A DNA stretch of 64,000 nucleotides from an uncultured Acidimicrobiia bacterium (GTDB lineage Bacteria; Actinomycetota; Acidimicrobiia; Spongiisociales; JAOTWH01). The notes under the pieces are model-generated. The model was given only the letters and a program-made list of their open reading frames with translations, had not been told where the DNA came from and made no database searches. Positions 1 to 64,000 of this stretch are shown here, one piece after another. The first letter of the stretch is position 1. Each line of letters opens with the position of its first letter. A program made the position numbers and the translations under genes. The DNA lies in contig CAXMQS010000049.1 of assembly GCA_964195995.1 (NCBI GenBank), positions 407 to 64,406 on the forward strand, written 5' to 3'.

Positions 1-273
1 AATTACCGGTACGGATCTGCGAACAACAACGTGCAGCACCGATCCGTCCCTCCACGCTTCTACGATTGCACCCGGCGCCAGCTCCTCCGCCAACGCCGCC
101 GCCTCGGTGGCAGAACCTGACCGGGCCGCCCAGATTGCCGCAGTTTGGGCGGCACTCGTCGCTCCGTCACCAGCGATGCTGATGCGCGCATAGCCGACGA
201 TCAGTTGCAAAAGGACCAGCGCCAGAACCATCCCAAGAACCAGGACCTCGACTATGGCGTTGCCACGGTTCAC
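1..273 (-). CDS. TadE/TadG-like pilus assembly protein (3' end cut by window edge)
   Basis: Manual minus-strand translation from GTG 273..271 gives VNRGNAIVEVLVLGMVLALVLLQLIVGY... This RG-x-A-x-VE motif plus hydrophobic helix is typical of TadE-like proteins. GTGA start/stop overlap with the upstream gene. No stop within the window. Confidence 0.5.
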   Translation of the reverse strand, partial: MNRGNAIVEVLVLGMVLALVLLQLIVGYARISIAGDGATSAAQTAAIWAARSGSATEAAALAEELAPGAIVEAWRDGSVLHVVVRRSVPVI

Positions 274-658
274 GGTGGAGCCACTACCGGAGCGGAGCCT
301 TCAACCCGAATCGATATGGGCACGAGTCGCGGCCCCGGAGGGTTCCACGAGAACTCCAGCGCCGCGCTGACGAGGGCATCTGAACGGCTTAACGTCACCT
401 CCACCTCGTGAGCGCCCGGCAGGACCCGTGCGATCTCCGCGGCGAGCGGATCGGGGGTCGACGTACCTGATACCGCAGCCCGCCGCGCGTAAGCGTCGAC
501 AGCGGCCTGCGCCGTCGACCGCGCGGAGACGAGCAGAGCCACTTGGATAACCACTCCGAACAGAATGAAGGCAATACCAAGCGCCACGGCACCTTCGATG
601 ATCGCGGAGCCGCGGTCTACCCGAAGAACGTCGTTACCTGGCTGCTGATGGACGTCCA
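270..658 (-). CDS. TadE/TadG-like pilus assembly protein
   Basis: ORF track 270..737(-). Contains DRGSAIIEGAVALGIAFILFGVVIQVALL, a TadE-type N-terminus. Start moved to the in-frame GTG 658..656 because the long-ORF 5' end overlaps the Flp-like gene. Start is uncertain. Confidence 0.6.
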
Positions 659-772
659 CATGTCGCCTGCGGAACTGCGCACCTGCGGTAGCAAGAACGC
701 GATCACGAGTACGGCGATTGTCGCCATACCAAGCCATTCGATAGTGATCACACCACGATCATCGTTGAGCAT
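617..772 (-). CDS. Flp-type (type IVb) prepilin candidate, 51 aa
   Basis: Absent from the ORF track because it is under 60 aa. ATG 772..770 has AAGGAGG 5 nt upstream, directly after the tadC stop (TAA 789..787). Translation: MLNDDRGVITIEWLGMATIAVLVIAFLLPQVRSSAGDMWTSISSQVTTFFG, with a G/xxxxE(Y->W) processing-type motif followed by a hydrophobic helix. Stop is TAG 619..617. Confidence 0.55.
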   Translation of the reverse strand: MLNDDRGVITIEWLGMATIAVLVIAFLLPQVRSSAGDMWTSISSQVTTFFG

Positions 773-786
773 GGCCACCTCCTTTC

Positions 787-1602
787 TTACGGAACGGTCG
801 AGAGCTCAGAGAGCCCTTGCAATGTCGGATACATGAGGAAAAGCAGGGCGACCGGGATCATCAGCGCGAGGATCGGGGCATAGACCGCCAAAGCTCGCTT
901 CCCTCCTTCGATCTGCAGTTCTCTCTCTTGCTCGGCGCGGTAATCGATAGACAAACCAAGAAGGGCCTCAGCAAGACGGCCACCGGCCTGATGGGCGTTG
1001 GCAAGGAAGCCGTACAGGCGGCCCGCCTCCGGGGCCACTGTTCGGGCTATCTCAAGCTGCAGCGCCTCGGAGAGGCCTTGGCCCTCGCGATACCGACCCA
1101 GGACCTCCCCGAGCTCCTCCGCCGCGACGCCCCCGGTCCCTTCGACCACATGCTCCAGAGCAGACGCAACGCTCTCTCCGGCCAGGACCCGAAGAGCGAC
1201 CAGATCGGCGATCACGGGCAACTCGGCGCGAAGCTGACGAGAGCGCCGTTCGGTCCGCTGCGTAGCCCACATGCGGAATCCAAGGACGCCGGCAAAGCCC
1301 CCCAGCGCCCCCAGCGCTGGGGCCGAGCGAGTACTACCGGCCAGGAACAGGTCTCCTTGAGCCATCAACACCCCGATCAGGCCGCCCGTCAGGCCCGCGA
1401 TCGTCCTCCTCATACCGACCTCAGCACGCGTCCAGCGGATTCCTGCCTTGGCTAGCGGGGCCTCATCGGCCTCTTCGGGGGCAGAGGGCTGGCTTACCGG
1501 CATGAGGTACTTGCCGACCCGATCGACAAGACGAACAATGGGAACGCGCGTCGAGATCAGGTAGAGGGCCACGCTGGCGGCTCCGGCGGCGACGACTCTC
1601 AC
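787..1602 (-). CDS. tadC: Tad pilus inner-membrane platform protein (T2SS-F family, TadC-like)
   Basis: ORF track 271 aa. Multi-TM protein with a GspF-type C-terminal region. GTG 1602 overlaps the tadB stop (GTGA). Position inside the tad operon supports the call. Confidence 0.8.
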   Translation of the reverse strand: MRVVAAGAASVALYLISTRVPIVRLVDRVGKYLMPVSQPSAPEEADEAPLAKAGIRWTRAEVGMRRTIAGLTGGLIGVLMAQGDLFLAGSTRSAPALGALGGFAGVLGFRMWATQRTERRSRQLRAELPVIADLVALRVLAGESVASALEHVVEGTGGVAAEELGEVLGRYREGQGLSEALQLEIARTVAPEAGRLYGFLANAHQAGGRLAEALLGLSIDYRAEQERELQIEGGKRALAVYAPILALMIPVALLFLMYPTLQGLSELSTVP

Positions 1603-2405
1603 CTGAAGATCCTTGCGGCCTTCGAAAGCTTGGCGCTACGTCGTGCCAGCAGGAATCCGGTCGCCGTCATGGCTAATCCAAGGCCAAGCACTTTCGCTCC
1701 GCCAGCAGTTCCGTAAACATCAGCAGCTTGTGGATTCGTGGCGACAGTGAGCAGCAGAAGGGCCCATGGCGCGATCAGAGCGACGGTCGCCGTCAAACGC
1801 TGCTGGGTGAGAGCTGCGTCGTGCGCCCGCCGCAGTCGAAGCTCGTCGCCAACGGACTGGCCGAGAAGACCCAAGATGTCGGCGACCCTGCCGCCGCCGG
1901 CGGTCGCGGCAAAGGCAAGCGAGGTGAGCACTCGGTCGGCCACGGAGTCCGACATTCGGCTCCGCTCAATGTCCAGCGCCTTGCTGAAGGGAGCCCCTTG
2001 AGCAAGCGATCGTTGAACGCTGAGTCCGAATAGTTCGATGCCGTTGCCACAATGCAACGCCGCCTCAACCGTCGCTTCTGGGAGCGCACGACCTGCGGCC
2101 AGCCGACTCCTCAGGATCGCCAGGAAGTCTGGCCACTGCTCCATGACGGCTCGCCGAGATCGTTCTGCGACCAGTCGACGAGACGCCACGTATGCGGCCG
2201 CAACGAGAAGTGCTACCGCGCCGCCGAGAGTCGCGAGGCCGGATAGGGCAACCACAACGAGGAACGCAGCTGACCCCCAGGCGATGGAGACGCCAATGAT
2301 TCTCGGCGCGGGAAGCCGGAAGGAGTTGCGGCTAACTTCGGGAACCCAGCCACCGAAGTAGATCCACACGGCGAGGGCGGCGACAAGTGCAGCGACCCCT
2401 CTCAT
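1599..2405 (-). CDS. tadB: Tad pilus inner-membrane platform protein (T2SS-F family, TadB-like)
   Basis: ORF track 268 aa. TM-rich GspF-like protein. ATG 2405 overlaps the tadA stop (ATGA). Confidence 0.8.
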   Translation of the reverse strand: MRGVAALVAALAVWIYFGGWVPEVSRNSFRLPAPRIIGVSIAWGSAAFLVVVALSGLATLGGAVALLVAAAYVASRRLVAERSRRAVMEQWPDFLAILRSRLAAGRALPEATVEAALHCGNGIELFGLSVQRSLAQGAPFSKALDIERSRMSDSVADRVLTSLAFAATAGGGRVADILGLLGQSVGDELRLRRAHDAALTQQRLTATVALIAPWALLLLTVATNPQAADVYGTAGGAKVLGLGLAMTATGFLLARRSAKLSKAARIFR

Positions 2406-3412
2406 GGGCGGAGGACTCCGGCGGCCATGGGCATGTCAGCGTCGTGGTGACGGTGACCCGCCGACCGCAGCTCGCCGTCCTCCCAGGCGAACAGCGGCGT
2501 TGTCGCGAACAAGTCGCCGGCCAATCGATCATCGACGGCTATGACTTCCTCGACCCTTCGCGACCCGCCGCTCCTCTTGATGAACACGACGAGGTCCACC
2601 ACCGACGCCAACGATCTTCGAACGAACTCTGTCGACACGTTCTCGCCCGCCAGGACGCAGTAACCGACGAGCTTCTCCAGCGCATCGCGTCCCGAGTTGG
2701 CATGCAGCGTCGCGAGGCCTGAACAACCGGCGTTCAGCGCCAGAAGTAGGTCGAGCGCCTCCGGCCCACGAACCTCTCCGACAACTATGCGATCGGGCCG
2801 TTGTCGCAGCGCCTCCTTGACCAAACGCCGGAGATCGATCTCGCCACCTCCATCGAGGCCGGCCTCGCGAGTCTGCATCTGTGTGACATCCGGATGCTGC
2901 GTCTGAATCTCGAAGACCTCCTCGCAGGTAACGAGCCGCTGATCTGGCGGCACGTCATTGAGAAGGCAATTGACCAGCGTGGTCTTGCCGGCTCCGGGAG
3001 CCCCGGCAACCAATACCGTCTTGTCTGCGACGACCGCGGCCCTCAGCAGGTCTGCGGCATCGCGGGACAGCGTGCCTAGACCCACGAGAGCGCGCAGCTC
3101 GTCTACAGCGAGCACGAACTTCCTTATCTGAATGTTGAGGCGATCCGGATGGGTAACGGGTGGGCCGGTGATGTGAACTCGGCTCCCATCTGCGAGCTGA
3201 GCGGAGACGATCGGGTTGGCCAGATCCAGCCTCCTACCTGTGCCCGCTAGCAGCTGTTCTGCTATCCGGCGGACGGTGGGCGTGTCAACAATGTCCGGAA
3301 TGAGCTCCTTCCGTCCACCGCGGACGACGAAGGTGCGATGGCCCCCAAGAACGATGATCTCTTCAACTTTGTCGTCCTCTAGGAGTGGGTCGAGAAAGCC
3401 GAGCCGACTCAT
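2402..3412 (-). CDS. tadA: CpaF/TadA-family pilus secretion ATPase
   Basis: Walker A GAPGAGKTT plus the GEVRGPEA and ATLHANS motifs. Start set to ATG 3412 (MSRLGFLDP...), which forms an ATGA overlap with the cpaE stop. The longer track ORF (to 3535) overlaps cpaE by 127 nt. Confidence 0.9.
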   Translation of the reverse strand: MSRLGFLDPLLEDDKVEEIIVLGGHRTFVVRGGRKELIPDIVDTPTVRRIAEQLLAGTGRRLDLANPIVSAQLADGSRVHITGPPVTHPDRLNIQIRKFVLAVDELRALVGLGTLSRDAADLLRAAVVADKTVLVAGAPGAGKTTLVNCLLNDVPPDQRLVTCEEVFEIQTQHPDVTQMQTREAGLDGGGEIDLRRLVKEALRQRPDRIVVGEVRGPEALDLLLALNAGCSGLATLHANSGRDALEKLVGYCVLAGENVSTEFVRRSLASVVDLVVFIKRSGGSRRVEEVIAVDDRLAGDLFATTPLFAWEDGELRSAGHRHHDADMPMAAGVLRP

Positions 3413-4452
3413 GCGCCTACCGCGATTCGAGCCAACTGCCGGCGCAACGAACGAGCAGGCGGCTGCGCCGACCGGGCGGCCAGCCCAATCCGCCGGTCTT
3501 CTCGGATGATCACTGCTGGGTCCAGACCGAGCCACTGGCGGGCCGCCATGGTCGAGTCATGCGCGTTGTTGCCATTAACGCGATTGAGAACCAGGGCAGG
3601 AGGCGGGCCGTCCCACTCGCCCACAGTCTGCGCAGCGCGCACTATCCCCACAGCATCACCGGTTGCCACGAGCACCGCGGCGTCGGCTCGCTTCAGGAGG
3701 TTGGTGTCGGCGATGGCCGGACCAAGGTCTGCCACGACGACATCGAACTGGCTGAGGGCCGCGTCAAGGACATCGCCCACGAGGGATGGACGAAGCCGCG
3801 GCTCTCCCGGCCGATGTGAACCAACAACGAACGAGGCACCGTCACGCTGGTGCACCGCCCACTCCGGAAGATCACCGCTCATTCGGCAGTAGTCAGCGGC
3901 ATCGGCGAGGTCTGGTCGCGCCGGAAGGCCAAGCCGAACGGCAAGACTGGGCGCGTCGAGGTCGGCATCGACCACAAGGGTCTTGAGATGCGCGGCCAGA
4001 TTCCACGCCAGCGCCAGCGACACCTCCGTTCGACCCGGGGCGCCACGACCACCCGTGACCACGACGAAGGTCCCGGTCTTGGCGGACGGAAGCGTCGCTC
4101 CCGAGGTAACAACGGCGCGGATCGCGGCGATCTTGGCCTCGGCGGCGATGGACTCCTCGACGACCTCGTCGGCCCCTCCGGTCTCCAAGATCCGACGAGC
4201 TGGTGAGTCAGAAGCCGGGTGGACGCCGATCACCCGCAGGCCCTGTCGGCGCCAACTCGCCACGGCTGCCGAGGTCACCCACGAGGTCTCGGCCCCTGCG
4301 ACTACCACATCGATTTCGGCGCGTCGCTCTTCGATTTCTGATGGCTGGTAGGCCCTCAGGATGAGTCGGGCGGCCGCCGACTCTCGAATGACCCCGACAA
4401 GCTCTGCCTCCCAGTCCCGGGCAGACAGCACTGTGGCGACTCGCGGAATCAC
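3409..4452 (-). CDS. TadZ/CpaE-like ParA/MinD-family ATPase with N-terminal receiver-like domain
   Basis: ORF track 347 aa. Deviant Walker A region VVVTGGRGAPGRTEVSLALAWNLA. N-terminal region of about 110 aa looks receiver-like. GTGA overlap with the cpaB stop. Confidence 0.75.
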   Translation of the reverse strand: MIPRVATVLSARDWEAELVGVIRESAAARLILRAYQPSEIEERRAEIDVVVAGAETSWVTSAAVASWRRQGLRVIGVHPASDSPARRILETGGADEVVEESIAAEAKIAAIRAVVTSGATLPSAKTGTFVVVTGGRGAPGRTEVSLALAWNLAAHLKTLVVDADLDAPSLAVRLGLPARPDLADAADYCRMSGDLPEWAVHQRDGASFVVGSHRPGEPRLRPSLVGDVLDAALSQFDVVVADLGPAIADTNLLKRADAAVLVATGDAVGIVRAAQTVGEWDGPPPALVLNRVNGNNAHDSTMAARQWLGLDPAVIIREDRRIGLAARSAQPPARSLRRQLARIAVGA

Positions 4453-5069
4453 TCGCTGACCCGCACCAGGTCGAGGTCACCGATTCGGTGGCCGCCAGCG
4501 ATCAACGGCGCCAAATTGTCATCGACGGCCAGCAGGAGCTCCAATTCTCTACGACCGGCGATGGCGTCCTCGGCCGGCCTCGCCTCTAGAACCAATACTC
4601 CGGCCGCCAACAACTCAGTGTGACGCGGCTCGCTCGAAGTCGACGGCCAGGTGACGTAGATATCAACAGAGTCACCGGCAATCACCGAACCCAGGGCGGC
4701 GTGGGTCTCGGGGATGGAGATCGACAACGATGGTGGTCGAAGGGCAGCCAAAGGATCGACCAGCAAGGACGCGAGAAGCGGCTCGCCTGCTTCCACTCCT
4801 GTAGCCAGAGCCCAGCCTTCGAGCTCGCCGACATCGGTTCCGGCGATGAGCCCGTCGGCGGTCCCCATCTGTCGCGACGTCACCGAGCCAGCATCCAGAA
4901 CGGCGCCAGCTGGGATGTCCTGCGCCGCCACCAGCACCCCGACCGACGCCTCCGGGCGCGTTAGTCCCAGAACGACAAAGGCTGCCACTCCCGCCAGGCC
5001 GACGGCCGTCAGGGTCCTCTTGTCGAATCGGGTCGAGCCGAAACCGGTGAGGTTGGAGAGCACAGCCAT
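4449..5069 (-). CDS. cpaB: CpaB/RcpC-like Flp pilus assembly protein (SAF domain)
   Basis: MAVLSNLTGFGSTRFDKRTLTAVGLAGVAAFVVLG... is a TM anchor, followed by an SAF-like segment VLVAAQDIPAGAVLDAGSV. Start ATG 5069 overlaps the upstream stop (TGATG). Confidence 0.75.
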   Translation of the reverse strand: MAVLSNLTGFGSTRFDKRTLTAVGLAGVAAFVVLGLTRPEASVGVLVAAQDIPAGAVLDAGSVTSRQMGTADGLIAGTDVGELEGWALATGVEAGEPLLASLLVDPLAALRPPSLSISIPETHAALGSVIAGDSVDIYVTWPSTSSEPRHTELLAAGVLVLEARPAEDAIAGRRELELLLAVDDNLAPLIAGGHRIGDLDLVRVSE

Positions 5070-5323
5070 CACCGCACCTCGAAGGCGGCGATATGTTCGA
5101 TGGCGATGACCCAGGAGGTCGACTCGTCGGTGAGGACTACATGGTCGGAGCCAACAGACCACACCTGGCCCCGGTAGAGCTGGCCGTCGGAAGCGGACAC
5201 CACGCCCACCGCTCGGCGGTCTTCCGCTTCAAGCAAATGGTCCCGGAGGCTTCGCCGTCGTCTGGCCGCGGCCTCGGCGGCGTGCTGTTCGGCCTCGAGG
5301 GTCTCGTCGAGGCGTTCCCGCAA
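5069..5323 (-). CDS. hypothetical protein, first gene of the tad operon
   Basis: ORF track 84 aa with a TTG start. Helical Arg/Glu-rich N-terminal half and a beta-rich C-terminal half (GQLYRGQVWSVGSDHVVLTDESTSWVIAIEHIAAFEV). Coupled to cpaB. No family recognised. Confidence 0.45.
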   Translation of the reverse strand: MRERLDETLEAEQHAAEAAARRRRSLRDHLLEAEDRRAVGVVSASDGQLYRGQVWSVGSDHVVLTDESTSWVIAIEHIAAFEVR

Positions 5324-5492
5324 ATGACGCGCCAGGTGGGTGAGATCGGGATGTTGTAGCGGATCTATCAGCGGTGCCTCCAGTCGGACACCTCCGATGT
5401 ATCAGGTGGCGAAAGCCGATTGAAGACCTATGACATCCTTTGTTTTCGCGACCGGCCAAGAAACCGGTTTCAAGAGCGCGTATCGTGAACCC

Positions 5493-5849
5493 ATGAAACG
5501 CGGTGACCTCAATCTATACGTGACCAGCCTCGACGCCAGTGAACGGTTCTACTCGAGGACTCTCGACTTCCGCCTCGACGACGGCAACGACATCTCGCGA
5601 ACGATGCGGTCCGGCGATGTCGCTATCACGCTCTTCTTGGCCAAGGCAGGCCCGGCGCCTTCTAGGGGCAGCACTCCGATGATCACAGCCGACCTGATGG
5701 TCTCCGACCTGGATTCGATCCTCTCCGGATTCGAGGCCGCCGGGGGGAACGTCGAGTCGGTCTCCGATTGGGAGCACGGTCGCTTCGCTCTCGTCACAGA
5801 TCCCGATGGCATCGGCTGGGAACTGATCGAGGGGGCCGGAGCTACCTAG
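5493..5849 (+). CDS. VOC (glyoxalase/bleomycin-resistance/dioxygenase) family protein
   Basis: MKRGDLNLYVTSLDASERFYSRTLDF...FALVTDPDGIGWELIEG shows the typical VOC N- and C-terminal patterns. Start chosen at ATG 5493 inside track ORF 5430..5849. Confidence 0.75.
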   Translation: MKRGDLNLYVTSLDASERFYSRTLDFRLDDGNDISRTMRSGDVAITLFLAKAGPAPSRGSTPMITADLMVSDLDSILSGFEAAGGNVESVSDWEHGRFALVTDPDGIGWELIEGAGAT

Positions 5850-6025
5850 CCCCGCGGGGCTCCGGCGTGCGGTCGGGTGAAACCCGGAGCTGAGGCGGGA
5901 CGCCTGCGCTGGTGCGGGGTGGGAGGCGGCGTCCAGCCATCTTTCGGCAGGTGAATTCGACGACGCCTTTTCATTGCGTGCCACGCTAGAACTACATACC
6001 TGGGATTCAGAGGACCTCCGCGTGT

Positions 6026-6421
6026 ATGCTTTTGCCGATGGACGGACGTCTTGATTCCGTTGAGACGACGACCTCCTTCGTCTGGATAGACGATGGGATC
6101 GTTCACATCGAGACGAAGGGCACCCCGCGCACGGCCGACTCGGTGAGCACAACATTTGGAGCCGTCCGCGACCTCCTCGGCACTGCCAGAATGCCAGCAC
6201 TGCTTGATCTTCGGAAGCGGTTACCGAGTGATCAGGACAGTTGGGCCATCTTCATCAAGAACGCTCAGATGTTCTCGGCAGCCGCGTTCGTCATCGATCC
6301 CGATGTCCACCCTCGGGTCGATGTGTATCCGGAGATCATCAACCGGATGCTGATTCCGTTCCAGGTGTTCACAACTGAAGCCGAAGCCCTGGCCTTCTTA
6401 GCGGCACATAAGACCCCGTAA
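6026..6421 (+). CDS. hypothetical protein (possibly STAS/SpoIIAA-like fold)
   Basis: ORF track 131 aa. No competing ORF is more plausible. The fold assignment is only an impression from the alternating beta/alpha pattern. Confidence 0.5.
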   Translation: MLLPMDGRLDSVETTTSFVWIDDGIVHIETKGTPRTADSVSTTFGAVRDLLGTARMPALLDLRKRLPSDQDSWAIFIKNAQMFSAAAFVIDPDVHPRVDVYPEIINRMLIPFQVFTTEAEALAFLAAHKTP

Positions 6422-6552
6422 CCACCTAGCCGGGGTTCAGTAGGGCTCGGAAGACTCCGTTCTCAGGAAGGGGAGCCGCACGCGCCCCATCAGAGTCCTG
6501 TCAACTTCTCCCACATCAGTAGGCCGCTAGCGTTTTCCCAGGAAATCGGGAA

Positions 6553-6573
6553 TCTAAGTCTATGCGACTCAGG
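6553..6573. promoter_or_regulatory. HAIR-like inverted repeat (candidate HspR operator) upstream of dnaK
   Basis: TCTAAGT-N7-ACTCAGG compared with the HAIR consensus CTTGAGT-N7-ACTCAAG: right half 6/7, left half 4/7. It lies about 50 nt upstream of the dnaK ATG in an unusually AT-rich stretch that also holds TACAAT (6584-6589). hspR is encoded in the same operon. Confidence 0.4.
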
Positions 6574-6622
6574 TTATAGGTAGTACAATGACTCAGAAAA
6601 TAGATACAAGGAGAGTAGAACT

Positions 6623-8443
6623 ATGGGACGAGCAGTAGGTATCGACCTCGGTACCACCAACTCAGTTCTGGCCGTTATGGAGGGGGCGACCCCCGAAGTC
6701 GTGGCCAACGCAGAAGGCCATCGCACCACCCCGTCGGTGGTCGCCTTCTCCAAGCAGGGCGAGGTCCTCGTCGGAGAAGTGGCGAAGCGCCAGGCCATCA
6801 CCAACCCCGAGCGCACCGTGCGCTCCGTCAAGCGCCACATGGGCACTGACTGGAAGATCAACGCTGACGACAAGGACTACAGCGCCCAGGAGATTTCGGC
6901 GCGCATCCTGCAGAAGCTGAAGCGCGACGCCGAGGCCTACTTGGGCCAAGAGGTGACCGAAGCGGTCATCACGGTCCCCGCCTACTTCGGCGACGCTCAG
7001 CGCCAGGCCACCAAGGAGGCCGGCCAGATCGCAGGGCTTGAAGTGCTGCGCATCATCAACGAGCCGACGGCGGCGTCTCTGGCCTACGGCCTCGACAAGG
7101 AGGGCGAAGACCAGACGATCCTCGTCTTCGACCTCGGCGGAGGCACGTTCGACGTTTCCGTTCTCGAGATCGGCGAAGGCGTATTCGAAGTCAAGTCGAC
7201 CTCAGGTAATACCTCGCTCGGCGGCGACGACTGGGACCAGCGGGTCATCGACTGGCTGATCACCGAGTTCAAGAACGAGTCGGGGGTCGACCTGTCCAAG
7301 GACGCCATGGCCCTGCAGCGCCTCAAGGAGGCAGCCGAGAAGGCCAAGATCGAGCTGTCGTCGGTGCCCGAGACGGAGATCAACCTTCCGTTCCTCACGG
7401 CTACGCCGGACGGACCGCTCCACCTGCAGAAGACCCTGAAGCGCTCCGAGTTCCACAAGATGACCGAAGACTTGCTGGAAGCCGTGAAGGCTCCCTTCAA
7501 GCAGGCCGTCAAGGACGCTGCGCTCTCGGTGTCGGACATCGACCACATCATCCTGGTCGGTGGCTCGACGCGTATGCCTGCGGTCCTCGAACTCGTCACC
7601 GAGCTCGCTGGTAAGGAGCCCCACAAGGGCGTCAACCCAGACGAGGTCGTAGCGCTCGGCGCTGCGTTGCAGGCCGGCGTCCTCAAGGGCGATGTCAAGG
7701 ACATCCTGCTCCTCGACGTCACTCCGTTGACACTGTCCATCGAGACGATGGGCGGGGTGGCTACGAAGATGATCGAGCGCAACACCACGATCCCCACCCG
7801 TAGGGCGGAGATATTCACCACGGCTGCAGATAACCAGCCGGAGGTCGAGATCAACGTGCTGCAGGGCGAACGGGAGATGGCTGTTGGTAACAAGTCCCTC
7901 GGTCGCTTCAAGCTGACTGACATCCCGCCGGCGCCACGAGGCATGCCGCAGATCGAGGTCACATTCGACATCGACGCCAACGGCATCGTGTCAGTGTCGG
8001 CCAAGGACCTCGGCACTGGCAAGAGCCAGTCCGTCACCCTCACCGGTGGCACTGCGCTCTCACCCGAAGAGATCGACCAGATGGTCAAGGACGCCGAGGA
8101 TCATGCGTCCGAGGACCACATCCGCAGGGAGAATGCCGATGCCCGCAACCAGGCGGACAACGCTGTCTATCAGATGGGCAAGCAGCTCACCGAGCATGGC
8201 GACAAGCTTGACGAGGGCGAGCGCCAGCCGATTGACGATGCCATGGCCGACCTGAAGAAGCTCCTCGAGGACGAGGATGCATCTGCAGAGGCAATGACAT
8301 CCAAGACCCAGGAGCTGCTCACCGCTTCCCAGAAGCTCGGCGAGAAGATCTACGCCGAGACCCAGGCGACCGAGTCGGCAGCGCCCGAGGGTGGCGACGA
8401 CGTCGTCGAAGGCGAGATCGTCGACGAAGGCGAGGGCTCGTGA
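6623..8443 (+). CDS. dnaK: molecular chaperone DnaK (Hsp70)
   Basis: ORF track 606 aa with the motifs [17 protein letters not shown] and [18 protein letters not shown] upstream. Confidence 0.98.
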
Positions 8444-9006
8444 GCTCCGAGGACGAGGTAATCGAGGGCAAGGTCGTCGAAGGCGCCCTTGAAGACGACA
8501 CTGGCATAGACGAGGCTGGCCTCCCCGGCGACCCTGCTGTCGCCAACGAACAGCTCCTCGGTCAATTGGCCGAGGAGCGCCAGGCGGCGCAGACGGTCTT
8601 CGCCGACCTGCAGCGGGTGGCGGCGGAGTTCGACAACTATCGCAAGCGAGTGCAACGCGATCAGGTCGACATCGTCGAGCGCGCCTCGGAGCGAGTCGTC
8701 CTGGAGATGTTGGCCGTTGTCGACAGCTTCGAGGCTGCATTCACTCACGAGGCACAAACCCCAACCGAAGAGAAGCTGCTTGCCGGCATGTGGAGTACCT
8801 ACGAACTGCTGGTATCGGTTCTGGCCAAAGAGGGGCTCGAGCCCATCGCGGCGATTGGCGAGCCTTTCGACCCAACGGTGCACGAAGCGGCACAGGCGCC
8901 GCCCGACGCCGGCGCTCACCTGGTCGTCAGTGAAGAGCTGCGCCGCGGCTACACGCTGCGGGGGCGGTTGATCCGTCCGGCGCTCGTCGCGGTTGACCAT
9001 GCGTAG
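8440..9006 (+). CDS. grpE: nucleotide exchange factor GrpE
   Basis: ORF track 188 aa. GrpE-type coiled coil followed by a C-terminal beta domain ([10 protein letters not shown]...[14 protein letters not shown]). GTGA overlap with the dnaK stop. Confidence 0.93.
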
Positions 9007-9916
9007 GGAGTGGGCCGACAAGGACTACTACTCGGTCCTTGGCGTCTCCCGCACGGCCAGCCCCAAGGAAATCAAGAAGGCCTTCCGCAAGCTGGCGCAG
9101 AAGCACCACCCCGACGCCAACCCCGAGAACGCAGCCGCTGAGGCCAAGTTCAAGGACATCAACGAGGCATACGAGGTCATCGGGGACACCGCGCAGCGCA
9201 AGGAGTACGACCAGTTCCGTGACTCCTTCGCCAGGGGCGAGTTCGTCGGTGGTCCCGGGGGTGGCGCTCAGTACGTCCGCATGGAGGACCTGGGGGACCT
9301 GTTCGGTGGAGCAGGTGGGGGCGGCGGCAACATAAACGACCTGCTGGGCTCGATGTTCGGCGGCGGTGGACCGCGCGCCACTGCTGGCCAGGACCTGTCC
9401 ACAGATGTCAGCCTGAGCTTCCACGAGGCCATCACCGGTGTCACCGAGGTGGTTTCGGTAAACGGCGTCAGCACCAAGGTCAAGATCCCCGCTGGTGTGG
9501 CAGATGGAGCCACAGTCAAGGTGAGGGGCAAGGGAGGACCTGGCTACAACGGTGGCCCTGCCGGGGACCTGTACGTTCGCGTCAAGGTCGCCGGGCACCC
9601 CATCTTCGGTCGCCGCGGCGCCGATCTCCAGGTGACAGTGCCCATCTCCTACACCGAAGCCACCCTCGGCGCCGAGATCGCCGTGCCGACTCTTGATGGC
9701 AGCGTCCGCCTGAAGATCCCCGCGGGGACGAGCACGGGCAAGACATTTCGCGTCAAGGGCAAGGGAGTGACCGCCAGTTCCCGCCAGGGCGACCTGCTGG
9801 TGAAGGTGGCGATCGAAGTGCCTCCGCAGCTCGATGACGACGAGAAGGAGCTCCTGGAGCAGCTCCGTCGCTACGAAGAGAAGCGCAACCCGCGCGGCCA
9901 CCTAGGAGTGACATGA
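8999..9916 (+). CDS. dnaJ: J-domain co-chaperone, DnaJ/CbpA-like, without the Cys-rich zinc-finger domain
   Basis: KDYYSVLGV...HHPD J-domain, a G/F-rich linker and C-terminal substrate-binding domains. The translation contains no cysteine. ATG 8999 preferred over TTG 8993. Confidence 0.88.
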
Positions 9917-10308
9917 CAGAAGAAGCGCTCTACGTGATATCGGTAGCCGCCCGGCTTACCGGTGTTCATCCCCAGACCCTGCGGATCTACGAAAGCCGCG
10001 GGTTGCTCAGCCCGCATCGCACACCCGGCGGCACCCGCCGCTATTCCGACGAGGACATCCTGCGAATGAAGCTCATTCAGCAGCTCACCAGCGCCGGCGT
10101 CAACCTCGAGGGCGTCAAGCAGATCCTGCGATTGCGAGGAGAGGTCGATCGGCTCGATCATCAAGTCAAGCGGATGCGCCGCCTGCTGGCGGACGCCGAG
10201 ACGCGGGTGGCAGGCCTGAAGGGAGAGGCCACGAAGGCGGTCGAGGAGATGCGCCGCGACCTCCCGGACGTGGTCAGACCGTCCTTCGACCAGCTGCTGG
10301 AGGAGTAG
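9913..10308 (+). CDS. hspR: MerR-family heat-shock repressor HspR
   Basis: ORF track 131 aa. MerR-type HTH ([26 protein letters not shown]). ATGA overlap with the dnaJ stop. Classic operon position. Confidence 0.88.
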
Positions 10309-10347
10309 GGCGACTCGAGCCCCCTCCGAGCGCACTAACTTCCAGCC

Positions 10348-10845
10348 ATGGAGCGAGAGATTCTCACCTGGGGGGGCTACGGAACAGCCGTCCGCGAGCT
10401 CGCCACCCAGATCGCCGATGACGGTTACCAGGCCGACATCATCCTCGGCATCGCCAGGGGCGGACTGATCCCGGCCGGTTCGCTCGGATACGCCCTCTCC
10501 ATCAAGAACACCTACGTCATGAACGTGGAGTACTACACCGGGGTGGAGGAGCGACTCGACGTCCCGGTGATCCTGCCTCCGTACCTCGAGCTTGTAGATC
10601 TCGAGGACTCCGACATCCTGATAGTCGATGACGTCGCGGACACCGGCCATACCTTGGCCAAGGTTCACGAGTTCGTCTCAGGCAAGGTGCGCGACGCCAG
10701 GACCGCAGTGCTCTACGAGAAGCCGCCGTCCCTCATCAAGAGCAGCTACGTGTGGCGCCGCACCGACAAGTGGATCAACTTCCCGTGGTCGACTGAAGAC
10801 CCGGTCGTGGCCCCCAAGACGGGAGCCCTGGTCAGCGAGGCTTAG
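10348..10845 (+). CDS. purine phosphoribosyltransferase (xanthine/guanine PRT-like)
   Basis: ORF track 165 aa with the PRPP-binding motif ILIVDDVADTGHT. Overall layout resembles Gpt. Confidence 0.8.
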   Translation: MEREILTWGGYGTAVRELATQIADDGYQADIILGIARGGLIPAGSLGYALSIKNTYVMNVEYYTGVEERLDVPVILPPYLELVDLEDSDILIVDDVADTGHTLAKVHEFVSGKVRDARTAVLYEKPPSLIKSSYVWRRTDKWINFPWSTEDPVVAPKTGALVSEA

Positions 10846-11123
10846 ATCCCTTTGGCAGCCTTCTTGAGCTTGGAGCCTGCCGAAACCTTGACGGCATGCG
10901 TGGCCGCTATGTCGAGCGCTTCGCCGGTGCGAGGGTTGCGACCCTTGCGAGCCTGGCGGAACGTGCGCTCGAATGAGAGCCAGCCGGGGATCGTGATCTT
11001 GTCGTCGCTGTGGGAAACGTGTCCGGCTACTACGTCGAACATGCCAGCGATCGTCTTGTCGACATCGGTCTTGGCTACGCCGGTTCGCTCCGCGATCGTG
11101 CTGACGAGGTCTTCTTTGTTCAT
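10842..11123 (-). CDS. hup: HU-family nucleoid-associated DNA-binding protein
   Basis: MNKEDLVSTIAERTGVAKTDVDKTIAGMFDVV...RKGRNPRTGEAL (93 aa). ATG 11123 with GGAGAA SD. The 214-aa track ORF is an artefactual 5' extension. Confidence 0.92.
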   Translation of the reverse strand: MNKEDLVSTIAERTGVAKTDVDKTIAGMFDVVAGHVSHSDDKITIPGWLSFERTFRQARKGRNPRTGEALDIAATHAVKVSAGSKLKKAAKGI

Positions 11124-11277
11124 GGTTTCTCCTAGGTAGCGGCGCCGTGCCGACTGCTGCGGTCCCCGCAAAGCTATACGACGAAAGGCCGATATTGGGG
11201 TCAATCGGCGCCACGGCCGTCCCCAGGGTGCTCGGCGGCGTGAATTCACCCCAGCGGTCGAGCGATAGGCTTTCCCA

Positions 11278-11511
11278 ATGACCCAGGGTCTCGAAACAGC
11301 TTTCCACGCGTCCAAAAAGACCATCGTGCTGCTGATCGTTCCGTCGGCTGCTGCCATCTGGCTTGGTTTGGCGGCCCTCGTGCGACACACGCCGCAGATG
11401 CTGACCATAGGCGCCATCGCCGTTGGCGTGGGGGTTGCCAGGTTGGCGTTGGCGACTTGGTGGTTCACATCGCTGTCCAAGATCAACGCCCGCCGCGACG
11501 ACGATCGTTGA
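11278..11511 (+). CDS. small hypothetical membrane protein (2 predicted TM helices)
   Basis: ORF track 77 aa with two hydrophobic helices. It fills an otherwise 390-bp gap. No family recognised. Confidence 0.4.
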   Translation: MTQGLETAFHASKKTIVLLIVPSAAAIWLGLAALVRHTPQMLTIGAIAVGVGVARLALATWWFTSLSKINARRDDDR

Positions 11512-11512
11512 G

Positions 11513-12331
11513 CTAGGTCTCGAACGCAGCGTCCCTGACAGCGGACCCCTCTGCGACCTCGCCGAAGAAGTCGTAGGTCCCATGGTCCAGGAACTCGGAC
11601 GCCGCCCGATTCAGCGCAGCCAATGCCGCCAGGGACAAGGCGCCGCCAACCGAGACTCTCGCCACGCCGAGCGCGGCCAGCTCGGAGACCGTCGGGCCAT
11701 CGGGACGGGCCAGGACGTTCAGCGGTAGGCCGACTGACTCGACGACCGTTTTGATCTCGGCCGGGTCAACGATCCACGGCGCGTAGAGCACATCAGCTCC
11801 GGCCTCTTGGAAGGCTTGCAGCCGAGCGATGGTGTCTGTCACATCGGGCCTGTCGTGTAGATAGTTCTCGGCGCGGGCGGTCAGAACGAGTCGGGCTTCT
11901 CCTCCGTGAGCGGCCTCGGCCGCGGCCTCGACGCGGGCCGTCGCCAACCCGATGTCATAGATGGGGTCGTCGCCATGGCGGCTGAAGTCCTCGATCGAGA
12001 GTCCGGCAATTCCGGTCTCCGCAGCCAGCCGAACGTTGGCCGCGACGACTTCCGGTTCTGCGCCGAAGCCGTTCTCGAAGTCTGCGCTCACCGGCAGCTC
12101 CGTGGCGCCGGCGATGAGGGCGGAGTGCTCCAGGGCTTCGTCCCGGCTCACGCCTCCATCGAGTCGGCCGAGGGTGGCGGCATGACCGGCGCTCGTCGTC
12201 GCAAGGGCCTTGAAGCCGAGGTGGGCAAGGAGCTTGGCTGAACCAACGTCCCAGGGGTTGGGAAGCAGCAATGGCTCATCGCCGTGGTGCAGGTCCAGGA
12301 AGAGTCGACAGCGGTCGGCCTGATCGGTCAT
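11513..12331 (-). CDS. isocitrate lyase/PEP mutase family protein (2-methylisocitrate-lyase-like)
   Basis: ORF track 272 aa. LLLPNPWDVGSAKLL...ATTSAG...SIEDF pattern of the PEP-mutase/ICL superfamily. Confidence 0.8.
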   Translation of the reverse strand: MTDQADRCRLFLDLHHGDEPLLLPNPWDVGSAKLLAHLGFKALATTSAGHAATLGRLDGGVSRDEALEHSALIAGATELPVSADFENGFGAEPEVVAANVRLAAETGIAGLSIEDFSRHGDDPIYDIGLATARVEAAAEAAHGGEARLVLTARAENYLHDRPDVTDTIARLQAFQEAGADVLYAPWIVDPAEIKTVVESVGLPLNVLARPDGPTVSELAALGVARVSVGGALSLAALAALNRAASEFLDHGTYDFFGEVAEGSAVRDAAFET

Positions 12332-12548
12332 ATGCGAACCCTAGAGGACGTCTGCTGCCAGAAATACATCAAGGCCCAAGGAACCTGACATTCCCCTCCC
12401 CGCACTTCCCCGAACGAGGGTGGTCTGCCTTAGGCACCTTGGGCCTTGCTGCGAAGCCGAAGATATTGCACTCGCCGGTGGCCAGTCAAGGACCCTCCGA
12501 GGTCGCGCTTTCGCGGTCAGGGCCGCCTCGCGAAACCGTTGCTGACGT

Positions 12549-12643
12549 CAGTCCACACGGTTGCGGCTAGTTGGGCAGATCGGTCCACATACCCACACCT
12601 ATCCACAGGCCCTTATCCACAGGGGCTGTCGATATGTGGATTT
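12549..12643. promoter_or_regulatory. cluster of five DnaA-box-like 9-mers
   Basis: CAGTCCACA 12549-57, CGGTCCACA 12581-89, CTATCCACA 12599-607, TTATCCACA 12613-21 (perfect E. coli-type box) and TGTGGATTT 12635-43 (inverted). All sit within about 95 bp of intergenic DNA. Confidence 0.5.
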
Positions 12644-13075
12644 TCAGGACTTCTTTTCGCGCTCCGACGCGAAACCGGCACGGATCAATGAACCGAACGA
12701 CAGCTCGACCGCTTCGTAGACCGCGCCGAGGATGGCATCGAGCTCTGCGCCGTCGATCGAAGCCAGCGGCGCCCTCCCCCGGACGTAGACGCCTCCCTCG
12801 GGATCGAGAGCGAAGTGCACCCGCCAACCTCGCTGGTTCCTGAGGAGGCACTGGCGATAGACCTCCTCGCGATCGTGGGGAGGCGGCGGAACGACGTACG
12901 CCTCGTAGCCGAGCGTGCGATCTCCGATGTCGAACCACACCGTGGTGAAGTCGCGAACCTGCTGTCGCATGCGCACCCCCCAGCGCCCTTCATGCTCGCC
13001 ACCCCACTCGACGTCTGAGCTCGGGTCTTCGATCCAAGATGTGGTGGTCTGTTCGAGAAGCTGCCGAACGCTCAC
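12644..13075 (-). CDS. YbjN-like (putative sensory-transduction regulator/chaperone-like) domain protein
   Basis: C-terminal 143 aa of track ORF 12644..13282. Start is GTG 13075, giving a GTGA overlap with the asparaginase stop. The YbjN-like assignment is from memory of the sequence pattern. Confidence 0.55.
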   Translation of the reverse strand: MSVRQLLEQTTTSWIEDPSSDVEWGGEHEGRWGVRMRQQVRDFTTVWFDIGDRTLGYEAYVVPPPPHDREEVYRQCLLRNQRGWRVHFALDPEGGVYVRGRAPLASIDGAELDAILGAVYEAVELSFGSLIRAGFASEREKKS

Positions 13076-13974
13076 GACAGGCCGGACTCGTAGCGCCCCA
13101 CCGGACCGCCACCGCCGTACACGGTCGGATAGCGCTGCTCGACAAGGGCGCGGTCCATGGCCGAGGTCAGCATGCCGACACGGGCCAGGCCCTCGATGGC
13201 AGCGATCTCGGCTGGGGCGTTCAACCCATCGGTGGACTTGGCGGCGATGCCGTACTGGCCGATAACGGCGACGCCGAGACATCCCTTGGCCCCGCTCTTC
13301 ACGGCGGCATTGGCCGCAACGGCGATGGCGGCCTCAGCTCTGTCGGTTCCCGCCGTCAGACAGGGGTAGCGGTGCATGGCGGTGGCAACCGCCGCCAGCT
13401 CGGGGTCCGTCGCCAGCCGGGCGAAGGCACGGCCCAGCCCTGCAGTCGTTGTTCGCAGCGTCGGGACCCCACAGCCGTCGACGCCGCTTGGCATCGGATC
13501 GACTCCGGTGACCTCGCCCACGAAGCTGTAGATCTGCTCCTGTAGAGGGTGGTCGGCACGGGTGTAGTCGAGCGGCCAGCCTGAGGAAACGCAGGCCCGC
13601 AACATGGCGGCGTGTTTCCCTGAGCAGTTGTGATAGGCGCGCCGCTTCTCCGTGACCCGTCGTGCCGCGGCGGCGCCCATCGGCCAGTCCGGTGGGCACA
13701 GGAGATCTGTTGAGCTCAGGTCGACTTCCGCCAGCATCGCTTCGACCAAGGCAAGGTGCACCGGCTCGCCGTTGTGGCTGGAGCAGGCCACAGCCAGCTG
13801 ACGCGGTGACAGGTTGGCTCCGTTGGCCTGGGAAACGGCGGCTTGGAACGGCTTGGCCGCCGAGCGGAGATAGAACGGCTCCGCGGGGTCACCCCACCCC
13901 TGCACGATGGTTCCCTGTGGGTCAACTACGACAGCGTGTCCGGTGTGAACGGACTCAACCATCCCGGAGCGCAT
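13072..13974 (-). CDS. asparaginase (Asparaginase_II family)
   Basis: ORF track 300 aa. VESVHTGHAVVVD...RSAAKPFQA...CSSHNGEP pattern. Confidence 0.85.
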   Translation of the reverse strand: MRSGMVESVHTGHAVVVDPQGTIVQGWGDPAEPFYLRSAAKPFQAAVSQANGANLSPRQLAVACSSHNGEPVHLALVEAMLAEVDLSSTDLLCPPDWPMGAAAARRVTEKRRAYHNCSGKHAAMLRACVSSGWPLDYTRADHPLQEQIYSFVGEVTGVDPMPSGVDGCGVPTLRTTTAGLGRAFARLATDPELAAVATAMHRYPCLTAGTDRAEAAIAVAANAAVKSGAKGCLGVAVIGQYGIAAKSTDGLNAPAEIAAIEGLARVGMLTSAMDRALVEQRYPTVYGGGGPVGRYESGLS

Positions 13975-13993
13975 GCTCCGGGCGAGGACGGCC

Positions 13994-14536
13994 TCAGACC
14001 CCAGAGATCAGCTCGCTCGGATCGGCAAGGCCCTCGCGGTATCGACGGGCCAGCTCGGCCTGCAGCTTGTCGTAGTTCTCGAAGACCACGCGACGGTCGT
14101 CAGAGAGGAGTTGTTCAGCCCGGGCCAGGTCGCGTCGGATTTCCTCTAGCTCGGTGTCGTCGAAGTCTCCGATGTGGCTGACGAAGTCGTCGCCCATGAC
14201 CCTGTCAAGATCCCTCCTCCCGACGTCGGGAAGGTCTGGGAGCTCTACGCCCATCGGACGGGCGCCGGGATTGGGGTCCCCGTGAGGCCCAGACAGGATC
14301 TCGGGCAGAGCATCGATCAGGCTGCGTTCTTCTTCGCCGTTGCGACGACGCAGCTCGAACGAGAGCAAATCGAGGCGCCCATGCAGCATCCGTCTGTAGT
14401 AGGCGTACTCCTTATCGAGGCTGTCGCACATGGAGCGCTTGGAGCGCAGATCTTCGATCGGCATCGTCTCGAGGTCGCTCATGAAGTTGGCGTCCTTGAT
14501 CTGGTCGATGCGCCGCGCGGGATGTTTCTCTGTCAT
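13994..14536 (-). CDS. RsiG-like protein (candidate c-di-GMP-dependent anti-sigma factor family)
   Basis: ORF track 180 aa. Two long helices resemble the RsiG repeats: ...DKEYAYYRRMLHGRLDLLSFELRRR... and ...EQLLSDDRRVVFENYDKLQAELARR... Homology is from memory, not from a search. Confidence 0.55.
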   Translation of the reverse strand: MTEKHPARRIDQIKDANFMSDLETMPIEDLRSKRSMCDSLDKEYAYYRRMLHGRLDLLSFELRRRNGEEERSLIDALPEILSGPHGDPNPGARPMGVELPDLPDVGRRDLDRVMGDDFVSHIGDFDDTELEEIRRDLARAEQLLSDDRRVVFENYDKLQAELARRYREGLADPSELISGV

Positions 14537-14545
14537 GGTGCCTTT

Positions 14546-15637
14546 CTAGCGACACACGGCGGCATTGGCGGGATACGGATTGACCGCGGACCCTCCGCCG
14601 GGATGGATCTGGAAGTGAAGGTGAGGGCTTCCCCCTCTGGCGTTGCCCGAATCCCCGAGGTAGCCAACGACCTGCCCAACGCCAACGCGGTCGCCGGTTT
14701 CCAGGCCATTGGGCCAACCGTCGAGATGGGCGTAGTAGAAGTTGGCGCCGTAGTCGGAGTTCAGCCAGACGCTGATGCCACCGAGGCCGCTGTTGGCTAG
14801 ACGAACCGTCCCGTTGGCTACGGCGAGCAGGTTGGTGCCTCGCGAGTTGAACATGTCGTTGCCCTTGTGGCGGCGGCCGCCGGAGCGAGGAAAGCCCCAG
14901 TCGTTGATGAAGCTGGCGCCACCCTGCACAGGGCAGATGAATCCGGGAAGTGCATTGATGGAGACGCCGGCGGCAGCGCCAGATAGGCGAGCGAGCTCCG
15001 CGAGGCGCTGCCGGCGACGCTCGTCCTCGAGGGCCTTCAGGGCGATTCGGTATTCGGTGTCGGCCTCTTTCACCTCGGCGTCGGCCGCGGCGTACAGATC
15101 GTCGAGGCGGGAGACGAGACCTTCGGCCGTTGCCCGAAGCTCGGCAACGCGCTCCTGATCGACCACCAGAGTCTCTCGCAGCCGCTCCATCTCTCGCTGC
15201 GTCGCCTGTAGCTGGTCGGACACCGCGATATCACGGGAGGCAGCCCGATCAAGCACCTCCTGGCTGGTGATGAGGTCGTTGAAGGAATCGACCTCAAAAA
15301 GGAAGTCGAGCACTCCGGTGCCCCCGTTCATGTAGGCCTGGCGGGCCCTGTCCTGCGATAGCTCCTTAAGGACACGAGCCTCGGCCTCGTAAGACTCGAC
15401 GCGGTCGTAAAGCTGGGTGACCTTGTAGGTCAGCTCGGCGAGCTCGGCGGTGACCGTCTGGTATTCCTGGACGGCGAGGTCGAGCTCGCTGAGCACGAAG
15501 GTGCGCTCGGATCTGGCAGAGTCCAGGGCGCGTCGAGTCTCATCGACCTGCGCCTGTGTCTGCGCCAGCACTCCGGGCGTCGCGAAGAGCACTGAGAGGA
15601 GCAGAATGAGGCTGAGCGCGCGGATGCGTCGTTTCAT
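14546..15637 (-). CDS. secreted M23-family metallopeptidase with N-terminal coiled coil
   Basis: Start is ATG 15637 (MKRRIRALSLILLLSVLFATPGVLAQ, a signal peptide). Long coiled coil, then C-terminal M23 motifs HKGNDM...GDSGNARGGSPHLHFQI. The track ORF's 5' extension overlaps the upstream gene. Confidence 0.85.
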   Translation of the reverse strand: MKRRIRALSLILLLSVLFATPGVLAQTQAQVDETRRALDSARSERTFVLSELDLAVQEYQTVTAELAELTYKVTQLYDRVESYEAEARVLKELSQDRARQAYMNGGTGVLDFLFEVDSFNDLITSQEVLDRAASRDIAVSDQLQATQREMERLRETLVVDQERVAELRATAEGLVSRLDDLYAAADAEVKEADTEYRIALKALEDERRRQRLAELARLSGAAAGVSINALPGFICPVQGGASFINDWGFPRSGGRRHKGNDMFNSRGTNLLAVANGTVRLANSGLGGISVWLNSDYGANFYYAHLDGWPNGLETGDRVGVGQVVGYLGDSGNARGGSPHLHFQIHPGGGSAVNPYPANAAVCR

Positions 15638-15726
15638 GCCAGAGACGCAGGGTACAGGGTGCCTGATTAGACCGAAAGCCACCCAACGGATATCGGAAAC
15701 GCCAGCGAAAGCCTTAGGCGGTACCC

Positions 15727-16521
15727 CTAGGCGGTAAGCGTCACCATGGCGAGCCAGAAGATCCCAGCAGCCAGCAGCGGGCCATCCATGAGGCTCAAAG
15801 CACCGGGGGACTCCTCGGTGAGGCTGATGGAACCGCGGCGCAGCAGAGACCCGGCCGTCTGACCCGCCACCAAACCGCCGGCTGCCGCCACCGAGGCCAC
15901 GAAGACGGGAGACAGCTCGATCGAGGAGGTCAGACCAGCAAGTAGCCCAACCGCGGCGGCGGCAACGAGGACGGCGATATTGGGGTCGAAGAGCGCAAAC
16001 CGAACTTGAAGCCACCTCGCCACCAAGCTGGCAACGAGAGCGGCCGCCACCACGGCCAGGAAGACGTTGACCTCGATGTCCCAGCGCATGCGCAGCAAGG
16101 TGAGAGCACCGGCCCCGGTGGACCCGACGATGATGGCAAGACCGGTCGCCGCCAGGTCATCGAGCGTTCGGTGCTTCTTCTCGAAGATGGTGAATGCCAG
16201 GACCAGGGCGAGGCCGCCAACGGTGGCCACAGCGAAGCCCTCGAAACCCCATCGATAGGCGCCCCAGGCGCTAGCGACTGGCGCCAAGACGACGGGCAAC
16301 GCATTGATGGAGACGTTGGCGTTTGCCGAGTTCTCGGTGAGATCCCAAGCCCACAACGCGACCACCCCGACCACGACGACAACGAATGCTCGCAAGCCGC
16401 TGACGTTGCCGACGAACAGGGCCACCAGCAGCATGGTGGTGAGGACCGACTGCAGCGTTACCGGGCTATCGAGCGACAACAGTGCCTGGCGCGAGTCGTC
16501 TGTGAACTCTGGCTGAGTCAT
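15727..16521 (-). CDS. hypothetical integral membrane protein (about 7 TM)
   Basis: ORF track 264 aa, hydrophobic throughout. ATGA overlap with the MaoC-like gene stop. Confidence 0.6.
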   Translation of the reverse strand: MTQPEFTDDSRQALLSLDSPVTLQSVLTTMLLVALFVGNVSGLRAFVVVVVGVVALWAWDLTENSANANVSINALPVVLAPVASAWGAYRWGFEGFAVATVGGLALVLAFTIFEKKHRTLDDLAATGLAIIVGSTGAGALTLLRMRWDIEVNVFLAVVAAALVASLVARWLQVRFALFDPNIAVLVAAAAVGLLAGLTSSIELSPVFVASVAAAGGLVAGQTAGSLLRRGSISLTEESPGALSLMDGPLLAAGIFWLAMVTLTA

Positions 16522-17351
16522 CTGATATCCATTGCTCCCGACATGACGATGGCACCGTCAGGACGGCTCGTCTCGAAAAGATAGGTACCCGCGTCGTCTG
16601 ACTCCCACACCGTGGTCTCCAGGTCTAACCCGGGGAAGACCATATCGGTGAAACGGACTCGAAGTCCGGTGACTCCGGCCAGGTCTCCCCCGGCCAACTG
16701 CTCAACCAGACCCCCGGCCACCAGCGACAGCGTCCCCAGACCGTGGTTGATGACACCGGGAAGGCCGACGGCGGTGGCGACGTCATTGTTGAGGTGGACG
16801 GGATTGTGGTCGCCGGAGGCTTCGGCGTAAGCGGTTGGCATGTCGACATCGACCTGCGAGGTGTAGTTGACCCTCTCGGTCGTCTTCTGCGGCGCGAGCT
16901 TCGGAGTCGACTTGGCGCGCTCGGCACCACTGCCGGCACCTCTCACGAAGATCGTCGCAAGTGCCTCGAGGACCGGTGATCCGTCTGGCCGAGTGGCGGT
17001 GGTCTTGGAGACGAAGGTGGCACCCTTGCCCTTGTCCTCGACGCTCTCGAGCATCGGCGTGATCACCAGCTTGTCACCGGCGCGGATGACGTCGTGGTAG
17101 CGGAACTCCTGCTCGCCGTGAAGGATCATCAGGGGGTTATCGACGCCAAGCTCGGGGTCGGAGCCAACCCGTCCCATCGCCTCCCACCCGGGGACGACAC
17201 CGAAGATCAGAGAAGCCACCTGGTCGGGCCCCGGCTGATGACGTGGGTTGGGGTCGCCGGAGGCGTCGGCGTACGCAGCGATCTGCTCCGCCGTGATCGT
17301 GACCTCGGTGGACTCATAGACCTTGCCCGCAAGGTCGAAATTCAGCGCCAA
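16518..17351 (-). CDS. double hot-dog MaoC-like (R)-hydratase/dehydratase
   Basis: ORF track 277 aa. N-terminal and C-terminal hot-dog halves, each carrying DxNPxH-type motifs (SGDPNPRH, SGDHNPVHL). Confidence 0.8.
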   Translation of the reverse strand: MALNFDLAGKVYESTEVTITAEQIAAYADASGDPNPRHQPGPDQVASLIFGVVPGWEAMGRVGSDPELGVDNPLMILHGEQEFRYHDVIRAGDKLVITPMLESVEDKGKGATFVSKTTATRPDGSPVLEALATIFVRGAGSGAERAKSTPKLAPQKTTERVNYTSQVDVDMPTAYAEASGDHNPVHLNNDVATAVGLPGVINHGLGTLSLVAGGLVEQLAGGDLAGVTGLRVRFTDMVFPGLDLETTVWESDDAGTYLFETSRPDGAIVMSGAMDIR

Positions 17352-17446
17352 CTCGGTTTCCTCCGCGGTCTTCTCCGCTCCGGAGGCGAGGTTAGCGACG
17401 GTGCGTGGTGGTACGCCATTGGCCGGGTTCGCCTAACCTCGACTCA

Positions 17447-18520
17447 ATGCCCCGATTCCGCGATGATCTCGACCGCATAGCGGCCTACAAGCCGGGAACG
17501 CCTATCGAGGAGGCGGCTCGCCAGCTGGGCATGGACGACATCGTCAAGCTGGCTTCCAACGAGTGCCCCCTTCCTCCGTTCCCAGAGGTGCAGCAAGCCA
17601 TCGCCAAGGCCGCAGCGACGGCGCACCGCTACCCGGACAACGACGCATCCGAGCTTCGTGCCGAGGTGGCCAAGTTCCTCTCGGTACCCCAGGAATCGAT
17701 CGTCTTCGGGACCGGCAGCGCCTCGCTGATGATGATCTCAGCGTTCGCATTTGGCGGCCCCGGACGCAGCATTGCCTATGGCTGGCCCAGCTTCGGCCTC
17801 TACCGCATCGCTGCCCGCACCAGCTTCTCCACTGAGATCGAAGTCCCGCTCACAGGCGATCACCGCTACGACCTCGAGGCGCTGGCCGAGGCCATTCGGC
17901 CCGACACCTCACTCGTGTACCTATGCAATCCCAACAACCCGACCGGCACCTACGTACCGCTGGCAGCTGTCGCCGATTTCATAGACGCCGTACCCGACGA
18001 TGTCGCGGTGATCGTCGACGAGGCGTACTACGAGTACGTGCAAGCACCGGACTTCGGAACCGCGCTGCCTATCGCTCTCGAGAGGGACAACGTGTTGGTC
18101 GCCCGCACCTTCTCCAAGGTCTACGGCCTCGCCGGCCTGCGGGTCGGTTATCTGGTCGGCGACCCGGCGACCATCTCCGAGCTGCGTCGGGTTCAGGTTC
18201 CCTTCTCGGTGTCGACGGTGGCACAGGCGGGAGCGACGGAGGCATTGCAGCATCAAGAGCGAGTGGCCGACCGCGTCCACGCCAACGCTGCAGCCCTCAA
18301 GGTCTTCGCCGATGAGCTCTCATCGCGCGGCTACGAATTCGCCGATAGCCAAACCAACTTTGTCTACATGCACCCAAGGGACCGCTCCGAAGACTTCCTC
18401 GCAGCCATGGCTCACAATGGCATCGTCGTCCGGCCCTTCGGTCAGGGCTGGATCCGGGTCACCTTTGGCTCGGAGCAAGAGAACGCTCGGTTCTTCGCGG
18501 CCCTCGACGAAGTCGGCTAG
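17447..18520 (+). CDS. hisC: histidinol-phosphate aminotransferase
   Basis: MPRFRDDLDRIAAYKPG...KLASNECP...NPNNPTG...RTFSKVYGLAGLRVGY are class II aminotransferase motifs. ATG 17447 lies inside track ORF 17405..18520. Confidence 0.88.
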   Translation: MPRFRDDLDRIAAYKPGTPIEEAARQLGMDDIVKLASNECPLPPFPEVQQAIAKAAATAHRYPDNDASELRAEVAKFLSVPQESIVFGTGSASLMMISAFAFGGPGRSIAYGWPSFGLYRIAARTSFSTEIEVPLTGDHRYDLEALAEAIRPDTSLVYLCNPNNPTGTYVPLAAVADFIDAVPDDVAVIVDEAYYEYVQAPDFGTALPIALERDNVLVARTFSKVYGLAGLRVGYLVGDPATISELRRVQVPFSVSTVAQAGATEALQHQERVADRVHANAAALKVFADELSSRGYEFADSQTNFVYMHPRDRSEDFLAAMAHNGIVVRPFGQGWIRVTFGSEQENARFFAALDEVG

Positions 18521-18526
18521 CGGTCT

Positions 18527-18628
18527 TTGGTCGAGATCGTGCCGTACAACGACGGCTGGCCTGACGAGTTCCAGGCCATCGCCGGGCTCTACCTGGCCGC
18601 GGTGGGATGGGCCAAGGAGGTTGGGTAA
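18527..18628 (+). pseudogene. N-terminal remnant of a GrpB-family gene (33 codons)
   Basis: (TTG)VEIVPYNDGWPDEFQAIAGLYLAAVGWAKEVG* resembles the conserved N-terminus of GrpB proteins (I-x-V-x-YDP-x-WP-x-x-F). It stops after 33 aa, whereas full-length members are about 170-190 aa. Confidence 0.35.
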
Positions 18629-18701
18629 CAGCAACAACCAACCGACGTCTGATTCTCCCCTGTTCGGTACTCCGAACCTTCGCCGATGGCTCGAACCGTG
18701 C

Positions 18702-20003
18702 CTAGCCCTCTTCTGCAGGAAAGATCGTGCCCTTGACCTCGCCGAAGCCGATCCTCGGTCGGCCGTCGCCACCGCAGCGGCCTCGCATCACAACGGTGTC
18801 GCCGTCTTCGAGGAACGTGCGACTGGCACCGCCGGCCAGCTCAATGGGGATATCGCCGTTCCAGGTCAACTCGATCAAGCTCCCGTAGCTTCCTGCATCA
18901 GGGCCGGAAACCGTTCCCGAGGCGAGCAGGTCTCCGGGGCGCATAGCAGCACCGTTGACCGTGGCGTGTGCCAGCTGCTGGGCGGCAGTCCAGTACATGT
19001 CGCGGAAGTTCACCCTCGAGATGATCTCGGGATCTCGTTCGTGCTCCATCATCTCGCGAGTGAGGAAGCCGACTTCCAGGTTCAGGTCGAGGCCCCAATC
19101 CTCTTCTGTCATCAGGTACAGCTGGACCGGGGGATCCTGTTCCGGGGCCGGAACCCGAAATGGCGCCAGCGCGTCCATGGACACCACCCAGGGCGCCACC
19201 GAGGTGGCGAAGGACTTGCCGAGGAAGGGGCCGAGCGGCTGATACTCGAAGGCCTGGATGTCGCGGGCCGACCAGTCGTTGACCAGCATCATGCCGAAGA
19301 TGTGATTGTGGGCGGCATCGGCACGGATGCGTGACCCCAAGTCGTTGCCAACGCCGACGACGAACCCAACCTCCAGCTCGAAGTCGAGTTTGCGGGTCGG
19401 GATCCACTGTGGTGGAGCGTCTCCCAACTTGACCTGACCGCGGGGTCGAACGATCGGCGTGCCGCTCGCCACGATGGTGCCGGACCGCCCGTGGTAGCCG
19501 ACAGGTAGATAGCGCCAGTTCGGAAGCAGTGGCTCGCCGTCGGGCCGGAACATCTTTCCGAGATTGGTGGCGTGTTCGAGAGAGGAGTAGAAGTCGATGA
19601 AGTCCGCGACGGCGAAGGGAAGCAGCATCTCCGTCTCGGGCTGCGGAACGAGGGCTTTCTCGGCCAACCCCCAGGTATCGCGGATCTCTCTGTTGTCGAA
19701 CGACAACAGCTCGGACACCCTTCGTCTGACCGCCTGCCACGTCGGCCTGCCCAGGGCCATGAACTGGTTGAGCGTCGAGTGGGCGAACACACCCCACGGC
19801 AGAGCCGCGTGCTTGTCGAAGAGGCCGGCGTCGGCGATGACATCTAGGTCGAGGATGCGGTTGCCGATGGCGACGCCGGCCCGAGCCCTATCGCCCGGCC
19901 GCCGGAAGATCCCATACGGCAGGTTCTGAATCGGGAACTCGGACTCCACAGGAACGGGGACCCACGAGCCAAGACCAGGGTCGATCGTTGGGTCCTCGAT
20001 CAC
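18702..20003 (-). CDS. fahA: fumarylacetoacetase
   Basis: ORF track 433 aa. N-terminal FAH domain (FPIQNLPYGIF) plus the C-terminal FAH fold. GTG start overlaps the upstream stop (GTGA). Confidence 0.93.
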   Translation of the reverse strand: MIEDPTIDPGLGSWVPVPVESEFPIQNLPYGIFRRPGDRARAGVAIGNRILDLDVIADAGLFDKHAALPWGVFAHSTLNQFMALGRPTWQAVRRRVSELLSFDNREIRDTWGLAEKALVPQPETEMLLPFAVADFIDFYSSLEHATNLGKMFRPDGEPLLPNWRYLPVGYHGRSGTIVASGTPIVRPRGQVKLGDAPPQWIPTRKLDFELEVGFVVGVGNDLGSRIRADAAHNHIFGMMLVNDWSARDIQAFEYQPLGPFLGKSFATSVAPWVVSMDALAPFRVPAPEQDPPVQLYLMTEEDWGLDLNLEVGFLTREMMEHERDPEIISRVNFRDMYWTAAQQLAHATVNGAAMRPGDLLASGTVSGPDAGSYGSLIELTWNGDIPIELAGGASRTFLEDGDTVVMRGRCGGDGRPRIGFGEVKGTIFPAEEG

Positions 20004-20914
20004 GGGAGCATCCCAAGCTCAACGAGGTCCGCAACGGGCTCTTCGAAGTCGCAACTGCCGTACCCAACGAACCCGGCTGCCCTCGAAGATGTGATCGAGT
20101 CCTCCCTGAAAGCGCGACCTCGCCAACTGAAGCCCGACCGACTAACGGCGAAGGAACTGGGGTCGTCGTCGGTGAGGATGTCGACCAGATCGTCTCTCCC
20201 CTCGAAGGCACTCAGCGAGGCGGCGAGGATGTTGAGGAAGCCGTGATGGACGAAGCCGGTGTCGTCCGCAACGTGACGAACCGGGTGATGGAGCCCTGCC
20301 GTGCACTTGAAGGGCAAGCTGCGGGCCACGCAGCCAACGATGAAGGCGGCGACGCGGTCCGGCGATGGAAACTGGTCGGCGGTCTCCCCACCGCACCGCA
20401 ACTTGGCGCCGATGGCGACATCTCGTTGCCGGCGAGCCGCGGCGATGGCATCGATCGGCAGTTCGTCGGGGGGCATCTCGAAGAAGGCGACGGCGCCCAT
20501 GGAGGCGAACTCGACGGAGGCATCTCCGACGTCGATATCTGCGGGTTGTGATGGCAGCTTGGCCTCGACGAGCTCAACGGAGCTCGCCGTCGCCATCTCC
20601 GCCGAGTAGCCAGCAATGGCACGGTGCGTCTCTCTGAACGAAGGGAACTCGCCAAGGTCGGCGATAACGCTGAGACGCCACGGCCCTTCGCCGGCCGACA
20701 TCGAGCTCGACAGCTCCGAACCGAGCTCCTCGAGCCGAGAAGCGGGGACGATGAAGCGATCGACAATCCAGTTGAAGGAGGACCGCCTGCTGGCGCGAAA
20801 GCCGGCGACGGCACCCGCCATGTCAAGACTGGCAGGGGGGAAGAGCCCGGCGTAGTCGATAAGGCCACCGAAGACGATGCGCCTTGCATCCTCGATGTTG
20901 ACCGGGGTGCTCAC
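20000..20914 (-). CDS. conserved-looking hypothetical protein, translationally coupled to fahA
   Basis: ORF track 304 aa. Motifs noted: GLIDYAGLFPPASL, KLRCGG, FKCTAGLHHPVRH, HHGFLN. No family recognised. Confidence 0.65.
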   Translation of the reverse strand: MSTPVNIEDARRIVFGGLIDYAGLFPPASLDMAGAVAGFRASRRSSFNWIVDRFIVPASRLEELGSELSSSMSAGEGPWRLSVIADLGEFPSFRETHRAIAGYSAEMATASSVELVEAKLPSQPADIDVGDASVEFASMGAVAFFEMPPDELPIDAIAAARRQRDVAIGAKLRCGGETADQFPSPDRVAAFIVGCVARSLPFKCTAGLHHPVRHVADDTGFVHHGFLNILAASLSAFEGRDDLVDILTDDDPSSFAVSRSGFSWRGRAFREDSITSSRAAGFVGYGSCDFEEPVADLVELGMLP

Positions 20915-20981
20915 CGGCTGAGGCTACCGCCACCGTCCACCTCCAAGGGGCGCTGGGTACACTTGCCCCAGGGAGGTGCCA

Positions 20982-22097
20982 ATGGACAACGAGACACTCG
21001 AACGAGCCAAGGATCACGCCGCGATGGACCCGTTCCCCATCAAGGGGTTCTCCTACCTCGAGTGGTACGTCGGCAACGCCTACCAGACGGCCCACTTCCT
21101 GCGGACCGCCCTCGGCTTCTCCGTGATCGGCTATCGCGGGCCCGAGACCGGTGTCCGCGACGTCGTCTCCTACCTGTGCGCCTCCGACCAGATCCGCTTC
21201 GTTGTCAGCGCCGCCCTCAGCCCCGACCACCCGATCGCCGAGCACGTCAAAGAACACGGTCCAGGCGTCCACGATGTCGCCTTTGCAGTACCGGACGCGG
21301 CCGCCGCCTACGAGATGGCCACGGCCCGAGGTGCCGAGTCTGCCTACGAGCCCATGATCCTCGAGACGGAACGCGGCAAGGCGCAGATGGCAGGCATCAA
21401 GGCCTACGGCGAGACCATCCACTCGCTCGTCACCCTTGACGGCGAGCTGCCCGACTTCGAGCCCCGCAACGACGAGCTGGCCAAGTGGACCGGCCTCAAG
21501 TTCGTCGACCACGTTGTCGCCAATGTCGACTGGGGCCAGATGAACCGCTGGGTCGATTACTACGCGCAGATCTTCGGCTTCACCATGCTGCGCCACTTCG
21601 ACGACGAGGACATCTCGACGGAGTATTCGGCGCTCATGTCGAAGGTCGTGTGGGACGGAACCGGCATCATCAAGCTGCCGATCAACGAGCCGGCCGAGGG
21701 AAAGAGGAAGTCCCAGATCCAGGAGTACGTCGAGTTCTATCGAGGCGCCGGGGTCCAACACATCGCTATGGCCACAGACAACGTCCTCGACACGGTTGAG
21801 CAACTGCAGGCGAACGGCCTGGACGTGCTGGCGGTACCCGCCACCTACTACGACGATCTGCGCAAGCGCATGCCGGATCTCGATGTCGACTGGGACCGCA
21901 TGGAAAAGCTCAAGGTCCTTGCCGACGAAGACGAGGGCGGCCAGCTACTTCAGCTGTTCTCCAGGATGCTGCAGGACCGCCCAACAGTGTTCTTCGAGTT
22001 CATCGAGCGCCGCGGCGCAACCGGGTTCGGCGAAGGCAACTTCAAGGCACTGTTCGAGGCGATCGAGCGGGAGCAGGCGCTGCGGGGCAACCTCTGA
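20982..22097 (+). CDS. hppD: 4-hydroxyphenylpyruvate dioxygenase
   Basis: ORF track 373 aa (from GTG 20976). Two VOC modules and the C-terminal FFEFIERRG...GFGEGNFKALFEAIE signature. ATG 20982 preferred because GGGAGG lies 5 nt upstream. Confidence 0.93.
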   Translation: MDNETLERAKDHAAMDPFPIKGFSYLEWYVGNAYQTAHFLRTALGFSVIGYRGPETGVRDVVSYLCASDQIRFVVSAALSPDHPIAEHVKEHGPGVHDVAFAVPDAAAAYEMATARGAESAYEPMILETERGKAQMAGIKAYGETIHSLVTLDGELPDFEPRNDELAKWTGLKFVDHVVANVDWGQMNRWVDYYAQIFGFTMLRHFDDEDISTEYSALMSKVVWDGTGIIKLPINEPAEGKRKSQIQEYVEFYRGAGVQHIAMATDNVLDTVEQLQANGLDVLAVPATYYDDLRKRMPDLDVDWDRMEKLKVLADEDEGGQLLQLFSRMLQDRPTVFFEFIERRGATGFGEGNFKALFEAIEREQALRGNL

Positions 22098-22987
22098 GCC
22101 GCAGCATCGAGATCGTCGAGGTCGGGCCTCGCGACGGCCTGCAGAGCGAAGCCACGATCCTCCCGGTAGCCGATCGTGTCGAACTCATCGGCCAGTTGGT
22201 GGAAGCCGGAGCAACTCGCATCGAGGCCGCCAGCTTCGTTCATCCGACCAAGGTGCCACAGATGGCGAATGCCGAAGAAGTCGTCGCGGCCCTCCCCGAC
22301 CTGAACACCGTTACCTACATCGGCCTCGTGATGAACCACCGCGGGCTGGAGCGAGCGTTGGAGACCAAAGTTGGCGAGGTGAACTTCGTCGTCCCGGCGT
22401 CCGACGGTTACGCCAAATCCAACCAGGGCATGACCACCGACGCTGCTGCTGACATGGCGGCAGAACTCATAGGCACCGCTCACGACGCCGGTCGCAAGGC
22501 GGGGGTGACGATCTCGGTGGCCTGGGGCGACCCATACGACGGCCGGGTGTCCATCGACAGGATCACGGAACTGGCCAGACGGCTGGCCGAAGCCGGCGCC
22601 GACGACCTGGTACTCGGCGACACCATCGGAGTCGCCGTGCCGGCATCCGTACGCGAAGTTGTTGATGCGGTTCACCATGTGTCCGGTGGTGCCCCCATCC
22701 GTTGCCACTTCCACAACACGCGCAACACCGGCTACGCCAACGCCATCGCCGCCATCGATGCCGGTGTCAGGGGGCTCGACGCCGCGGTCGGCGGATACGG
22801 CGGCAGCCCTTTCACTCCCGACGCCGGCGGCAATATCGCCACCGAGGACGTCGTGCACATGCTCGACGGCTCGAGCATCGCCACCGGCCTCGACGCCACC
22901 AAGCTGATCGAGGTAGCGCAGTGGCTGTCTGCCAAGTTGGGCTCGCCTCACAAATCCATGCTGCCGCAGGCCGGCGTTTTCCCGTGA
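22094..22987 (+). CDS. hydroxymethylglutaryl-CoA lyase-like (HMGL/DRE-TIM family) protein; 5' end uncertain, non-canonical start likely
   Basis: The track ORF starts at TTG 22196, but the same frame reads LSRSIEIVEVGPRDGLQSEATILPVADRVELIGQL from 22094. That includes the conserved VGPRDGLQ active-site region. There is no ATG, GTG or TTG between the frame stop at 21797 and 22196. Confidence 0.8.
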   Translation: MSRSIEIVEVGPRDGLQSEATILPVADRVELIGQLVEAGATRIEAASFVHPTKVPQMANAEEVVAALPDLNTVTYIGLVMNHRGLERALETKVGEVNFVVPASDGYAKSNQGMTTDAAADMAAELIGTAHDAGRKAGVTISVAWGDPYDGRVSIDRITELARRLAEAGADDLVLGDTIGVAVPASVREVVDAVHHVSGGAPIRCHFHNTRNTGYANAIAAIDAGVRGLDAAVGGYGGSPFTPDAGGNIATEDVVHMLDGSSIATGLDATKLIEVAQWLSAKLGSPHKSMLPQAGVFP

Positions 22988-24204
22988 GAGCCGCGGTGGT
23001 CGCTCTCGTCGCTGCCGCCGTACTTTTGGGAGCCTGTGGGGATACCGCAGAGCCGCGCGAGTACATCGAGCCCGTCCCCTTCGATCCGGTTACGGATCTG
23101 GTCGACTCGACGACGACCGGGCTTCCACCAAACACGACACCCGCCGTCATTGCCTCCGATTGGGCTAGGACTCAGTTGACCGACCTTGTGGAGGCGTTTG
23201 AACTAATCGATGTGCCAAGGGAGGCCTGGGATGACTTCGCGCTGGCAGGCTGTGACGAGGGGATCTGGGATCGTGGAGTCAACTTCGCGTTGGCAGAAGA
23301 CTTCTCGATCCTCCCCTTCTCGTCACTCGACGCGATAGCCGACGACCAGATCCTCGTCGCCGAGTTGATGTGGTTGAACGCGGTTGGCCTATGCGGCGAC
23401 CAGTTCCCTGCCGGGGCCGTGGATCGCGGCCCTCCGTTCTCGTACGAGTTCCCGAGGTGCCGACACCCACTCGAGCTGTGGGCGCTTCCTTGGTCCCCCG
23501 AGGTCACCGGTGCCGATAGTGGCGAGGATCACAGCCTTGGCCTCACCTTCAGCATCTGGGCCGACAACGACAACACGCTCGAGATCATCCAGGGGGCAGA
23601 TCCGAGCTTCGACGACGCCCACCGGACCGGTACCGCCATCGGCGACATCAACGGCAATCCAGCCGTTTCGTTTGGAGATGGGGAACGGATCCAGGTGATG
23701 TGGCGCGAGAGCGAATGGCATTGCGGGGCATTCCGCATGGAATTTTCCCCGGTGCCCGAGACCGACGACCTGGCGGGACTCATAGAGGATTTGTTGACGC
23801 CGCCTGGTGGCTTCTTAGGAAACCTTGCCGAAGAACGAATGTCGGCTGCAATAGACCTGATCGAAGGCTACGAAGACCTCGGCGGCGAGCCGTCGCACGG
23901 CGGGCGGGACGCCGTGTACTCCTTCGGCGATGCCACCGGATGGTTCGATGTTCGAGCAGCTCCCATCGAGGACGAGGACCCAACCACCCCCCAGATCACA
24001 GACACCATCGAGGCGGGCGGCGTGAGCTACGAGCTGTTCTACGACGACCAGGGCAGCCTCGTCGTCACCCGCGGCGTGACCTGGCGAACCGACGAATACC
24101 GGATCACCGTCCGGTCGGAGCCAGGTGACGAGCGACTCATGGACTTCGCTCTGGAATTCCACCGCGCCTGGATGGCGGCGGAACCGGGAGGGACGGAGGG
24201 CTAG
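22984..24204 (+). CDS. hypothetical lipoprotein
   Basis: GTG 22984 (GTGA overlap with the upstream stop). VRAAVVALVAAAVLLGACGDT is a signal peptide plus lipobox. The first 94 aa of track ORF 22702..24204 overlap the HMGL-like gene. No family recognised. Confidence 0.6.
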   Translation: MRAAVVALVAAAVLLGACGDTAEPREYIEPVPFDPVTDLVDSTTTGLPPNTTPAVIASDWARTQLTDLVEAFELIDVPREAWDDFALAGCDEGIWDRGVNFALAEDFSILPFSSLDAIADDQILVAELMWLNAVGLCGDQFPAGAVDRGPPFSYEFPRCRHPLELWALPWSPEVTGADSGEDHSLGLTFSIWADNDNTLEIIQGADPSFDDAHRTGTAIGDINGNPAVSFGDGERIQVMWRESEWHCGAFRMEFSPVPETDDLAGLIEDLLTPPGGFLGNLAEERMSAAIDLIEGYEDLGGEPSHGGRDAVYSFGDATGWFDVRAAPIEDEDPTTPQITDTIEAGGVSYELFYDDQGSLVVTRGVTWRTDEYRITVRSEPGDERLMDFALEFHRAWMAAEPGGTEG

Positions 24205-24968
24205 GAGTCCCGCGGCAGCACTAACAACCCGTCGCGCTCGGGATGGGGGTGCACCGAGAGCGGCTGCCTATAAACCGTCGACAGCACCTCGGCGTTGAGC
24301 ACTTCTTCGGGAGAACCAAGCGAAACCAGGCGGCCCTCCTGCATGAGAGCCATGCGATCTGCATGCCGAGCCGCCAGGTTGAGGTCATGGAGAACCACCA
24401 GACAACCGGCGCCATCTGCTGCCGCCTGGCGTAGCAGTCTCATGGTGAGAAGCTCGTGGCGCACGTCCATGGCCGACACCGGCTCGTCGAGCACGATGAG
24501 CGGAGCCTCTTGCACCAGGACCCGCGCCAGGTTGACCCGCGCCTGCTCACCGCCGGACAGCACCGGATAGAAGCTGTTCGTCAGGTGGGCGGTGTCGGTC
24601 TGATCCATCATCGCTTGGCACGCTGCCAGGTCAGTCTCCCGATCGGTCTCGAGCGGGAACCTGCCCATAGCGACGACTTCAAACGCCCGGAAAGGAAAGC
24701 GCACGGTCGTCTGCTGAGGCAGAACCGCCCGCCGGCGCGCCGCCTCGAGAGCGTTGAGGCTGCCGATCTCTCCCCCACCGAGCCGGATAGAGCCCGAGTG
24801 GGCATCGGCCTCGCCTGACACGAGGCGCACCGTCGTGGTCTTGCCGGCACCGTTGGGGCCGACCAATGCGACGATCTCGCCCGGATCGACGCCAAGCGTC
24901 AAGTCGTCAACCAGGTTGCGCGACCCAACTCGATAGCTCACGCCCACAAGGTCGAGCAGCGCCGTCAT
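24201..24968 (-). CDS. iron-chelate/hemin-type ABC transporter ATP-binding protein (FecE/HmuV-like)
   Basis: MTALLDLVGVSYRV...GPNGAGKTT...LSGGEQ...LDEP motifs. ATG 24968 forms an ATGA overlap with the permease stop. The 537-aa track ORF is an artefactual extension. Confidence 0.88.
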   Translation of the reverse strand: MTALLDLVGVSYRVGSRNLVDDLTLGVDPGEIVALVGPNGAGKTTTVRLVSGEADAHSGSIRLGGGEIGSLNALEAARRRAVLPQQTTVRFPFRAFEVVAMGRFPLETDRETDLAACQAMMDQTDTAHLTNSFYPVLSGGEQARVNLARVLVQEAPLIVLDEPVSAMDVRHELLTMRLLRQAAADGAGCLVVLHDLNLAARHADRMALMQEGRLVSLGSPEEVLNAEVLSTVYRQPLSVHPHPERDGLLVLPRDS

Positions 24969-25990
24969 CCCCATTCCCCATACTCGGCTCGGGTTCGCCG
25001 CAGTAGCCACAGGAAGAGGGGGCCACCGACGATGGCGGTGACTACACCAAGCGGAGCCTCGGTGGGGGTTGCGACCGTGCGGGCGACAAGATCTGCGGCC
25101 ATCACGAAGATGGCACCAGCGGCAGCGGACGCCAACACCAAGCGCCGGTGAGCGGGGCCGAGAACGGCTCGCACCGCGTGAGGCGCCACCAGGCCCACGA
25201 AGCCAACAATGCCGGCAGCAGCGACCGCGGCACCGGTCAACAACGAGATAGCTCCAAGAGCGAACAGCCGCACCTGCTTCACATCGACGCCAAGATGCGC
25301 CGCCTCTCTTTCGCCGAGCAACAACAGATCGAGCCGAGCGGCCAGGAACGGGAGGACCGCAAGGCCGACGCCGACTATCCCCGAAGTGATGGCGAGCTCC
25401 CTCCAGGTGGCACCAGACAAGGCACCGAGGAGCCAGAAAGACGCAGATCGCAGCTCGTCGCTGTCGACAACCACGGCGACGAGGCCAACCACCGCGGCGG
25501 TGACGGCCGCCAACGCCACTCCGGCGAGCACCAACGTGGCCACCTCGGTCCGCCCGTGGTAGCGAGCAACGACAACAAGCAGCCACAGCGCCAGCGCCGC
25601 ACCGATGACGCCTCCCACGGGCGCGGCCGCTCCGCTGGCTGCTCCAATCGAAGCGACCGCGATGACGGCACCGGTTGCCGCTCCGCCGGAGATTCCAAGG
25701 ATCTGCGCCTCGCCAAGCGGGTTGCGAAACGCCGCCTGCAGCGTCATGCCGGCGACGCCGAGCCCAGCGCCGATGACCGCTGCGAGGAGTACCCGGGGAA
25801 GTCTGATCGACCACACCACGGCGTCGTCGCTGGCGGTGTAATCAACGCCAAGGTCGACCCCGAGGTGATCGGCCAGCACTGCAACCACTCGCGTCGGAGA
25901 GATGGAGAAGGCTCCCATTGCCAGGTTGGCGACCAGCAGGGCCAGCAGCCCGGCCCCAAGAGCGATCCATAACCAGCGGAGACGTTGCAC
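24965..25990 (-). CDS. FecCD-family iron-chelate ABC transporter permease
   Basis: ORF track 341 aa. About 9-10 TM with typical FecCD sequence (RLPRVLLAAVIGAGLGVAG...GPLFLWLL). Confidence 0.88.
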   Translation of the reverse strand: MQRLRWLWIALGAGLLALLVANLAMGAFSISPTRVVAVLADHLGVDLGVDYTASDDAVVWSIRLPRVLLAAVIGAGLGVAGMTLQAAFRNPLGEAQILGISGGAATGAVIAVASIGAASGAAAPVGGVIGAALALWLLVVVARYHGRTEVATLVLAGVALAAVTAAVVGLVAVVVDSDELRSASFWLLGALSGATWRELAITSGIVGVGLAVLPFLAARLDLLLLGEREAAHLGVDVKQVRLFALGAISLLTGAAVAAAGIVGFVGLVAPHAVRAVLGPAHRRLVLASAAAGAIFVMAADLVARTVATPTEAPLGVVTAIVGGPLFLWLLRRTRAEYGEWG

Positions 25991-27321
25991 CAGGCCAGAC
26001 TGTCACGCCGAAGCCCCAACATCCAGTCGGCATCGGGGCGGTTTCAGGGGGTAGGTTCATCGAGCGCAGCAGGAGGTGCCGCCTGACAGATAGGTCCCGA
26101 ATCGGCGGATTCGCCAATCTCGGCGTCGCGCCCGACGATCCCGATCATGTGGTGCTCCAGAAACAGCTGCTGGTGTTCTCGTCCGTGATGATCGGCACAG
26201 CCGCGTTGATTTGGGGATTGGCCTACCTCGCCCTTGGAGTGCCCGTCGCGGCCTCGATCCCACTCACTTATGCGGCGCTATCGACGGGCTCGATCGCCCT
26301 GTTCGCCAGACACAAGCGGAATCAGCTCTTTCGATCGAGTCAACTCGCCCTCATGCTGCTCCTGCCTTTCTTCCTCTCTCTCGCCCTCGGCGGGATCGCT
26401 AACTCATCGGGCGTTGTGCTGTGGTCGTTCATCAGCCCCTTGGGAGCGCTGGTGTTCGGGGGTGGAGTCCGTCTGTGGTTCGGTGGTTTCGCCTCCGTCG
26501 TGATCGCTGCCGGAATCCTGGAGCCCATCCTCGACGCCGAACCCACCCTCTCGCCAGGGGTTGTCACTGTCTTCGGAGTCATGAACATCGTCGTCGTTTC
26601 CTCGATCGTCTACGTCCTGCTGCAGTACTTCACCAGCCAGCGGGAGAGCGCGTTCAACCTTCTCGCCGTGGAGCAGGAGAAGTCGGAAGCGCTGCTTCTC
26701 AACATCCTCCCTAAAAAGATCGCCGAGGCACTCAAGCAGTCACCGGCCACCATCGCCGATCACTTCGAAGGGGCCAGCGTGTTGTTCGCGGACGTTGTTG
26801 AGTTCACTCCGATGTCCGCCGAGATGACGCCAGACGAACTCGTCGGCCTGCTCAATGAGGTGTTCACCTATTTCGACGAGGTGGCCCAAGAGCACGGGAT
26901 AGAGAAGATCAAGACGATCGGTGACTCCTACATGGCCGCCGCCGGCGTTCCGACGCCTCGACCCGATCACGCCCACGCTCTCACTCGGATGGCACTTCAG
27001 GTGAGGGACTACTTCAGAGCCAACGACATCCAGGGCCGACGTCTCGCCTTTCGCATGGGGATCAACTCGGGTCCGCTGGTGGGAGGAGTCATCGGTACTC
27101 GCAAGTTCATCTACGACCTCTGGGGGGACGCCGTCAACACCGCCAGCCGAATGGAGTCGCACGGTTCACAGGGAGCAATCCAGATCACCCAGGCCACCCA
27201 CGACCTGATCAAGGACGACTTCGAATGCGAACATCGGGGCACCCTTGACGTGAAGGGCAAGGGCGAGATGGAAGTGTGGCACGTCGTAAGGGAGCGCAGC
27301 CCTGTCAGATCGGCGGTGTAG
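25918..27321 (+). CDS. membrane-anchored class III adenylate/guanylate cyclase; start uncertain
   Basis: ORF track 467 aa. About 6 TM, then a cyclase homology domain (ASVLFADVVEFT...KTIGDSYMAAAG...WGDAVNTASRMES). Start options are TTG 25918 (overlaps the divergent permease by 73 nt), CTG 26083 (AGGAGG 6 nt upstream) and GTG 26149. Confidence 0.85.
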   Translation: MPGWRPAGPAARPQERSITSGDVAPGQTVTPKPQHPVGIGAVSGGRFIERSRRCRLTDRSRIGGFANLGVAPDDPDHVVLQKQLLVFSSVMIGTAALIWGLAYLALGVPVAASIPLTYAALSTGSIALFARHKRNQLFRSSQLALMLLLPFFLSLALGGIANSSGVVLWSFISPLGALVFGGGVRLWFGGFASVVIAAGILEPILDAEPTLSPGVVTVFGVMNIVVVSSIVYVLLQYFTSQRESAFNLLAVEQEKSEALLLNILPKKIAEALKQSPATIADHFEGASVLFADVVEFTPMSAEMTPDELVGLLNEVFTYFDEVAQEHGIEKIKTIGDSYMAAAGVPTPRPDHAHALTRMALQVRDYFRANDIQGRRLAFRMGINSGPLVGGVIGTRKFIYDLWGDAVNTASRMESHGSQGAIQITQATHDLIKDDFECEHRGTLDVKGKGEMEVWHVVRERSPVRSAV

Positions 27322-27386
27322 AGGTCTCCCGACGCGGCCCCGCCCCAACCGCAGCCATCTGGCCCGTCATCGCTCCCCAGCCCCGA

Positions 27387-28793
27387 CTAGTCGTAGACGT
27401 GGAACGGCATGCCGACGAAGAGGTGGCCATCCATCCAGTCGGCTTCCCAATTGGGGATACGAATGCATCCGTGCGACGCCGGGTAAGACGGGACGCTCGG
27501 CGAGCCATGGATGGCATAACCGCCCGAGAAATACCAGGGCTTGTACAGCACTCCCAGGTACGAGATGCGGAGGCCGTTGATGTGACGCTGGATCTTGAAA
27601 TCGCCGCGTGGGGTGCGAGCCCTGATCAGACTGTCGTTCTGTCCTTCGAAGAGCGAACCGTTGCCGGAGCTGATGGGGACGATCGCCGTGACAATCCCGT
27701 TCTCGACGAGGTAGGCGACCTGTTTGCCGAGATCGACCTCTAGCCGATTGGGCTCGTCGGGGCGGTTCGGAATATCGGGGCCGGCGTAGGCGGCGAGCCG
27801 AGCCCAATCTGCTGCCTGCCAGTCCCATGACCTGGTGAGCCCCTGGTCCTTGTGGAAGGCCATCACGGCCTGGCGGGTGGCTGACCCGTAGTTGCCATCG
27901 CTGGCCACCCGCAAGAACCCTCTGGCGGCGAGCATCTGTTGCAGTTGCGCCACCAGCGGCCCCGAGCTTCCAGCGACAACCGCAACAGTTGGCAGCGCTG
28001 GCGGAGCTGCGCCGCCCCCAGGGAGAGGACCGAAGTTGCCCGCCACCGGCACCAGCGCCCCGTTGCCGTATGCAACCGGACTAGTGATGCCATCGAGGTG
28101 GAAGGCACCGTCGACAGGTCGGAAGACCCCGAGGCGAGTTGAGCCAGAACCGCTCCAATCGCCGGCGACGAGTGAGTCGTAGGGGTTGCCAAAGGGGATC
28201 ACCTCAGCCGGGAGTTCCAGACTCGGGAGATAGGTCACGGTCGCAGCGGACCGATCGTGCATGCCCACTTCATCGACGCCATCGCCGTCGTAGTCAGCAG
28301 CCATCGCCGTATGGGAAGCACTGCCGAAGGCGAAGGAGAAGTCGGCGGCCCCGAGGCCGGTTCCGGCGGACCCGAGGTGGTTGATCACGTGAACGGTGGC
28401 ATCCGACGGACGGAAGATGGAAACCGTGTCGCAGCCGTCGCCGTTAAGGTCGCCCGCCACCGGCCGGTCCCCGGGGTTCCCGAAGAAGAACTCGACATCG
28501 GCCAAGCCCTGGGTGTTGCTGTTGCGCAGGTAGACGAAGCCGTCCGACTGGCGATACAAGCCGGGCGTGTCAACGCCGTCACAGTCCCAGTCGCCGATGA
28601 ACGGCAGGTCGCCCGGATTCCCGAAGTAGAAGCCCGTGGTGGCTCCGATGGCGTCGCGTAGATACCAGTAGCCATTGGCAGTATCGACTACACCGATGGT
28701 GTGGAGCGGGGTCGCAGCGGCGACCGGCGCCACGGCGGGCACGGCCAAGCCTCCGACCAATGCCAAAGCTATCCCTACGTGCCTGACCCTCAT
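27387..28793 (-). CDS. secreted L,D-transpeptidase (YkuD) with FG-GAP/VCBS-like repeats and a peptidoglycan-binding domain
   Basis: ATG 28793 (MRVRHVGIALALVGGLAVPAVAPVAAA, a signal peptide). Four FGNPGD-x-P-x-xGDW-x-GDG-x-D repeats, a PG_binding_1-like segment, and C-terminal HGSPSVPSYPASHGCIRI. Confidence 0.85.
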   Translation of the reverse strand: MRVRHVGIALALVGGLAVPAVAPVAAATPLHTIGVVDTANGYWYLRDAIGATTGFYFGNPGDLPFIGDWDCDGVDTPGLYRQSDGFVYLRNSNTQGLADVEFFFGNPGDRPVAGDLNGDGCDTVSIFRPSDATVHVINHLGSAGTGLGAADFSFAFGSASHTAMAADYDGDGVDEVGMHDRSAATVTYLPSLELPAEVIPFGNPYDSLVAGDWSGSGSTRLGVFRPVDGAFHLDGITSPVAYGNGALVPVAGNFGPLPGGGAAPPALPTVAVVAGSSGPLVAQLQQMLAARGFLRVASDGNYGSATRQAVMAFHKDQGLTRSWDWQAADWARLAAYAGPDIPNRPDEPNRLEVDLGKQVAYLVENGIVTAIVPISSGNGSLFEGQNDSLIRARTPRGDFKIQRHINGLRISYLGVLYKPWYFSGGYAIHGSPSVPSYPASHGCIRIPNWEADWMDGHLFVGMPFHVYD

Positions 28794-28920
28794 CGTGGTC
28801 GACCTTAATCGAAAAGGCGCCAGGCGTGGGGAATCTCGCTGTCTCGTCGTCGTATCAACCTGCCGAACGCATCTAGCGCCGTTGCCGATGGCGCCTCTAC
28901 GGTTGCCTCGGAGGTGGAAC

Positions 28921-29055
28921 ATGGCAGACACCTACAAGCCAACGAACGACGAGATAGTGAAGATGCTCAATCAGATCGTTAGTGAGCTCGCCGATGTGAA
29001 GAGCGCCCAGAAGCAACTCGCAACCGACGTTGCCCAGCTCGTCAAGTCGTCGTAG
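28921..29055 (+). CDS. candidate small protein, 44 aa, predicted single amphipathic helix
   Basis: ATG 28921 has GGAGGTG ending 5 nt upstream. Translation: MADTYKPTNDEIVKMLNQIVSELADVKSAQKQLATDVAQLVKSS. Its stop abuts the convergent fadE stop. Appears only as the tail of track ORF 28675..29055. Confidence 0.35.
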   Translation: MADTYKPTNDEIVKMLNQIVSELADVKSAQKQLATDVAQLVKSS

Positions 29056-30864
29056 CTAGAAGGCCTCGTCTGGGAGGTCCATCAGGGCACCGTCTTCGGC
29101 CTCGGCCCAGCGCAGGCGCATCGAGACCTTGCGGAGAGCGGTGCGATTGAAGAACCGAGCGGCCGCCACCTTGCCTTCGTAGAACTCCTTGTCGGCACCT
29201 GGATCGGCTGCGAGAGCAGCCTGAGCAACCTCGGCATGGCGCAGCAGCAACCAGGCAACGACGACTTCGGAGAGGCTCCACAGCAGGTGGTTGGACAGAA
29301 GGCCTGCCTTGTAGAGCTCGGCTGGCTCTTCCTGGGAAGCCATGGCGTGTCCGACCATGATCCCCAGGTGGGCCTGGGCGTCCTCGAGGGCCGTGGCGAG
29401 CGCTTCGCGCTCAAGGGTGAAAGCGTCATCGGCGGCGCCGCCCTTGACGGTCTCCATGATCTCACCGGCGAAGCGAGTGAGCGTGGCGCCCTGGTCCTTG
29501 ACGATCTTGCGGAAGAAGAGGTCGAGCGCCTGGATGCCGGTCGTTCCCTCATAGAGGGTGTCGATCTTGGCGTCGCGGATGTACTGCTCGATCGGGTAGT
29601 CCTTGGTGAATCCCGAGCCGCCGAACACCTGAAGCGACTGCGCCAGGACCTCGTATGCCTTCTCCGATGAGTAGCCCTTGACCATGGGGAGCAGCAGGTC
29701 GCTGAGCTTGTCCCAGTACTCGTCTTCGGGGAAGCGCTCCTTCTGATCCTGAACCCAGCCGGTGTAGTAGACGATGGCCCGCATTCCTTCGGCGTGGGCC
29801 TTCTGCAGCATCAGCATCCGGCGAACGTCCGGGTGGCGAATGATCGGGACCCGAGGCGCCTCGGGGTCGCGGGCCTGGGTCAGGTCGGGACCCTGCACAC
29901 GCTCCTTGGCGAATTCGAGGGCGTTGAGATAGCCGGTGGACAGGGTCGCCATCGACTTGGCGCCGATGAGCATCCGCGCCTCCTCGATCACCATGAACAT
30001 CTGCCGAATCCCGTCATGGACGCCGCCGACGAGGTAGCCGACCGCCGGCGCATCCTGGCCGAAGGTCATCTCGCAGGTGGCCGAGGCCTTGATGCCCATC
30101 TTGTCCTCGAGGTTTGTGACGTAAACACCGTTGCGCTCGCCAAGCGAGCCGTCCTCGTTGACCATGAACTTGGGCACGATGAACATCGAGAGGCCCTTGG
30201 TGCCGGGACCGTCGCCCTCGGCTCTGGCGAGAACACAATGGATGGTGTTCTCGAAGTAGTCGGCATCACCTGAGGTGATGAAGCGTTTGACGCCCTCGAG
30301 GTGATAGACGTCGCCATCGACGTGGATGGCCTTGGTGGTGCCGGCCCCTACATCGGAGCCAGCGTCAGCCTCGGTCAGCACCATCGTGCCTCCCCAAGGG
30401 CCATCGACCATCGGTACGGCGAACCGTGCCTTTTGCTCGGGAGTGCCGACGGCGGCGATGACGGCCGCCATCAAGCCACCGCTGAGGTAGAGATAGGCGG
30501 AAGGGTTGGCACCGACGAGCAGCTCAGTGACGGCCCAGCGCAACGAGGCGGGGGCGCCGAACCCCTCGATCCACTGTGGGAGCATGAACTTGTGCCACTC
30601 GCCCTCGTGGTAGGCGGCCAGGCTGGCCTTGATGCCTTCCGGCAGAGCGACCTCGCCATGGGTCAGGGTCAACGGCACCCGATCGCCTTCGACGAAGCTG
30701 GCGGCGAACTCCTCGCGGGAGAGGCGGTCGACTTCGCGCAAGGCGTCTGCGGCGACCTCCTCGTCTATCGCCTCCCAGGGAGCGCTCCCGAGGTAGTCGT
30801 CGACCTTGAGAAACTCGAAGAGGTTGAAGAAAACATCTCGAAGGTTGGTCTTGTAGTGGCTCAT
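29056..30864 (-). CDS. fadE: large acyl-CoA dehydrogenase (FadE-type with extended C-terminal domain)
   Basis: ORF track 602 aa. ACAD N-terminal, middle and C-terminal domains (LTEADAGSD..., YEGTTGIQALD). Confidence 0.9.
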   Translation of the reverse strand: MSHYKTNLRDVFFNLFEFLKVDDYLGSAPWEAIDEEVAADALREVDRLSREEFAASFVEGDRVPLTLTHGEVALPEGIKASLAAYHEGEWHKFMLPQWIEGFGAPASLRWAVTELLVGANPSAYLYLSGGLMAAVIAAVGTPEQKARFAVPMVDGPWGGTMVLTEADAGSDVGAGTTKAIHVDGDVYHLEGVKRFITSGDADYFENTIHCVLARAEGDGPGTKGLSMFIVPKFMVNEDGSLGERNGVYVTNLEDKMGIKASATCEMTFGQDAPAVGYLVGGVHDGIRQMFMVIEEARMLIGAKSMATLSTGYLNALEFAKERVQGPDLTQARDPEAPRVPIIRHPDVRRMLMLQKAHAEGMRAIVYYTGWVQDQKERFPEDEYWDKLSDLLLPMVKGYSSEKAYEVLAQSLQVFGGSGFTKDYPIEQYIRDAKIDTLYEGTTGIQALDLFFRKIVKDQGATLTRFAGEIMETVKGGAADDAFTLEREALATALEDAQAHLGIMVGHAMASQEEPAELYKAGLLSNHLLWSLSEVVVAWLLLRHAEVAQAALAADPGADKEFYEGKVAAARFFNRTALRKVSMRLRWAEAEDGALMDLPDEAF

Positions 30865-30884
30865 GACATCTCCGTGCTTAGTCC

Positions 30885-30896
30885 TACTACATAGTA
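30885..30896. promoter_or_regulatory. short palindrome TACTAcaTAGTA, candidate TetR operator in the fadE/tetR divergent region
   Basis: Perfect 5+5 inverted repeat in an AT-rich 120-bp divergent intergenic region, 21 nt upstream of the fadE start codon. Confidence 0.25.
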
Positions 30897-30984
30897 CGCT
30901 GAAACTTGAGCAAAGATTCCAATTCTGAGACGTGGTCCCACAGATTCATTGTCGGGATAGCGACAGGGGCCCTTGAGGAGGCGA

Positions 30985-31533
30985 ATGGCGCGGTACCGAG
31001 CCGGCCTGGAAACACGAGATCGGATTCTGGGAGCAGTGCGCACCCTGCTGTCGAGCAACGGGCTCGAGGGGACAACGATCAAGGCCATCTGCGCGGCCGC
31101 AGGGATTCAGGCGGGCAGCTTCTACAACCTCTTCGAGGGAAAGGAACAAGCCATCCTCGCCGTTGTGCGCCAGGCCATCGGTGCCGTTGACCCCGACCCC
31201 GACCACCACGGCACAGACACGGTCGAAGAGCTCACAGCCGCCTACGTGGACTTCATCACTTCGCAGCCCGACCTGGCCAGGGTCTACATCCGCATCGGTG
31301 TTGGCGCAGGGCTCGGCGGTGGCCACAGCGGTGAGACATTCCTCGCCCACCATCGACGGCGCGTAGAACGCTTCGCGGCGGCGATAGCCCGGGGCAACAA
31401 AGCCGCCGACGCCACCAGGCAGGCTGAGGTCATGCTGGCGGCCCTCAACGGCCTGGCGGTGCAGTGGCTGCTCGATAGCGACACCGACTTCGAGGGCCTG
31501 GCCAAGCTGGCCGCCGGCAGGGTCGCCTCGTGA
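30985..31533 (+). CDS. TetR/AcrR-family transcriptional regulator
   Basis: MARYRAGLETRDRILGAVRTLLSSNGLEGTTIKAICAAAGIQAGSFYNLF is a TetR-type HTH. ATG 30985 follows GAGGAGG. The track ORF starts at TTG 30973. Confidence 0.85.
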   Translation: MARYRAGLETRDRILGAVRTLLSSNGLEGTTIKAICAAAGIQAGSFYNLFEGKEQAILAVVRQAIGAVDPDPDHHGTDTVEELTAAYVDFITSQPDLARVYIRIGVGAGLGGGHSGETFLAHHRRRVERFAAAIARGNKAADATRQAEVMLAALNGLAVQWLLDSDTDFEGLAKLAAGRVAS

Positions 31534-31546
31534 TAGTTCCCTGGAC

Positions 31547-32071
31547 ATGACCCCACTGGATTACCTGCGGCTGACGCTGGATCCTGTTCGCCTGGCCGTG
31601 CTGGGGAGAGCGACCGAGGGACCCGTCGACACCGCGGCCGTTGCGGAAGCGCTCGGGGTGCCGCTCAAGAAGGCCCAGGAGGCAGTCGGCGCCTTGCGAG
31701 GCGCGGGTCTCATCGACCATGAGCTGCGGCTGGACCGATCCGCGCTGCGTGCTATCGCCGAGTCTCTCCCCCAGTTCGAGCCGGCGGCGGTGCCCGAAGG
31801 CCCGTGGACTGCAGACGAGGTGCAGATCCTCGCCAGGTTCTTCGAGGGTTCCCGCCTGCGAGAGATCCCGACCCAAGCGGCCAAGCGCCGGGTGGTCCTG
31901 GAGCGACTGGTCCTGGAGTTCGAACCCGGTGTCCGCTACCCCGAACGCGACATCAACCTGACCCTGCAGCTCTTCCATGACGACTACGCGGCGCTGCGCC
32001 GCTACCTGGTAGACGAGCAGTTGATGACCCGAGTCGACGGCGTCTACTGGCGCAGCGGCGGAAGGGTCTAG
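31547..32071 (+). CDS. DUF2087-domain protein (putative transcription-factor-like)
   Basis: ORF track 174 aa. C-terminal RYPERDINLTLQLFHDDYAALRRYLVDEQLMTR matches my memory of the DUF2087 pattern. Confidence 0.7.
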   Translation: MTPLDYLRLTLDPVRLAVLGRATEGPVDTAAVAEALGVPLKKAQEAVGALRGAGLIDHELRLDRSALRAIAESLPQFEPAAVPEGPWTADEVQILARFFEGSRLREIPTQAAKRRVVLERLVLEFEPGVRYPERDINLTLQLFHDDYAALRRYLVDEQLMTRVDGVYWRSGGRV

Positions 32072-32157
32072 CCACGGCTGGCAGGGGGGCTGGCAGGGGT
32101 TCTGAGGGTCCCGATCGTCGCCGGTGGCTGAGCGATCCCCGACGAAGCTGGGTCGGA

Positions 32158-32841
32158 CTAGAGGCTCTCTACCCAGGCGCCGAAGAAGGCCTCGGCAACC
32201 AGGCGACTCGCATGACGCTGCTTCTCGACGGATCCGAGCAGCATTTCGCCGTCAAAGCCGTGATCGGCCAGCCAATCGGGATGCGAGTCCACCCACCCCT
32301 TTGCGATCTCGGGTGAGGCCTCAGGGTGCGGCTGGATGCCGAGCACCGTGCCGAGGCGGAAGGCCATTGGGTACCTAGGCGAGCGCGCCAGCTCGGTGGC
32401 GGCGGGGGGCGGCTCCCAGGTGTCCTGGTGCCAGACCAGGACCGGGCCGTCGAGATGACGCGCCACAGGATCTTCTCTCCCCGCATCGGTGAGGGTGACC
32501 TCGAGTACCTCGACCTCGGGCTGGGGTGCCAGGAACGCCTCGCCGCCGAGCGCGTCTGCGGCTAGCTGACCGCCGAGGCAAACGCCGAGAACGGGCATCT
32601 GGCGACGGGCTGCTTCTCGGACCAGTTCCTTCTCGTCACGTAGGTAGGGATAGATGGCCTCGTCGTAGGCGCCCATCTTTCCCCCAAGTACCACGACCGC
32701 GGATAGAGCGTCGAGCTCGGGGATAGTTGCCCCCGAGTAGAGAGGCACCTCGATGACCGCCATGGCTGCAGCGTCGAGGACATCGCCGAGACGGCCAAGT
32801 GGAATGTCGTGACCGTGCCGAAGGACCGCAATCGGCTTCAT
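32158..32841 (-). CDS. class I (type 1) glutamine amidotransferase-like protein
   Basis: ORF track 227 aa. VLGVCLGGQL is the nucleophile-elbow Cys motif, and HPE is present near the C-terminus. Confidence 0.8.
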   Translation of the reverse strand: MKPIAVLRHGHDIPLGRLGDVLDAAAMAVIEVPLYSGATIPELDALSAVVVLGGKMGAYDEAIYPYLRDEKELVREAARRQMPVLGVCLGGQLAADALGGEAFLAPQPEVEVLEVTLTDAGREDPVARHLDGPVLVWHQDTWEPPPAATELARSPRYPMAFRLGTVLGIQPHPEASPEIAKGWVDSHPDWLADHGFDGEMLLGSVEKQRHASRLVAEAFFGAWVESL

Positions 32842-32876
32842 ATGAGAAAGCTACTACCCACCTCTAGGGGGGAGAC

Positions 32877-34676
32877 TCATTGACGAGAGGCTCGCAGCTG
32901 GCGGCGCATGACTTTGGCCGAGGCGGTTCGCGGAAGCGTGTCGATCAGCACCACCTCGGCGATCCGGAACAACGGGTTGAGCTGGGCCCCGATCCGAGCC
33001 TGCATCTCGGCTCGCAGCACAGCGGCATCGGGTGACTCGTCCGGCTCGGGAACGGCGAAAACCACTAGCCGGCTCGGACCGCCCGAAGATGGAGACTCGG
33101 CGATGGCAGCGACCTCGACCACGCCATCGACCCCGCCAAGCGCTCGCTCGATCTCAGCCGAGCTGACCTTGATGCCACCAAGGTTCATGGTGTCGTCGAT
33201 GCGGCCATGGGCGTGGAAATAGCCGTCTGCTGTGCGCTCCATGTGGTCGCCGTGACGGCGCAGGCCAGGCCGAGGCACCCCGGCGTAATAGACCTCGTGG
33301 TGGTCCATGTTCAGCAGTTCTGTCGACAGCCCGATGGACGGACCAACGATGAACAACTCCCCCGAGTCTGTCGGCTGTCCGTGCTCATCGGCGATGGCGA
33401 TGTCGAGCCCCAGAGTCGGCGTCGAGAAGGCTCCCGGGATCGCGGGTTGCATCACGCTGCCGGTGATGTAACCGCCGCCGATCTCGGTGCCGCCGCAGTA
33501 CTCGATGACAGGCTTGTTGCCTGCCTGCGCCATCAGCCATGCCATGTCGTCGGCGTTCGACGCCTCACCCGTCGAGGAGAACACCCGAATGCCTGACCAG
33601 TCGCAACCCGCGGTGGCTCGCGTCGATCGCCACGAAGCGACCAGCGACGGCACAACGCCGAGCATCGTCACGCCGGCGTCTTCTACGAACCCCGCGAAGC
33701 CCGGCGTGTTCGGCGCATCGTCGTAGAGAGCCATCGCGGCATCGTTGATCAGCGAGGCGAAGATGAGCCAAGGTCCCATCATCCATCCGAGGTTGGTGGG
33801 CCATGCCACCACATCGCCGGGATGGATGTCGTGGTGGAAGTACCCATCCATGGCGCTCTTGATCGGAGTGAGGTGCGTCCAGGGGATGGCCTTGGGGTCG
33901 CCGGTCGTCCCCGATGAGAACAGGATGTTGAGGTGGGCGTCTGAGTGGAACGGGCTTGGACTCAGCGGGGCCGCCTTATCGCACAACTGTTCCCACGAGA
34001 GATCGGATGGCCGCAGGTCCGCTTCACCCACCACGACAACTCGGCGTCCGCTCGCGGCGACGACCTTCTCATACATCGGGAGCACCTTGCCCGCCCGGCG
34101 AATCTCGTTCGAGGTAACGACGAGCTCGGTGCCGGTGATGCGAAGTCGGGTGGAGATCTCGTCGGCGGCGAAACTGTCTGCGATCGACACCACAACGCCG
34201 CCGCAGGCGGCGACCCCTAGGTAGGCCACAACTGCCTCGAGCGTCATCGGCATGACGATGGCAACCCGATCACCGGGGACAACGCCAAGGGCCACGAAAC
34301 CAGCAGCCGCCCGCCCCACGAGATCGGCGAGGTCGCCATACGTCACCTCGCGTAGCTGGCCGTCCCGCTGGTGGACCACCGCAGTGCTGTCGGCGGGGGC
34401 TGTGAAGCAGGAGTCGACGATGTTGAGCTTGGCCTCGGGAAACCAGCGACCGCTGTCGTCGATGGCCGGGCCCGGCCCTTTCGAGAAGGCGATCCCGAGC
34501 CGCTCGACAACGGCCTCCCAGAAGGCCGGCCGCTGGTCGACCGACCAGCCATGCAGCTCCGCGTAATCGGTCATCCCGCGTTCCGCGATGAAACGCTTCA
34601 GATTCGACGCTGCGATCACGTCCGGCGGTGGTATCCACGACTCCATGGACACCCATGATGCCAATGTCACGCCCAT
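32877..34676 (-). CDS. AMP-forming acyl-CoA synthetase (acetyl/acetoacetyl-CoA synthetase-like)
   Basis: Start is ATG 34676 (GGAGGA 6 nt upstream; MGVTLASWVSMESWIPPPD...). Motifs ILFSSGTTGDPK, YCGGTEIGG and the ACS-like N-terminal domain. The track ORF's 5' extension runs into the divergent gene. Confidence 0.85.
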   Translation of the reverse strand: MGVTLASWVSMESWIPPPDVIAASNLKRFIAERGMTDYAELHGWSVDQRPAFWEAVVERLGIAFSKGPGPAIDDSGRWFPEAKLNIVDSCFTAPADSTAVVHQRDGQLREVTYGDLADLVGRAAAGFVALGVVPGDRVAIVMPMTLEAVVAYLGVAACGGVVVSIADSFAADEISTRLRITGTELVVTSNEIRRAGKVLPMYEKVVAASGRRVVVVGEADLRPSDLSWEQLCDKAAPLSPSPFHSDAHLNILFSSGTTGDPKAIPWTHLTPIKSAMDGYFHHDIHPGDVVAWPTNLGWMMGPWLIFASLINDAAMALYDDAPNTPGFAGFVEDAGVTMLGVVPSLVASWRSTRATAGCDWSGIRVFSSTGEASNADDMAWLMAQAGNKPVIEYCGGTEIGGGYITGSVMQPAIPGAFSTPTLGLDIAIADEHGQPTDSGELFIVGPSIGLSTELLNMDHHEVYYAGVPRPGLRRHGDHMERTADGYFHAHGRIDDTMNLGGIKVSSAEIERALGGVDGVVEVAAIAESPSSGGPSRLVVFAVPEPDESPDAAVLRAEMQARIGAQLNPLFRIAEVVLIDTLPRTASAKVMRRQLRASRQ

Positions 34677-34755
34677 GCTGGGTCCTCCAGAGCGCGAATT
34701 CTGGGGAACCTGAATCCCCCCACTCTCCGTCATAGCCCGACACCACGGAGGAACC

Positions 34756-35784
34756 ATGCGAAAACTGTCGATCAGCGTTATGAGCATCATCGCCGTCCTA
34801 TTGATCGGAGCTGGTCCGGTTGCCGCGTGCGGCTTCCTGGTCGCCCCCAACGGAACGGTGCAGCTCAAGCGCACCACAACTGCCGTCTTCTATGCGGACG
34901 GCATCGAGCACTACATCACGTCATTCGAGTACGGGGGCGGCGATGTCGACTTCGGCTCGATCATCCCGCTGCCCGACGTGCCGACATCTGTGGAGCGGGG
35001 TGGCGAATGGACGCTGCAGCGCCTCGTCAAGGAGATCACGCCTCCGCCGGCACCGTGCGCCACGTGCTCTGTGCAATTAGCAGCTTCGGACGAGGCGGAG
35101 GTGCTGCTCCAGACCAAGATCGACGCTTTGGAGATCACAGTGCTGCGGGGCGGAGCACCTGAAGTGGTCGAGTGGGCGGAGAACAACGGATTCCAGCTTC
35201 CCGACGACGCCTCCGACCAGCTCGGCTTCTACGCCGAGCGCAGTCCCATCTTCATGGCTGCTCGCTTCGACACGACAACGGCACGAGAGCTCGGCCAGTT
35301 CGGCGGAGACGGAACACCCATCCACGTCACGGTTCCTACCGACGACCCGTGGGTGCCGTTGCGCATCCTCGGGATGGCGAAGGCCCCGGACAGCCGGGTC
35401 GAGGCCGACGTCTTCCTACTGACCGAGTCTGCGCCCAACATGCTCCCGCTTCCACATGACCGGATGGCACTGCGCCGTTCCGAGCCGGCGTCGGCCGAAC
35501 TCCTCGATGACCTGCGGTCGGACGAAGGCATGGGGTTCGTGCCTGAGAAGATGTGGCTGACCTATCTCGCCATAGATGCGCCCGCATCGTCCATGACGTA
35601 CGACCTTGCGATCGAAGCGGACGGTGTCGGGCTGCCATCGCTGGTTGACACCGGATTAACGCGATTCGATCTCCCAACGTCGGAAGACGCGCCGTGGGCA
35701 ACAGCGTTGGTGATCATCGGCAGCTTCGGGATCGTGATGGTGGCCGCGACGCCGGGCCGACGGCACCTAGCCAACGTCAGATAG
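34756..35784 (+). CDS. DUF2330-like secreted protein with C-terminal TM anchor
   Basis: ORF track 342 aa. Signal peptide ends ...GPVAACG. FYADGIEHYITSF and IIPLPDVP resemble the DUF2330 pattern as I remember it. Confidence 0.6.
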   Translation: MRKLSISVMSIIAVLLIGAGPVAACGFLVAPNGTVQLKRTTTAVFYADGIEHYITSFEYGGGDVDFGSIIPLPDVPTSVERGGEWTLQRLVKEITPPPAPCATCSVQLAASDEAEVLLQTKIDALEITVLRGGAPEVVEWAENNGFQLPDDASDQLGFYAERSPIFMAARFDTTTARELGQFGGDGTPIHVTVPTDDPWVPLRILGMAKAPDSRVEADVFLLTESAPNMLPLPHDRMALRRSEPASAELLDDLRSDEGMGFVPEKMWLTYLAIDAPASSMTYDLAIEADGVGLPSLVDTGLTRFDLPTSEDAPWATALVIIGSFGIVMVAATPGRRHLANVR

Positions 35785-37185
35785 CGCGGTCTCCGCAGCC
35801 CAGTAGCCGCACATGCCATGGACACCGGCGCCGGGCGGAGTCGACGCCGAGCACAGGTACACGCCCGCCAGTGGAGTCCGATAGGGGGACGGCCGCAGCC
35901 GAGGGCGCGCCACGATCTGGCGAAGAGTCGATGCCCCACCGATGATCTCTCCACCTACATAGTTGGGGTTGTACGTCTCGAGTTGTCCCGGGGTCATTAC
36001 GGCGCGTGCCAACACCAGATCACGGAAGCCGGGAGCGAAGCGTTCCATCTGTAGCTCCATCCGCTCGACCATGTCTTCTGTGGAACCATTGGGAACATGG
36101 CAATAGGCCCAGGCGGTGTGTTTGCCGTTCGGTGCCCGGCTGGGGTCGGCAACGCTCGGTTGAGAGACGATCATGAAGGGGCGTTCGACGTGACTGCCGT
36201 TCCAAGCCGCAGCCTCCGAGGCTGCGATCTCGGAGAAGGTCCCGCCGACGTGCACGGTGCCGGCGCCGGCGACACGCGGGTTCGTCCACGGGATGGGTCC
36301 ATCGAGGGCCCAGTCGATCTTGAAAGCAGCCGGACCATGTTTCCACGAGCGCAGCGCGGAGGCGTAGCCATCGCTCAACCTGTCGCCGGCAAGCTGCAGC
36401 AGACCTCGAGGCGTCACATCGAGCATCACGACCTCTGCCTTCGGCAAGTCAGAGAGAGATGTCACCCAGCGCCCGGTCTCGATGCTGCCTCCGAGCTCGG
36501 CAACCAATCCGGCGAGAGCATCTGAGATGGCCTGCGACCCGCCCGCCGCCAGCGGCCAGCCGTAGGCGTGAACCGCTACGGCGAGAGCCAGGCCGGCGGC
36601 GGCTGAGCCAACTGAGTCGAGCGGAGTCGTGTTGTGAGCGCTGTGGCCGGCGAAATAGGCCTTGGCTTCCTCCGTCTTGAAACGGCCGACGAGGCCCTTG
36701 GCGGAGCGAAGGGCCCGCAATCCAAAGCGACCCGTCGCCAGCGGATGGCGGGGGACCCGCAACAGTGGGCGCATGACATCGCCGAAGACGTCGTCAGCAT
36801 GCTCAACCGTTGGCCCGAGAAGGTTGGCTACGGCGCGGCCATCGGTTCCCAGTGCGGCGACCGTCGCCTCGAGCGAGCGCTGCCCGATGATGGCTCGACC
36901 GTCATCGAGCGGATGAGCTACCGGAACCTCAGGCTCTATCCACGAAAGGCCGTGCTTCTCCAGGGGCAAGGAGCGGAAGAATGGCGAGGCCACACCGAAG
37001 GGGTGAACGGCGGAGCAGGGGTCGTGTCGAAACCCGGGCAGGGTGAGTTCAGCGGTGCGGGCTCCTCCGCCAACGGTGTCTGCCCCCTCGATGACCAGCA
37101 CCCGTCTCCCCGCCTGGCCAAGGCGCACTGCAGCCGCCAAACCATTGGGTCCGGCGCCGACGACGATGGCATCGAATTCGCTCAC
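35767..37185 (-). CDS. phytoene-desaturase-family NAD(P)/FAD-dependent oxidoreductase
   Basis: ORF track 472 aa. N-terminal dinucleotide fold DAIVVGAGPNGLAAAVRLGQAGRRVLVIE and a CrtI-like length and C-terminus. Confidence 0.85.
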   Translation of the reverse strand: MSEFDAIVVGAGPNGLAAAVRLGQAGRRVLVIEGADTVGGGARTAELTLPGFRHDPCSAVHPFGVASPFFRSLPLEKHGLSWIEPEVPVAHPLDDGRAIIGQRSLEATVAALGTDGRAVANLLGPTVEHADDVFGDVMRPLLRVPRHPLATGRFGLRALRSAKGLVGRFKTEEAKAYFAGHSAHNTTPLDSVGSAAAGLALAVAVHAYGWPLAAGGSQAISDALAGLVAELGGSIETGRWVTSLSDLPKAEVVMLDVTPRGLLQLAGDRLSDGYASALRSWKHGPAAFKIDWALDGPIPWTNPRVAGAGTVHVGGTFSEIAASEAAAWNGSHVERPFMIVSQPSVADPSRAPNGKHTAWAYCHVPNGSTEDMVERMELQMERFAPGFRDLVLARAVMTPGQLETYNPNYVGGEIIGGASTLRQIVARPRLRPSPYRTPLAGVYLCSASTPPGAGVHGMCGYWAAETALSDVG

Positions 37186-37238
37186 CTGGCAAGAGTACGG
37201 GTGGACGTTGCCTAGGGAGTGTGGTTAATGTCGCTCTC

Positions 37239-38204
37239 ATGAGGGGTGGAATGCGATTCGTGCTTGCACTGGGGATCGTCGTCTTCACGACGGCAGGGCC
37301 AGCCCTCGCCCAAGAGATGCCAGTTGTTGTCGATCTCGAGGTGTTCATCGCCACCGAGATCGGAGGTCCCGGGATAGTTAGCAACCTTGGCGACCTCAAC
37401 GACGACAGCATTTTCGACTTCCCGGACCTGCCGCCAGAGGGCATCGAAGGCATCTGGGATGACACTCTCGGCGTGGGGCTCGATGAAGAGGGCAATTTCG
37501 ACGATGAGGAGTTCTTCCGCCGAGTGCTGCCAGATGGCTTCGATCTAGCTGCCTCAGACGCCGTCGCGATGGGGCCATGTGGTGGGGTCCTGATCTCATA
37601 CGACGCCGGCGGGCTGTCCATCGACGCCGCCGTTGACCGCGGCGATGCCGATCCGCCTATGGACATCTACGGCAAGCCCGCGTTCACCAAGGACAATCCG
37701 TTTCAGGCGGATACGCGAGGGTTGCTGCTGTATTGGGGGTTCACCCGGGACGTTCCAACGTTCTCGACAAGCGGCAGCGGCGGTGGGAGTGCCACCGCCT
37801 TCCACGACCACCAGTGGAACGTCACCATCCTCGGTATCTCCGCAGATAACGGCGGCGACCCCAACCCTCGCGACAAGAATCGCAACGCCGGGGTCACCGA
37901 CCTCGGTGACCTACTGCCGCTCGACTTCCGGGCGGTAGTCAAGGGCAAGGCCGCGATCATCGATACCTACGGTCCCGAACGGCTTCCAGACTTCTCTGCT
38001 CCTGACGACGACCCAACGGCCGACGACATCGACGTCCTGGCCGCCGGCAACGAATTCTGTTTCGGCGAGGGCTGGTTCGAGTTCGTTGGCGATGGCCTGC
38101 CGTTCTTCGAGACCCCGGCGCTCATCGCCGATGCCCTGGCCCTGCTCGGCTTCAGCGGCATCCTCTTCAATGCCAGAACCGCCCTCTCCTGGAGATCGGG
38201 ATGA
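37239..38204 (+). CDS. hypothetical secreted, acidic protein with C-terminal TM anchor
   Basis: Track ORF 37221..38204. Signal peptide MRFVLALGIVVFTTAGPALA/QE. Asp/Gly-rich body. C-terminal hydrophobic helix ALIADALALLGFSGILF. Start could be 37221, 37239 or 37251. Confidence 0.55.
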   Translation: MRGGMRFVLALGIVVFTTAGPALAQEMPVVVDLEVFIATEIGGPGIVSNLGDLNDDSIFDFPDLPPEGIEGIWDDTLGVGLDEEGNFDDEEFFRRVLPDGFDLAASDAVAMGPCGGVLISYDAGGLSIDAAVDRGDADPPMDIYGKPAFTKDNPFQADTRGLLLYWGFTRDVPTFSTSGSGGGSATAFHDHQWNVTILGISADNGGDPNPRDKNRNAGVTDLGDLLPLDFRAVVKGKAAIIDTYGPERLPDFSAPDDDPTADDIDVLAAGNEFCFGEGWFEFVGDGLPFFETPALIADALALLGFSGILFNARTALSWRSG

Positions 38205-38614
38205 CCACTCAGACCGTTCGCAAGCGTCACCCGATCAGAGCGTTGCTGTGGGGGCTGTTCATCGGTATCGGCGTCGCCATCTACCTCACTCTGGTCTTCC
38301 CCGTGATCGTTCTCGACTCGATCGCCTCGACGGCAGTCAAGATGGCGCTCGTCGCTGTGGGAGTCGCCGTAGCGATGATGGTGATCACGATGTACGTGAT
38401 ACCTCCCAAGAAGCCCAAGGGGTTACAACCGGGCGTGCCCCGAACCGACCCATCATCCGCTGCGGATCAAACCGCATCCGCCTCCAGCGGCAACGATGGA
38501 GCAGAGCAAGAGCAATCAGCAAGCTTCTCGTCCGAGGGCTTGAATGACCAGCCGACGACCGACGCTGAACCGGAATCTGGGTCCGACGCCGACCAGCCTG
38601 GCCACCCTGCGTAG
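38201..38614 (+). CDS. hypothetical membrane protein (2-3 TM) with acidic disordered tail
   Basis: ORF track 137 aa. ATGA overlap with the upstream stop. Confidence 0.55.
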   Translation: MTTQTVRKRHPIRALLWGLFIGIGVAIYLTLVFPVIVLDSIASTAVKMALVAVGVAVAMMVITMYVIPPKKPKGLQPGVPRTDPSSAADQTASASSGNDGAEQEQSASFSSEGLNDQPTTDAEPESGSDADQPGHPA

Positions 38615-38656
38615 CCGGTCGGTTGCGGCTGACGCTGGTCACGAATAGAACTCAGC

Positions 38657-39919
38657 GTGCAGCCAACACCCACCGATAGAGACAACGTGGCGGAACAGCC
38701 TCACAGCCGGTCCTTGCGCGATTACGCCTCATTCGAACTGGAGCGTAAGGGATACAACCGCGCCCAGGTCGATGCCTTCCTCACTGAGCTCGACCAGGCC
38801 TTCCTGGAGCTCGAAACCTCTGTCAAGGAGCGCGGCAACGAGGTCGCCGAGCTGCAGGTGGAGGTCGAGCGCCTCAAGCGCGAATCCCCAGTAGGTCGGG
38901 GTGAGGAGATCTTGAAGCGGGTCGAGACCAATGCCGAGCAGATGCTGGCCTCCTCGCTTGCTGAAGGGCAGGAGATCGTCGCTAAGGCCGAGGCGATGGC
39001 GATGCGCATCATCGCCAACGCACGGGCGCAGAGTCAGGACCTGGCGGCGCAACCGCCCGGCTTCGGCATGCTGGCTCGGGTCCGCACGGAAGCTGCAGAC
39101 ATCGATCGCATCAAAGCCGAACACGCTGCTGTGATGGAGGAGCGGCCCGAGCTGCTGGCGCCTGGCGAAAAGATCGTCACCTTCGGCGACGAGGAACCCA
39201 CCGTTGTACCCGAGGCCGCGCCGGCTCCGCCGAAGAAGCCTGCTGGCGCCAAGAAGAAGTCCGCTGCCAAGGCCCCACAGCCAGCCAAAGAGACGGAAGA
39301 GGTCGAGGGAGTCGATGAAGAAGAGCCGACCGAGGCCAAGGTGCCGCGTATCAAGCTGGTCGAGCCGCCGACGGTAGAGAAGGTCGCCGCTGAGGAGGTC
39401 ACGGTCGAGGCCGAGGCTGCCGACGAGGTCACGATCGAGGCCGCTGAGGAGGACACGGTCGAGGCTGTCGAGGAAGTCGCCGCCAAGACTCCCGAGGAGG
39501 TCACGGTCGAGGCCGCTGAGGAGGTCACGATCGAGGCTCCCGGCGAGGTAACAGTCGAGGCTGCCGAGGAGGTCACGGTCGAGGCCGATGACGACGAGAT
39601 CATGCTCGATCCCAAGGCCTTCGATTGGGGTGCCGCCCGCCAAGAGGCGATTCAGGCACGCGGCGACGAGGTCACTACCGAGCCTCCTGAGTCCGAAGAA
39701 GAGCCCGAAGAGGACCCAGAAGAGGACCCAGAAACTGCGGCCATCGCAGCCGCCAGGGAGAAGCTGCCAACTGTCATGAGACGAGAAGGTTCGCGGTACG
39801 AACGCCATAGCGCCAGCCTTCCCAGGATCGGCAGCGAGGGCGAATCGACACTTTCGGACGTGTCCAAGGTCAGCAAACGCCGGAGGCGCCGCGCCGCCTA
39901 CCGGGATGACGAGAGGTAG
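38657..39919 (+). CDS. DivIVA-domain protein with long acidic tandem-repeat region
   Basis: ORF track 420 aa. N-terminal FELERKGYNRAQVDAFLTELD is a DivIVA-type motif, followed by a coiled coil, then a Lys/Ala/Pro segment, AEEVTVEA repeats and a basic tail KRRRRRAAY. Confidence 0.7.
   Translation: MQPTPTDRDNVAEQPHSRSLRDYASFELERKGYNRAQVDAFLTELDQAFLELETSVKERGNEVAELQVEVERLKRESPVGRGEEILKRVETNAEQMLASSLAEGQEIVAKAEAMAMRIIANARAQSQDLAAQPPGFGMLARVRTEAADIDRIKAEHAAVMEERPELLAPGEKIVTFGDEEPTVVPEAAPAPPKKPAGAKKKSAAKAPQPAKETEEVEGVDEEEPTEAKVPRIKLVEPPTVEKVAAEEVTVEAEAADEVTIEAAEEDTVEAVEEVAAKTPEEVTVEAAEEVTIEAPGEVTVEAAEEVTVEADDDEIMLDPKAFDWGAARQEAIQARGDEVTTEPPESEEEPEEDPEEDPETAAIAAAREKLPTVMRREGSRYERHSASLPRIGSEGESTLSDVSKVSKRRRRRAAYRDDER
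39388..39585 (+). repeat. in-frame degenerate 24-nt (8-aa) tandem repeat, about 8 units (AEEVTVEA)
   Basis: GCTGAGGAGGTCACGGTCGAGGCC and variants are repeated head to tail. Translated units: AEEVTVEA / ADEVTIEA / AEEDTVEA / VEEVAAKT / PEEVTVEA / AEEVTIEA / PGEVTVEA / AEEVTVEA. Confidence 0.8.
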
Positions 39920-39948
39920 GCGTCCAAAGCGCTTCGTAAGCTGCGGCC

Positions 39949-40783
39949 GTGAAGTGGAAGCGTGGTTACCGCAGCAAAGACGTCAAGGACGCCCGTAGGG
40001 GCGGACGCGGCACGGCCGTTGCTGCAGGGGGTGGAGGCATCATCGCCATCCTCATCGCCCTCTTTGCGGCCTTCAGCGGTGGTGGAGGTGACGGGTTCTC
40101 CCTCGACCAACTGGCCCCGGCCCCGGCGCCACAGGAGCAACCCACCGGTCCTGATCCCAACGAGGACCTGCGTTCGATCGCCGAGTTCACGCTCGATCAG
40201 GCGCAGGGAACTTGGACCGAGCTCTTCGAGCAGGCGGGACAGGAGTACCCGCGGGCTTCGATGACCCTCTTTTCCTCACCCATAGCTTCGGGCTGCGGTA
40301 CTGCCACCTCGTAGACCGCACTACTGCCCCCGCGACCAGACCGTCTACATAGATCTCAACTTCTTCCGCGAACTGGAGACCCGCTTCGGGGCGGCCGGAG
40401 ACTTCGCCGAGGCCTACGTCATCGCCCACGAGGTTTCCCATCATGTTCAGAACATCACGGGGGTCATGGACGAGGTGCGCCGTCTCCAGTCACAGGCGTC
40501 CTCCCAGGCCGATGTCAACCAGTTCTCCGTGAGACTCGAGCTCCAGGCCGATTGCTTGGCTGGCATCTGGGCCCGGTCGGCCTATCAGGCTGACCTGCTC
40601 GACCCGGGCGACACCCAGGAGGCCATCGAGGCCGCCGAGGCGGTGGGCGATGACCGCATTCAGGAAGCAGCCACCGGCACGATCAACCCGGAGAGCTGGA
40701 CCCACGGCTCCTCCGAGCAGCGCGTCGAGTGGTTCAACACCGGCTTCAACACCGGCGACCCCAACGCCTGTAACACGTTCTAA
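39949..40783 (+). pseudogene. YpfJ-type neutral zinc metallopeptidase, interrupted by a frameshift near 40312-40316
   Basis: Frame 1 (39949..40314) gives MKWKRGYRSKDVKDARRGG...SGCGTATS*. Frame 2 continues PHYCPRDQTVYIDLNFFRELETRFGAAGDFAEAYVIAHEVSHHVQ... to 40783. Together the two parts make one full-length protein of about 277 aa. Confidence 0.75.
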
Positions 40784-40828
40784 GCAGGCCTCAAGCCAAG
40801 CCTGGAGCTTGTAGCTAGCTTTCCCCCT

Positions 40829-41520
40829 ATGGAGTTCATCGGCGACGTTCTTGGCGACGCCCTCTCGTTTCTTAGTGACTTCGGTCCGGAGCTGCGGCGG
40901 GTCACAGCATTGACCCTCGTCGTTGGCGGACTGGCGACGGCCATCGGAGTTGTCATCGGGGTGCCTCTTGGAGTGGCGCTTGGCCTGGGGCGATTCCGGG
41001 GTCGGGGCGCCCTGACCGTCGCCGTCAACACTGGAATGGGCATGCCTCCCGTACTCGCTGGGCTGCTGCTCCTTCTTCTGCTGTGGAACGACGGGCCACT
41101 CGGTTCTTGGGAGCTGCTCTTCACTCCGGCGGCCATGGTCGGCGCCCAGGCTCTGCTGGCTATACCCATCGCCGCCGGAGTGACGGCCGCCGGGATGCGT
41201 TCGCTATCCGGCGACACCCGAGAACAACTGGCGGCTCTCCGTCTCAACCGCCGACAGACTGGATGGCTGGCGATCGGCGAGGCGTGGCCGACTGTCGCCG
41301 CCGCCATCGCCGCCGCCTTTGGACGGGTGATCGCCGAAGTGGGTGCAGTGCTCATCATCGGCGGCAACATCGCCGGCGAGACCAGGGTCCTGACAACGGC
41401 CATCGTCCAGGAGGCGCGGCGCGCTGAGTTCGGCGCCGCCGTTGGCCTCGGGATCGTTCTGTTGCTCATCGCACTCGCCGTCAACGGAGCATTGACCTAC
41501 TTCCAGCTCCGAGAGGCGAG

Positions 41521-41524
<4 letters not shown>
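40829..41524 (+). CDS. tupB: tungstate/molybdate-type ABC transporter permease (TupB-like)
   Basis: ORF track 231 aa. AEVGAVLIIGGNIAGETRVLTTAI resembles the TupB signature as I remember it. Confidence 0.7.
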
Positions 41525-42491
<967 letters not shown>

Positions 42492-42495
<4 letters not shown>

Positions 42496-43292
42496 AGCGC
42501 CTGGCGGCACTGGCACCAATGCTGGCACTCGTGCTGGCGGCATGCGGAGGAGCCAGCGCTGAGCGGATCATCGTCGGGGCCGGAACCACGGTCGTCGACA
42601 GCGGTTTCATCGATGCAGTGGTCGCTGCCTACGAGGAGGCCACCGACGGTCAGGTCGCGGTGGTCGCCGAGTCGTCGCAGCGCCTCCTGGATCTTGCCGA
42701 GCGCGGCGAGATCGACTTTCTCATCACCCATGAACCCGAGGCACTGCTGGCCTTCATCGACAAGGGGTTCGCCGGTCGCTCGGATGCCGTGTTCGAGAGC
42801 CAGTTCCTGCTGGTTGGACCGCCCGGGATCACAGCCGGCCTTGCAGGGTCAGACGTAGCCGCGGCCTTCTCCGCCATCGCCCAAGGAGCCCTGCCGTTCG
42901 TCAGCCGCGCCGATGGCTCAGGGACCTACCGCCAGGAGTTGGACGCCTGGAGACTGGCCGGGGTCGACCCCACGGACGAACCGTGGTACCAGACGACCGG
43001 GCAAGGAATGGGCCTCACAATGCAGGTAGCCGATCAGCGCAGTGCCTTCGTCGTCGTCGAGCGTGGCGCCTGGCTGGAGGCGGCGGACACTCTGAGCCTG
43101 GTTGAGGTCGGCATCGGCGACTGGCCCAACGTCTACTCGGCAACCGTGGTCGCTGGCGGCCGCCAGGCTGCCGACGCGTTCTACGACTGGCTGTTCAGCG
43201 ACGCCGGCTCCGAGGCGGTACGCCTCGCCAACGAGGAGCTGTTCGGCCAACCCGTCTACCGCCACCTGCTCGCGGAACGTAGCCTCCCCTGA
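42492..43292 (+). CDS. tungstate/molybdate-type periplasmic binding lipoprotein (TupA-like)
   Basis: GTG 42492 (GTGA overlap with the upstream stop). VKRLAALAPMLALVLAACGG carries a lipobox. GAGTTVVDSGFIDAVV resembles the TupA TTTS-x-x-SG region. The first 92 aa of the track ORF are an overlap artefact. Confidence 0.7.
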
Positions 43293-44383
43293 TGGTCAAA
43301 GAGGTCGCTCCCGGAGAACTCGACAGTGATGTCGCCCTGATCGATATCCGCACGCCCGGGGAGTACGAGGCCGCCTTCATCCCGGGTGCCATCTCCCTGC
43401 CGTTCGATGTCGTCGCTGGTCGAATCGAGGACGTCGTTGTCGACCGAGACAGGCCGATCGTTCTCTACTGCCACTCGGGCATCAACTCGGTGGTCGCAGG
43501 ACGCTTCCTCGACATGATGGGCTACACCGATGTGGCTTCGATGACCGGGGGCATTGTTCGTTGGTCCGAGGAGGGCCGACCGGTCGACGGGACCAGTCAG
43601 CTGACCTCCGACCAACGCACTCGCTACAGCCGGCACCTCAGCCTGGCGGAGATCGGCGAGGAAGGACAGAAGCGACTGCGCAGTGCCAGTGTCGTGGTCG
43701 TCGGGGCCGGCGGTCTCGGCTCCCCGGTCGCCCTGTATCTGGCGGCCGCCGGCATCGGACGCCTCACCCTCGTCGACTTCGACGCGGTGGAGCTCTCCAA
43801 CTTGCAGCGCCAGGTCGTTCACGACACAGCCTCGGTCGGGACGCCGAAGGCGTTGTCGGCGGCGGCCCGGGTTGCCGACCTCAACCCAGACGTCGTGGTC
43901 AACGGCATCGACTCCCGCCTGACGGCAGCAAATGCTCTGGAGATCCTCGACGCGCACCATCTGATCATCGACGCCACCGACGACTTCCCGACCCGCTACC
44001 TGATCAACGATGTCGCCCTCCATCTCGGCACGCCCGTTGTCCACGGTTCGATCCTTCGTTTCGAGGGTCACGCCACCGTGTTGTGGCCGGGGCGAGGTCC
44101 CTGCTACCGCTGCCTCTTCCCGACGCCTCCGACCGACGCCCCAACCTGCGAGGACGCCGGGGTACTGGGGGCGATGGCGGGGATGATCGGTTCGATTCAG
44201 ACGCTCGAGACGATCAAGCTGATCACCGGGGCCGGCAAGCCGCTCATCGGCACGCTCCTCACCTACGACGGTCTCGACCACGCTGTGACCAAGTTCGAGT
44301 ACGAGAGGCGCTCGGACTGCGCCGCCTGCTCCGGTGCGCTGCCAGAGCTCGTCGACTACGACGCCAGCTGCATCGCAACCTAG
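43292..44383 (+). CDS. rhodanese-MoeB/ThiF fusion (adenylyltransferase/sulfurtransferase, MoeZ-like but with N-terminal rhodanese)
   Basis: ORF track 363 aa. The N-terminal 100 aa are a rhodanese domain (active-site loop LYCHSGINS). These are followed by E1-like motifs GAGGLGS, CYRC, PTCEDAGVLG and CAAC. Confidence 0.85.
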   Translation: MVKEVAPGELDSDVALIDIRTPGEYEAAFIPGAISLPFDVVAGRIEDVVVDRDRPIVLYCHSGINSVVAGRFLDMMGYTDVASMTGGIVRWSEEGRPVDGTSQLTSDQRTRYSRHLSLAEIGEEGQKRLRSASVVVVGAGGLGSPVALYLAAAGIGRLTLVDFDAVELSNLQRQVVHDTASVGTPKALSAAARVADLNPDVVVNGIDSRLTAANALEILDAHHLIIDATDDFPTRYLINDVALHLGTPVVHGSILRFEGHATVLWPGRGPCYRCLFPTPPTDAPTCEDAGVLGAMAGMIGSIQTLETIKLITGAGKPLIGTLLTYDGLDHAVTKFEYERRSDCAACSGALPELVDYDASCIAT

Positions 44384-44394
44384 AGCAGCGATTT

Positions 44395-44530
44395 CGCGCT
44401 CTCCCAGGATGGCCCCCTCGAGGGAGGGCCTCCATGGCCAACGAGAACGGGGCTCTGATGGTCAGCGTCGTCGAAGAGGAAACGCCGCCCGCCTAGTAGC
44501 TCACCGTCGACAGGGCCCGAGAGTCACCCG
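44395..44530 (+). ncRNA. weak candidate Moco (molybdenum cofactor) riboswitch in the moaA leader
   Basis: The 173-nt leader contains, in order, GCCUCCAUGGCC, GAGGAAACG and CGCCCGCCUAG. These recall the CUCCGAGCC ... GGAAAGG ... GCCCGCCUGG blocks of the Moco motif as I remember them. Position upstream of moaA is the classic context. No covariance model was run. Confidence 0.3.
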
Positions 44531-44556
44531 TCACAATGTGGGTAGCCTCGGGCGCA

Positions 44557-45558
44557 ATGGTTGACACACTCGGGCGCCAACTACGCGACCTGCGCATCTC
44601 GGTCACCGACCGCTGCAACATGCGGTGTAGCTACTGCATGCCGCGCGCCATCTTCGACAAGGACTACGAGTTTCTGCCAAAGGATGATCTGCTGACCTTC
44701 GAGGAGATCTCGCGGCTGACGGGCCTCTTCGTGGCCGCCGGTGTCGCCAAGATTCGTCTGACGGGCGGCGAGCCGCTGCTGCGACGCAAAGTTACGGATC
44801 TCGTTGGCATGCTCCGTGGGGTTGCCCCAGACGCCGACATCGCGCTGACGACCAATGGCGTTCTGCTGCCGCGACTTGCCCCCTCCCTGGCCGCGGCCGG
44901 CCTCAATCGAGTTTCGATCAGTCTGGACGCCGTTGACGACGAAGTGTTCCGGAAGATGACCGATGCCGGCTTTGGGGTTGAAGCCGTGTTCGCCGGTATC
45001 GACGCCGCCGCAGTCGCCGGCCTGGGGCCGATCAAGACCAACGCGGTCATATTGCGAAGTGCCAACGACGCCGAGGTGGAGAAGCTGGCGGAAAGGTTCC
45101 GGGGAACGGGAGTCACCGTCCGTTTCATCGAGTACATGGACGTCGGCACCACGAACGGTTGGAAGCTCGACGACGTCGTTCCGGCCACCGAGATCATCAG
45201 CCGGATCAACGACCGCTGGCCTATCGAGCCCGTCGCGCCGGGCTATCTGGGGGAGGTTGCCGGCCGCTACCGCTACACGGACGGGGCCGGCGAGGTCGGC
45301 GTTATCTCCTCGGTGACTCAGCCATTCTGCGGCGATTGCAGCCGGGCGCGATTGTCTGCAGACGGCAAAGTGTTCACCTGCTTGTTCGCCGCCTCTGGCA
45401 CCGATCTAAGGGGGCCTCTTCGTAGCGGGGCCTCAGACGAGGAACTGGCAGCCCTCATCGACGATGTGTGGACCAAGAGAGACGACCAGTACAGCGAGCT
45501 GCGCTCCAAGGCGACTGCGAAAGTTCCACGAGTCGAGATGTCCTACATCGGCGGGTAG
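44557..45558 (+). CDS. moaA: GTP 3',8-cyclase MoaA (radical SAM)
   Basis: MVDTLGRQLRDLRISVTDRCNMRCSYCMP and the C-terminal CGDCSRARLSADG cluster. ATG 44557 preferred to ATG 44536 by N-terminal alignment logic. Neither start has an obvious SD. Confidence 0.92.
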   Translation: MVDTLGRQLRDLRISVTDRCNMRCSYCMPRAIFDKDYEFLPKDDLLTFEEISRLTGLFVAAGVAKIRLTGGEPLLRRKVTDLVGMLRGVAPDADIALTTNGVLLPRLAPSLAAAGLNRVSISLDAVDDEVFRKMTDAGFGVEAVFAGIDAAAVAGLGPIKTNAVILRSANDAEVEKLAERFRGTGVTVRFIEYMDVGTTNGWKLDDVVPATEIISRINDRWPIEPVAPGYLGEVAGRYRYTDGAGEVGVISSVTQPFCGDCSRARLSADGKVFTCLFAASGTDLRGPLRSGASDEELAALIDDVWTKRDDQYSELRSKATAKVPRVEMSYIGG

Positions 45559-45667
45559 CCCTGCTTGAGATAGGTTTCGCGGTCGTGTCACAGCGGTAAT
45601 CGCAGCAGTAGCCTTAGGAACTCGAAAGGCGCCGCGCTGGCGCCGGTCCCATCTAGGAGGAATACAA

Positions 45668-46966
45668 ATGAGGCGGCTAGGACGTCGATGGTCATGGGGG
45701 GCTCTATTTGCGGTCCTCCTTCTGATCGCAGCGGCATGCGGGGACACCGGGTCCACCGAAACAACTACGGGCGCTACGCAGGCCCCGGGTACGGAAGCCC
45801 CGAGCACGGAAGCCCCGAGCACTGAGGCCCCAACGACGGATGCGCCGCCACCAGCCGAGCCGGTCACGATCGGGATGATCCTGGTTGGACCGGAGAACGA
45901 CCGCGGTTGGTCGCAGGCCCACGCCGAAGCCGGCCAATACGTGGTCGACCTACTCGGCGGCGAGTTGATCATCATCGACAAGGTCAACCCGGCAGATCGG
46001 CCCGAGACGACGATCGAGGCCGTTGCAGCCGACATGATCGACCAGGGTGCGGACATCATCTTCGCCACCTCAGACGACATGAAGGACGGCATCGAGGCTG
46101 CCGCCGCCCAGTTCCCGGACACCCCGATGGTCTGGAGCTCCGGAGACAGCGCCTGGAGCGATGCCCCCGGCTACCGCCCCGACCTCGCCAACCTTGGAAA
46201 CACGATGGGACGCATGGAGTTCGGTAAAGCCATCGCCGGCTGTGCCGCAGCGCTGACCAGCCAGACCGGCTCGATCGGTTATGTCGGTCCGCTGATCAAC
46301 GACGAGACCCGTCGGCTGGTCAACTCGGCTTATCTCGGAGCCGACTACTGCTACGTCAACCACATGGGCGGCAGCCCGGGTGGTATCAACTTCGAGGTCA
46401 ACTGGATCGGTTTCTGGTTCAACATCCCAGGCTTCACCCTCGATCCGACGCAAGTCAGCAATGACTTCTTCGACGGCGGTGCCGACGTGCTCATCTCGGG
46501 TATCGACACCACGGAGGCCATCGTGCGAACCGGCCAGCGGGCCGCAGCCGGTGAAGCAGTCTGGGCAATCCCCTACGACTTCCGGGGTGCCTGCGACGAG
46601 GCGCCTGACGCATGTCTTGGCGTCCCCTACTTCAACTGGGGACCCGAGTATCTGGACATCGTCAGATCGGTCAATGACGGGACTTTCGAGGCCACCTGGA
46701 ACTGGTTCGGTCCCGACTGGGAGAACATCAACGATGTTCAGACCAGTGGCATCGGTTGGATCGATGGCCCAGGCCTCTCCACAGAGAACGCCCAGTGGCT
46801 CGCCCAGTTCATCGCTGGACTCGCCGACGGTTCGATCAACCTGTGGACAGGACCGCTCAACTACCAGGACGGATCGACGTGGCTCGCCGCCGGCGAAACC
46901 GCGACCGACGCACAACTCTGGTTCACTGAACAACTCCTCGATGGAGTCGACGGAGCCAGCAGCTAG
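45668..46966 (+). CDS. BMP-family (PnrA-like) nucleoside-binding ABC transporter lipoprotein
   Basis: ORF track 432 aa. AGGAGG SD. Lipobox LIAAACG, a Thr/Pro/Glu-rich linker, then IGMILVGPENDRGWSQAH typical of the Bmp family. Confidence 0.88.
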   Translation: MRRLGRRWSWGALFAVLLLIAAACGDTGSTETTTGATQAPGTEAPSTEAPSTEAPTTDAPPPAEPVTIGMILVGPENDRGWSQAHAEAGQYVVDLLGGELIIIDKVNPADRPETTIEAVAADMIDQGADIIFATSDDMKDGIEAAAAQFPDTPMVWSSGDSAWSDAPGYRPDLANLGNTMGRMEFGKAIAGCAAALTSQTGSIGYVGPLINDETRRLVNSAYLGADYCYVNHMGGSPGGINFEVNWIGFWFNIPGFTLDPTQVSNDFFDGGADVLISGIDTTEAIVRTGQRAAAGEAVWAIPYDFRGACDEAPDACLGVPYFNWGPEYLDIVRSVNDGTFEATWNWFGPDWENINDVQTSGIGWIDGPGLSTENAQWLAQFIAGLADGSINLWTGPLNYQDGSTWLAAGETATDAQLWFTEQLLDGVDGASS

Positions 46967-46984
46967 CGCGACTGACTGATTGCA

Positions 46985-47016
46985 GAGAAAGGAGAGGCTG
47001 CGGCCTCTCCTTTCTC
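46985..47016 (+). terminator. intercistronic perfect hairpin after the binding-protein gene
   Basis: GAGAAAGGAGAGGC-tgcg-GCCTCTCCTTTCTC, a 14-bp perfect stem 19 nt after the stop codon. No U-tract follows. Likely an mRNA-stabilising or attenuating element, as is common after ABC binding-protein genes. Confidence 0.5.
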
Positions 47017-47058
47017 GCGTCTGGCGACCCAGGGCGCCCGCCCATGCTCTAGGGTCAG

Positions 47059-48531
47059 GTGACCATGAGCCTGCTGCTCTCGGACATCCACAAGCGCTAC
47101 GGACCGGTACACGCCAACAACGGCATCACACTGGAGGTCGAGGCGGGGACGCTGCACGGCCTCCTCGGTGAGAACGGTGCCGGCAAATCGACGTTGATGA
47201 AGATCCTGTCCGGATTCCTTGAAGCTGACTCGGGCACCATCACGCTCGACGGCGAGCAACTCGCCATGCGATCACCCAAGGACGCCATCCGCGCCGGCAT
47301 CGGAATGCTTCACCAGGATCCGCTCGTGTTCCTGCCCCTATCGGTGGTCGACAACTTCCTCATGTCGAGTCCAGGGCGACTCAACCTCAATCGAAGCGAA
47401 GGCATAGCCGCCCTCAAGGAGGTGAGCGAACGCTTCGGATTTAGCTTCAACCCGGACGCGCCGGCGCGGACACTGACCGTCGGCGAACGCCAGCAACTCG
47501 AGATCGTGCGCCTGCTGTGGCTTGGCGCCAAGGTCCTCATCCTCGACGAGCCGACCACCGGCATATCCGAGATTCAGCGGGTTGAGCTGTTCAAGACGCT
47601 GAAGCAACTGGCAACCGAGGGCATGATCGTCATCTTCGTTTCCCACAAGCTGGAGGAGGTGGCCGAGCTGTGCGAGAAGGTCACAGTCATGCGCCAGGGG
47701 GAGGTGATCGGGGAAGCACAGCTGCCGACCCCTGCCGAAGATCTCGTCGCCATGATGTTCGGCCAGATAGTGGTGCAGACAGATCGACCCGACGTCGCCA
47801 TCGGAGAACCCAACCTGGTGCTCGATCGCGTAGCCGTGAAGGATCGGAAGCTGGCCATGGAGGAGTTGTCCGAATCGGTGGCGGCAGGCGAGGTGATCGG
47901 CCTGGCCGGCCTGGCCGGCAGCGGTCAGCGATTGTTCCTCGCCGCTTGTGCCGGCCTCAATGCTCCGACATCGGGATCGGTGGTGCTGGCCGGCAGCGAT
48001 CTGACGGGCCGCGGCTACCGGGAGTTCCTCGAGGCCGGCGTCCACTACTTACCGGCCGGGCGGCTCGAGGAGGGCCTCGTCGCCGGTCTCACTATCAGCG
48101 AGCACCTCGTGCTGGCCGGCGCCAATGATTCGTTTTTCATCGACTGGGATAGCGCCAAGTCCAACGCTCAAGAGAAGATCGATCACTTCTCCATCAAAGG
48201 ATTCCACGACAGCACCGCCGAGTCTCTTTCTGGTGGCAACCAACAGCGGCTGCTGCTGTCGATGATGGAGCCCGGCCTGCAACTGCTGCTCATGGAGCAC
48301 CCGACACGAGGACTCGATATCGAGTCGGCCGACTGGGTGTGGACCCAGCTGCTGGCCCGTCGTGATACAGGCACCTCGATCATCTTCTCCTCAGCCGACC
48401 TCGACGAGCTCCTTCGTTACAGCGACCGCATCATGGTGTTCTTCAATGGCAGGGTTCTGCGAACCGTCGACGCGGCTACGACGACGGGTGAACAGCTCGG
48501 CTACCTGATTGGCGGCAAGGACGACCAATGA
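47059..48531 (+). CDS. nucleoside/sugar-type ABC transporter ATP-binding protein (duplicated ATPase)
   Basis: ORF track 490 aa. First-half motifs GENGAGKST, LTVGERQQLEI and ILDEPT. The second ABC half is degenerate. Confidence 0.9.
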   Translation: MTMSLLLSDIHKRYGPVHANNGITLEVEAGTLHGLLGENGAGKSTLMKILSGFLEADSGTITLDGEQLAMRSPKDAIRAGIGMLHQDPLVFLPLSVVDNFLMSSPGRLNLNRSEGIAALKEVSERFGFSFNPDAPARTLTVGERQQLEIVRLLWLGAKVLILDEPTTGISEIQRVELFKTLKQLATEGMIVIFVSHKLEEVAELCEKVTVMRQGEVIGEAQLPTPAEDLVAMMFGQIVVQTDRPDVAIGEPNLVLDRVAVKDRKLAMEELSESVAAGEVIGLAGLAGSGQRLFLAACAGLNAPTSGSVVLAGSDLTGRGYREFLEAGVHYLPAGRLEEGLVAGLTISEHLVLAGANDSFFIDWDSAKSNAQEKIDHFSIKGFHDSTAESLSGGNQQRLLLSMMEPGLQLLLMEHPTRGLDIESADWVWTQLLARRDTGTSIIFSSADLDELLRYSDRIMVFFNGRVLRTVDAATTTGEQLGYLIGGKDDQ

Positions 48532-49589
48532 CCACGTCAACGCAATCGAGGATGTTCCGATGGAGTGGCATCGCGGTCCCGCTCGTGTTGGCGATCATCG
48601 TCTCCGTCATCTTGCTGGCGCTGGCAGGAGCGCCCCCCATCGAGGCGTTCCAACTCATCTGGGAAGGAGCCTTCGGCAACTCAACCAAGATCGGTGACAC
48701 CCTGATGGCCTGGGTGCCTGTGGTGCTCGCCTCCGCTGGCCTCATCGTGACGTTCAACGCCGGGCTGTGGAACATCGGCATCGACGGCCAGATAATTGCC
48801 GGCGGCATCGCGGCCTCGTGGGTGGCGCGTGAAATGGGGGGGCCAACGGCCCTCATCGTGACCGTCGCGATCATCGCCGGGATGATCGGGGGCATGCTGT
48901 GGGCGCTACTCGCCGGTGTGCTGAAGGTGAAGGGCAAGGTCAACGAGATATTCGGCGGCCTTGGCCTCTTCTTCGTGGCATCTTCGATCGCCATCTACCT
49001 GATCATCGGTCCGTGGAAGCGGGCCGGCATCGCCTCGACAAGCGGTACCGACCTGTTCCCAGAGAAGGCGTGGCTACCGACGCTCTCCAATAGCCGACTG
49101 TCCCTCGTGGCGATAGCACTCGCAATTGCTGGCGTTGGCCTGGTTTACATCCTGATGCGAGGGACTCGATTCGGCCTGCGCCTCAAGGCGGTTGGACGGA
49201 ACCCCCAGAGCGCCTTCCTGCTCGGCATCCCCACCAATCGCTACATGCTCGGGGCTTTCGCCCTCTGCGGTGTCCTGGCCGGAGCCGGCGGGGCAGTCCA
49301 GGCGATCGGATTCCACCACAAGCTGATCCCCGCCATCTCCGGCGGCTATGGCTTCCTGGCGATCTTGGTGGTGCTGCTCGTTGCCAACCGGGCTGCGTGG
49401 ATCGCGCCGGTCGCCCTGTTCTTCATCGCACTCTCCGTCGGATCAACAACCCTGACGCTGCGCCTCGATGTCGACTCTGCGATCGGTGGAGTTGTTCAAG
49501 GCATCCTCGTTCTCTTCGTTGTCCTTGGAGGCGGCTGGCAGGCGTGGCGGGTGCGACGCCGTGAGGCTGCGGAGGCCGAGGCCACATGA
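48528..49589 (+). CDS. ABC transporter permease (BPD_transp_2 family)
   Basis: ORF track 353 aa, about 9 TM. ATGA overlap with the upstream stop. Confidence 0.88.
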   Translation: MTTSTQSRMFRWSGIAVPLVLAIIVSVILLALAGAPPIEAFQLIWEGAFGNSTKIGDTLMAWVPVVLASAGLIVTFNAGLWNIGIDGQIIAGGIAASWVAREMGGPTALIVTVAIIAGMIGGMLWALLAGVLKVKGKVNEIFGGLGLFFVASSIAIYLIIGPWKRAGIASTSGTDLFPEKAWLPTLSNSRLSLVAIALAIAGVGLVYILMRGTRFGLRLKAVGRNPQSAFLLGIPTNRYMLGAFALCGVLAGAGGAVQAIGFHHKLIPAISGGYGFLAILVVLLVANRAAWIAPVALFFIALSVGSTTLTLRLDVDSAIGGVVQGILVLFVVLGGGWQAWRVRRREAAEAEAT

Positions 49590-50572
49590 TCATCGCCACC
49601 GGCGTCCTCGAGGCTTTGCGCGAGGTATTTACCGTTGCCGCCCTCGCCTCGGTGGTGGCCGCTGCCACTCCGCTGGTCTTCGCAACCATCGGAGAGACGA
49701 TCAGCGAGCGATCTGGGGTCATCAACCTGTCGCTCGAGGGGTCGATCATGTTGTCGGCGATGGCCGGCTTCGCCGTCGCCTTCACTACCGACAGCGCCCT
49801 CGTCGGCTTCCTGGCAGCGGCCGCGGTTGGTGCGGCCATCGCCCTGCTCATTGCGTTTGCCAGCATCGAGTTGCGCCTCGATCAGATCGCCGTCGGATTC
49901 GTGATGACGCTGCTGGCCATCGACCTCTCCGACTTCCTTGGTAACTCGTATGTCGGCATCGCTGGGCCCCAGGTTCCGGCGTGGGACATCCCGGGCCTGA
50001 AGAGCATTCCGTTCTTCGGCGAGGTGTTCTTCCAGCACAACATCTCGGTCTACGCCTCTTACCTGGTCATCATCGCGGCCACCTGGTTCATCTTCCGCAC
50101 CCGCAAGGGGCTGGAGCTCCAGGGCATCGGCGAGCGGCCCGAGGGCGCCTTCTCGCGCGGAGTCCCCGTGAACAGAATGCGCTACGTCTACGTCCTCATC
50201 GGTGGTGCTCTCGTGGGCATCGCAGGCGCAGCCTTCTCTCTCGACCAGATCGCAGGTTGGCGGGACAACCTCACACGCAACTTTGGCTGGATCGCCCTTG
50301 CCATCGTCATCTTCGGAGGCTGGCATCCGGTGCGAGTCGCCATGGGCGCCTACTTGTTCGGTCTCCTGCAAGTCGTGGCGTTGAAGCTGCAGCCGGTATT
50401 CCCCGACTTCAGCCAGGTGCTGCCTTCGGTCCCGTTCCCCCTCATGATCTTCGCCCTTGTGGTCGTGTATTCGGCCTGGTTCCGCCGCTTCGGGGACGAG
50501 CACCCTCGATGGCGCAACCTCCTCGCCGCCGATCCGCCATCAGGCATCGGCGTGGCGTTCCACCGGGAGTAG
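49586..50572 (+). CDS. ABC transporter permease (BPD_transp_2 family)
   Basis: ORF track 328 aa, multi-TM. ATGA overlap with the upstream stop. Confidence 0.88.
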   Translation: MIIATGVLEALREVFTVAALASVVAAATPLVFATIGETISERSGVINLSLEGSIMLSAMAGFAVAFTTDSALVGFLAAAAVGAAIALLIAFASIELRLDQIAVGFVMTLLAIDLSDFLGNSYVGIAGPQVPAWDIPGLKSIPFFGEVFFQHNISVYASYLVIIAATWFIFRTRKGLELQGIGERPEGAFSRGVPVNRMRYVYVLIGGALVGIAGAAFSLDQIAGWRDNLTRNFGWIALAIVIFGGWHPVRVAMGAYLFGLLQVVALKLQPVFPDFSQVLPSVPFPLMIFALVVVYSAWFRRFGDEHPRWRNLLAADPPSGIGVAFHRE

Positions 50573-50579
50573 GCGGCAG

Positions 50580-51587
50580 CTAGCTGTCCGCCACGAAGCG
50601 GTTGAGCTCGTCAATGAGCTCGGCGCGCCGCTCATCAGAGACGAAGCTGGCCTCGATCGAGTTGCGGGCCATCTGGATGAGGTGCTCCTCACTCAGGTCG
50701 AGGGCCTCGGCGGTGGCTACGTAGTTGTCGCCGATGTAACCGCCGAAGTAGGCAGGGTCGTCGGAGTTGATCGTGACCCGCACCCCTGCCTCGAGAAGGC
50801 GCTTCAGGTTGTGATCCGCCAGCTTGTCGAATACCCGGAGCTTGACGTTCGACAGTGGGCACATGGTGAGCGGAACGCCATCGGCGGCCAACCGGGCGAC
50901 CAGCGCTGGATCGTCTTCAGAGCGAACGCCGTGATCGATGCGCTCAGCTCCAAGCGTGTCGAGCGCACCAGTGATGAAGTCGGGCCCTGCTTCCTCTCCG
51001 GCGTGCGCAGTGATCCGCCATCCTTCGGCGCGAGCCCTGGCAAACACCTCCTCGAATTTCTCGGGCGGGTTGCCGATCTCGGACGAGTCGAGTCCGACGC
51101 CGATGAGGGCCTCCCGATAGGGCAGGGCTGCCTCGAGAGTCGCCATGGCGTCGGAGGCGTCGAGGTGGCGTAGGAAGCACATGATCAGCTCGGTCGACAT
51201 CCCAAGCCGTTCCTCGGCATCGGCACGCGCCGTTGCGAAACCGGCCATGAAGGTGGGGAACTGGACGCCGCGGCCGGTGTGGGTCTGCGGATCGAAGAAC
51301 ATCTCTGTGTGGCGCACCCCGTCGGCGCTGGCGCGCTCCAGGTAGGCCGTCATCAGCTCGGCGAAGTCGCCCTCCGTCTGCAAGACCTCGGCGCCCTGGT
51401 AGAAGATGTCGAGGAAGTCTTGGAGGTTGTCGAACTGGTAGGCGGCGCGCGCCTCATCTACGGTGTCGAACGGGAGCGAGACTCCGTTGCGCTCGGCGAG
51501 CGCCACCATCATTTCGGGTTCCAGAGTCCCCTCGACGTGAAGGTGGATCTCTGCCTTGGGAAGCCCTCTTGCGAACGCATCTATCAT
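50580..51587 (-). CDS. add: adenosine deaminase
   Basis: ORF track 335 aa. LPKAEIHLHVEGTLEP, ITAHAGE and INSDDPAYFG motifs. Confidence 0.93.
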   Translation of the reverse strand: MIDAFARGLPKAEIHLHVEGTLEPEMMVALAERNGVSLPFDTVDEARAAYQFDNLQDFLDIFYQGAEVLQTEGDFAELMTAYLERASADGVRHTEMFFDPQTHTGRGVQFPTFMAGFATARADAEERLGMSTELIMCFLRHLDASDAMATLEAALPYREALIGVGLDSSEIGNPPEKFEEVFARARAEGWRITAHAGEEAGPDFITGALDTLGAERIDHGVRSEDDPALVARLAADGVPLTMCPLSNVKLRVFDKLADHNLKRLLEAGVRVTINSDDPAYFGGYIGDNYVATAEALDLSEEHLIQMARNSIEASFVSDERRAELIDELNRFVADS

Positions 51588-51623
51588 CGTTCAAGGCATT
51601 CAAGCACGCCGCGCCCCGCTGCC

Positions 51624-52214
51624 CTACTTTGGCTCGAACCCCAGCTGTTGACATGCCAGGACGTAGTCGTCGCGCGTGTTGACATCTATGGGTTTCGGGT
51701 GATTGATGTCGACGAACAGCACCTCGTCGTCAGGAGCAGATTCAAGTAGCGGCCACAACACCTTGTCGCCCTTGCGGTCCGCCAAGCTCGCTGCCAGGAA
51801 CGGCGACAGGATGAGCGGATGACCGAGACTGTCGTGATAACGGGCAACGGCCGCCCACCGCGGGTCGGCTCGCCACGGCACCAACAGGTTCTCGATCGTT
51901 GCCGTCGACACACCTGGCATGTCTCCCAGCAGCACCATCACCGCAACGGCTCCCGCGGCCTTGGCGCCGGCGACCAACGAGCTGACACTCCCCTTGCTCG
52001 GCTGTTCGTTGACCGTCAGCCGAGAACGGCCATGCGGCGGCGGGACATCATCGGGACTCGTGACGACGACAACCTCGTCCAGTGACGAGGCCTCCGCCTG
52101 CCGCACCGCCCACCCGAGCATGGTGGTATCTCCAAAGGGCAACTGCTGTTTGCGCCCGCCCATGCGAGTCGAATCCCCCGCTCCGAGAACGATGCCAGTC
52201 ACATGATCGATCAT
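51624..52214 (-). CDS. mocA: molybdenum cofactor cytidylyltransferase-like nucleotidyltransferase (MocA-like)
   Basis: ORF track 196 aa. GIVLGAGDSTRMGGRKQQLPF is an NTP_transf_3 N-terminus. ATGA overlap with the xdhC stop. Sits next to an XDH-family enzyme. Confidence 0.75.
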   Translation of the reverse strand: MIDHVTGIVLGAGDSTRMGGRKQQLPFGDTTMLGWAVRQAEASSLDEVVVVTSPDDVPPPHGRSRLTVNEQPSKGSVSSLVAGAKAAGAVAVMVLLGDMPGVSTATIENLLVPWRADPRWAAVARYHDSLGHPLILSPFLAASLADRKGDKVLWPLLESAPDDEVLFVDINHPKPIDVNTRDDYVLACQQLGFEPK

Positions 52215-53266
52215 CGGTCGCGCAGCGGCCCGCCGCTTCGGCCCTTGTCGACGGCCAGCATCTCCGCCATCACGCTCCAGGCGATCTCCAGCGGTCCGTC
52301 TGCACCGATGTCGAGACCGGCAGGCCCGTGGATCTTGGAGTGATCGGCTTCCGACGCCGTCGCACCTTGCTCAGCGGCGTACTTGAGCAGCTGGGCGGCA
52401 CGCTCCGCCGGCCCCAGCAGTCCGAGGTAGGCAACGTCGGTCCCAAGGAGAGAGGCCAGAGCGTCTCCGTCCCGCAGGAAGTTGTGGTTCATCAGCATGG
52501 CAAACGTTCGCCCGTCGATCGCGAGCACGTCCGTCAGCTCGGCAGGTTCGGCTGTCACCAGCAGCTGCGCCTGGGGGAATCGATCGGTCGTCAGCAGGCG
52601 CGGTCTCGGATCGACGACGACGGTGCTCCACCCGAGGCTGGCTGCCACCTCGACCAGTGGCCGAGCGTCGTTGTTGGCTCCGACGACGACGAGCCGATTC
52701 GGCGGCGAGACCAACTCCACGAAGGCCCTAGTGCCGTCAAGGTCGGCAGGGCCAGTGCTGCCACTACTGATGGCGGCGTCGACTGCCGCGACCGCAGCAA
52801 TGTCGAGATCGCCGAGCGAACCCGACTGTTCGCCGGAGCTGATCATCATCCTCGCCCCCAGGTCCCCCTCGAGGAGAGTGACGATGCCGATGTTGGTGTC
52901 GGCGGCGATGGCAGCAGCCATAGCTCTGGTCAGGGCGATGGCAGATTCGGCCGGCTCGAACAGCACCTCGGTGACACCGCTGCAACCAAGGCCCCAGCCC
53001 CACACCAGATCGTCGTCCTTGGTGAGGTCGTACGTCTCCAGGCGCGGAGTGCCACCGGCCATGACCTCGGCTGCGGTGGCTCGCACCTGTGAGTCGAGGC
53101 ACCCCCCACTAACGGTTCCGACGCTCGAACTCTCGCTGACGAGCTGATGGGCCCCAGGAGATCGGTAGGTGCTGCCGCTGGTCGCCACGACCGTGGCCAG
53201 AGCGAAGGATTCGCGGGAACCCTCCAGGGCCCGGGCGGCGTCCAAGACATCGAGTAACTCCCGCAT
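52211..53266 (-). CDS. xdhC: XdhC/CoxI-family molybdoenzyme maturation factor
   Basis: Start is ATG 53266 (MRELLDVLDAARALEGSRESFALATVVATSGSTYRSPGA...). XdhC N-terminal domain plus a Rossmann-like C-terminal domain. The 519-aa track ORF's Gly/Val/Pro-rich extension is antisense to the lipoprotein gene. Confidence 0.85.
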   Translation of the reverse strand: MRELLDVLDAARALEGSRESFALATVVATSGSTYRSPGAHQLVSESSSVGTVSGGCLDSQVRATAAEVMAGGTPRLETYDLTKDDDLVWGWGLGCSGVTEVLFEPAESAIALTRAMAAAIAADTNIGIVTLLEGDLGARMMISSGEQSGSLGDLDIAAVAAVDAAISSGSTGPADLDGTRAFVELVSPPNRLVVVGANNDARPLVEVAASLGWSTVVVDPRPRLLTTDRFPQAQLLVTAEPAELTDVLAIDGRTFAMLMNHNFLRDGDALASLLGTDVAYLGLLGPAERAAQLLKYAAEQGATASEADHSKIHGPAGLDIGADGPLEIAWSVMAEMLAVDKGRSGGPLRDR

Positions 53267-53381
53267 GATGCGATGGTAGAGGGGCAGTAGCTGGCTGCGG
53301 GTAAGGTCAAACGACCCTCCCCCGGCTCGGAGACAAGGGAGAAACTGGGGAGGCCCAATGAGTTTGAAAGAGGGAGATCCC

Positions 53382-54188
53382 ATGATCCGAATGTTCGCCA
53401 TCTCGTGTGCCCTTGTCCTCGTAGCTGCGGCCTGCGGGGACGCTGCAACTACCGACACCACGGGTACCACGGCCGCGCCCGGAACGACGGTGGCCACAAC
53501 CACACCGCCGACGACCCAGCCGCCGCCGACCACATCGCCACCTCCCACGACGGCGCCTACCACCACTACTGAGCCGGCGACGACGACCACGACCGGGCCG
53601 ATCGGAGAAGCCTTCGACTTCTGGGTGCCGACGCCGGCCGAAGGACCCATCGTCGGAGTTGTCGGCGTCCAGTACGACGACACGCTCAATGTGCGCTCCG
53701 GGCCCAACATCACCCACGGCGTGATCGCCACGCTCGACCCGACGCTGATGGGCATAAGCGGCACCGGCAATGGTTGGCAGCTGCCATCTGGAACCGTGTG
53801 GTGGGAGATCGAGGTCGGAGGAGCGGTCGGCTGGGCGAATCAGAGGTTCCTATCGCGCCTCGCCGGCGTGGATGACATCACCTCTCTGGTTGTCGCCAAC
53901 CTCGGCGAGATTCCCTTGGCCGAGACCATGCTCGAACTTGGCACCACCGTTGCCAATTCAGTGGCGTCGACCGATGTCGAGTCCGGCATCGTCGTAGTCG
54001 TCGCCCCTACGGTTGGCGACCTCGGCGAGATCACCATCGACGTGCTCGGCCTGGCCGACGACAGCCAAGAGGGATGGCGCCTTCACATCTTCGGTCAGCC
54101 GACCGAGAGCGGCGAGGGCTTCTCGCTGATGGCCGTCGAAGCCACCATCCTCTGCCAGCGCGGCGTTAGCGGCGAGATCTGCGTCTGA
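53382..54188 (+). CDS. hypothetical lipoprotein with Thr/Pro-rich linker and SH3b-like domain
   Basis: ATG 53382 (GGGAG 5 nt upstream). MIRMFAISCALVLVAAACG carries a lipobox. LNVRSGPNITHGVIATL...WWEIEVGGAVGWANQRFL is SH3b-like. Confidence 0.6.
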   Translation: MIRMFAISCALVLVAAACGDAATTDTTGTTAAPGTTVATTTPPTTQPPPTTSPPPTTAPTTTTEPATTTTTGPIGEAFDFWVPTPAEGPIVGVVGVQYDDTLNVRSGPNITHGVIATLDPTLMGISGTGNGWQLPSGTVWWEIEVGGAVGWANQRFLSRLAGVDDITSLVVANLGEIPLAETMLELGTTVANSVASTDVESGIVVVVAPTVGDLGEITIDVLGLADDSQEGWRLHIFGQPTESGEGFSLMAVEATILCQRGVSGEICV

Positions 54189-54255
54189 CGCCCAGCCACC
54201 AGCTGGAATCCGTTCTCCCCCAACGCTCGCTCGGCTCACTGGAATGAGATAACCC

Positions 54256-56469
54256 CTACAGCCCGACGATGTCCTCGGGACGCACCGGCACTCGAGTAAG
54301 CGGCTTGCCGGTGGCGTTGCGAATGGCGGCGACGACGGCTGGGGTGGAGCTGATGGTTGGCGATTCGGCAATCCCCTTGGCGCCGAATGGCCCAAAGCCG
54401 CCTTCCTCTTCGAGAAGCACCATGTCGACGGTGGGGGCATCGAGGAACGTCGGCAGCAGGTAGTCGGTGAAGTTGGCGTTGAGCATCTTGCCGTCACGCA
54501 GCACGATCTCTTCCATGATGGCCAGGCCGACGCCCTGCATGGTCCCGCCCTCCATCTGACCGACGACAGACGTCGGGTTCAACACCTTGCCGACATCCTG
54601 CACGGTGTCGACGCTGATCACTCGCACCAGACCGAGCTCTTCGTCGACGTCGACGACGGCGCGGTGGCCGGCGATGCCGAAATCGACGTGGACGTCGCCG
54701 TGGAAGTTCTCATCGGGCGGGCTGGTTGGGGGATGCCGGTAGGTGGCCAGGAACTCCACCGGCCCGTCGGCGCAGACCTGATCCAGGGTCGCCACCACCT
54801 CGCCGTCTTTGTGTACGCCGTCGTCGAAGAGGTCGTCGCCATCCCACTGCTCCAGGACCTTGTCGCGCAGGCCGACGCAGGCTGCGTACACCGCTCCCCC
54901 GGTCATCGGGGTCTGACGACTGGCCGAGGTTGAGCCGGCCGAGCCGATGAGTGACGTGTCGTCGAAGACCCAGGCGACATGGCTGAGCCCGAGCACGGTA
55001 CGGCCGACCTGCTGCATCGCGTTGATCATGCCCTGGCCGCATTCCACCGAGGCGGCGTGGATCTCGGCACCGGCCGGGTTGAGGATCATGCGGACCTCGG
55101 TCGAATCGTCGAAACCCTCCGAGAACATGAGGTTCTTTAGCCCCAGTGCGTAGCCGACGCCCCGCTTCACTGAGGAGCGCTCCGTAGTCAGCCCGGTGCC
55201 GCCCGGGAGGTGGCGGGGGTCGTCGCTGTCCAGGGCGGGCGGAAGCGGCATCGCCAACAACTCCTCGATCACCTTGTCCGTCGGCAGTGGGCGATCGAAC
55301 CGCTGGCCCGATGTCGGCATGTGATCGCCCTGGACCAGCATGTTCCTTCGTCGCAGGTCCATTGGGTCCATCTCGAGGGCAGCGGCCAGCTTGTCCATCT
55401 GAGCCTCAGACCCAAAACAGGACTGGACCGCCCCGAAGCCTCGCATGGCGCCACACGGCGGGTTGTTGGTCCTCGTCCCGAAGCCGTGGATGGCAACCGA
55501 CGGCACCTTGTAGGGACCCACTGCGAAGTAGGTGGCGTTGGCGAGGACCGGCCCGGTGGTCGAGGCGTAGGCGCCGCCATCGAGGATGAGCTTGGCCTCG
55601 ACGCGCACCAGGTTGCCCTCGGCATCGGCCTCGTGGCGATACCACATCCGTGATGGGTGCCTATGGACATGGCCCACGAAGCTCTCGCCACGGTCGTAGT
55701 GGAACTTGACGGGACGACCGGTCCGCAGTGCCAACAAGCAGGCGTGGATCTGCAGGCTGATGTCCTCCCGGGATCCGAATGCGCCGCCCAGCCCGCCGGG
55801 GTGGACACGCAGCTGGTCCGGCTCGAGGCCGAGACACGGCAACATCTGTTCGTGATCGGCATGGACCCACTGGGTGGGCGCATAGAGATCCACACCACCC
55901 TCGCCGTCGGGGATCGCCAGCCCGGCCTCCGTACCCAGCGGGGCCTGGTCCTGCATGGCGGTCTCGTAGTAACCCTCGACCACTACCTCCCCTCGCAGCT
56001 CCTGATCGCCGGAGCGCAGATCCATCTCGCGAAAGACCTCACCGGCTGCGACGGCCTCCTCGGAATCGATCAGCGGCTCCAACTCCTCGAACTCAACATC
56101 GATGGCAGCCACCGCCCGCCGTGCCGTCTCGGGGTCATCGGCGGCGACGATGGCAGCGGGTTCGCCCCAGTAGTTCGTGATCTCGTGGGCCAGCACCGGT
56201 TGATCGGCGTCAACGAGTCCGAAGGTCTTATCGCCGGGCACGTCGTCGTGTGTGAGTACTGCATGGACGCCCGGCATCGCTAATGCTGGGGCGATGTCGA
56301 GGCGAACGATCCGCGCCTTGGCGTAGGGACTGCGCAGGGTTGCCCCATGGAGCATCCCTTCTGCGTACAGGTCGTTGAGGAAGGCGAAGTCACCCTGAAG
56401 CTTGGCAACCCCGTCGGGACGGATGGTGCTCTCGCCGATGCCGCCCTTGACTCTTTGGTCGGTGGTCAT
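54256..56469 (-). CDS. xanthine dehydrogenase family molybdopterin-binding large subunit
   Basis: ORF track 737 aa. Aldehyde oxidase/XDH a/b-hammerhead and MoCo-binding domains (GGLGGAFGSRED, GFGAKGIAESP). Confidence 0.92.
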   Translation of the reverse strand: MTTDQRVKGGIGESTIRPDGVAKLQGDFAFLNDLYAEGMLHGATLRSPYAKARIVRLDIAPALAMPGVHAVLTHDDVPGDKTFGLVDADQPVLAHEITNYWGEPAAIVAADDPETARRAVAAIDVEFEELEPLIDSEEAVAAGEVFREMDLRSGDQELRGEVVVEGYYETAMQDQAPLGTEAGLAIPDGEGGVDLYAPTQWVHADHEQMLPCLGLEPDQLRVHPGGLGGAFGSREDISLQIHACLLALRTGRPVKFHYDRGESFVGHVHRHPSRMWYRHEADAEGNLVRVEAKLILDGGAYASTTGPVLANATYFAVGPYKVPSVAIHGFGTRTNNPPCGAMRGFGAVQSCFGSEAQMDKLAAALEMDPMDLRRRNMLVQGDHMPTSGQRFDRPLPTDKVIEELLAMPLPPALDSDDPRHLPGGTGLTTERSSVKRGVGYALGLKNLMFSEGFDDSTEVRMILNPAGAEIHAASVECGQGMINAMQQVGRTVLGLSHVAWVFDDTSLIGSAGSTSASRQTPMTGGAVYAACVGLRDKVLEQWDGDDLFDDGVHKDGEVVATLDQVCADGPVEFLATYRHPPTSPPDENFHGDVHVDFGIAGHRAVVDVDEELGLVRVISVDTVQDVGKVLNPTSVVGQMEGGTMQGVGLAIMEEIVLRDGKMLNANFTDYLLPTFLDAPTVDMVLLEEEGGFGPFGAKGIAESPTISSTPAVVAAIRNATGKPLTRVPVRPEDIVGL

Positions 56470-56930
56470 GCGTTCTCCTCAGCCAGTGCTTCGAGGCCAC
56501 GCAGAATGGCGCCGTATCCGGTGCAGCGGCAGATGTTGCCCGACAGCTCCTCGCGGATCTCATCCGATGACGGGCTCGGGTTCTCTTCGAAGAGATGGGC
56601 GGCCGCCACCACGAACCCCGGTGTGCAGAATCCGCACTGCACGCCACCGGCTTCAAGCATGGCCTCTTGCACCGGATGCAGCGAGCTCTCGTCGGACAAC
56701 CCCTCGACCGTTGTCACCACAGAGCCCTCGGCATCGGCCGCCATCACCAGGCAGGAGCAGACGGCCTCGCCGTCGAGGATGACGGTGCACGACCCGCACT
56801 CCCCTTGCTCACAGGCCGGCTTGGAGCCCGGCAACGCCAGATACTCACGCAACACCGTAAGAAGGCTCTCCGACCCGGTGACGGAGGCGTGCCGGTCCTC
56901 GCCGTTGATCTTGAGCGACAGGTCCGTCAC
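56466..56930 (-). CDS. (2Fe-2S)-binding small subunit of the XDH-family enzyme
   Basis: GTG 56930 (GTGA overlap with the upstream stop; GGAGAGG upstream). CEQGECGSCTV and CGFCTPG...CRCTGY cluster motifs. 154 aa. Confidence 0.92.
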   Translation of the reverse strand: MTDLSLKINGEDRHASVTGSESLLTVLREYLALPGSKPACEQGECGSCTVILDGEAVCSCLVMAADAEGSVVTTVEGLSDESSLHPVQEAMLEAGGVQCGFCTPGFVVAAAHLFEENPSPSSDEIREELSGNICRCTGYGAILRGLEALAEENA

Positions 56931-57724
56931 AGGCACCTCTCCAGGAGACGACGAGCCAGAACCCCCGAGGCGTGGCGGCGGTAGGCCTCGGTAGAGCGGT
57001 GGTCGGTTATCGGCATGACCTCTTCCGACACCAGCCGCGCGAACTCGGCGCGGGCGGCTTCTGAAGGATGCGCCTCGGCGGAGATCATGGCCTCGGCCCT
57101 GCGGGGTCGCAACGGCGTCGGCGCTACCGAACCGAGGGCGATGGTCGTCGTGCCGTCCTCGGCGCGGAAGAGGCACGCCGACACGGTGGAGATGACCATG
57201 GCATTGCGAACGCCGATCTTGGCGAAGGCCTGTCTGTCGGGGACGTCCTCGGGAAGGATGGCAGCGGTGATGATCTCGTTGGGTTGGCAGGCATTCTTCT
57301 TGACTCCTGTGATGAACTCGTCCCACCGCATGGTTCGGGTCCCTGCGACCGACGCCAGTTCGATCTCCGCGTCGAGGGCGGCCAGGAATGGCAAGGCATC
57401 GCCGGCCGGGCTGGCGGTCCCGAGGTTGCCGCCGATGGTTCCGGCGTTACGGATCTGCGGAGAACCGACGGTGCGGCTCAACTCGGCGAGGGCCTTGTGA
57501 GGGCCCTGTTCCAGCCGGCGGTACGTCGCCCCGGAGCCGATGCGCTTGGCATCGAAGTCACGAAGTTCGCCTACGCGGCGAAGGGCGATCACGCTATCCG
57601 GTCGATATCCGCCGAGGTTGACATCAACCATGAGGTCGGTGCCACCTGCGAGCAGCTTGGCCGCGGGGTCCGCCTCGAGGGCTTGCAGCGCCTCGCCGAG
57701 GTCCTGGGGAAGGGTGGCTTGCAC
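56927..57724 (-). CDS. FAD-binding medium subunit of the XDH-family enzyme (CoxM-like)
   Basis: ORF track 265 aa. LLAGGTDLMVDVN and GTIGGNL motifs. GTG start at 57724. Confidence 0.9.
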   Translation of the reverse strand: MQATLPQDLGEALQALEADPAAKLLAGGTDLMVDVNLGGYRPDSVIALRRVGELRDFDAKRIGSGATYRRLEQGPHKALAELSRTVGSPQIRNAGTIGGNLGTASPAGDALPFLAALDAEIELASVAGTRTMRWDEFITGVKKNACQPNEIITAAILPEDVPDRQAFAKIGVRNAMVISTVSACLFRAEDGTTTIALGSVAPTPLRPRRAEAMISAEAHPSEAARAEFARLVSEEVMPITDHRSTEAYRRHASGVLARRLLERCL

Positions 57725-57735
57725 GAGATGAGGCT

Positions 57736-58045
57736 AGCTCCTCCCCCTCTAGGGGGAGGAGCTGCAATATCGGGGGGGTCGCGTTTCCTCCGCCTAGGGG
57801 GAGGTGGCCCGAAGGGCCGGAGGGGGCTTCCTGTTTCCAGGCCTCGCGCAGAAGCCCCCCTCCCCGCCTGCGGCGGGACTCCCCCCTATGGGGGGAGAAA
57901 CAGCAATGTCGGCGGGGTCGCGTTTCCTCCCCCCTAGGGGGAGGTGGCCCGAAGGGCTGGAGGGGGCTTCCTGTTTCCAGGCCTCGCGCAGAAGCCTCCC
58001 TTTCCGCCTGCGGCGTTTCTCCCCCCTTATGGGGGGAGAAACGCG
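57736..58045. repeat. direct repeat with a 139-141 bp period (2 full units plus a partial unit), built from GC-rich hairpins
   Basis: Unit A starts at 57775 and unit B at 57914. The partial unit 57736-57774 matches the 3' end of unit A. Perfect hairpins at 57737-57762 (12 bp) and 58013-58044 (14 bp), and an 8-bp one at 57879-57897. Details are in the findings. Confidence 0.9.
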
Positions 58046-58064
58046 GAGCAACTACCTTGACGCG

Positions 58065-58589
58065 ATGATGATTCGCTCAGAGACCCCGGCCGACATCGAT
58101 GCGATTCGGATCATGACCGATGCAGCCTTCGGTGGGACCACCGAGTCGATGCTCGTTGGCTTGATCCGGGACTCCGAGAGCTTCGTGCCCGGGCTATCTC
58201 TCGTAGCCGTCGAGAATGACGAGGTGCTGGGCCATGTGCTCTTCAGCCATGTGACGCTCGATGGGGAGAACCCTCGCCTGGTCCTGTCGCTGGCGCCCCT
58301 GTCAGTCCATCCCGACCACCAGAACAAGGGGGTCGGCTCAGCGCTGATGGCGGCCGGCATCGAGGCTGTCCGGGCTGCCGGCGAGGACATCATCGTTCTG
58401 GAGGGACACCCCGGCTACTACCCGCGCTTTGGCTTCGAACGCGGAATCGACGTTGGCATCGACAAGCCCGACCCGCGGGTTCCCGACGATGCCTTCATGG
58501 TCTTCTTTGCCGACGAGGCAGCTCGGGGTACGACTGGAAAGATCGTCTACCCCCCGGCGTTCCACGACGCCGGTGCCATCGGGCCCTAG
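58065..58589 (+). CDS. GNAT-family N-acetyltransferase (YhbS-like)
   Basis: MMIRSETPADIDAIRIMTDAAFGG...VHPDHQNKGVGSALM...GYYPRFGF. ATG 58065 inside track ORF 57804..58589, whose 5' part merely translates the repeat. Confidence 0.85.
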   Translation: MMIRSETPADIDAIRIMTDAAFGGTTESMLVGLIRDSESFVPGLSLVAVENDEVLGHVLFSHVTLDGENPRLVLSLAPLSVHPDHQNKGVGSALMAAGIEAVRAAGEDIIVLEGHPGYYPRFGFERGIDVGIDKPDPRVPDDAFMVFFADEAARGTTGKIVYPPAFHDAGAIGP

Positions 58590-59956
58590 ACGGCCTCCAT
58601 CAGCCGCCGAGTCGCCGCCCGATGCTGGGCAGCCACCTCCAACTCGTCGGCGCCGACGAGTTGACCATCCCTGACGACGGCCGCGCCGTGGACGAAGGTA
58701 TTGGCGACGCGCCCAGGGTGGAACAGCACCGCTGCCGCCACCGGGTCCCACTCCGAGCCGGCGTACTCGAACTGGTTGAGATCGATGGTCACGAAGTCGG
58801 CGGCCATGCCGGGCTCGAGCGAACCAACGTCGTCGCGGCCCAGGACCGCAGCCCCGCCGATGGTCCCCAGCTCCAGCACCTGGCGTGCGGTGAGCTGAGC
58901 ACCCTCGCCAATGCCGGGGGCGACGCCGAGACGATTGAGCATCAGGGCCTGACGGGCCTCGGCCAGCATGTGGCTGGAATCGTTGGAAGCCGACCCGTCG
59001 ACACCCAGTCCGGTGGGCACGCCCGCCGCCAGGTATCCGGCGATGGGCGCGATGCCTGAGGCGATGCGCATGTTGGAGGTCGGGCAATGGGCGACGCCGG
59101 TGCCGGCTGCTCCCATGCGCTTGACCTCGTCCGGATTGATGTGAACGCCGTGGGCGAACCACACGTCGTCTCCCATCCACCCGACGTCCTCAGCTAGCTC
59201 GACAGGACGCATGCCGTAGTTGGCGAGGCAGAACTCGTCCTCGTCGAATGTCTCCGCAAGGTGGGTGTGCAGGTGAACGCCTTTGGCGCGCGCCAACTCG
59301 GCGGCGGACCGCATCTCTTGCTTCGTCACTGAGAACGGCGAACACGGCGCCACCACCACCCTCACCATGGCGCCTGGGGAAGCGTCGTGGTGAGAGTCGA
59401 TGGTGCGGGTGGTGTCGGCGAGGATCTCGGCCTCCGTCTGCACGACGGAGTCCGGCGGCAACCCGCCGTCCTTCTCGGACAGGCTCATCGAGCCCCTCGA
59501 GGCGTGGAAGCGCAGGCCGATGTCGGTGGCGGCTCTCACCTGGTCATCGACTGACGATCCGTTGGGCCATAGGTACTGGTGGTCGAAGGCCGTTGTGCAG
59601 CCAGACAGGGCGAGCTCGGCCAGGGCGGTGCGGGTCGCAGTGAAGACGTCTTCAGGGGTGAGGTTGGCCCAAATTGGGTACAGCGTCCGCAGCCAATCGA
59701 AGAGACCAGCGTTCTGGGCGCCGGGCACTCCCCTGGTGAGCGTCTGGTACATGTGGTGATGCGTGTTGACGAGACCGGGCAACACGAGGTGCCCACCCAC
59801 ATCGACAACGGTGTCCGCTGTCTGTGGAAGGTCTGCGGAAGAACCGACCTGGGTAATCCAGCCGTTCTCGGCCAGCAACCCGCCGTCGGCGATCTCGCGA
59901 CGGTCGCCGTCCATCGTCACCAGCACGGCAGCGCCCTTGACGAGCAGGGTGGTCAT
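58586..59956 (-). CDS. 8-oxoguanine deaminase-like amidohydrolase (guanine/cytosine deaminase superfamily)
   Basis: ATG 59956 (ATGA overlap with the upstream stop). MTTLLVKGAAVLVTMDG...LPGLVNTHHHMYQTL...HLAE...GVDGSASND are metal-dependent hydrolase motifs. Confidence 0.8.
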   Translation of the reverse strand: MTTLLVKGAAVLVTMDGDRREIADGGLLAENGWITQVGSSADLPQTADTVVDVGGHLVLPGLVNTHHHMYQTLTRGVPGAQNAGLFDWLRTLYPIWANLTPEDVFTATRTALAELALSGCTTAFDHQYLWPNGSSVDDQVRAATDIGLRFHASRGSMSLSEKDGGLPPDSVVQTEAEILADTTRTIDSHHDASPGAMVRVVVAPCSPFSVTKQEMRSAAELARAKGVHLHTHLAETFDEDEFCLANYGMRPVELAEDVGWMGDDVWFAHGVHINPDEVKRMGAAGTGVAHCPTSNMRIASGIAPIAGYLAAGVPTGLGVDGSASNDSSHMLAEARQALMLNRLGVAPGIGEGAQLTARQVLELGTIGGAAVLGRDDVGSLEPGMAADFVTIDLNQFEYAGSEWDPVAAAVLFHPGRVANTFVHGAAVVRDGQLVGADELEVAAQHRAATRRLMEAV

Positions 59957-61113
59957 GTCATCTCTTCCATTATCTGCACTACGAGCCCGCTCGGTAGCTT
60001 CGGAGCGAACCAAGTGGACTTCGGCGGCATCGTCAGGCCGGCGTCGGCAACGGCCATCACATCGGTGACGGAGGCAGGGAATGGCAGGAACCAGGCCTCA
60101 CACGGAACATGGTGTCCACCGGTGAGCGTGTCGGGTGCGAAGTGCAGGCGGGGATCCTCCCTGGGTTCGGTGACGCCGAACACCGGACCCAGGATGAGAT
60201 CCTGGAGCAGGTTGACGTCGAGGGACCCGTAAAGGTCATCGGGGATCCGGCCGTGATCTACCCGGAGTCGAAAGGCCTTCCCTGCCACCTTCACCCCGAA
60301 CTCGGCCCGGCCGGTTGGCCGGGCCTCGACATCGCTGACTTCCACCAGCTCGTGCTCGGCTCCGATGCGCTCCAGCGCCGCGCCCAGGTTGGCTTCAGGG
60401 TCGACGATGCAACGGGCGAACGCCCGCAGGCGCAACTCAGTCGACGAGAACAGGGCCCCAGGTATGTGAAGATCGGGGATGCCCTCGCGTCTTGCCACGA
60501 GAGCTGCTGCCGCGAAGCGATGATGTCCGTCTGTGATGTAGAGCGCATCGTTGAAGAGGGCACACAGCTTCCACGCCTCGTCGCCCTCGACCGGCCACAG
60601 CGAATGGGCCCAGCCGTCGGCAGCAACGAAGCTGACTGCCGGCTCCCTCCTGGTGTAGGCCTCGATGACGCCGTCCACCTTGGGGTCCGGCCGATGGGCG
60701 AGAGCCACCGGGTTGCCGATCATGCGCATGTTCTGCATGTACGACGCCATCTTCTCCTCGGTTCGGCTGATCGTCTTCTCATGGCGCTTGATAAGCCCCG
60801 ATTCGTAGGCAGGGATAGACACGTCCACAACGATCCCGGTGGCCACGAAGTCCTCCTTGGCCAGGCGATACACGAAGACGGCGGGACCAACCGCGTGCAG
60901 CACACCGGTATCGACACAAGTGCGCAGCCACTCGTTCGCCTCTTCCTTGGACGTCCCGGCGCCGCGCCCGATGACGTGGCGAAAGCTCAGCGGGTCCAGT
61001 CGAGCCGCTTCTCGCTGATCGGGCGACAGCAGGGCGATCGGAGGGCCGACGACTCGATGGGCGTACGAGGACTCAGGAACGAAGCCGGTGAAGGGCTGCA
61101 GCAGCGGCGTCAC
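59953..61113 (-). CDS. DUF1015-domain protein
   Basis: ORF track 386 aa. LQPFTGFVP...ALYITDGHHRFAAA pattern. GTGA overlap with the serC stop. Confidence 0.8.
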   Translation of the reverse strand: MTPLLQPFTGFVPESSYAHRVVGPPIALLSPDQREAARLDPLSFRHVIGRGAGTSKEEANEWLRTCVDTGVLHAVGPAVFVYRLAKEDFVATGIVVDVSIPAYESGLIKRHEKTISRTEEKMASYMQNMRMIGNPVALAHRPDPKVDGVIEAYTRREPAVSFVAADGWAHSLWPVEGDEAWKLCALFNDALYITDGHHRFAAAALVARREGIPDLHIPGALFSSTELRLRAFARCIVDPEANLGAALERIGAEHELVEVSDVEARPTGRAEFGVKVAGKAFRLRVDHGRIPDDLYGSLDVNLLQDLILGPVFGVTEPREDPRLHFAPDTLTGGHHVPCEAWFLPFPASVTDVMAVADAGLTMPPKSTWFAPKLPSGLVVQIMEEMT

Positions 61114-62192
61114 TCGTGCTCCGAAGCGAAGGCTGCCATGAAGTCGACCAGCGTCCCGACGCCGTCCAACGGCATGGCGTTGTAGAGGCTGGCCCTGATC
61201 CCCCCGACCGACCGGTGACCCTTGAGCCCGGATAGGCCTGATTGGGTGGCCTGACGCACGAACTCGGCCTCGAGCTCTGACGACGACAGCCGGAACACGA
61301 CGTTCATGTGCGACCTGTCATCGACAGCGACGGGTGACTTGAAGAAGCCATCGCTGGCGTCGATGGCGTCATAGACAAGTGCCGACCGAGCGGCGGCGCG
61401 CCGTTCGATCTCGTCGATACCGCCCTCGGCCTTCATCCATTCGAGCACCTTGCCCATCATGTACACAGCGAACACGGGCGGCGTGTTGTACATCGACGCC
61501 TTGGAGGCGTGCGAGGAGTAGCGCAGGTAGGCCCCGATGTCGGCATTGCTACTGTCGAGCAGGTCCCGCCGAATGAAGATCAGCGTGGCGCCTGCCGGTC
61601 CCAGGTTCTTCTGGGCACCGCCATAGACCAGGTCGAATAGATCCCACGGGATCCGGCGACTCAGATAGTCAGACGACATGTCGCCGACCAAGGGAATGCC
61701 GGCGTCGGGCCACCGGGTCATGCGGATGCCTCCGATGGTCTCGTTGGAGGTGACGTGGAGATACCGGGTGCCGTCTCTCAGGGCCAGGTCGCCGGCTTGG
61801 GGCATCGACCGATAGCCGTTTTCCTGGCCCGACCAGGCGGCGTAGGCGTCGCCGTAGTAGGCAGCGTCCGCCAGCGCCTTGGAAGCCCACTCGCCGCTGT
61901 CGACATATCCGGCGGGCCTGCCCTCGACCATGAGATTCATCGGTGCCATCGAGAACTGCAGCGTTGCTCCGCCCTGCAGTATCAGCGTCTCGAAGTCATC
62001 TGGCACGCCGAACAGCTCGGCGGCGAGCGCCAGACATCGGTCCTGAACGGCCTCGTACGGCGCTGAGCGGTGGCTCATCTCAATGATCGACATTCCGTTG
62101 CCCTGGTAGTCGACTAGCTCGGCACTGGCCTCCTCGAGGACCGACAGCGGCAGCGTGCACGGACCCGCACTGAAGTTGTGGATGCGAGCCAT
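61110..62192 (-). CDS. serC: 3-phosphoserine/phosphohydroxythreonine aminotransferase
   Basis: ORF track 360 aa. HNFSAGPC...EMSHRS...GGAQKN motifs. Confidence 0.93.
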   Translation of the reverse strand: MARIHNFSAGPCTLPLSVLEEASAELVDYQGNGMSIIEMSHRSAPYEAVQDRCLALAAELFGVPDDFETLILQGGATLQFSMAPMNLMVEGRPAGYVDSGEWASKALADAAYYGDAYAAWSGQENGYRSMPQAGDLALRDGTRYLHVTSNETIGGIRMTRWPDAGIPLVGDMSSDYLSRRIPWDLFDLVYGGAQKNLGPAGATLIFIRRDLLDSSNADIGAYLRYSSHASKASMYNTPPVFAVYMMGKVLEWMKAEGGIDEIERRAAARSALVYDAIDASDGFFKSPVAVDDRSHMNVVFRLSSSELEAEFVRQATQSGLSGLKGHRSVGGIRASLYNAMPLDGVGTLVDFMAAFASEHE

Positions 62193-63142
62193 CAGGTCAC
62201 CGCAACGACATTACGGGCCTCGCCCCTACCGAATGCCTCGACGATGGCAATGACTTCGTCGGCGACCGCGGTTTGGGCCTGGGCGGTGCTGGCACCGATG
62301 TGATGGGTGCCATAGACGTTGGGATGGGACGCCAGCTTGGAATGGAAGGGCCCCGAAGACTCGGCAGGCTCATCTCGGTAGAGGTCGAGGCCCGCCCTCA
62401 TGTCTTTGGCCTCCATGGCCGCTATGAGGGCGTCCTCGTCAACAAGCTCTCCCCGAGACGTGTTGATGAAGATAGATCCGGGTTGCATGTGTCCGAGGAA
62501 CTCGGCGTCAACGAGCACGTCACCCGAGTAAGGGGTGTGAACGGATACCACATCGCAAGTGGCGAGCAGGGTGTCGAGATCCGCAGCCAGGATGATGCCC
62601 GCATCAGCGATGCGGGAGGCGGCCGCCGCCGAGCGCTCCTTGGCCACTCCGTAGACCTGCATGCCGAATGCCGCCGCCCGATGGGCCAGGGCGAGACCGA
62701 TGTTGCCCATGCCGACGATCCCCAACTTCCTTCCCCAGATGCCCCGCGCCGCGGAGAATCTGGCCTTGTCCCACCTACCTGCTCGCAACTCGGAGACGTT
62801 GTCGGGGATGTTGCGATCGATGGCGATGATCAGACCCATCGCCAATTCCGCAACGGCGATGGCATTGCGCCCCGGAACATTCGACACCTGTATGCCCCTA
62901 TCGGTCGCGGCCTTGACGGCGATGGTGTTGGTCCCCGATCCGGCCCTGATGATCAGTTGTAGCGAATCTGCCGACTCCAGGGCCTGCTCGGTGATCCGGG
63001 TGCTGCGGACCACGAGTCCCTCGACGCCGGAGAGAGCGGGACCCAGGTCCGCCAGGGAGGGCTGGACGTCGCACTCGTGACCGGCCGCTTCGAGTAGCTC
63101 GATATGGGATGGCGGGTATTTGTCGGCGAACAGAAGTCTCAC
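62192..63142 (-). CDS. serA: D-3-phosphoglycerate dehydrogenase-like 2-hydroxyacid dehydrogenase (short form)
   Basis: ORF track 316 aa. GIVGMGNIGLALA NAD-binding motif and the catalytic R/E/H region (NTSRGELVDE...THHIGAST). 1-nt overlap with the serC start. Confidence 0.85.
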   Translation of the reverse strand: MRLLFADKYPPSHIELLEAAGHECDVQPSLADLGPALSGVEGLVVRSTRITEQALESADSLQLIIRAGSGTNTIAVKAATDRGIQVSNVPGRNAIAVAELAMGLIIAIDRNIPDNVSELRAGRWDKARFSAARGIWGRKLGIVGMGNIGLALAHRAAAFGMQVYGVAKERSAAAASRIADAGIILAADLDTLLATCDVVSVHTPYSGDVLVDAEFLGHMQPGSIFINTSRGELVDEDALIAAMEAKDMRAGLDLYRDEPAESSGPFHSKLASHPNVYGTHHIGASTAQAQTAVADEVIAIVEAFGRGEARNVVAVT

Positions 63143-63164
63143 GGCCCGAGCCTACCGATGCCTC

Positions 63165-63797
63165 TCAGGTCGGCCGTTGGAGCGAGTAACGATCGCCCTC
63201 CGTCTTCTCGAAGCCCATGCGCCGCAGATATTGGGCATGCTCTTGCGTCGTCGCCCGCGCCCAAATCGGCACGCCGCTGTCGAAGACGCCCGAGGCATTT
63301 GAGAACACGAATCGGCCCAGCTTGAGGTCGCGGTATTGCGGGATGGCGTAATCGAGCCGGACCTCGACCTGGTCCGACTCGTCTCCGGCACACACCAGGA
63401 GGCCGGCCGGCACCATGTCTCTGAGGATGAACACCGCGAACTGACCCTCTTGCGGCGCGTAGTGGAACTCTGGCTGGAAGCGGGCGATGTCGTCGGCATG
63501 GAACTCGAGGAAGCGGTCCAGATAGCGCGACTCGGGGTAAACCCGCAGCGTGGAGAAGACGTCCTGGGGACGCTGGGTGAGCTTGACGAGGTAATAGAGG
63601 TGGAGACCGGCGGCGATGACGTTGACGACTGCGATCGGGTAGGCCTCGATGAGGATGCTGTAGACGAAGAAGACCGCAGATCCGCCCAGCCCGATTAGCC
63701 GCAGCCGCAAGATCGATTTCTGGGCGAGGGAGGCGATCACGAGGGCAGAGCCCAGGTATCCAATCAGCTGCACCGCGAAGTCGTAAGTCATCGCCAA
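63165..63797 (-). CDS. hypothetical membrane protein: YgjV-like 3-TM N-terminus plus GNAT-like-looking C-terminal domain
   Basis: ORF track 210 aa. The N-terminal 75 aa are hydrophobic and YgjV-like. The C-terminal part (VRLDYAIPQYRDLKLGRFVF...YLRRMGFE) looks acetyltransferase-like. Both assignments are tentative. Confidence 0.5.
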   Translation of the reverse strand: MAMTYDFAVQLIGYLGSALVIASLAQKSILRLRLIGLGGSAVFFVYSILIEAYPIAVVNVIAAGLHLYYLVKLTQRPQDVFSTLRVYPESRYLDRFLEFHADDIARFQPEFHYAPQEGQFAVFILRDMVPAGLLVCAGDESDQVEVRLDYAIPQYRDLKLGRFVFSNASGVFDSGVPIWARATTQEHAQYLRRMGFEKTEGDRYSLQRPT

Positions 63798-63865
63798 CGA
63801 GCGTACAACCGTCGAATCCGGGGCATTGCCTACGTCTTATCTATGACGAACAAAGGAGTCGAACA

Positions 63866-64000
63866 TGGGACGACGTTCCCTTCTCATTGGCCTCGCTCTG
63901 TTGATGGTGGCGTTGGCGCCGCTCAATGCCTCAGGCAGCGACCGAACACGAGAGTCCGATCGGGTTCCAGCCACGGACACGCCAACGGTTGGTGAGGATG
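63866..64000 (+). CDS. hypothetical secreted protein (5' fragment, continues beyond the window)
   Basis: ATG 63866 has AAAGGAG upstream. MGRRSLLIGLALLMVALAPLNASG is a signal-peptide-like N-terminus. Open to the window end. Confidence 0.4.

Follow-up and report, generated by a model that had tools for sequence, protein, structure and literature searches.

How does the whole space between two divergently transcribed genes come to be filled by a hairpin-rich direct repeat, and would such a repeat act as RNA, as DNA or not at all? The question is raised by a locus in a 64-kb window (the whole stretch of DNA analysed, 64,000 nucleotides) from an uncultured Acidimicrobiia bacterium. The minus strand carries the gene for the FAD-binding subunit (CoxM/XdhB type) of an XDH-family molybdoenzyme (56927–57724, with GTG 57724 as its start in the list of open reading frames; Pfam FAD_binding_5 at 3.7e-39 and CO_deh_flav_C at 7.6e-12), which is the first gene of an operon for the FAD, 2Fe-2S and Mo subunits. 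On the plus strand lies a GNAT acetyltransferase gene (58065–58589; Pfam Acetyltransf_9/1/7), whose start ATG 58065 is kept in four related loci (L010, L024, L025 and L038). The distance between the two starts was recomputed as 340 nt, in agreement with an earlier sequence-only reading of this DNA, which had offered three explanations for the gap: a duplicated structured leader or non-coding RNA, placed first, a dispersed REP/MITE-like element, and a VNTR-like minisatellite.

TRF reports a single array at 57743–58042 with a period of 140 nt and 2.1 copies (score 479, 89% matches, 1% indels), which bears out the earlier description of a direct repeat of about 139 bp filling the gap. Alignment of the units, at a period of 139/140 nt, places unit A at 57764–57902 and unit B at 57903–58042, and a direct-repeat search returned a 106-nt pair at 90% identity with a spacing of 140. 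A search of the rest of the 64-kb window for a similar repeat found none. The three terminal hairpins that had been described were recovered by an inverted-repeat search, all of them perfect. Hairpin P (57736–57763) is a 13-bp palindrome, AGCTCCTCCCCCT-CT-AGGGGGAGGAGCT, that is also present in L010 and in L001; hairpin R_A of unit A (57879–57897) has arms of 8 bp; and hairpin R_B of unit B (58013–58044) is a 14-bp palindrome, GCGTTTCTCCCCCC-TTAT-GGGGGGAGAAACGC, of the form a-palindrome-a(complement). The chance expectation of the hairpin motif with at most three mismatches in the window is 0.00. That these hairpins are not terminators, as had been argued from the outward direction of both neighbouring genes, agrees with a terminator scan of the gap, which returned 0 terminator-like sites; the gap does not present the GC-rich hairpin with a T run, 3' of a gene, that characterizes an intrinsic terminator.

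Compensatory stem changes between the copies had also been claimed. In an alignment of units A and B with the single unit of L010, however, 0 of 43 pairs changed on both sides; instead, 5 changes on one side had produced G-U, and there were a handful of mismatches. In unit B the one-sided changes are C-to-T, with G-U as the result on the plus strand. Its 14-bp hairpin originated in a one-sided change of GGGAC to GTTTC that matches a pre-existing GAAAC; the ancestral form of hairpin R, found in L010 and in unit A, is 8 bp only. Covariation is absent among the homologous units and, as described below, appears only at the wider level of a module family.

The 140-nt unit resolves into a module of ~41 nt that consists of a head, CCCCCTCC, a variable hairpin a of 5–6 bp, a linker A(C/G), and a hairpin b, CCTCCCCC-N3-GGGGGAGG, with the consensus (C)CTCCCCC-N3-4-GGGGGAG(G). 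A covariance model, R1, was trained only on foreign (alphaproteobacterial) copies, with none from the window, and was run on the 64-kb window with filters off. It gave six matches, all within 57740–58039, and the next best match had an E value of at least 0.3. These six modules, four good and two degenerate, alternate in orientation. The degenerate M0 (57740–57779, minus strand; 22.5 bits, E=2e-4) is made of hairpin P, which serves as its hairpin b, and a spacer, S_A, which serves as its decayed head and hairpin a. M1, the block Y module of unit A (57787–57826, minus strand; 52.5 bits, E=8e-13), reads CCCCCTCC-GGCCC-TTC-GGGCC-A-CCTCCCCC-TAG-GCGGAGG on the minus strand, and it agrees with the alphaproteobacterial consensus at every position of its first 30 nt. 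M2, the block X module of unit A (57856–57898, plus strand; 31.2 bits, E=7e-7), reads CCCCCTCC-CCGCC-TGC-GGCGG-GA-CTCCCCCC-TAT-GGGGGGAG and is identical at 37 of 38 positions to the copy in L039, a locus described below. The second degenerate module, M3 (57879–57918, minus strand; 20.4 bits, E=8e-4), combines hairpin R_A, common to M2, with spacer S_B and spans the duplication junction. In unit B, M4 (block Y, 57926–57966, minus strand) gives the best score of all (56.4 bits, E=6.8e-14), and M5 (block X, 57998–58039, plus strand; 19.4 bits, E=1.4e-3) is decayed by C-to-T changes and has an extended hairpin b. The arrangement is that of two divergent heterotypic doublets in tandem, each with a GGCCC-type module on the minus strand, a spacer of 29–31 nt and a CCGCC-type module on the plus strand. 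Sequence comparison places the spacers at 57827–57855 (doublet A, 29 nt) and 57967–57997 (doublet B, 31 nt); the 29-nt spacer is identical in unit B and in L010 and is absent from L039 and from other hosts.

Where else does this module occur? An exhaustive HMMER search with one plus-strand frame, the spurious ORF P0121, led to L039 (GC 64%), which carries blocks X and Y at ≥90% identity beside unrelated flanking genes and is the only further locus of the same subtype that was found. A 21-mer of block Y matched 17 viral/GTA contigs (23 matches, at most 3 per contig), and nhmmer together with the covariance model found 107–120 modules on those contigs, or ~1 per kb; in the 64-kb window, all copies lie in one gap. 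The main hosts are Alphaproteobacteria (Pleomorphomonas, Azospirillum, Rhizobium and Shinella). Among named hosts, one doublet was found on a plasmid of Pleomorphomonas sp. SM30, where it lies in the divergent idhA/iolC gap, and another between convergent genes of Azospirillum brasilense. R1 also matches L010 and L039, finds no match in the short-gap orthologues, and gives one good match only on 202 kb of unrelated contigs; further module copies were sought in the other 63.7 kb of the window and in ~31 kb from relatives, and none were found. No copy was seen within an annotated or inferred gene; the copies lie in both orientations and in unrelated contexts, and identity between the modules of Alphaproteobacteria and those of this Acidimicrobiia genome is ~90%. 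The copies are grouped as 38 doublets, 32 singlets and 2 triplets; neighbouring modules are inverted in 38 of 42 pairs, with divergent gaps of 11–47 nt (29 and 31 in the window), and 39 of the 41 inverted doublets are heterotypic in hairpin a.

Across 90 distinct copies, 98% of cells are paired. Two-sided changes affect 10 of the 13 pairs and amount to 120 cells, a level reached by 0 of 500 shuffles; slid controls collapsed. In hairpin a the pairing is kept and the sequence is not. G-U pairs account for only ~5 of 1150 cells, and this near-absence, together with the two-sided covariation, indicates palindromes maintained at the level of DNA.

Several other searches returned little. A 24-mer of block X had 0 hits on the viral contigs, and a blastn search of plasmids and phages with the entire gap as query gave no match, probably because the low-complexity filter masks C/G runs. 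Protein searches with a minus-strand spurious ORF and with a six-frame chimeric query found nothing. Two large scans of genome and metagenome contigs used 19- and 20-mers from a 38-nt 'invariant core' and returned only chance 19–25-mers and the orthologous locus L010; since that core is the lineage-specific doublet spacer, these scans say little about the distribution of the family. One pattern taken from the module itself is GGGGGAGGTGGCCCGAAGGGC. A marginal metagenome match, L030, was rejected as coding sequence with chance similarity. The module family was not found in Rfam or in the searchable literature, where the comparison covers Br-REP1 by sequence and RIME and Sm-repeats by description only.

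The history of the locus can be read from its relatives. L010, from the conspecific Acidimicrobiia MAG BS1bin.31, is 95–97% identical to the window over 5.5 kb, and its gap of 200 nt holds hairpin P and one unit, as against two units in the window. L001 is 100% identical over the FAD gene and carries a different allele, with 4 substitutions and 2 indels in ~35 nt of the repeat adjoining 1.2 kb of identical sequence. The strain comparison thus supports variable copy number, and with its head-to-tail units the array qualifies as a VNTR or minisatellite, a label that is descriptive only and leaves the origin of the unit unexplained. In L037 (93% amino-acid identity) hairpin P is missing. At greater distance, L024, L038 and L025 (FAD subunit 87, 83 and 85% identical in amino acids) keep the divergent GNAT/FAD pair, and their gaps of 53, 65 and 80 nt have no similarity to the element, which is absent from orthologous loci at 81–85% nucleotide identity. 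Neither a target-site duplication nor an exact insertion boundary is definable at the empty sites of L024, L025 and L038, because these are too diverged.

Where does transcription of the two genes begin? According to the sequence-only reading, the repeat had to contain the promoters and 5' UTRs of both genes. This view is not borne out, since conserved TANNNT hexamers lie outside it, 6–8 nt from the starts. On the minus strand, a −10-like hexamer, TAGCCT (57731–57736), lies 6 nt upstream of the GTG as the putative promoter of the FAD operon, and all 6 close orthologues have TAGCCT or TAGATT 6–8 nt before the FAD start, against a background of 0.0019 per position. On the plus strand, TACCTT (58053–58058), the putative GNAT promoter, lies 6 nt upstream of ATG 58065, and TANNNT is found exactly 6 nt before the GNAT ATG in 5 of 5 orthologues. 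Since these boxes stand 6–8 nt from the starts in every orthologue, both genes look leaderless; judged by known actinobacterial promoter architecture, the hexamers would mark leaderless promoters. The repeat would then lie upstream of both putative promoters, where the spacing of the −10 boxes, ancestrally 25–52 nt, is now 316 nt and GC-rich palindromes replace both −35 regions.

We consider it probable that what fills the gap is DNA and not an RNA element, namely palindromic modules of the REP type clustered in the manner of a BIME. Of the three options offered earlier, the dispersed REP-like element is borne out by members of the same module family elsewhere, as in L039 and the alphaproteobacterial contigs, and the VNTR-like unit stands as a description, whereas the structured leader or non-coding RNA finds no support. 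An sRNA or a leader/attenuator encoded by the unit, and then duplicated, would account for the many stable hairpins (for unit B, plus-strand z = −3.8 and minus-strand z = −4.9, with predicted folds of separate local hairpins plus head-to-head pairing) and for the G-U pairs that one-sided C-to-T changes leave on the plus strand of unit B; moreover, transcribed REP-type elements can act at the RNA level (PMC5082802). However, both strands fold equally well, the −10 boxes lie outside the element at leaderless distance in all orthologues, orthologous loci do without the element, the homologous units lack compensatory changes, and G-U pairs are almost absent from a family whose copies lie in both orientations. 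The element contains no promoter or terminator consensus, and the flanking genes have no Shine-Dalgarno sequence. Rfam was searched with the gap, the whole window and six carrier loci, both at the gathering threshold, where the window and the carrier loci had 0 matches, and at E≤10, where only noise appeared (best match c4-2, 21 bits against a threshold of 41). This is in keeping with the earlier failure to recognise a known riboswitch, and a tRNA and tmRNA search found none. An RNA function of this kind is therefore very unlikely. Could the palindromes instead be cis-regulatory DNA, that is, operators for a dimeric transcription factor co-regulating the GNAT gene and the XDH-family operon, to which the duplication added further sites? 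P and R_B do lie directly upstream of the −10 boxes (roughly −12 to −39 and −21 to −52), the strand-symmetric covariation is as expected for recognition of double-stranded DNA, and the Pleomorphomonas doublet likewise lies in a divergent promoter region. We nevertheless give this hypothesis only a small chance of being correct, because the module recurs between convergent genes and, at ~1 per kb, within the head-gene operons of GTAs and prophages, which is no regulon pattern, and because orthologous promoters with the same genes and −10 boxes lack the element. Moreover, that hairpin a conserves its pairing and not its sequence speaks for a constraint on the hairpin more than for an operator read base by base, and perfect GC arms of 13–14 bp are atypical of operators.

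A different concern is that the second unit is an artefact of metagenome assembly, in which single-unit alleles from two strains became chained. The source is probably a MAG, the conspecific MAG L010 has one unit, the ~10% divergence of units A and B would suit a pair of alleles, and L001, a short-read contig with an identical FAD gene, has a different P/spacer junction and breaks inside the repeat. Against this, the A/B junction, GGGGGGAGAAAC followed by AGCAATGTCGG (57889–57911), has no long k-mer in common with the junctions of L010 or L001, so that chaining would need reads that truly contained the junction, and strain variation in tandem copy number is normal for BIME-2 and REPIN arrays (PMC3333891, PMC3337134). 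Look-ups of ORF products spanning the A/B junction found nothing, and when the GNAT product was looked up exactly, under ten alternative starts, to find independent two-unit assemblies, none were on record. We regard an artefact as improbable. The remaining hypothesis dispenses with a dispersed element, and the palindromes would have grown locally from an ancestral seed by duplication, inverted duplication and quasipalindrome correction. In its favor, hairpins P, L and R resemble one another, a change of several bases on one side made R_B perfect, and the short ancestral gaps already contain small palindromes and G/C runs. As the sole explanation, local growth is contradicted by the 52–56 bits that the foreign-trained R1 assigns to window modules, by the match of the first 30 nt of M1 to the alphaproteobacterial consensus, and by the same X and Y blocks beside unrelated genes in L039. 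It is the least likely account of the array, to whose later remodelling it may have contributed.

How might a BIME-like cluster have reached this site? One doublet, together with a degenerate module ending in hairpin P, would have been inserted between two back-to-back leaderless promoters in a recent ancestor of this species. The likely agent would be a putative trans-acting Y1 transposase of the RAYT/TnpA-REP type that recognizes single-stranded DNA hairpins, or else a small DNA fragment may have been acquired. The 139/140-nt unit would then have been amplified from one copy to two, either because the nearly identical hairpins P and R recombined unequally or let replication slip from one to the other, P being the likely recombination partner of R in the duplication, or through transposase-driven BIME amplification as proposed for E. 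coli. If copies were corrected on palindromic templates or converted one another, this could have produced both the perfect hairpins of 13 and 14 bp and the excess of substitutions seen locally. The array is most likely tolerated selfish or neutral DNA, and we infer that it at most uncouples or insulates the two divergent promoters.

A more far-reaching hypothesis, which we regard as unlikely though worth stating, is that the modules form an undescribed and unusually conserved REP/BIME superfamily across orders of Alphaproteobacteria and Acidimicrobiia, spread across phyla or constrained by a host factor, with the array here perhaps co-opted. If true, the ~90% cross-phylum identity would imply horizontal spread of REP/BIME elements between phyla, contrary to the vertical inheritance described for REPIN-RAYT systems, or a widely conserved host factor constraining the sequence. 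A candidate constraint is the mimicry of anti-Shine-Dalgarno and Shine-Dalgarno sequences by the two arms of hairpin b, CACCTCC and GGAGGT. By taking up supercoils or extruding cruciforms, a co-opted array may act as a spacer between formerly overlapping leaderless promoters and uncouple them, and its copy number would then tune expression between strains.

For annotation, the BIME-like reading means that a hairpin-rich, apparently 'structured' promoter gap can be selfish palindromic DNA and not regulatory RNA, and that apparent compensatory changes between palindromes need no selection at the RNA level. REP/BIME-like arrays are poorly documented in Actinomycetota, and the module here is almost base-for-base alphaproteobacterial. 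An array placed between back-to-back leaderless promoters, which takes their −10 boxes from 25–52 to 316 nt apart, is a natural experiment on promoter coupling, and its hypervariability within the species (1 versus 2 units; 6 differences in ~35 nt) makes it a possible strain marker. The cross-phylum identity is the one unusual aspect, and current concepts are unchanged unless that distribution proves general.

How does the array compare with known systems? Like a MITE, it is a short non-coding insertion with inverted-repeat ends (23 nt, 83% complementary) that is present or absent between close relatives; unlike a MITE, its 'terminal inverted repeats' are two inverted modules, and no parent IS is known. 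In the light of L039 and the module model, neither one MITE bounded by terminal inverted repeats nor a regulatory insertion specific to this locus was retained as a description. Mycobacterial MIRU/VNTR loci are likewise intergenic tandem repeats of strain-variable copy number in an actinobacterium. MIRUs, however, have units of 40–100 nt that often continue reading frames within operons, while the 140-nt unit here is a composite of inverted palindromic modules in a promoter gap that is apparently not transcribed. REP sequences typically number tens to hundreds of copies per host genome, with a cognate Y1 transposase that is typically REP-flanked, and their families are usually specific to a species or genus, so that ~90% identity across phyla is atypical. 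The rhizobial mosaic repeats, namely RIMEs, Sm-repeats and AB/C palindromes in Sinorhizobium and Br-REP1/2 in Bradyrhizobium (PMC2573895, PMC5082802), resemble the modules in being multi-palindromic and intergenic, in their alphaproteobacterial hosts and in an abundance that differs strongly between related genomes, whereas the published core of Br-REP1, CCGGAATCTCGAGATTCCGG, is unrelated in sequence to the module.

The closest parallels are with REPINs and BIMEs. In the REPINs of P. fluorescens SBW25, as here, inverted doublets dominate, singlets are likely decay products and spacers vary (PMC3116915, PMC3337134). Highly structured tandem repeats (up to 5 in SBW25) are shared as well, and the long palindromic REP singlets described there beside tandem REPINs (PMC3337134) resemble P and R_B in their perfect a-palindrome-a(complement) form. 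REPINs are nevertheless homotypic, with 'no hybrid REPINs' and doublets of the same group (PMC3337134), and form one long hairpin, whereas the modules here fold separately and 39 of 41 doublets are heterotypic in hairpin a; REPIN-RAYT systems are also described as vertically inherited within lineages, in contrast to a family that is ~90% identical across two phyla. The module has the properties of a REP palindrome (extragenic, GC-rich, 20–40 nt, complementarity kept), with 41 nt and 13 modelled pairs. It differs from the REPs of E. coli and Pseudomonas, which have a conserved 5' GTAG at the foot of the palindrome (PMC3333891), in that its conserved 5' element is CCCCC(T/A)CC, with no GTAG in the module alignments. 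A module of two hairpins with a C-rich head is also unlike the single imperfect palindrome of E. coli BIMEs, which lie in 3' UTRs or between cistrons and not, as here, between two promoters. BIMEs are pairs of REP and iREP with linkers, and BIME-2 elements in particular are heterotypic (y+z2) and tandem, with a copy number per locus that varies between strains and for which an amplification model has been proposed (PMC3333891). The present array shares with them GC-rich extragenic palindromes in inverse pairs (38 of 42), poorly conserved linkers, heterotypic partners (GGCCC-type with GTCGC/CCGCC-type), tandem pairs in strain-variable number (1 unit in L010, 2 in the window), and stems whose complementarity is kept through base changes.

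The gap between the two divergent genes runs, as the sequence-only reading had described it, for 340 nt from the GTG at 57724 (minus strand) to the ATG at 58065 (plus strand). Pfam assignments identify the first minus-strand gene as an FAD-binding CoxM/XdhB-type subunit, with the 2Fe-2S and Mo subunits after it, and the plus-strand gene as a GNAT acetyltransferase. TRF resolves one array, spanning 57743-58042 with 2.1 copies of a 140-nt period at 89% matches (score 479), and a repeat search yields a 106-nt repeat pair at a spacing of 140 with 90% identity. Perfect hairpins are located at 57736-57763 (hairpin P, 13-bp arms) and at 58013-58044 (hairpin R_B, at the end of unit B, 14-bp arms). Since the array and hairpins are confirmed, no chance occurrence of the hairpin motif is expected, and a blastn search at word size 7 turns up no sequence like the repeat in the remaining 63.7 kb of the window, the sequence observation holds: this is a genuine tandem repeat and had been seen correctly.

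The same reading had placed both promoters and 5' UTRs inside the repeat. This part does not stand, as TANNNT hexamers sit just outside it, at 57731-57736 and 58053-58058, such that the repeat fills non-transcribed space upstream of both promoters. On the FAD side, all six close orthologues have a TANNNT hexamer (TAGCCT or TAGATT) whose end lies 6-8 nt ahead of the start codon, and on the GNAT side five of five have one (TACCTT, TACGGT or TAGCCT) at a distance of exactly 6 nt from the ATG; the chance frequency of this arrangement is 0.0019 per position against the window background. No Shine-Dalgarno sequence precedes the FAD or GNAT start, and a consensus scan inside the repeat found no sigma-70 promoter and no intrinsic terminator. 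Actinobacterial leaderless genes, as known from Mycobacterium transcription-start maps, have a -10-only sigma-A promoter and are transcribed from the start codon. Judged by their sequence, the FAD and GNAT starts show this architecture. The putative -10 boxes are 316 nt apart in the window versus 25-52 nt in relatives, and GC palindromes would replace both -35 regions in the window.

Copy number, which the sequence-only reading had proposed comparing between MAGs, does differ. One contig (L010), from the MAG 'Acidimicrobiia bacterium BS1bin.31', matches the window at 95-97% identity across 5.5 kb and carries the same gene pair, with hairpin P and a single unit inside its 200-nt gap, where the window has two units. 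Three further contigs found via the FAD protein (L024, L025 and L038; 87, 85 and 83% amino-acid identity) keep the divergent pair and the -10 boxes, with gaps of 53, 80 and 65 nt that have no similarity to the element, and L037 (93% amino-acid, 85% nucleotide identity) keeps TAGCCT with unrelated sequence at the position of hairpin P. The absence of the element from these orthologues and its presence in L010 indicate a recent, lineage-specific insertion. Compared with the conspecific genome, the window shows a tandem duplication of the element, and within the species the element is hypervariable.

The short-read contig L001, whose FAD gene is 100% nucleotide-identical to that of the window, has hairpin P adjoining a spacer like those of unit B and L010. 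Its positions 1-62 differ from window 57764-57804 by 4 substitutions and 2 indels in ~35 nt, and the flanking 1213 nt show no difference, a pattern indicative of hypermutation at this site, gene conversion among copies of the module, or the co-existence of alleles. Elsewhere in the operon, the Mo-subunit gene of L025 (11258-11386) and L024 (6333-6443) opens with an in-frame tandem repeat that is rich in hairpins and has a period of 54 nt (GGAGTTGCGAAGCAACTCC CCAGCAACGCCGCAGGCGTTGC CGCCAAGAGCGCT), within which both contigs end. The Mo-subunit gene of the window (MTTDQRVKGG...; equivalent region ~56380-56469, minus strand) lacks this repeat, which could be a second, unrelated palindromic insertion. 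A perfect 11-bp palindrome at 58640-58663 (CAACTCGTCGG-CG-CCGACGAGTTG), conserved in L010 (536-559), lies inside the 3' end of an amidohydrolase gene near its convergent overlap with GNAT (GNAT stop codon ending at 58589, low end of the amidohydrolase ORF at 58586).

How does such an element vary? Compensatory stem changes between copies had been claimed, and none were found: when unit A (57764-57902), unit B (57903-58042) and the L010 unit were aligned, 0 of 43 proposed pairs had changed on both sides, one-sided changes had produced G-U in five instances, and several mismatches were observed. The 14-bp hairpin of unit B arose by a one-sided, multi-base, palindrome-perfecting change of GGGAC to GTTTC opposite a pre-existing GAAAC, and this can be explained by quasipalindrome template switching or by conversion from the adjoining arm GCGTTTCC. 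Folding is about equally favorable for the two strands of each unit (z-scores -1 to -4.9), which is the behavior of a DNA palindrome.

Scans of the sequence collection with the 38-nt stretch invariant between units returned chance matches and L010 only. A spurious ORF reading through the repeat gave one match in an exhaustive HMMER search, protein P0121, encoded on a 654-nt contig (L039) with unrelated flanking ORFs. This contig has two blocks at no less than 90% identity to the window, block X as AGAAGCCCCCCTCCCCGCCTGCGGCGGGACTCCCCCC and block Y as CGTTTCC.CCCCC..GGGGGAGGTGGCCCGAAGGGCCGGAGGGG, in the order X-spacer-Y and without the 38-nt 'core'. A 21-mer from block Y has 23 matches on 17 IMG/VR contigs, at most three per contig. 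The coding parts of these carriers are alphaproteobacterial GTA/prophage head genes (portal protein, HK97 prohead protease) whose nearest named relatives are in Methylobacterium, Paracoccus and Sphingomonas. The reverse complement of Y is laid out like X, and both can therefore be described as a single ~41-nt module, in which a head CCCCC(T/A)CC is followed by hairpin a, whose 5-6-bp stem varies in sequence and mostly carries a TTC loop; the linker A(C/G) then leads into hairpin b, (C)CTCCCCC-N3-4-GGGGGAG(G).

A covariance model (R1) built on 19 copies exclusively from foreign contigs and run with filters off gives six matches in the 64-kb window, all of them in the gap, with everything else at E of 0.3 or higher. 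The matches are at 57926-57966 (minus strand, 56.4 bits), 57787-57826 (minus, 52.5 bits), 57856-57898 (plus, 31.2 bits), 57740-57779 (minus, 22.5 bits), 57879-57918 (minus, 20.4 bits) and 57998-58039 (plus, 19.4 bits). The two weak minus-strand matches indicate that each 'spacer', taken with its hairpin (P or R), is a decayed module. The first 30 nt of the module at 57787-57826 are identical to the alphaproteobacterial consensus. R1 also matches L010 and L039, has no match in the short-gap orthologues, and has one good match in 202 kb of unrelated contigs. Two further features of the window were noted. A perfect 14-bp hairpin at 46985-47016 (GAGAAAGGAGAGGC-TGCG-GCCTCTCCTTTCTC), 19 nt past the stop of the ORF at 45668-46966 and ending 42 nt before the ORF starting at 47059, is terminator-like, lacks a T run and is unrelated to the module. 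A tandem repeat at 39412-39591 (periods 24 and 72 nt, ~7 copies, 73-83% matches, TRF score 201-225) probably encodes a repetitive acidic protein segment.

In a search that included the carrier contigs, R1 has 120 matches at E<1e-4, of which the window, L010 and L039 together account for six, and module density in carrier contigs is ~1 per kb. Across 90 distinct copies, standard pairs occupy 98% of cells and 10 of 13 pairs are changed on both sides (120 cells), in an alignment that is fitted to the model and so biased towards pairing. Despite this, the pair types at a single position (e.g., GC:45, UA:29, AU:6, CG:6) are unambiguous; 0 of 500 shuffles reach the observed values, and sliding the partner columns abolishes the signal. 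G-U accounts for ~5 of 1150 cells, and this scarcity means that pairing is kept symmetrically on both strands, a property of a DNA hairpin or palindrome rather than of an RNA read from a single strand. Doublets are the most frequent arrangement of modules (38), ahead of singlets (32) and triplets (2). Neighboring pairs are inverted in 38 of 42 cases (22 convergent, 6-19 nt apart, and 16 divergent, 11-47 nt apart), and hairpin a differs between partners in 39 of 41 inverted doublets. The Y-spacer-X pairs of the window, whose gaps measure 29 and 31 nt, are divergent heterotypic doublets of the ordinary kind.

Two named hosts were inspected directly: plasmid pSM30-1 of Pleomorphomonas sp. SM30 carries a divergent doublet between the divergent genes idhA and iolC, and on an Azospirillum brasilense plasmid a doublet lies between convergent genes. 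The module is also present on Rhizobium and Shinella plasmids. The Pleomorphomonas doublet (L057:9622-9774, from plasmid AP017627.1, within a 644-nt gap) is a second case in a divergent promoter region. The same architecture with different sequence occurs in other lineages (GC 58-60%) at L011:3011-3058, L043:566-607 and L043:668-713, for example as head CCCCTCTCC, then TGTCC-TTCG-GGACA, then CTCCCCGC-CCAA-GCGGGGGGAG, or with L043 arms CCTTCCCC/GGGGAAGG and GCCCC/GGGGC, so that architecture may define a broad superfamily. In hairpin b (57808-57826, 57946-57966 and all copies), linker plus 5' arm read CACCTCC and the 3' arm GGAGG(T), which would match the anti-Shine-Dalgarno end of 16S rRNA and a perfect Shine-Dalgarno sequence, respectively. 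This likeness may be a coincidence of C/G runs or a reason for the unusual cross-taxon sequence conservation.

A fundamental question is what kind of element this is. One hypothesis is an operator array serving the divergent promoters. However, the module also lies inside GTA operons and between convergent genes, the orthologous promoters work without it, and hairpin a keeps its pairing rather than its sequence, which makes this reading improbable. An alternative hypothesis is a structured RNA, for which the sequence-only reading had looked to Rfam; no Rfam family matched, and the leaderless geometry, the absence of the element from orthologues, the strand symmetry, the few G-U pairs and the occurrence in both orientations render it very unlikely.

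The second unit could instead be an assembly artefact, which we regard as quite improbable: no long k-mer of the A/B junction recurs in the single-unit junctions of L010 and L001, and arrays of this kind are expected to vary in copy number. A reading in which the palindromes grew purely locally is contradicted by the 52-56 bits with which a foreign-trained model scores modules of the window; we give it hardly any weight. The cluster is best explained, with good confidence, as REP/BIME-type palindromes of strain-variable copy number inserted between two leaderless promoters.

Comparison of genomes demonstrates the insertion and the copy-number difference, for which we infer the enzymology. A doublet plus a degenerate module would have entered between the back-to-back leaderless promoters in the species' recent ancestor, and the 139/140-nt unit would then have been amplified from one copy to two, either through hairpins P and R, whose near-identity would allow unequal recombination or slippage, or by transposase-driven amplification as proposed elsewhere for BIMEs. 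As the genes are intact and conserved, the array most likely represents selfish or neutral DNA that is tolerated, and it is a possible candidate for a supercoil-absorbing insulator between the divergent promoters.

The module family has no entry in Rfam, and its sequence was not found in the literature searched. Within the 64-kb window and the contigs compared, this locus and one other, L039 (GC 64%), are the only ones seen with copies of this subtype. The most surprising fact is the ~90% identity between alphaproteobacterial and actinobacterial-genome copies, which suggests horizontal acquisition or a conserved sequence constraint. The module lacks the GTAG that defines classical REPs, its doublets are heterotypic, unlike REPINs, and the published core of Br-REP1 differs from it in sequence (PMC5082802). 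Nevertheless, it resembles enterobacterial REP/BIME elements, and partly Pseudomonas REPINs, in being a short GC-rich extragenic palindrome with structure-preserving variation, in forming inverse pairs with poorly conserved linkers as well as decaying singlets, in having two alternating subtypes, and in forming tandem arrays whose length differs between strains. Pseudomonas SBW25 contains 'highly structured tandemly repeated REPINs' as well as singlets that are long, perfect palindromes built as a-palindrome-a(complement) (PMC3337134), and these singlets resemble hairpins P and R_B of the window.
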